Source: Nitrospira japonica
GTDB taxonomy: Bacteria > Nitrospirota > Thermodesulfovibrionia > Thermodesulfovibrionales > SM23-35
NCBI GenBank assembly: GCA_020725385.1
Contig: DYFC01000005.1
Location: forward strand, 1-12,014
Direction of reading: 5' to 3'
DNA length: 12,014 bases
The translations under genes and the position numbers were made by a program. The notes beneath the pieces are model-generated. The model searched no databases, was not told the origin of the DNA, and worked only from the letters and a program-made list of their open reading frames with translations. Shown here one piece after another: positions 1 through 12,014 of this stretch (within the stretch, counting starts at the first letter, position 1; every line of letters begins with the position of its first letter).

Positions 1-19
1 TAGTCTAAAATGTTATGTA

Positions 20-49
20 TTGACATATTTAAACAGCTTTTATTATCTT
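20..49 (+). promoter_or_regulatory. sigma70-type promoter, -35 TTGACA (20-25) and -10 TATCTT (44-49)
   Basis: Perfect -35 hexamer, 18-nt spacer, TAnnnT -10. The same geometry recurs at 11745-11774 ahead of a second copy of the same RNA element. Confidence 0.7.
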
Positions 50-56
50 AAATACA

Positions 57-160
57 CGCTGGGCAAGAAGTCCGGTATAAAGAAGAAAATTTAAAGTATA
101 CAAATTCAAAGCCACGAAGGCTGAAGATGCAATGAATGCATCAGCTTTCGTGGCTTTTTT
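57..160 (+). ncRNA. Structured 5' leader / candidate antitermination element (twin ANGAA-pentaloop hairpins plus overlapping terminator), copy 1
   Basis: P1 GCTGGGC-AAGAA-GTCCGGT (58-76), A-rich linker, P2 AGCC-ACGAA-GGCT (110-122). P2 is mutually exclusive with the terminator stem 108-122/143-157, which runs into a T-tract. Conserved with covariation at 11783-11864. Confidence 0.7.
108..160 (+). terminator. Intrinsic terminator/attenuator in the leader of the methyltransferase operon
   Basis: AAAGCCACGAAGGCT (108-122) pairs with AGCTTTCGTGGCTTT (143-157), inner stem GATGCA/TGCATC, then TTTTTTGTTTTT. It lies between the promoter and the ATG at 177. Confidence 0.8.
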
Positions 161-176
161 GTTTTTGGAGAAATAA

Positions 177-959
177 ATGAGAGAACAAAATTGCGGGATA
201 GCATCAATAGACTTCTGGGATAGGAATGCTAAGTGGTATGAACTCTGGTTGGAGCATAATCGATATCACGGTAGGATTATTGAAATCTTAAATTCCTTTG
301 TTAAACCAGGATGGAAAATACTTGATATTGGAGCCGGAAGCGGTGTTCTGTCTTTGCCTCTGGCTGAGAAAGGGTGTGTTATAACTGCTTTAGAACCATC
401 TGCGGCTATGAGAATGCTTCTCGAAAAAGAAATATCAAGAAAAGGTGTAAAATCTATCAAGATTGATTCACGAAGCTGGGAGAATATACCATTAAATGGA
501 ATAAAAAAATACGATCTTATTATTGCATCCAACAGCCTGCATCTTACATTTTATGGATTCATGACTGCATTAAAAAAGATATTTCTATCTGATGCCTCAA
601 ATGTTTTTGTTGTTTCCGAAAAACAATTTATTGAATGCCCAATTTGTGATAACTTCGAAGGATATTCTCTTTTCTTGACTGATAAATATTTAATAGAGAG
701 CTCTAATGCTTATCATTGTTTCGAAGAAGCATTTGAACACTGGTCATTCAAAAATCAAAGATTTCCTGACAAGGAAGAAAAGGATTTTATTTTATCGGAA
801 CTTGTTTATGAAAATGGCCATATATTGAAAAAAGGTACTGCAGAGGTTTGCGTTTATCGCTGGGGGAAAATAAATACGATTGATAATTTTATTCATGAAA
901 ATCTAAGGAGGGGAAACAATGAAATTAGGCGTGATTCTTTTTATTCTGCTGTTTATTAG
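177..959 (+). CDS. Class I SAM-dependent methyltransferase, substrate unknown
   Basis: 260-aa ORF with motif I ILDIGAGSG, post-I ALEPS and YDLIIAS. GGAG RBS at 167-170. Confidence 0.88.
   Translation: MREQNCGIASIDFWDRNAKWYELWLEHNRYHGRIIEILNSFVKPGWKILDIGAGSGVLSLPLAEKGCVITALEPSAAMRMLLEKEISRKGVKSIKIDSRSWENIPLNGIKKYDLIIASNSLHLTFYGFMTALKKIFLSDASNVFVVSEKQFIECPICDNFEGYSLFLTDKYLIESSNAYHCFEEAFEHWSFKNQRFPDKEEKDFILSELVYENGHILKKGTAEVCVYRWGKINTIDNFIHENLRRGNNEIRRDSFYSAVY
746..794 (+). repeat. 49-bp direct repeat, copy A (inside the methyltransferase CDS)
   Basis: ATTCAAAAATCAAAGATTTCCTGACAAGGAAGAAAAG[G]ATTTTATTTTA matches 9019-9067 at 48/49 positions. Confidence 0.92.
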
Positions 960-3009
960 TTCATTTTCTTTTGCAGAAGAACAAAAATTGGGAGATGATA
1001 CAAAGATATTTCAGCTCGATGAAATAACGATTTCAGAAAGTGAAATCAAAGAAGAATTAAAAACACCGAATATGACTGTAATCTTACCTGAATTGATTTT
1101 GCAGGGCATTGGCTCAACCCCTGATTCTGCATTGAGTCGTCAACCAGGCATTGACGTCCAGAGACCGCAGGAGGTTGGTGCAGCACTTGATGATGATTCA
1201 ATAAAGATCAGAGGCTTTGGATCACGCCGAATTCTTGTAACTATCGATGGTAGAACAATGAATATATCAGGGACAGCAGGTGGATATTTTATAGACTGGA
1301 CAACAATCCCACTTAATAATATAGAAAAAATTGAGGTAATTAAAGGTGTAAGCGATCCTCGTTATAGCAACACACTCGGTGGTGTTATAAATCTTGTTAC
1401 GAAAAAACCCAAAGAAGAACCTATATTCGAACTTCAGGGACTTGTTGCGAGCTTTGATACATATACAACCAGTTTTTTTCATGCATGGAAGCCGGGGAAA
1501 TTTGAATATTCACTTAGTGGAGGATATTCAGAAAGTAACGGTTATCTCAGAAATGGTGATTACTGGCTAAAGAATGCAAATGTAAATATCGGTTATGAAT
1601 TGCCATGGAACGGAAAAATAACAGGGAGTCTGCAATATATAAATGTTAAAAAAGGTTTTATAGTTTCGAATAGAAGATCAAAAGACTATGATGACCCTGA
1701 TTATGAAGAGCCGATTAACAGTTCATATCCAGCATCTGATGGCGAGATAATGTATGGAGGAATGGGAGCATATCCTGAGCCAGGAAGCTGGTGGAAAAAA
1801 GAAAAATATTATATCAATATTGGATATGAACAGAATTTTTCAAATAGTAATTTGAATCTTAATTACTGGTGGAATCATGGGGACAGGGAAGCTTACAACA
1901 CAAGAGTGTCTCTTGGAAGAGTTTTTCATAAAAAATTTTATGATGATCGCTCATTCGGTTTCGATGCTGGATATACGCTCTTTTTGAAAAAACAAACTAT
2001 TACGATTGGTGGAGATTTTAAAAGATTCAAAGATAATGGTGATAGAAACTATTCTGATGATTACAGAGAACCATTTAGAAATGGCAATTATGTAAACTCA
2101 AAAATTGTTGGATTATATCTGATGGATGATTATGAAATATCGGGCAAATTTATCATATCTCCAGGCTTGAGATATGTTTCATATGATGGAAATGTAGGGC
2201 CCGCGGGAAAAGCTGAAGGGATTGAAGAAATATCAATGGACGGAATAGCTCCTTCATTAAAAGTAACTCTCAATTACGATAAAAATACACTGGCATATTT
2301 AAGCATTGCACGTGCTCTGAGAATGCCAACTCCTCCAGAACATTACTGGCATTATTCTCCAGATGCAGGTGTTAATACATCAAATCTTCCTTTTAAGAAA
2401 GAAGATGGAATAATGATACAGGGGGGTCTTAAATCTGAATTCCCTTCAAAGACAAGAGTCGAAGTTTCTCCTTATTATTACATAATCGAAGACTACATAC
2501 AGTTCGATCTCATAAACTTTGTCTCTTATAATATCAGCAAAGCAATAATATATGGTGTAGAATTGGAAATTGCACAACAACTTGGCAAAGGCTTTTCTGC
2601 ATTTATCAATTATACCTATCAAAGAAGTAAGACAGAAGGTGACCCTTTTGTAAATAATTTTGTTTATTCTGAGGATAGAGACTTTGATGAAATACCAGGG
2701 TTACCAGAACATAAAATTAATATGGGATTTCAGTATAAAGGGAAGAATAAGGAGAAATTTACAATTTATGCAAAATATGTATCGGATCAGAGTGTAATAT
2801 ATAATAACAATACGCTCTATAACACCGAACTTAGAGTTCGCAAGCAGGATTCATTTATAACTGCTGATATTGAAGCTTCATATCCAATTACAAAAAATCT
2901 TGAAGTAACAGGTTACATACATAATATTTTTGATAAAGATTATCAGGAACGCTTCGGTTTTACAGCTGCGGGAAGAAATTTTGGGATAGGAATGAAGGCC
3001 GTCTTTTAG
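919..3009 (+). CDS. TonB-dependent outer-membrane receptor 1
   Basis: 696 aa. Signal peptide, plug motifs IRGFGSRRILVTIDG and IEKIEVIKG...GGVINLVTK, C-terminal NIFDKDY...GRNFGIGMKAVF ending in Phe. RBS AAGGAGG at 905-911. Overlaps the end of the methyltransferase ORF by 41 nt. Confidence 0.93.
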   Translation: MKLGVILFILLFISSFSFAEEQKLGDDTKIFQLDEITISESEIKEELKTPNMTVILPELILQGIGSTPDSALSRQPGIDVQRPQEVGAALDDDSIKIRGFGSRRILVTIDGRTMNISGTAGGYFIDWTTIPLNNIEKIEVIKGVSDPRYSNTLGGVINLVTKKPKEEPIFELQGLVASFDTYTTSFFHAWKPGKFEYSLSGGYSESNGYLRNGDYWLKNANVNIGYELPWNGKITGSLQYINVKKGFIVSNRRSKDYDDPDYEEPINSSYPASDGEIMYGGMGAYPEPGSWWKKEKYYINIGYEQNFSNSNLNLNYWWNHGDREAYNTRVSLGRVFHKKFYDDRSFGFDAGYTLFLKKQTITIGGDFKRFKDNGDRNYSDDYREPFRNGNYVNSKIVGLYLMDDYEISGKFIISPGLRYVSYDGNVGPAGKAEGIEEISMDGIAPSLKVTLNYDKNTLAYLSIARALRMPTPPEHYWHYSPDAGVNTSNLPFKKEDGIMIQGGLKSEFPSKTRVEVSPYYYIIEDYIQFDLINFVSYNISKAIIYGVELEIAQQLGKGFSAFINYTYQRSKTEGDPFVNNFVYSEDRDFDEIPGLPEHKINMGFQYKGKNKEKFTIYAKYVSDQSVIYNNNTLYNTELRVRKQDSFITADIEASYPITKNLEVTGYIHNIFDKDYQERFGFTAAGRNFGIGMKAVF

Positions 3010-4587
3010 ATGAAAATAATATTATCTGCAATTTGTTCAATAGTATTTTTATTTTCTCTTTATGGATGTAAAGAGAATATAGAAAGACAAAAATTTTTTG
3101 AGAACACATTAGTTGTCGCTCTTTCTTCAGAACCTTTAAGTCTTAATCCTGTTTATCTTTCTGATCTCATCTCATTCACGGTAAGCGAGCTTATTTTTAG
3201 AGGACTTGTTAAATTTGATAAAGATATGAAAATCATCCCTGATCTTGCTGAATCATGGGAGATTCTCAATAATGGCAAGGAAATTAAATTCAAGTTGAAA
3301 AAAGGGGTTCTCTGGCATGATGGTACTGAATTTACTTCAAATGATGTTATTTTTACGTATCTAACTGTAATTTCACCAAAGACTTCAACACATCTCGCTG
3401 AAGTCTTTGGTCCTTTAAAAAATGTTATTGCTTTAGACCGATATACAGTGCTTGTTCGTTACAACGAGCCTTACGGTTCTGCCCTTGAAAGCTGGCGTAT
3501 AGGAATAATTCCTGAACATGTCTTTCGCAATGGGGAAACAAACATTGTCTCTTTCGATGAATCACCAATTGGCACAGGACCATATAAACTCAAAAAATGG
3601 GAACACGGGGCAAAGATTATTCTTGAATCTTTTGACAATTATTACGGTGGCAGGCCAGGAATTAAAAACATTATTTTAAAAATTATACCCGATACATCAA
3701 CACAACTTATGGAATTGAAAACAGGCGCAATTGATGTAATGGAAATTTCACCTTTACAGTTTAATCAAGTAATGAATTCTCCCGAAATTTCAAATAATTT
3801 TAACAAATATAAGACCGGTTCATTCAGGTATGGGTTCTTAGGATTAAATATGCTTGATGAAAGATTTAGAGATAAAAGAGTAAGGCAAGCGATTAGTTAT
3901 TCAATAGATAAAAAATGGATTATTCAGTCAGTTTTTAATAATGTTGGGAGTCCCTCAACAGGTCCTTATCCACTTGAAGCATGGTATTTCAACCCTAAGG
4001 CTAAATATTATGATTACAACCCTGCCAAAGCTATTGATTTATTAAAAGATGCAGGTTGGCAAAAGGGGGAAAACGGGGCATTATACAAAAATAATGTTCC
4101 GTTTTTTTTTACTATATTCACAAATTTTGAGAACAAAGAAAATTTAAAAATAGCACAAATTATACAGGATAATCTCAAAAAAATAGGGATAAAAACAGAA
4201 ATACAAACTTTTGAATGGCAGACCTTCAGGCATAATGTGGTTAGCAAACATCAGTTTGAAGCTATTATTCTATCACGAGCGTATCTCTGGGATCCTGATA
4301 TATATGATTTATGGCATTCAAGCAAGACAGACGAAGGAGAATGGAATTTTTTATCATACAAAAACCCTGTAATAGATAATCTTCTTGAAAAAGGGAGAAA
4401 AACTATTAATCAATATGAACGAAAAAAAATTTACCAAAAAGTTCAAGAAATTCTTGCTGAAGATCAAGCATCTATATTTCTCTATAATACAGAATTACTT
4501 TTTTTAGCCCATAAGAAAATTAAGGGCATTGTGCCTTCACCCGCAGGAATTCTTCATGATATTGAAAAATGGTATATAGAGCTATAA
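3010..4587 (+). CDS. ABC transporter solute-binding lipoprotein, family 5 (OppA/DppA/NikA-like)
   Basis: 525 aa. Lipobox LYGC (Cys20), family-5 signature PDLAESW...FKLKKGVLWHDG..FTSNDV, PIGTGPY and VRQAIS. The ATG directly abuts the TAG of the upstream gene. Confidence 0.92.
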   Translation: MKIILSAICSIVFLFSLYGCKENIERQKFFENTLVVALSSEPLSLNPVYLSDLISFTVSELIFRGLVKFDKDMKIIPDLAESWEILNNGKEIKFKLKKGVLWHDGTEFTSNDVIFTYLTVISPKTSTHLAEVFGPLKNVIALDRYTVLVRYNEPYGSALESWRIGIIPEHVFRNGETNIVSFDESPIGTGPYKLKKWEHGAKIILESFDNYYGGRPGIKNIILKIIPDTSTQLMELKTGAIDVMEISPLQFNQVMNSPEISNNFNKYKTGSFRYGFLGLNMLDERFRDKRVRQAISYSIDKKWIIQSVFNNVGSPSTGPYPLEAWYFNPKAKYYDYNPAKAIDLLKDAGWQKGENGALYKNNVPFFFTIFTNFENKENLKIAQIIQDNLKKIGIKTEIQTFEWQTFRHNVVSKHQFEAIILSRAYLWDPDIYDLWHSSKTDEGEWNFLSYKNPVIDNLLEKGRKTINQYERKKIYQKVQEILAEDQASIFLYNTELLFLAHKKIKGIVPSPAGILHDIEKWYIEL

Positions 4588-4702
4588 GTTTTACTGAAAC
4601 ATATAAATTGTGTAACATGAGTCATCAAGTAATAAACCCGAACAATACAACGATTGTTCAAATAGTGCAAAAAATGAAATGTAAATACAAAAATGTTAGA
4701 TT

Positions 4703-4795
4703 GTTATTCTCTGGCATACCCAGAGAATCCAATGCCTTTTTCTGGGTTAGCCGATCCCGCCACAAAAACGGCGGGCAGGCAAGTAGGGTAATGAC
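4703..4795. repeat. REP-like GC-rich palindromic element (degenerate)
   Basis: Ends GTTATT...AATGAC can pair. Internal hairpins ATTCTCTGG/CCAGAGAAT (4706-4728) and CCCGCC-N8-GGCGGG (4756-4775). GC-rich island in AT-rich intergenic DNA. Only one copy in the window, so repeat status is inferred. Confidence 0.4.
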
Positions 4796-4876
4796 GGTTG
4801 TATCCAGATTTATAGCTATCTTAGTAAGAAGAACAATTATTTTATCCGGACAAATGCTAATCCTCCGGAATATGAA

Positions 4877-4908
4877 GGGTGCGGGAGAAGTCCTGCACCC
4901 AATTTTTT
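4877..4908 (+). terminator. Probable intrinsic terminator
   Basis: GGGTGCGGGA-GAAG-TCCTGCACCC 10-bp stem followed by AATTTTTT. Confidence 0.6.
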
Positions 4909-5151
4909 ATGATGAAGGCAAATAACTCGAATAATACAGGGGTTATTAATAAATAGCCCGGGAAATACAGTTGGAGATTCTGAATCAACTCTTGGTAAAG
5001 CTTGAAACTGGATTAATGACACAAGACTTACATAGTTTTATCAATTAAACATACCATCTGACTTGATGAGAGGGTTTAGGAAGGAGGTGATTACAAAGAA
5101 AATTTAATATTCAAAAAATAAAATTAAAAATTATAAATGCAAAATTTAAAA

Positions 5152-5244
5152 CTCGGGGCAGGGTTGGTCTTTTGCGAGGACACCCTGCCCGTCGGGTAAC
5201 GCTGCGAAACACAACGCCCCTTTTAATTTTAACAGAAAGGGGTG
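5152..5244 (+). promoter_or_regulatory. Two GC-rich hairpins in the 5' region of TonB receptor 2
   Basis: GGGCAGGGT/ACCCTGCCC (5156-5164/5182-5190) with an inner stem, and CGCCCCTTTT/GAAAGGGGTG (5215-5224/5235-5244), just upstream of RBS AAGGAGG (5253-5259). Function unknown. Confidence 0.45.
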
Positions 5245-5273
5245 AGAAGAAAAAGGAGGAGGGATAAGTCATA

Positions 5274-7361
5274 ATGAAAAAAATTAATATCTTATTTGTT
5301 GTTTGGTTCTTATTGTTATTTGTATTTTGTTATAAAGATTTTAATGCTTTTGCTCAAGAACAAAACAAGGATGTAAATGAAAACACTACCTTATCTATAC
5401 AACAAGAAAAAGATAAAAAAGAAGTTTATGAACAAAGCAAGCAAAAATTAGTTCCAGGTCCGGGAGAAGTTTTTATGAATATAGGGGAAGTTGTAGTCGA
5501 AACTACAAGTGCAACTGTATCTAACGTTGATCTTCCCGGCTCTGTTGATGTAATTGGTGAAGACCAGTTAAGAAAAGAAATAACTAACAATTCCCTTGAA
5601 CTACTAAGGCGCATACCTGGTTTTATCTATCGAGATTATGGTAACGGTGGTGTGCCGAATGGTTTTACAATGCGAGGGTTCAATAGCAATCATGGCAGCG
5701 ATAATCTGGTCACAATAGATGGAATTCCAATCAATGACCATTTTTGGCAAGAAGATGGAGCCCCTGATTTTAATCAACTGACTGCAGAGGAAATAGAAAA
5801 TATAACTGTTATAAAAGGACCTATTGATGCAAGATATGGCAATTGGGGCAGAGCTGGAATCGTTAATATTGAAACTCGCAAACGTGGGGATTTTTTAAAA
5901 TCTTCTTTATCGTTAGGTAGCTGGGGAACACGTAAGGCTTATGTGAGTTTCGGAAGTGAACATTTCGATAATAAATTCAATCAAGTTTATTCTGTAGAGT
6001 ATTTTGATACAGACGCATGGAGAGAGAATAGCGAACAAAAAAGACAGAATGCTTATGCTAAATGGTATTACAGACCATTCAGTGGAATTCAATTAGGGCT
6101 TCAAACTCATGTTTATAAAGCAGACTGGTCAACTGGTGGTTATATTACCGAGGAGCAATGGAAAGATGATCCAAGACAAGCATTTGATTCTGCTCAAGAC
6201 GATGGTGGTAAGAAAGAACTGCAGGAAATTTCCATGCATCTTGACTGGAATTTAAAAAAAGATATTCCTCTTGAAGCACGTTTTTGGTATAAAACAAACA
6301 AGGCGAGCAGATGGGCAGATTGGGGTGGAGGACAAACAGAAATGTTTACAAAGGAAAGTGTATGGGGTGCTCTTGCGAATATAGGGTTTTTAAGAAATTT
6401 TGGTTCTGACAGTAAAATCAGAGTTGACTCGGGATTTGACTGGCGGAGTTTTGATTCAAATTATCAGGATTGGAATACTTATGCAAGAGTGAGGACTTCA
6501 GTTAATACAGATGATGATTATATATTCAATAATTTCGGAGTATATATCAAATCAAATTACGATGTTAATAAATATTTGCGTTTATTTGCTGGTGTACGAC
6601 ATGATTATTTTTCAGGGGATACAAAAAATAATCTCACAAATGAAAAAAGGGATATGGATAATTATAATGTTACAACATACAAAGGTGGGATTATTGGTAA
6701 TATTTCCGACAGATATAGTTTATATGCCAATATAGGTACAACTTTTACTCTTCCAAGAAAAGAACTTAAATATGCAGAAGAACATCCTGATGTAACTTAT
6801 CTATTATTTAGAGAGGTCGGGTTAAAAGCAAATCCTTTGGATTGGCTTCTTGTAAGATATGCATATTTCTATAGTGATGAAGATGTTGTTGCTTTTATTG
6901 CTGGAGATTATGTTAATCAAGGAAAAGCAATACGTAAGGGTCACGAGATTGAGGTAAATATTTTTCCTTTTGAAGGTATGACTATTTTTTCTTCTTTAAC
7001 ATTAGACAATTCTAAATTCGACGGGGGGACTAATGATGGCAATTGGGTGACTTCAGTTCCAGAATATATCTGGAATACAGGTATACAATATGATTCGATA
7101 TATGGCACGGGTGCGAGATTGTGGTATCGATCTGTCGGAAAATGGTATACGGATAGCTCAAATGAACATAGTTACAAAGGTTATAAAACTGCTGATTTGA
7201 CAGTTTATCATACTTTTGCAGATAAATGGACAGTATCATTTGATATAAAAAATCTGTTCAATCAGAAGTATGCTGAATTTGTTGGCTTCTGGAGTGGGTC
7301 GAATCAATATATGAGTAGTAACCCGAGAGGATACTATGTAACATTAAAATACAATATGTAA
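5274..7361 (+). CDS. TonB-dependent outer-membrane receptor 2, likely metal (Ni/Co) uptake by context
   Basis: 695 aa. Signal peptide, plug motifs LRRIPG, MRGF..NHGSDNLVTIDGIPIN and IENITVIKGP...YG..G.AGIVNI, C-terminal NLFNQKY...PRGYYVTLKYNM. Substrate inferred only from neighbours. Confidence 0.93.
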   Translation: MKKINILFVVWFLLLFVFCYKDFNAFAQEQNKDVNENTTLSIQQEKDKKEVYEQSKQKLVPGPGEVFMNIGEVVVETTSATVSNVDLPGSVDVIGEDQLRKEITNNSLELLRRIPGFIYRDYGNGGVPNGFTMRGFNSNHGSDNLVTIDGIPINDHFWQEDGAPDFNQLTAEEIENITVIKGPIDARYGNWGRAGIVNIETRKRGDFLKSSLSLGSWGTRKAYVSFGSEHFDNKFNQVYSVEYFDTDAWRENSEQKRQNAYAKWYYRPFSGIQLGLQTHVYKADWSTGGYITEEQWKDDPRQAFDSAQDDGGKKELQEISMHLDWNLKKDIPLEARFWYKTNKASRWADWGGGQTEMFTKESVWGALANIGFLRNFGSDSKIRVDSGFDWRSFDSNYQDWNTYARVRTSVNTDDDYIFNNFGVYIKSNYDVNKYLRLFAGVRHDYFSGDTKNNLTNEKRDMDNYNVTTYKGGIIGNISDRYSLYANIGTTFTLPRKELKYAEEHPDVTYLLFREVGLKANPLDWLLVRYAYFYSDEDVVAFIAGDYVNQGKAIRKGHEIEVNIFPFEGMTIFSSLTLDNSKFDGGTNDGNWVTSVPEYIWNTGIQYDSIYGTGARLWYRSVGKWYTDSSNEHSYKGYKTADLTVYHTFADKWTVSFDIKNLFNQKYAEFVGFWSGSNQYMSSNPRGYYVTLKYNM

Positions 7362-7409
7362 AGATCTACCAAGAAATTTAATTAACAATCTATAGGGAGG
7401 AAAGTTGAT

Positions 7410-8108
7410 ATGAAAAAATTATTTATATTCTTCATTATGGCTTTTTTGTCATCCGTGGTTGTTGTCTCAGCGCATGATGCGTGGATTCAAAAAAAAGGTG
7501 CTGATTTCCATATAATATACGGACATGGAAATAAACTTGAGTCCTATGATTTTTCAAAAATAAAAGAAATTAGGTCTTATGACTTATCCGGAAACTATAA
7601 AAAAGTTACACAAGAAAATGGAATAATACGAGAAATTAAAGATCCTGCTATGCTAACGATGTTTTTTGATAACGGTTATTGGGTTCAAACAACAGACGGC
7701 TGGAAAAACTTTACAAAACGTGAAGCTTTACAAAATAATTTGCAAATAGTTGTTTCAGAGAGGTCTCTAAAATTTCATAAGAACTATCTTAAATGGACTG
7801 ACAATTTTATGAAACCGATTGGTATGAAATTTGAGATTCTTCCTCTAAAGAATCCTCTGACTATGAAGCAGGGTGATATATTGCCAATAAAAGTCTTATT
7901 GGATGGTAAACCAGTAGAAAATGCTGCAATCAATACCGCTGAATCGCATGAGGCAGTTACAAAAACTGATAAGAATGGTTTTACAGAAGTAAAAATCAAA
8001 GAAAAAGGATTCTGTCTTATTAGTGCCTTTATTGAACAACCACTTGAAAATGATCCTGATGCTGAAAAATTATTTCTCAGTGCTAATATAACATTCGATT
8101 TAAAATGA
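7410..8108 (+). CDS. DUF4198 / NikK-like periplasmic nickel/cobalt transport-associated protein
   Basis: 232 aa. Signal peptide followed by AHDAWI (His at the predicted mature N-terminus), YGHG, FEILPLKNP, VLLDGKP and TDKNG, typical of DUF4198 proteins. RBS AGGGAGG at 7394-7400. Confidence 0.8.
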   Translation: MKKLFIFFIMAFLSSVVVVSAHDAWIQKKGADFHIIYGHGNKLESYDFSKIKEIRSYDLSGNYKKVTQENGIIREIKDPAMLTMFFDNGYWVQTTDGWKNFTKREALQNNLQIVVSERSLKFHKNYLKWTDNFMKPIGMKFEILPLKNPLTMKQGDILPIKVLLDGKPVENAAINTAESHEAVTKTDKNGFTEVKIKEKGFCLISAFIEQPLENDPDAEKLFLSANITFDLK

Positions 8109-8587
8109 AAAAGACACTAATATTTTTCATGCTTCTTCTGCTCCTGATATATTCAGGGGCAGAAGCACATTCTGTTCATTATCAGGTAGAAAATAAGGGA
8201 ATCAGTGTAAGAGTTTTCTATTCAGAGGATGACCCTGCGAGTTATTCAGCTTATGAGATATTTGGTCCTGAAGATAAGATTCCGTATCAGAAGGGAAGGA
8301 CAGACAAAAATGGATTTGTGTCTTTTTTACCTAATAGGAAGGGTAAATGGATAATAAATGTATATGGAGAATCGGAGCATAGTATGCATGGCGCAAGAAT
8401 TGAGGTTAATGTCAATGAAAGTCTTTATATGGAATCTTTCAAGAAACCTCTGGTAGCGAGATATACAAAAGTATTTGTTGGAGTTAGCATTCTTCTTGCG
8501 CTATTTGGCATTTGGGCGTTAACGAGGCAATTAAAACAGGGTAGAATTATAGGGAAAAGCGGTTCAAGCTCTGAATCCAAAGAATAG
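8105..8587 (+). CDS. NikL/CbiL-like exported nickel-transport accessory protein with C-terminal membrane anchor
   Basis: 160 aa. Signal peptide then AHSVH, QKGRTDKNGFVSF.P...G.W, H-S-M-H-G motif and a hydrophobic C-terminal helix (VFVGVSILLALFGIWAL). ATGA overlap with the upstream gene. Confidence 0.72.
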   Translation: MKKTLIFFMLLLLLIYSGAEAHSVHYQVENKGISVRVFYSEDDPASYSAYEIFGPEDKIPYQKGRTDKNGFVSFLPNRKGKWIINVYGESEHSMHGARIEVNVNESLYMESFKKPLVARYTKVFVGVSILLALFGIWALTRQLKQGRIIGKSGSSSESKE

Positions 8588-8745
8588 CACTGTTTTAAAT
8601 CAAACAGGATACGGGACGGTACACAAAGAATTAAACAAAAAACAGAGATGTCCGAAAATGTCTGTATTTGGTTTTGGATAATATTTATGTTGATTTTATG
8701 TTGTTTGAATGATATAAGATAATTAAAGGAAGGAGGTGATAATAG

Positions 8746-8904
8746 ATGTGTTGCCATAATAAAGATAAGCATGAGCACGAGCATGAGCATAAGGAAATAA
8801 CTCATACTCACGATGGTCATGAACATAAACATTTAGCTGAAAAACATTCTCACGAACATGTGCATGATGACCATCACAAGCACGACCATAAGTGCTGTCA
8901 CTAA
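8746..8904 (+). CDS. 52-aa His-rich putative metal-binding peptide (Hpn-like composition); absent from the ORF track
   Basis: Manual translation: MCCHNKDKHEHEHEHKEITHTHDGHEHKHLAEKHSHEHVHDDHHKHDHKCCH*. 19 His and two Cys-Cys pairs. Very strong RBS AAGGAGGTGAT (8730-8740) 5 nt before the ATG. Confidence 0.88.
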   Translation: MCCHNKDKHEHEHEHKEITHTHDGHEHKHLAEKHSHEHVHDDHHKHDHKCCH

Positions 8905-8929
8905 AGGGAAGCCATAGAGTTTAAGGAAT

Positions 8930-8990
8930 AAGCCACGAAGGCGAAAACCGTATCAGAAGATTCGGGAAAGTATTCGTGGCTTCCCTTTTT
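8930..8990 (+). terminator. Partial third copy of the leader element (P2 plus terminator, no clear P1)
   Basis: AAGCCACGAAGGC (8930-8942) retains the GCC-ACGAA-GGC hairpin. 8930-8939 pairs with TTCGTGGCTT (8973-8982), followed by CCCTTTTT. It lies between convergent genes. Confidence 0.65.
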
Positions 8991-9018
8991 ATAACATCCT
9001 GCCGTTTTTCCAAAAAGT

Positions 9019-9067
9019 ATTCAAAAATCAAAGATTTCCTGACAAGGAAGAAAAGAATTTTATTTTA
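9019..9067 (+). repeat. 49-bp direct repeat, copy B (methyltransferase-derived fragment)
   Basis: 48/49 identity to 746-794. Its last 3 nt are the stop codon of the minus-strand radical SAM gene. Confidence 0.92.
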
Positions 9068-10057
9068 CGGTTGAAAAAACTTTGATGGACCTGTAAGGAC
9101 TTTCCATTCAGCTTCGTTAAATAATTCTCTGCATTGTTGTACTGTCAATCCTCTTTTCCCTTCTGTATCTTTTTCAGTATCACGTGGATTTGAGCCAGAC
9201 TCTGCCCAGATTAAATTTGCCCCTGCAGAAATACTTATAACATTGGGTTCATGAGTACAGTTTCCGGGTATGCTGTAACCTGTTGCTAATCGCACGACTG
9301 CAACTATATGAGCCATTTTTGCCTCGCTTAATTTCCCGTATTTTTCTTTTTCTGTACCGGGTATCGGTATCCTTCGCATTGCTCCACTAAAAGCCGGCTT
9401 TATTTCTCTGGTTATGATTGTCTTCTCTACAAGTTCATCAACTGAATGTTCTTTACCTATGGGTTCTACACATGTGCCGATAGTTAAACCTGCTGCCCTG
9501 GCATTTTTAAAAGTTTGTATTCTTTTTTCAGGTGGTATTTTTGTATCCTTACCTTCACCCATCCGTACAGCATGATATATTCCTGAAAAACCAGAATCTT
9601 TCAACTTAAAAGCCTGTTTTTCAGAAAAGTCATCAACATTAGCAATAAGGATTGTATCGGGTCTTAAAGATTTTCTAACCTCCTGTGATATATCTATGAA
9701 TTTTTCAAAAGCATATCTTGCTGTTGACATAAGATAGATTGCATTAGCGCCGTCATTTTCGAACTCCATTGAACGTTTAACTACTTCTTCAACGGATAGT
9801 TCAATGGTTTCATTAAAAACCTTGTTACATGATGCAAAAGAACAAAATTTGCAGTTGCGTGGACATCGTGCTATATCAAGTCCAACCTGAGCATGAACTT
9901 CGGCAAAGCCATTCGAAGCATTTTCGCACATCTGCCTCGAAGCAGATTGAATCATGGCCCATTCGTAAGAGAATAAAGGTACTTTGAATAAGAGTTTTAT
10001 TTCTTCCGGATTGAGAATAATACCTGACAGAGCTTTTTTTATAATTTTCTTTATCAT
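9065..10057 (-). CDS. Radical SAM protein, biotin synthase-like subfamily (probably not true BioB)
   Basis: 330 aa. CxxxCxxC motif CPRNCKFC, RRIPIPGT, VAVVRL and GANLIWAE resemble BioB/HydE/PylB-like enzymes. The BioB YNHN motif is replaced by YHAV. Confidence 0.87.
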   Translation of the reverse strand: MIKKIIKKALSGIILNPEEIKLLFKVPLFSYEWAMIQSASRQMCENASNGFAEVHAQVGLDIARCPRNCKFCSFASCNKVFNETIELSVEEVVKRSMEFENDGANAIYLMSTARYAFEKFIDISQEVRKSLRPDTILIANVDDFSEKQAFKLKDSGFSGIYHAVRMGEGKDTKIPPEKRIQTFKNARAAGLTIGTCVEPIGKEHSVDELVEKTIITREIKPAFSGAMRRIPIPGTEKEKYGKLSEAKMAHIVAVVRLATGYSIPGNCTHEPNVISISAGANLIWAESGSNPRDTEKDTEGKRGLTVQQCRELFNEAEWKVLTGPSKFFQP

Positions 10058-10137
10058 ACGTTATAGTAATTAAAATAACCTTTCAAATGAAATAAAATCT
10101 AATTGATTTAAATAATATATTTTAGATTAGAAATAGA

Positions 10138-10314
10138 TTATATGAATTCTAAGGGAGGTATGCCTACTTTTTGAAGTATTAATTTTATAATTTTCTTTGC
10201 ATCTCTTTTATCCTTTGCTACAAAGGGTCTCTTTTTTCTTACTACCCATGGCTTGTTACCCTTAACCTGCTGGTGATGTCCTAACCTGAATGAGGGATTA
10301 CAATTGACAGACAA
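10138..10314 (-). pseudogene. Possible HicA-like toxin remnant / small ORF lacking an ATG
   Basis: Open frame 10374-10138 on the minus strand ending ...GHHQQVKGNKPWVVRKKRPFVAKDKRDAKKIIKLILQKVGIPPLEFI*. The C-terminus resembles HicA (IL.QAGI...EF). Only a TTG start is available and there is no RBS. Confidence 0.2.
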
Positions 10315-10501
10315 CGTTTTTGATGATATGCTTTTTTGTAACTTGCTGGGTTTATATTGATTTTTAATAGTATTTTAACAAAGAGCGGAGAATTATCGTA
10401 TGAAAAAGACTTTGCTCATTAAACATAGGAATCAATTGTTTGTTGATCGCTTATATGTTCCTATCTCCAATAGACTCATTAATTTCTGTTAAAATAAAAA
10501 C

Positions 10502-11644
10502 ATGAGAAAAAAGATTTTCGAATTATCTCTTTTCATTTTTGTTCTCTCTTTAATTTTCATTTCGGGAAATACTATCGCAGATTCAATTGATATATCGGTA
10601 GCTGATGGTGACAGAGTTGGTGTTGAAGTTTGGATAGGAGGGCTTGAGATACCATGGTCTCTTAAATTTCTTCCAGACGGAAGAGCCCTTGTAAGTGAAA
10701 GACCCGGCCGGATCAGATTGATCAAAAATGGAATCCTTCAAAAAAACCCTTATGCAGAAATAGACGTTGCTCATGTAGGAGAAGGAGGGCTTTTGGGATT
10801 AGCTGTCCATACCGAATTTCCTATAAAGCCTTATATATATGCAATGCACACATATAAAAAAGGCAACTCGCTTTTAAACAGGGTAATAAGACTCAAAGAT
10901 ATGGGAGATCGAGGAAAATTTGACAAAGTGATTATTGATAATATTCCCGGTGGCAGATTTCATAATGGTGGACGGATTGAATTTGGACCTGATGGAATGC
11001 TCTATATAACGACTGGTGAGATTTTTGATTCAAATCTTGCGCAAGATCTGAAGTCGCTTGGAGGAAAAATCTTGCGCGTTACTCCAGAGGGTGAAATTCC
11101 GCAAGACAATCCATTTAAAGATTCACCTATTTATTCGTATGGACACAGAAACCCACAGGGTCTTGCATGGTATCCTGAAACAGGTGAACTCTTCTCCTCA
11201 GAACACGGACCTTCCGGAGAATTCCTCAGATTCGGCAACGACGAGATAAATTTAATTAAAAAAGGTGGAAATTACGGATGGCCTGAGGTGATAGGTATCA
11301 AGAAAAAGACACCCTATGTTGATCCACTGATATTATGGGAAAAGACAACCCCTCCATCAGGTATGACTTTTTACAGTGCTAATAAATTGTCGCATCTTAA
11401 AAATGACCTCTTCGTGGCGACCTTAAGAAGTGAATGCATAGTAAGAATAAAGCTTTTAAAGTCTTCAAATGGTTTCAAAGTATTGAGGATGGAAAGGTGG
11501 TTTGAGAATAAATATGGAAGGATAAGAGATGTTGTTCAGGGTACTGACGGGCTTATCTATTTTTTGACGAATAACAGGGATGGAAGAGGAAAGCCCCGAG
11601 ATGGCGACGACAGAATTTATAGAATAATACCCCTCACAAAATAG
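10502..11644 (+). CDS. PQQ-dependent sugar dehydrogenase (glucose/sorbosone dehydrogenase, GSDH family), exported
   Basis: 380 aa. Signal peptide, GLEIPW, VSERPGRI, GEGGLLG, HNGGRIEFGPDGMLY, GHRNPQG, GGNYGWP and GRIRDV. Confidence 0.92.
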   Translation: MRKKIFELSLFIFVLSLIFISGNTIADSIDISVADGDRVGVEVWIGGLEIPWSLKFLPDGRALVSERPGRIRLIKNGILQKNPYAEIDVAHVGEGGLLGLAVHTEFPIKPYIYAMHTYKKGNSLLNRVIRLKDMGDRGKFDKVIIDNIPGGRFHNGGRIEFGPDGMLYITTGEIFDSNLAQDLKSLGGKILRVTPEGEIPQDNPFKDSPIYSYGHRNPQGLAWYPETGELFSSEHGPSGEFLRFGNDEINLIKKGGNYGWPEVIGIKKKTPYVDPLILWEKTTPPSGMTFYSANKLSHLKNDLFVATLRSECIVRIKLLKSSNGFKVLRMERWFENKYGRIRDVVQGTDGLIYFLTNNRDGRGKPRDGDDRIYRIIPLTK

Positions 11645-11744
11645 ATTTTTTAAAATATTTCTATTTCGAATTTCTTTTGATAGCTTGAATGCTTATTAAA
11701 TAACTTTCTTTAAAAAACCAAGATTTAGTAAATGATGCTTAAAC

Positions 11745-11774
11745 TTGACAAAAATTACACATATCAGGTACTTT
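11745..11774 (+). promoter_or_regulatory. sigma70-type promoter, -35 TTGACA (11745-11750) and -10 TACTTT (11769-11774)
   Basis: Perfect -35 and 18-nt spacer, same layout as 20-49, immediately before leader copy 2. Confidence 0.7.
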
Positions 11775-11782
11775 AATTAAAA

Positions 11783-11864
11783 CTACGGGCAAGAAGTTCG
11801 TAGCAGAAAGAGAATAGTAAACCACGAAGGTTTTGTGCTTAATGACATGCTTTCGTGGTTTTTT
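11783..11864 (+). ncRNA. Structured RNA element (twin ANGAA-pentaloop hairpins plus overlapping terminator), copy 2
   Basis: P1 CTACGGGC-AAGAA-GTTCGTAG (11783-11803), P2 AAACC-ACGAA-GGTTT (11819-11833), terminator stem 11819-11831/11849-11861 with T-tract to 11864. Confidence 0.7.
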
Positions 11865-12014
11865 ATTTAACCCAAGAAATGCAGATATTGCTCAAAAATT
11901 TATTTAACTCGATGATTCTTATATCAAAAGATATTTTTTGGTTATATAAAAAAAGTTCATGGTAAATCATCTTTAAACGTACACTAAGGTATCGAAAAAT
12001 AAATTTTTTCGCAA

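Follow-up and report, generated by a model that had tools for sequence, protein, structure and literature searches.

A putative nickel-responsive leader RNA of terminator/antiterminator layout before metal-uptake genes of Nitrospirota and Thermodesulfobacteriota

The part of PMC11672702 covered here describes nickel uptake as governed by metalloregulators that bind DNA, with nickel- or cobalt-related RNA elements known only for efflux. The stretch of Nitrospira japonica DNA that we analyzed, 12,014 nt in length and referred to here as the window, raises the question of what a transcribed array of small hairpins ending in a terminator does directly in front of metal-uptake genes. A first-pass annotation had proposed an antitermination switch in which a dimeric RNA-binding protein stabilizes twin hairpins with ANGAA pentaloops. 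Our preferred reading, to which we assign a probability of roughly 0.55, is a nickel-responsive terminator/antiterminator leader whose hairpins would be read by a trans-acting factor, with the protein pair DUF3842-CooT as the leading candidate for that factor.

Leader copies and genes in the window

The leader of copy 1 starts with a sigma-70-like promoter, correctly placed by the first-pass annotation, and P1 is probably the very 5' end of its transcript (Table 1). Both hairpins described earlier, P1 and P2, were recovered at the same positions and P2 does provide the 5' arm of a long terminator. The minimum-free-energy (MFE) fold of positions 55-165 comprises P1 and a single long hairpin (108-157) followed by the U-run, with a folding energy of -42.6 kcal/mol (z = -7.0) that none of 200 shuffles equaled. 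P2 and the terminator are mutually exclusive folds, the P2 residues being the 5' arm of the long hairpin. This is the layout of a Rho-independent attenuator, with a stable GC-rich hairpin and a U-run between promoter and first gene and an alternative fold that uses one of the arms. A simple terminator scan called neither the copy 1 nor the copy 2 hairpin because both contain internal loops.

Table 1 Features of the 12,014-nt window.
Feature	Position	Strand	Details
Copy 1 promoter, sigma-70-like	20-49	+	TTGACA 20-25, 18-nt spacer, TATCTT 44-49; 10/12 matches in promoter scan
P1 hairpin	58-76	+	58-64 with 70-76, 7-bp stem; AAGAA loop 65-69, closed by C64-G70
A-rich linker	77-110	+	Length differs among family members
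RGAA box of the family	4-8 nt 5' of core		Copy 1: 100-104, ACAAA; near-identical C2 copy: AGAAA
Intrinsic terminator	108-166	+	Hairpin 108-157; U-run 155-160 and 162-166
P2 core hairpin, GCC-ACGAA-GGC	111-121	+	G111-C121, C112-G120, C113-G119; loop ACGAA 114-118
P3 apical hairpin of terminator	126-142	+	Loop AUGAA 132-136; MFE fold
Operon 3' of copy 1	177-4587	+	SAM methyltransferase 177-959; TonB-dependent receptor 919-3009; NikA-type family-5 solute-binding protein 3010-4587
Second uptake cluster	5274-8587	+	TonB-dependent receptor, DUF4198 protein, NikL-like protein
His/Cys-rich 52-aa protein	8746-8904	+	Putative metal binder
Third architecture, directly 3' of His-rich ORF	8906-8990	+	Core hairpin 8932-8942 and AGAA-loop hairpin within terminator
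Copy 2	11745-11864	+	TTGACA 11745-11750; P1 11783-11803; P2 11821-11831; 3' arm 11850-11859; U-run from 11860

The second full copy that had been claimed near the end of the window is present with P1, P2, 3' arm and U-run. It scores 74.5 bits and folds with z = -6.3; TACTTT, its -10 element, escaped the promoter scan. The loops of P1 and P2 are identical in the two copies. Between copy 1 and copy 2 the P1 pairs G58-U76, C59-G75 and U60-G74 become U-A, A-U and C-G, respectively, and the P2 pair G111-C121 becomes A-U together with a change of the terminator residue C154 to U. The linker, given earlier as about 31 and 15 nt, measures 34 nt in copy 1 and 17 nt in copy 2. The contig ends 147 nt past copy 2, and the downstream gene lies outside the sequence. 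Allowing up to one mismatch, CCACGAAGG occurs six times in the window compared with 0.89 expected, a recurrence that exceeds chance.

In the second uptake cluster, the NikL-like protein matches the NikL family with E = 1.4e-11, under the curated cut-off. The 52-aa His/Cys-rich protein that follows the cluster likely binds metal. In the fold of the third architecture, the 3' arm (8972-8986) can pair alternatively with 8906-8914 or with the core hairpin. This arrangement looks like an inverse version of the leader, placed 3' of the His-rich gene, and the same order of His-rich ORF and third architecture was found in two further loci (L045 and L007).

An RNA family and its downstream genes

The search of relatives suggested by the first-pass annotation was carried out with two covariance models, whose E-values are rough owing to a shortened calibration. 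It returned about 100 copies from Thermodesulfovibrionia (Nitrospirota) and from Thermodesulfobacteriota of the Syntrophia/Desulfobacca type. Across the 93 distinct sequences 92.6% of the cells are paired, compared with 75.2% in shuffles, of which 0 of 500 reach the observed value. Changes on both sides of a pair occur in 18 of 25 pairs, and controls slid along the alignment are 34-48% paired. All seven pairs of P1 covary, as do all five of the apical P3 helix and 6 of the 13 pairs in the base helix of the terminator, where 94% of cells are paired. Covariation in P2 is nearly nil (G-C 87, G-U 4 and A-U 1 among the 93), the sole A-U pair being that of copy 2 of the window. The earlier statement that the stems covary holds for the pair changes between the two copies and, across the family, for P1 but not for P2.

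Since covariation is essentially absent, the case for P2 is made by conservation, by folding of the truncated RNA and by a variant architecture. All 93 sequences share every residue of the core GAAGG (G124, A125, A126, G127 and G128), whereas its partner columns are mixed (C83/U9/G1, U64/C20/A6/G2 and C59/U20/A9/G3). A 5' arm, GCC-AYGAA-GGC, that hardly changes opposite variable 3' partners points to a constraint on this arm beyond pairing. In the nascent, truncated RNA P2 is part of the MFE fold in 77 of 91 cases, with a median pair probability of 0.96. The variant (L125, L134, L138 and L141) keeps the C-AUGAA-G loop on a 6-bp P2, the 3' half of which is the 5' arm of the terminator.

The loops are more diverse than the pentaloop ANGAA of the first-pass annotation, which is kept between copies 1 and 2. 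In P2 the loop is AYGAA, with A in 88 and GAA in all 93 sequences. P1 has (N)NGAA tetra- or pentaloops (TGAA 15, ACGAA 12, AAGAA 10, TCGAA 6, and others), and in the relatives most P3 loops conform to (N)YGAA with a closing C-G pair. Judging from these alignments, the unit recognized would be C-(N)YGAA-G and not ANGAA. The description as twin hairpins likewise fits copies 1 and 2. Across the family a third hairpin, P3, usually caps the terminator, and many copies before cbiM have no P1 and carry an AGCA-like P3 loop, so twin hairpins are not universal.

Of the 93 distinct copies, 91 are followed within 450 nt by an ORF on the same strand, at a median distance of 22 nt. An upstream promoter was found for 45 of 91 copies, compared with 6.9 expected from shuffles. 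Together with the covariance search and the tabulation of genes, this placement supports the earlier view of a conserved RNA that acts in cis, as opposed to a randomly dispersed repeat. For the 75 copies found by RNA search, the first downstream gene, annotated with Pfam, encodes a methyltransferase (17), TonB (14), a 66-aa helical protein (11), an OprB porin (7), a TonB-dependent receptor (4), a MetA-type channel (3), CbiM (2) or other proteins (4); 11 have no known assignment and in 2 cases the locus ends before an ORF. Genes near the copies include TonB/ExbBD, TonB-dependent receptors, porin-CbiM(NikM)QO, the methyltransferase and His-rich proteins. By their annotation these genes appear to be one coherent regulon. 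This supports the earlier proposal that the leader governs metal-uptake genes, and the predicted link to nickel is strong.

The units could also be read as a family of trans-acting sRNAs, made of promoter, hairpin, A-rich stretch and terminator, that merely adjoin metal genes. Every unit comes with a promoter and a terminator of its own, the A-rich linker and U-tail resemble those of Hfq-binding sRNAs, and no gene is visible 3' of copy 2 at the contig end. We nevertheless consider this very improbable, given the regular spacing to a same-strand gene, the coherence of the genes that follow, and a conserved part that is the 5' arm of the terminator and not a single-stranded seed.

Relation to NikR and to known RNA elements

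The DNA-binding repressor NikR and the motif rarely share a genome. NikR_C was detected in 8 of 61 relatives, all 8 of them motif-negative. Among 151 genomes of the class, which are related and not independent samples, 52 have the motif, 42 have NikR and 2 have both, and the RNA matches in these two are weak. The 56 methyltransferase loci repeat the pattern, with the motif in 43, NikR boxes in 4 and both in none. A NikR-box scan at up to three mismatches has a false-positive rate of 6% in shuffles (68/1120), so the four boxes count only jointly with an adjacent nikR, which adjoins the methyltransferase locus in 4/4 of these genomes. In seven genomes of a NikR-containing family (f5), 12 cbiM loci gave no motif match with filters off; in family f4 the motif was found in 6 of 12 cbiM loci and in 6 of 7 genomes. 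These distributions suggest that in these lineages the leader system stands in for the repressor NikR. Judging from the methyltransferase loci and from the part of PMC545781 covered, both have the same targets, namely nik(M)QO/cbiM and the operon of the methyltransferase, and they presumably share a nickel-dependent shut-off. They differ in that NikR binds DNA and represses initiation, whereas the leader element is RNA and would act after initiation.

An element that replaces NikR might itself be a DNA operator, an inverted repeat bound by a dimeric transcription factor with an incidental RNA fold. Its arms do form an inverted repeat, as do the NikR sites (GTGTTAC-N13/14-GTAACAC, in the part of PMC545781 covered). 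However, the spacing between the arms varies (e.g., 19, 24 and 28-30 nt) against the fixed 13-14 nt of NikR sites, the two arms are unequally conserved, and P1 and P3 keep their pairing while their sequence changes. Moreover, NikR operators overlap the promoter or are placed 5' of it, whereas the element follows its promoter, is transcribed and is always trailed by a U-run, and true NikR boxes occur only in motif-less loci. We regard an operator as extremely unlikely.

The first-pass annotation recognized no named family, and our comparisons agree. When the window was scanned at E <= 5, no Rfam 15 family, NiCo, mini-ykkC and cobalamin included, matched the motif, and for positions 30-175 (146 nt) at E <= 10 there were only sub-threshold matches to sRNA, miRNA, snoRNA and leader families. 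Nothing was found at the motif in 20 motif-bearing loci at E <= 1, nor in 19 methyltransferase loci at E <= 0.01. The literature searched contains no description of this motif.

A divergent form of a catalogued motif, namely an ANTAR or CsrA target or the NiCo-AnGGAG motif, is quite improbable. The architecture does fit the ANTAR model. In the part of PMC3369931 covered, ANTAR targets have two mini-hairpins with stems of at least 3 bp and a variable linker, the second lying at the 5' base of a terminator that it excludes; their loops are hexaloops with A1 and G4, and the conserved loop purines are the recognition points. The leaders described here resemble those of EutV, NasR and AmiR in their small hairpins, variable linker and placement of the second hairpin at the 5' base of the terminator. 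They differ in their tetra- or pentaloops ending in GAA, in place of A1/G4 hexaloops, in the usual third hairpin and in their metal-uptake regulon. Furthermore, the ANTAR domain (PF03861) was found neither in the source genome nor in any of 36 genomes of its family and in only 2 of 61 relatives; hits in G050 and G048 show that the search picks up this domain. Unlike CsrA/Rsm targets, the loops carry GAA and not GGA, and CsrA (PF02599) was not found in the source genome, with positive controls in three genomes. The earlier judgment against an ANTAR or CsrA target is thus borne out. HutP (PF09021) and CAT_RBD (PF03123), the cognate proteins of HutP and CAT (BglG/LicT) targets, were also not found in the source genome in searches whose controls worked.

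The NiCo-AnGGAG motif, which would share the gene theme, reportedly comes from a 2017 survey of 224 candidate RNAs and consists of a pair of hairpins, with purine-rich loops that are conserved, ahead of genes related to nickel or cobalt. The loops here are (N)YGAA-G and not AnGGAG, and no Rfam match was obtained. Searches of the literature for NiCo-AnGGAG or AnGGAG returned no relevant paper, the main text of the 2017 survey contains neither this name nor nickel, cobalt or cbiM, and the main texts of the 26-genome and 50-genome surveys contain none of six terms checked. Guanidine-II (mini-ykkC), guanidine-IV and HMP-PP elements are very small hairpin switches, some of which embed a hairpin or aptamer in a terminator. 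In contrast to these, the loops here are not self-complementary, the gene context is unrelated and Rfam gives no match. The NiCo (czcD) riboswitch is similarly a metal-related RNA leader in anaerobes. It forms a four-way junction and turns efflux genes on with metal, according to the part of PMC11672702 covered, whereas the present element consists of small hairpins before uptake genes and has no Rfam match.

A proposed mechanism and a candidate factor

In the mechanism that we favor, the 5' leader RNA would set read-through into nickel/cobalt-uptake genes. The nascent RNA would fold two or three small hairpins (P1, P2 and P3), with loops that end in GAA and are usually closed by C-G. The emerging 3' arm of the terminator would displace the 3-bp P2 and form the long, very stable terminator, so that the default state would be off. 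When nickel is scarce, a trans-acting factor may recognize the GAA-loop hairpins and hold P2, aided by P1 and/or P3, which would block strand invasion and permit read-through. When nickel is replete the factor would release the RNA and transcription would stop.

Two other mechanisms were rejected. A leader peptide starting from an AUG in the P2 loop is excluded because this codon reads ACG in 40 of 93 sequences. Kissing loops or an intrinsic antiterminator were dismissed, as the conserved single-stranded elements are all purine-rich GAA and not mutually complementary, and P1 cannot pair with the invariant core because its stem sequence is not conserved.

A true riboswitch would need no protein: the loops would assemble on Ni2+/Co2+, a nickel complex or a metallophore, and the bound state would decide between P2 and the terminator. 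The leader takes the place of a metal sensor, the known antiterminator protein families (ANTAR, CsrA, HutP and CAT) were not found in the source genome, and the invariant purines G-A-A-G-G could supply N7 ligands. Guanidine-II is a precedent for a very small riboswitch built from two hairpins and a variable linker. Nevertheless, a metal that stabilized P1, P2 or P3 would turn uptake on at high metal levels, contrary to the logic that uptake genes need, and a ligand that stabilized the terminator would add little to a hairpin of such high stability (median -35 kcal/mol across the family). The lack of complementarity among the loops, the dispensability of P1 in cbiM copies and the existence of a protein pair with a fitting phylogenetic profile also speak against this explanation, which we think unlikely.

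That pair is DUF3842-CooT. The first-pass annotation had called for a co-occurring RNA-binding protein, and the known families did not supply one in the source genome. DUF3842 tracks the motif. It occurs in 86 of the 151 related genomes and overlaps with NikR in only 2; of the 52 motif-positive genomes 48 have it. Families f7, f2 and f4 each include, among the genomes sampled, a single one without DUF3842, and in each case this genome is also the family's single NikR carrier (G179, G183 and G167). In motif-bearing Thermodesulfobacteriota DUF3842 is present in 5/5 and NikR in 0/5 genomes, and DUF3842 is absent from all four NikR-box genomes. DUF3842 is always paired with CooT; the genes share 4 nt, at the DUF3842 stop and the CooT start, and in one record the two are fused. 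CooT is a dimer that binds one Ni per dimer with a Kd of 9 nM via Cys2, as described in the part of PMC6006190 covered. This Cys2 is invariant in the sequences compared. The phylogenetic profile and the nickel site make DUF3842-CooT the leading candidate for the factor.

Several observations bear on this candidacy. Under strict filters 38 DUF3842-positive genomes gave no RNA match, and those of family f4 proved to be false negatives. The predicted model of DUF3842 is a generic Rossmann-like fold (pLDDT 82) with a best Foldseek TM of about 0.5, and the Foldseek matches are generic Rossmann-like proteins with no RNA-binding relative among them. The housekeeping DUF3842-CooT operon has no upstream motif in 11 of the 12 loci listed, L174 having two upstream matches to the core pattern. 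The describers of CooT reportedly found no support for an RNA role, and in the literature searched DUF3842 comes up in a single, unrelated paper.

Other proteins were set aside. CooT alone is non-discriminating, being present in 59 of 61 relatives including NikR-positive genomes. The 66-aa helical protein is absent from the source genome (tblastn). The methyltransferase occurs in only 17 of 61 relatives, all 17 motif-bearing, and is therefore a regulatory target. Tentatively, and with considerable doubt, we suggest that DUF3842 and CooT may form a new class of nickel-sensing, RNA-binding antiterminators that reads nascent GAA-loop hairpins and that, in Thermodesulfovibrionia and several lineages of Thermodesulfobacteriota, took over from NikR the master control of nickel uptake.

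If the preferred reading of a nickel-responsive leader is true, a whole nickel-acquisition regulon, from TonB-ExbBD, outer-membrane receptors and porins to NikMQO, metal-binding proteins and a methyltransferase without assigned role, would be under post-initiation RNA control in two phyla of anaerobes. It would add either a new family of RNA-binding regulators or a new class of metal riboswitch, and would give DUF3842 a testable function and CooT a second role. The motif itself also makes nickel regulons predictable in many Nitrospirota and Thermodesulfobacteriota that are uncultured.

Copies of the motif and extent of the family

The window spans all 12,014 bp of contig C24, which belongs to a genome of 2.46 Mb with 96.6% completeness. 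In the minimum-free-energy fold of copy 1 the P2 residues form the 5' arm of the long terminator hairpin (-42.6 kcal/mol, z = -7.0). The first-pass annotation had listed stem-pair changes between copies 1 and 2, and comparison of the sequences bears out every one.

Motif copies and associated features in the window and its genome.
Feature	Position	Strand	Description or basis
Promoter of copy 1	TTGACA 20-25, TATCTT 44-49	+	18-nt spacer; sequence and promoter scan
P1	58-76	+	7-bp hairpin, loop AAGAA
Linker P1-P2		+	34 nt, A-rich; sequence
P2	111-121	+	Potential 3-bp hairpin, GCC-ACGAA-GGC
Terminator hairpin	108-157	+	Minimum-free-energy fold; U-run after
P3	126-142	+	Apex of terminator hairpin, loop AUGAA
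Methyltransferase gene	start 177	+	Downstream of copy 1
Copy 2, diverged	11745-11864	+	Loops identical to copy 1, stems compensated
Third-architecture copy	8906-8990	+	Core hairpin within terminator
Further copy, same genome	C2:25549-25642	-	RNA search
P1-less copy, same genome	C6:~1986-2093		RNA search

A near-identical copy of copy 1, with 2 differences over ~170 nt, lies on contig C2 of the same genome, and both begin at the same point (window 1-170; G000:C2:20600-20800). As the window contig starts exactly where the C2 copy starts, at the repeat boundary, the assembly probably broke at this promoter-plus-motif repeat. Contig C46 likewise begins 77 nt ahead of a DUF3842 gene.

No Rfam 15 family was found at the motif in scans of the whole window (E <= 5), bases 30-175 (E <= 10), 20 motif-bearing loci (E <= 1) or 19 methyltransferase loci (E <= 0.01), in line with the earlier judgement that it is not a named family. 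The motif bears no relation to the NiCo efflux riboswitch. A 2017 survey is said to have named a two-hairpin nickel/cobalt-associated candidate motif NiCo-AnGGAG, and we count possible overlap with it as a rival explanation; that name was not found in the literature searched, including the main text of the survey. No Rfam model matches our motif.

Covariance-model searches, as the first-pass annotation had proposed, reveal that the motif recurs. R1, built from three local copies, matches in 39 of 61 related genomes, including 28/36 of the same family (E <= 1), and R2, built from 48 matches, in 52 of the 151 genomes that sample the class Thermodesulfovibrionia (E <= 0.001); E-values are rough because model calibration was shortened, any scan covering more than 40 genomes ran under strict filters that yield false negatives, and many of the genomes are incomplete MAGs. 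The methyltransferase gene also occurs in Syntrophaceae, Syntrophobacterales, Desulfobacca and Desulfobacterales MAGs, whose loci were fetched with the methyltransferase as probe. Of 57 loci searched, 56 bear this gene, and in 43 of these R2 matches upstream of it on the + strand.

Conservation and architectures of the RNA

We aligned 102 matches with E <= 1e-5, 93 of them distinct. Among the latter, 92.6% of cells are paired versus 75.2% in shuffles, none of 500 shuffles reaching the observed value, the alignment being fitted to the model and favouring its structure; slid controls gave 34-48%. Double changes occur at 7/7 pairs of P1, 6/13 of the terminator base helix and 5/5 of the apical helix. 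The stem covariation claimed from the two window copies thus extends to the family for P1, but P2 scarcely varies (G-C 87, G-U 4, A-U 1), so its support comes indirectly, from truncated RNAs and a natural variant. When 91 RNAs were cut just before the 3' arm, P2 was in the minimum-free-energy fold of 77, with a median pair probability of 0.96. The variant, found before the methyltransferase in four loci (L125, L134, L138, L141), retains the C-AUGAA-G loop, here atop a stem of 6 bp whose 3' half serves as the 5' arm of another terminator.

The 5' arm of the terminator is near-invariant (GCC 92-93/93, A 88, Y as U52/C40, GAAGG 93/93) while its 3' partners vary (C83/U9/G1; U64/C20/A6/G2; C59/U20/A9/G3; G76/U11/C3/A2). 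Terminator pairing is therefore not the sole constraint on this arm. P1 loops are TGAA (15), ACGAA (12), AAGAA (10), TCGAA (6), ATGAA (4) and others, closed by C-G in 47/73, and most P3 loops read (N)YGAA flanked by C-C and G-G. From these tallies the recurring unit is C-(N)YGAA-G; the ANGAA loops of the first-pass annotation, identical in both window copies, are not invariant across the family.

Three architectures were distinguished. Type A runs promoter, P1, linker with an RGAA box, P2, P3 and terminator. Type B, mostly ahead of porin-cbiM operons, begins 10-20 nt past the promoter, lacks P1, has a different P3 and frequently an A.C mismatch in the terminator. Type C lies downstream of His-rich ORFs, here ORF 8746-8904 and likewise in L045 and L007. 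Its 3' arm can pair either with the core, leaving CCC ahead of the U-run, or with the upstream GGGAAGCCA, which places the U-run immediately after the stem. Judged from these alternative pairings, type C would respond in the opposite way to types A and B, with termination favoured by a factor that holds its core hairpin. The window ORF encodes a His/Cys-rich protein of 52 aa, and the terminator embedding the core hairpin with its two alternative 5' partners follows (8746-8990). Read-through would run antisense to a radical-SAM gene (9065-10057, minus strand).

Leader position, regulon and exclusion with NikR

Placement relative to genes is not random, as it would be for the dispersed repeat against which the first-pass annotation had weighed its reading. 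A same-strand ORF starts within 450 nt of 91 of the 93 distinct copies (median 22 nt), the remaining two running off the locus, and a sigma-70-like promoter lies near the model 5' end in 45/91 versus 6.9 expected. Among the 75 copies found through RNA search alone, the first gene (families from Pfam) encodes the methyltransferase (17), TonB (14), an EHNNEH-bearing helical protein of 66 aa (11), OprB porin (7), a TonB-dependent receptor (4), a MetA-type channel (3), CbiM (2), or ExbB, a multihaem cytochrome, DUF3842 or a His-rich protein (1 each); 11 are unassigned and 2 have no gene before the locus end. TonB, receptors, porin and CbiM agree with the proposed control of metal uptake. The type B copy of the window's genome precedes OprB-CbiM/PDGLE-CbiQ-CbiO, and the window also encodes a receptor, a DUF4198 protein and a NikL-like protein. 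Readings of the motif as a trans-acting sRNA, a DNA operator or a plain repeat fit poorly with the covariation, the 5'-arm asymmetry, the leader position and this set of first genes.

Several further features accompany these operons. The methyltransferase N-terminus (window 177-300) carries W-x-EHN-x-YH, similar to the EHNNEH of the 66-aa protein (L008:1621-1815, L024:1291-1488), which is without a Pfam family and often first after the motif; by their residues the two may be a common metal-binding helix. A second conserved leader of ~200 nt, ~90% identical between window 5055-5255 and contig C2 (L001 ~1150-1340, minus strand), stands before two paralogous TonB-dependent receptor genes; it has a GC-rich hairpin and a terminator-like CCCCUUU...AAAGGGG, no Rfam match, and on C2 comes in tandem after the GAA-loop motif. 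At G000:C2:22783-25642 (L054 12783-15643, minus strand) a motif copy precedes genes for a multihaem cytochrome c, a V4R-domain protein and a 197-aa uncharacterised protein, with a hybrid histidine kinase gene next; none is a transport gene. A tRNA-Sec gene adjoins motif-controlled nickel-uptake operons in two genomes (L020:1695-1787, 63 bits; L030:1847-1936, 46 bits). Operons of L008, L028 and L077 hold, 3' of the motif, a three-member 95-aa family without Pfam or NCBIfam match and an apparent CobN-like fragment. The 118-aa ORF at window 4569-4925, in the GC-rich and structured gap that separates a solute-binding-protein gene from the following receptor gene, looks spurious.

The nickel link comes from exclusion with NikR, the DNA-binding nickel repressor. 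NikR_C was not found in the window's genome, the control being positive in 5/14 reference genomes, and is present in 8/61 relatives, all eight without an RNA match. Across the 151 class genomes the motif occurs in 52, NikR in 42 and both in 2 (G067 and G097, with RNA matches at E ~4-5e-4) versus ~14 expected if independent. The delta-proteobacterial NikR box is given as GTGTTAC-N13/14-GTAACAC in the part of the source cited (PMC545781). Among the 56 methyltransferase loci the motif occurs in 43, a box match in 4 and both in none; the box scan is weak on its own because 68/1120 shuffles match too. In all four NikR-box genomes nikR directly adjoins the methyltransferase locus. The methyltransferase operon thus shows the motif-for-NikR swap directly. 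With filters off, R2 (E <= 1) had no match in family f5 (7 genomes, 12 cbiM loci), where the four genomes sampled earlier are all NikR-positive and nikR abuts cbiM. The same search gave correctly oriented matches just upstream of cbiM in 6/12 loci (6/7 genomes) of family f4, so the genome scans run under strict filters had overlooked that family.

Candidate factor and proposed mechanism

The motif would work like an ANTAR target, but departs from one in two defining features: its loops are not hexaloops with A1/G4, and the genome was not found to encode an ANTAR protein. ANTAR occurs in 2/61 relatives, 0/36 of the same family and not in the window's genome, where CsrA, HutP and CAT_RBD were not found either (controls worked); this accords with the earlier view that the loops are neither ANTAR nor CsrA targets. 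The RNA-binding antiterminator classes covered in the cited part of a 2025 review are CAT, ANTAR and HutP (PMC12591593).

The leading candidate is the DUF3842-CooT gene pair; DUF3842 (PF12953) drew attention in L030, where the pair lies directly 3' of the motif. DUF3842 is above cut-off in 50/61 relatives, none NikR-positive (G055 has a sub-threshold fragment only), and in 86/151 class genomes, shared with NikR in 2 (G067, G114) versus ~24 expected, these genomes being related and hence non-independent samples. Families f7, f2 and f4 each include just one sampled genome without DUF3842 and just one with NikR, and in every case it is the same genome (G179, G183, G167); f18 has DUF3842 in 20/50, NikR in 22/50 and both in 1. 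Motif-positive genomes have DUF3842 in 48/52, the exceptions being G165 (strong match, ~210 contigs) and three weak matches. Motif-bearing Thermodesulfobacteriota have DUF3842 in 5/5 and NikR in 0/5, the NikR-box genomes have DUF3842 in 0/4, and the variant-motif genome has DUF3842 and not NikR.

CooT always lies immediately downstream, its start overlapping the DUF3842 stop by 4 nt, and one database record fuses the two domains in a protein of 384 aa. This fusion and a second one, of a YacP-like NYN domain to the N-terminal part of DUF3842, are single records (P0003, P0005), and either could be a gene-calling artefact. CooT is described, in the part of a review cited, as a 7-kDa dimer binding one Ni per dimer via Cys2 with a Kd of 9 nM (PMC6006190). 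Cys2 is invariant among the sequences here. Against the pair count the predicted model of DUF3842, a generic Rossmann-like fold, and the occurrence of CooT in NikR-positive genomes too. The original paper reportedly gives CooT an Sm-like fold, and its authors are said to have found no RNA role for it.

Metal binding to the hairpins themselves, as in a direct riboswitch, is weakened as an explanation, since metal-stabilised hairpins would induce uptake under plentiful metal, the wrong logic, and the terminator is already stable by itself. We instead propose a factor-read switch that would accommodate the observed hairpins, terminator, leader position, regulon and NikR exclusion: the leader would terminate by default, a factor recognising the GAA-loop hairpins would at low nickel hold P2 and allow read-through, and nickel would release the factor from the hairpins. 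In function the motif would thereby parallel the NikR system, acting at the RNA level.

Follow-up and report, generated by a model that had tools for sequence, protein, structure and literature searches.

The peptide gene and its surroundings

The window (the whole stretch of 12,014 nucleotides that was analysed) carries on its plus strand two genes for TonB-dependent receptors (919–3009 and 5274–7361; Pfam). The first is followed by a gene for a family-5 solute-binding protein of the NikA/Opp-like type (3010–4587; Pfam, with an NCBIfam nickel_nikA match of E = 1.9e-52 that scores below the cut-off of that model), and the second by genes for a DUF4198 protein (7410–8108; Pfam) and for a 160-residue, weakly NikL-like protein (8105–8587; NCBIfam NF058648, E = 1.4e-11, again below the cut-off). 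The NF058648 model represents the NikL family of Ni/Co ECF subunits. A gap of 158 bp separates this uptake cluster from the short gene that is the subject of this work, and beyond it lies, on the minus strand and therefore convergent on it, a gene for a radical SAM protein of the BioB/HydE type (9065–10057; 330 aa; Pfam Radical_SAM), whose match to BioB is weak (43.8 bits versus a cut-off of 225).

The short gene occupies positions 8746–8904 of the plus strand, with 52 codons followed by TAA, and is identified as coding sequence by its homologues and by a coding-type substitution pattern. Its translated product is MCCHNKDKHEHEHEHKEITHTHDGHEHKHLAEKHSHEHVHDDHHKHDHKCCH, in which 19 His, 7 Lys, 7 Glu, 5 Asp and 4 Cys are found among the 52 residues; the histidines form 11 overlapping HxH triplets and a single HH pair, and the cysteines are paired at residues 2–3 and 50–51. 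Translation of 8746–8904 thus bears out the original prediction of a 52-residue frame with 19 His that begins MCCH and ends KCCH, whereas the predicted start at 8727 falls in the 5′ untranslated region, coding beginning at 8746. The extended Shine–Dalgarno sequence that had also been predicted is present as GGAGGTGA at 8732–8739 (+), 6 nt 5′ of the ATG; its GAGGTGA is invariant among six aligned sequences of the family, and a GGAGG-type ribosome site is found in nearly all peptide loci compared. The peptide is strongly hydrophilic (GRAVY −2.1), the highest Kyte–Doolittle mean over nine residues being −1.54. There is no hydrophobic stretch, so the peptide lacks a signal peptide and any membrane segment, in keeping with what had been claimed. 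An AlphaFold2 model built on a 34-row alignment is a four-strand meander of low confidence (pLDDT 59.6, pTM 0.25), too uncertain to bear on the metal site that the two CCH ends had been suggested to share.

Upstream of the ribosome site lies a promoter-like site on the same strand (8690–8718), seen in both the sequence and the alignment and consisting of TTGATT (8690–8695) and TATAAG (8713–8718), with 17 nt between them of which the last three read TGa. Its aligned counterparts are TTGACT-N17-TATA(A/C)A among the window’s relatives in the family and sites resembling TTGACA-N17-TATAAT at Desulfobacterota loci; a simple promoter scan missed it because the scan rule demands T at the last −10 position. 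When DNA from six genomes is aligned, conservation extends from near the −35 box through the frame to a T-run about 85 nt past the stop codon, and this block is flanked by unrelated DNA in different genomes, both among the family relatives and at Desulfobacterota loci. As read from these alignments, the peptide gene is self-contained, having a promoter-like site, a ribosome site and a predicted terminator that belong to it alone. None of the 22 RNA runs listed carries the stretch.

The neighbourhood of the gene was surveyed over 113 mechanical ORFs, two on each side of the peptide gene at 31 loci; since these loci come from related genomes, the resulting counts are not independent and are descriptive only. 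A CbiM, CbiQ, CbiK, DUF4198 or SBP_bac_5 (NikA-type) protein is encoded at most two ORFs away at 16 of the 31 loci, CbiK being a neighbour at four Desulfobacterota loci. TonB, ExbBD or receptor genes alone are found at three loci and an ABC ATPase alone at another three, and at nine loci the two ORFs on either side include neither a transport nor a chelatase family. At two loci from the window’s own genus (L011 and L012), the copies of the peptide gene adjoin pheT. Orthologues of the radical SAM gene (75% identity) adjoin the peptide gene in two other genomes of the family; this neighbour is confined to the window’s family, where it occurs at three related loci in varying place and orientation. 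The next mechanical ORF past the peptide gene is convergent at 20 of 33 loci and co-directional at the other 13. The placement of the gene at the end of a nickel-uptake cluster, as originally proposed, therefore holds only in part: uptake genes adjoin it across phyla, but it is not the last cistron of an uptake operon, as it has its own promoter-like site and terminator and only that block is conserved.

Annotation status and conservation of the peptide

The peptide has so far escaped annotation almost entirely, as had been suggested. No Pfam family matches it at E ≤ 0.01, no NCBIfam model matches the window peptide, a Desulfobacterota form or an archaeal form at E ≤ 1, and no PDB chain matches it at E ≤ 10. 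In an exact look-up against a collection of 15 billion proteins, none of six peptide sequences was present, whereas 9 of 10 neighbouring proteins were, several of them with NCBI accessions. The DUF4198 and radical SAM neighbours in one record have accession numbers that are two apart, which would leave one number for the intervening ORF and none for the peptide. A word-indexed protein search with the peptide returned no candidates, and a hidden Markov model (HMM) search of 1.84 billion cluster representatives gave four weak matches at E ≤ 0.001, of which three (P0002–P0004) are frameshifted N-terminal pieces and the fourth (P0005) joins a segment related to the His-rich core to a heavy-metal-associated (HMA) domain. 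The nearest ESM Atlas clusters are two sets of 53-residue ‘hypothetical proteins’ with 76 and 50 members (scores 0.94 and 0.88), so that some metagenome catalogues may already include it as a called gene. The idea that gene callers had chosen the antisense frame instead gained no support, none of eight antisense ORFs (with starts picked by the analyst) being on record. The portions of the literature covered by our search held no description of either the peptide or the RNA motif described below; PMC11247825 is about the His-rich loop of RcnA.

Conserved copies in related genomes, which the original prediction had named as its check by pattern or translated search, are present in two bacterial phyla and in archaea. 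A six-frame search of 41 related genomes yielded full-length copies in four other genomes (85–88% identity), one of which has two full copies and a broken third; all copies from this search start with MCCH and end with CCH. Within the window’s family, the Thermodesulfovibrionales-type Nitrospirota, the peptide is encoded in 9 of 57 genomes and 6 of 26 genera. An even sample of 401 genomes from the same phylum gave full-length matches in three genomes, all of this family, together with two further matches that are weak, partial and located within longer frames. In the phylum of one further locus (L036; Desulfobacterota-type), 17 of 401 sampled genomes carry the peptide at E ≤ 1e-5, and among 201 sampled genomes of the archaeal class the query genome alone gave a match, the 38-residue short form found there lying close to the threshold. 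Given how sparsely the family is distributed (9/57, 17/401 and 1/201 genomes), the peptide is evidently dispensable.

Scanning one genome per species with a back-translated pattern led to 35 confirmed loci, at 33 of which the MCCH...CCH frame is intact. The 53-residue form comes from metagenome-assembled genomes (MAGs) titled Thermodesulfovibrionales, Nitrospiraceae or Nitrospira, forms of 53 to 55 residues from MAGs titled delta proteobacterium, Desulfobacca, Desulfobaccales, Syntrophobacterales, Desulfobacterales or Thermodesulfobacteriota, and the 38-residue form from three archaeal MAGs of the Methanotrichaceae. His-rich paralogues devoid of Cys are encoded just upstream of the peptide at three loci (L031, L046 and L047). 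Across a 34-row alignment that spans the two bacterial phyla and the archaeal family, M1, C2, C3, H4, E37, C50, C51 and H52 are invariant, as are twelve internal histidines, among them those at positions 9, 11, 13, 15, 34, 36, 38, 40, 44, 46 and 48.

The pattern of nucleotide substitution tells the same frame apart. In 29 distinct sequences of 53 codons, variation is found at 52 of the 53 third positions, 20 of the 53 first positions and 19 of the 53 second positions. Mean pN is 0.144 and mean pS 0.867 over 406 pairs, so that pN/pS is 0.165, pS being close to saturation. The variation at third positions and the low pN/pS together argue for a translated, constrained frame. As judged from these substitutions, the MCCH...CCH peptide is a real, conserved gene family under purifying selection.

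A structured 3′ untranslated region and its leader counterparts

Four elements on the plus strand make up the region behind the stop codon. The 5′ strand of an outer helix, P1 (GGGAAGCCA, 8906–8914), starts 1 nt past the stop and pairs with 8977–8985. It is followed by the invariant AAGCCACGAAGGC (8930–8942), which can either form a small hairpin, H2 (GCC-ACGAA-GGC), or serve as the 5′ arm of a terminator by pairing with 8973–8982. A further hairpin with an AGAA loop, H3 (CCGTATC-AGAA-GATTCGG, 8948–8965), is found both in the fold of the single sequence and by RNAalifold. Finally, TTCGTGGCTTCCC followed by TTTTT (8973–8990) provides the 3′ arm common to both alternative helices and the U-run of the terminator.

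The consensus of these 3′ untranslated regions (3′UTRs) comprises GG(G/A)AAGCCA 1–2 nt past the stop, AAGCCACGAAGGC, a hairpin with an NGAA loop, and TTCGTGGCTT(C/T)CC followed by Ts. AAGCCACGAAGGC is invariant in all 29 peptide 3′UTRs, and the inner alternative helix that it forms with the 3′ arm is 100% paired. P1 is 96% paired, with an AU/GC swap that separates the two phyla and represents a single event, and H3 has changes on both sides in four of its six pairs across the 29 sequences. The preferred fold, by RNAalifold as well as for the single sequence (−30.9 kcal/mol, z = −3.6), is a three-way junction of P1, H2 and H3. In the six-genome DNA alignment, conservation of the 3′UTR exceeds that of synonymous sites. 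The element is present behind the peptide gene in both bacterial phyla and absent at the archaeal loci. On this comparative evidence, the 3′UTR of the bacterial peptide genes is a conserved three-way-junction terminator. No Rfam family, including NiCo and cobalamin, reached its gathering score anywhere in the window, and permissive Rfam scans returned only chance-level matches to unrelated families (E from 0.016 to 9.5).

The same module recurs elsewhere in the window. The 11-mer AGCCACGAAGG is found at 110–120 and 8931–8941, and with one mismatch at 11820–11830. Around its first occurrence lies a leader copy (58–166, +), with a hairpin H1 that has an AAGAA loop (58–76) and a terminator formed by AAAGCCACGAAGGC...GCTTTCGTGGCTTT and a T-run (108–166). 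This leader precedes an operon of methyltransferase, TonB-receptor, NikA-like, DUF4198 and NikL-like genes. The third copy (11783–11864, +) again has an H1 with an AAGAA loop (11783–11803) and a terminator, AACCACGAAGG...CTTTCGTGGTT with a T-run; TTGACA is found ahead of it at 11745–11750, and the contig stops before the regulated gene. Across the whole genome, six terminators combine AAGCCACGAAGGC...GCTTTCGTGGCTT with a run of Ts. Three are those of the window, before the uptake operon, behind the peptide gene and at the right end; the others precede a receptor and two DUF4198 genes, an OprB-like porin gene with CbiM-PDGLE, CbiQ and an ABC ATPase, and a multihaem-like/V4R gene set.

In the leaders, H2 is buried in the 5′ arm of the terminator, so that H2 and the terminator are mutually exclusive. 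In 21 of 29 leader rows, an (A)NGAA-loop hairpin with a stem of 6 bp or more lies 18–45 nt upstream; these rows were drawn from this genome and the retrieved loci and include near-duplicates and at least one antisense reading. With shuffled sequences the corresponding count averaged 0.16 and never exceeded 2. In three of the rows, the hairpin sits inside the loop of the terminator instead.

A covariance model built from the peptide 3′UTR (R1) was run on the 57 genomes of the family and found 39 places in 25 of them. The strong matches (77–96 bits) number 11 and are exactly the 3′ ends of the peptide genes in the nine carrier genomes, whereas 28 matches of the leader type score 26–38 bits. Since 16 genomes have the leader form without the peptide, the RNA module is older and more widespread than the peptide gene. 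The peptide gene carries a special version of this RNA with an added 5′ strand, the three-way-junction form being confined to peptide genes. Counting the 11-mer would have pointed to 48 of the 57 genomes, but the reversed-pattern control was also frequent, and for this reason the covariance-model search is preferred. As its terminator is built from the same hairpin/terminator module as the uptake leaders, the peptide gene would belong to the Ni/Co uptake regulon. The strand added past the stop implies that termination behind the peptide gene would be independent of H2, which fits the predominance of convergent neighbours (20 of 33 loci).

Proposed function and comparison with known systems

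We consider it reasonably likely that the peptide acts as a cytoplasmic buffer or hand-over peptide for nickel and/or cobalt, probably keeping these metals within the cell. The 19 histidines, mostly in HxH spacing, could provide several metal sites of moderate affinity, and the Cys-Cys-His caps at both ends tighter sites with thiolate and imidazole ligands. By the rule for methionine aminopeptidase, Cys at position 2 should permit removal of the initiator methionine. The mature N terminus would then be Cys-Cys-His, with histidine in third place as in amino-terminal Cu/Ni-binding motifs; M-C-C-H is encoded in 34 of 34 sequences, and its histidine is the third residue of the mature chain only if the methionine is removed. 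The peptide would take up ions from the adjacent importers, in the window the TonB receptors with the NikA-like, DUF4198 and NikL-like proteins and elsewhere CbiM/CbiQ/CbiO, and would buffer them, possibly passing them on to chelatases or to proteins that mature enzymes. The steps that we infer are translation, the binding of metal and which metal is bound, removal of the methionine, and delivery to partners.

As to the metal, the fused CbiM-PDGLE importer of this genome and the NikL-like and NikA-like proteins encoded beside the peptide tip the balance slightly towards nickel, and the CbiK neighbours at the four Desulfobacterota loci speak for cobalt. The Pfam families involved do not tell a nickel system from a cobalt one, and zinc and copper are also bound by peptides rich in His and Cys.

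The structure of the 3′UTR raises the question of whether the transcript has a function of its own. A 3′UTR that always displays H2 and H3 on an abundant mRNA might act as a decoy, a feedback element or a handle for control of the mRNA, besides whatever the peptide does; a putative factor would bind and steady these hairpins in the uptake leaders and so keep transcription from terminating there. We regard this as rather unlikely. In its favour are the preference for P1, H2 and H3 in the 3′UTR, where the leaders bury H2, the restriction of the extra strand to peptide genes seen with model R1, the conservation of H2 and the H3 loop across two phyla beyond the needs of a terminator, and peptide promoters that are near consensus. 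However, a need for robust termination ahead of a convergent gene explains the extra strand equally well, the archaeal homologues do without the RNA element, and the conservation of the stems is partly shared descent. In its most elaborate form, which we hold to be similarly doubtful, the peptide mRNA would be a two-in-one Ni/Co regulator, with a protein that buffers the metal and a 3′UTR whose exposed hairpins titrate, or report on, the putative antitermination factor or ligand of a Ni/Co riboregulon not described before. The extra strand would in that case have turned a leader-type attenuator into a constitutive terminator, and the transcript would feed back on metal import.

Cys/His composition is specific for no single metal, and the peptide might instead buffer or detoxify zinc or copper, or be a redox or iron–sulfur peptide. 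HMA domains are often tied to copper or heavy metals, so that the HMA fusion P0005 points in this direction, as does a gene for an ArsR-type regulator just downstream of the peptide at one locus (L035). Nevertheless, we think such a role unlikely, given that the recurring neighbours are CbiM, CbiQ, CbiK, DUF4198 and NikA-like proteins rather than zinc or copper systems and that the RNA motif marks those same Ni/Co operons.

The presence of TonB receptors and a family-5 solute-binding protein beside the peptide in the window, and of a radical SAM gene adjoining it in three related genomes, could also suggest the precursor of a secreted, modified metallophore that is re-imported through these receptors and the binding protein. 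Methanobactin is an analogous metal-scavenging peptide that is secreted and re-imported. This must be judged very unlikely: the peptide has neither a leader/core layout nor an export signal, neither a maturase nor an exporter family recurs among the 113 ORFs surveyed around the peptide at 31 loci, the radical SAM gene accompanies it in one family only and shifts in place and orientation, and many loci have only ECF importers of the cytoplasmic membrane.

Classical attenuation, in which translation of the His codons rather than the product would set the RNA helix, is highly improbable. At each of the 29 aligned bacterial loci, the strand for alternative pairing does begin 1–2 nt past the stop codon, so that a terminating ribosome would cover it, and at 13 of 33 loci the next mechanical ORF runs in the same direction; yet a mere leader peptide would explain neither the conservation of the non-His residues and of both CCH ends (pN/pS 0.165) nor the archaeal peptides that lack the RNA element, nor the convergent gene that comes next at 20 of the 33 loci. 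That the frame is a chance opening, or the shadow of an opposite-strand gene, has practically no likelihood: the opposite strand is indeed free of stops at most loci (for example, a mechanical 135-residue ORF at 8425–8832 on the minus strand) because of the CAY/GAR repeats, but variation is concentrated at third positions of the plus frame, that frame keeps its ribosome site, its start and stop and its length from locus to locus, and no conserved ends are seen in antisense.

For anaerobes that rely on hydrogenases, CO dehydrogenase and corrinoids and, in methanogens, on F430, nickel and cobalt are in limiting supply. To our knowledge, the routing of imported nickel and cobalt in such anaerobes is poorly known beyond a few model bacteria. 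If a buffer or hand-over peptide is indeed what the gene encodes, it would represent a new family, shared between domains of life, of free-standing micro-proteins that hold metal and that gene callers have overlooked, and the defined CCH caps make it easy to test chemically. The accompanying RNA motif, absent from Rfam, would mark a whole Ni/Co uptake regulon. Annotation pipelines could gain a peptide family, and the peptide itself is a possible compact metal-binding tag.

His/Cys-rich stretches that bind nickel or cobalt and pass it on are found in HypB, SlyD, CooJ, UreE and cobalt chelatases. The N-terminal Cys of the peptide, beside what would be a free amine, is reminiscent of the N-terminal site at which some HypB proteins bind nickel with high affinity. 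By contrast with these accessory proteins, the metal-binding stretch is here the entire free-standing peptide, with no GTPase, isomerase or chelatase domain attached.

For the RNA, the closest parallel is with the targets of ANTAR proteins, which, as described by Ramesh et al. (2012; PMC3369931), consist of two hairpins with hexanucleotide loops bearing A1 and G4, the second of which competes with a terminator. Our motif resembles them in that small hairpins precede operons and one of these is mutually exclusive with an intrinsic terminator. It differs in its loops, which are (A)NGAA with four or five nucleotides and G in third place, in governing Ni/Co uptake genes, and in having one copy that is a 3′UTR with an added strand. 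The ANTAR family PF03861 had no match in G000, in a search that was equally silent in all 14 control genomes.

The nearest counterparts of the peptide are Hpn and Hpn-2 of gastric Helicobacter, described in PMC4671568 as small His-rich proteins for nickel storage and trafficking. Like them, the peptide is small, predicted to be cytoplasmic and very rich in His, contains paired cysteines and shows a link to nickel supply. No cross-hit between the two turned up in the searches made with the peptide. Hpn, however, features long runs of consecutive His, whereas the histidines of the peptide alternate with E, K, D or T and only one HH occurs. Moreover, the Cys pairs of the peptide lie exactly at both termini, and it is found in anaerobic Nitrospirota, Desulfobacterota and Methanotrichaceae. 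In a further departure from Hpn, its gene has a conserved, structured 3′UTR.

Leader copies and the genes behind them

Besides the related copy in the 3' untranslated region of the peptide gene, the genome holding the window carries five more copies of the leader, a combination of hairpin and terminator in which the loops are of the (A)NGAA type and the GCCACGAAGGC arm is invariant. Two of these lie in the window, at 58-166 and 11783-11864, and three elsewhere in the genome, on contig C2 at 20678-20723 and 25556-25600 (both on the minus strand) and on contig C6 at 2037-2086 (plus strand). Uptake operons of the Ni/Co type stand downstream of the leader copies, and no Rfam family fits the leader with its (A)NGAA loops. 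The DUF3842 gene is a member of this regulon that recurs in the Desulfobacterota loci of peptide homologues. At three of these (L029, L030 and L039) it stands immediately 3' of the leader motif and upstream of CbiM, divergent to the peptide gene.

Genes and open frames around the peptide gene

The first gene behind the window's leader encodes a class I SAM methyltransferase (177-959) and shares 41 nt with the beginning of the TonB receptor gene (919-3009). L023 and the archaeal locus L042 likewise have methyltransferase genes in the neighbourhood of the peptide gene. A gap of nearly 690 nt (4588-5273) separates the binding-protein gene from the second TonB receptor gene; its sole open frame is an automatically called one of 118 aa (4569-4925). 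The BioB/HydE-type radical SAM protein encoded at 9065-10057 on the minus strand scores 43.8 bits against a BioB cut-off of 225; counterparts with 75% identity adjoin the peptide and NikL-like genes in two other genomes, but there the gene order and orientation differ.

Opposite the peptide gene, on the minus strand, runs an automatically called 135-aa frame (8425-8832) with a high content of Met, Leu and Phe. The CAY/GAR codon repeats give rise to this frame incidentally, and most peptide homologues likewise have a stop-free antisense frame.

Cap-less and fused relatives of the His-rich core

His-rich paralogues lacking the terminal Cys-Cys-His caps lie directly upstream of the capped peptide gene at three loci: L031 (5472-5762, 96 aa), L046 (5638-5793, 51 aa) and L047 (4687-4944, 85 aa). 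In the 96-aa paralogue, the His-rich core appears to be duplicated in tandem. In the Desulfobacterota-type genome G536, the core (contig C4, 168025-168177) lies within a 212-aa open frame, and in the fusion protein P0005 it is joined to an HMA domain (Pfam E-value 4.3e-11).
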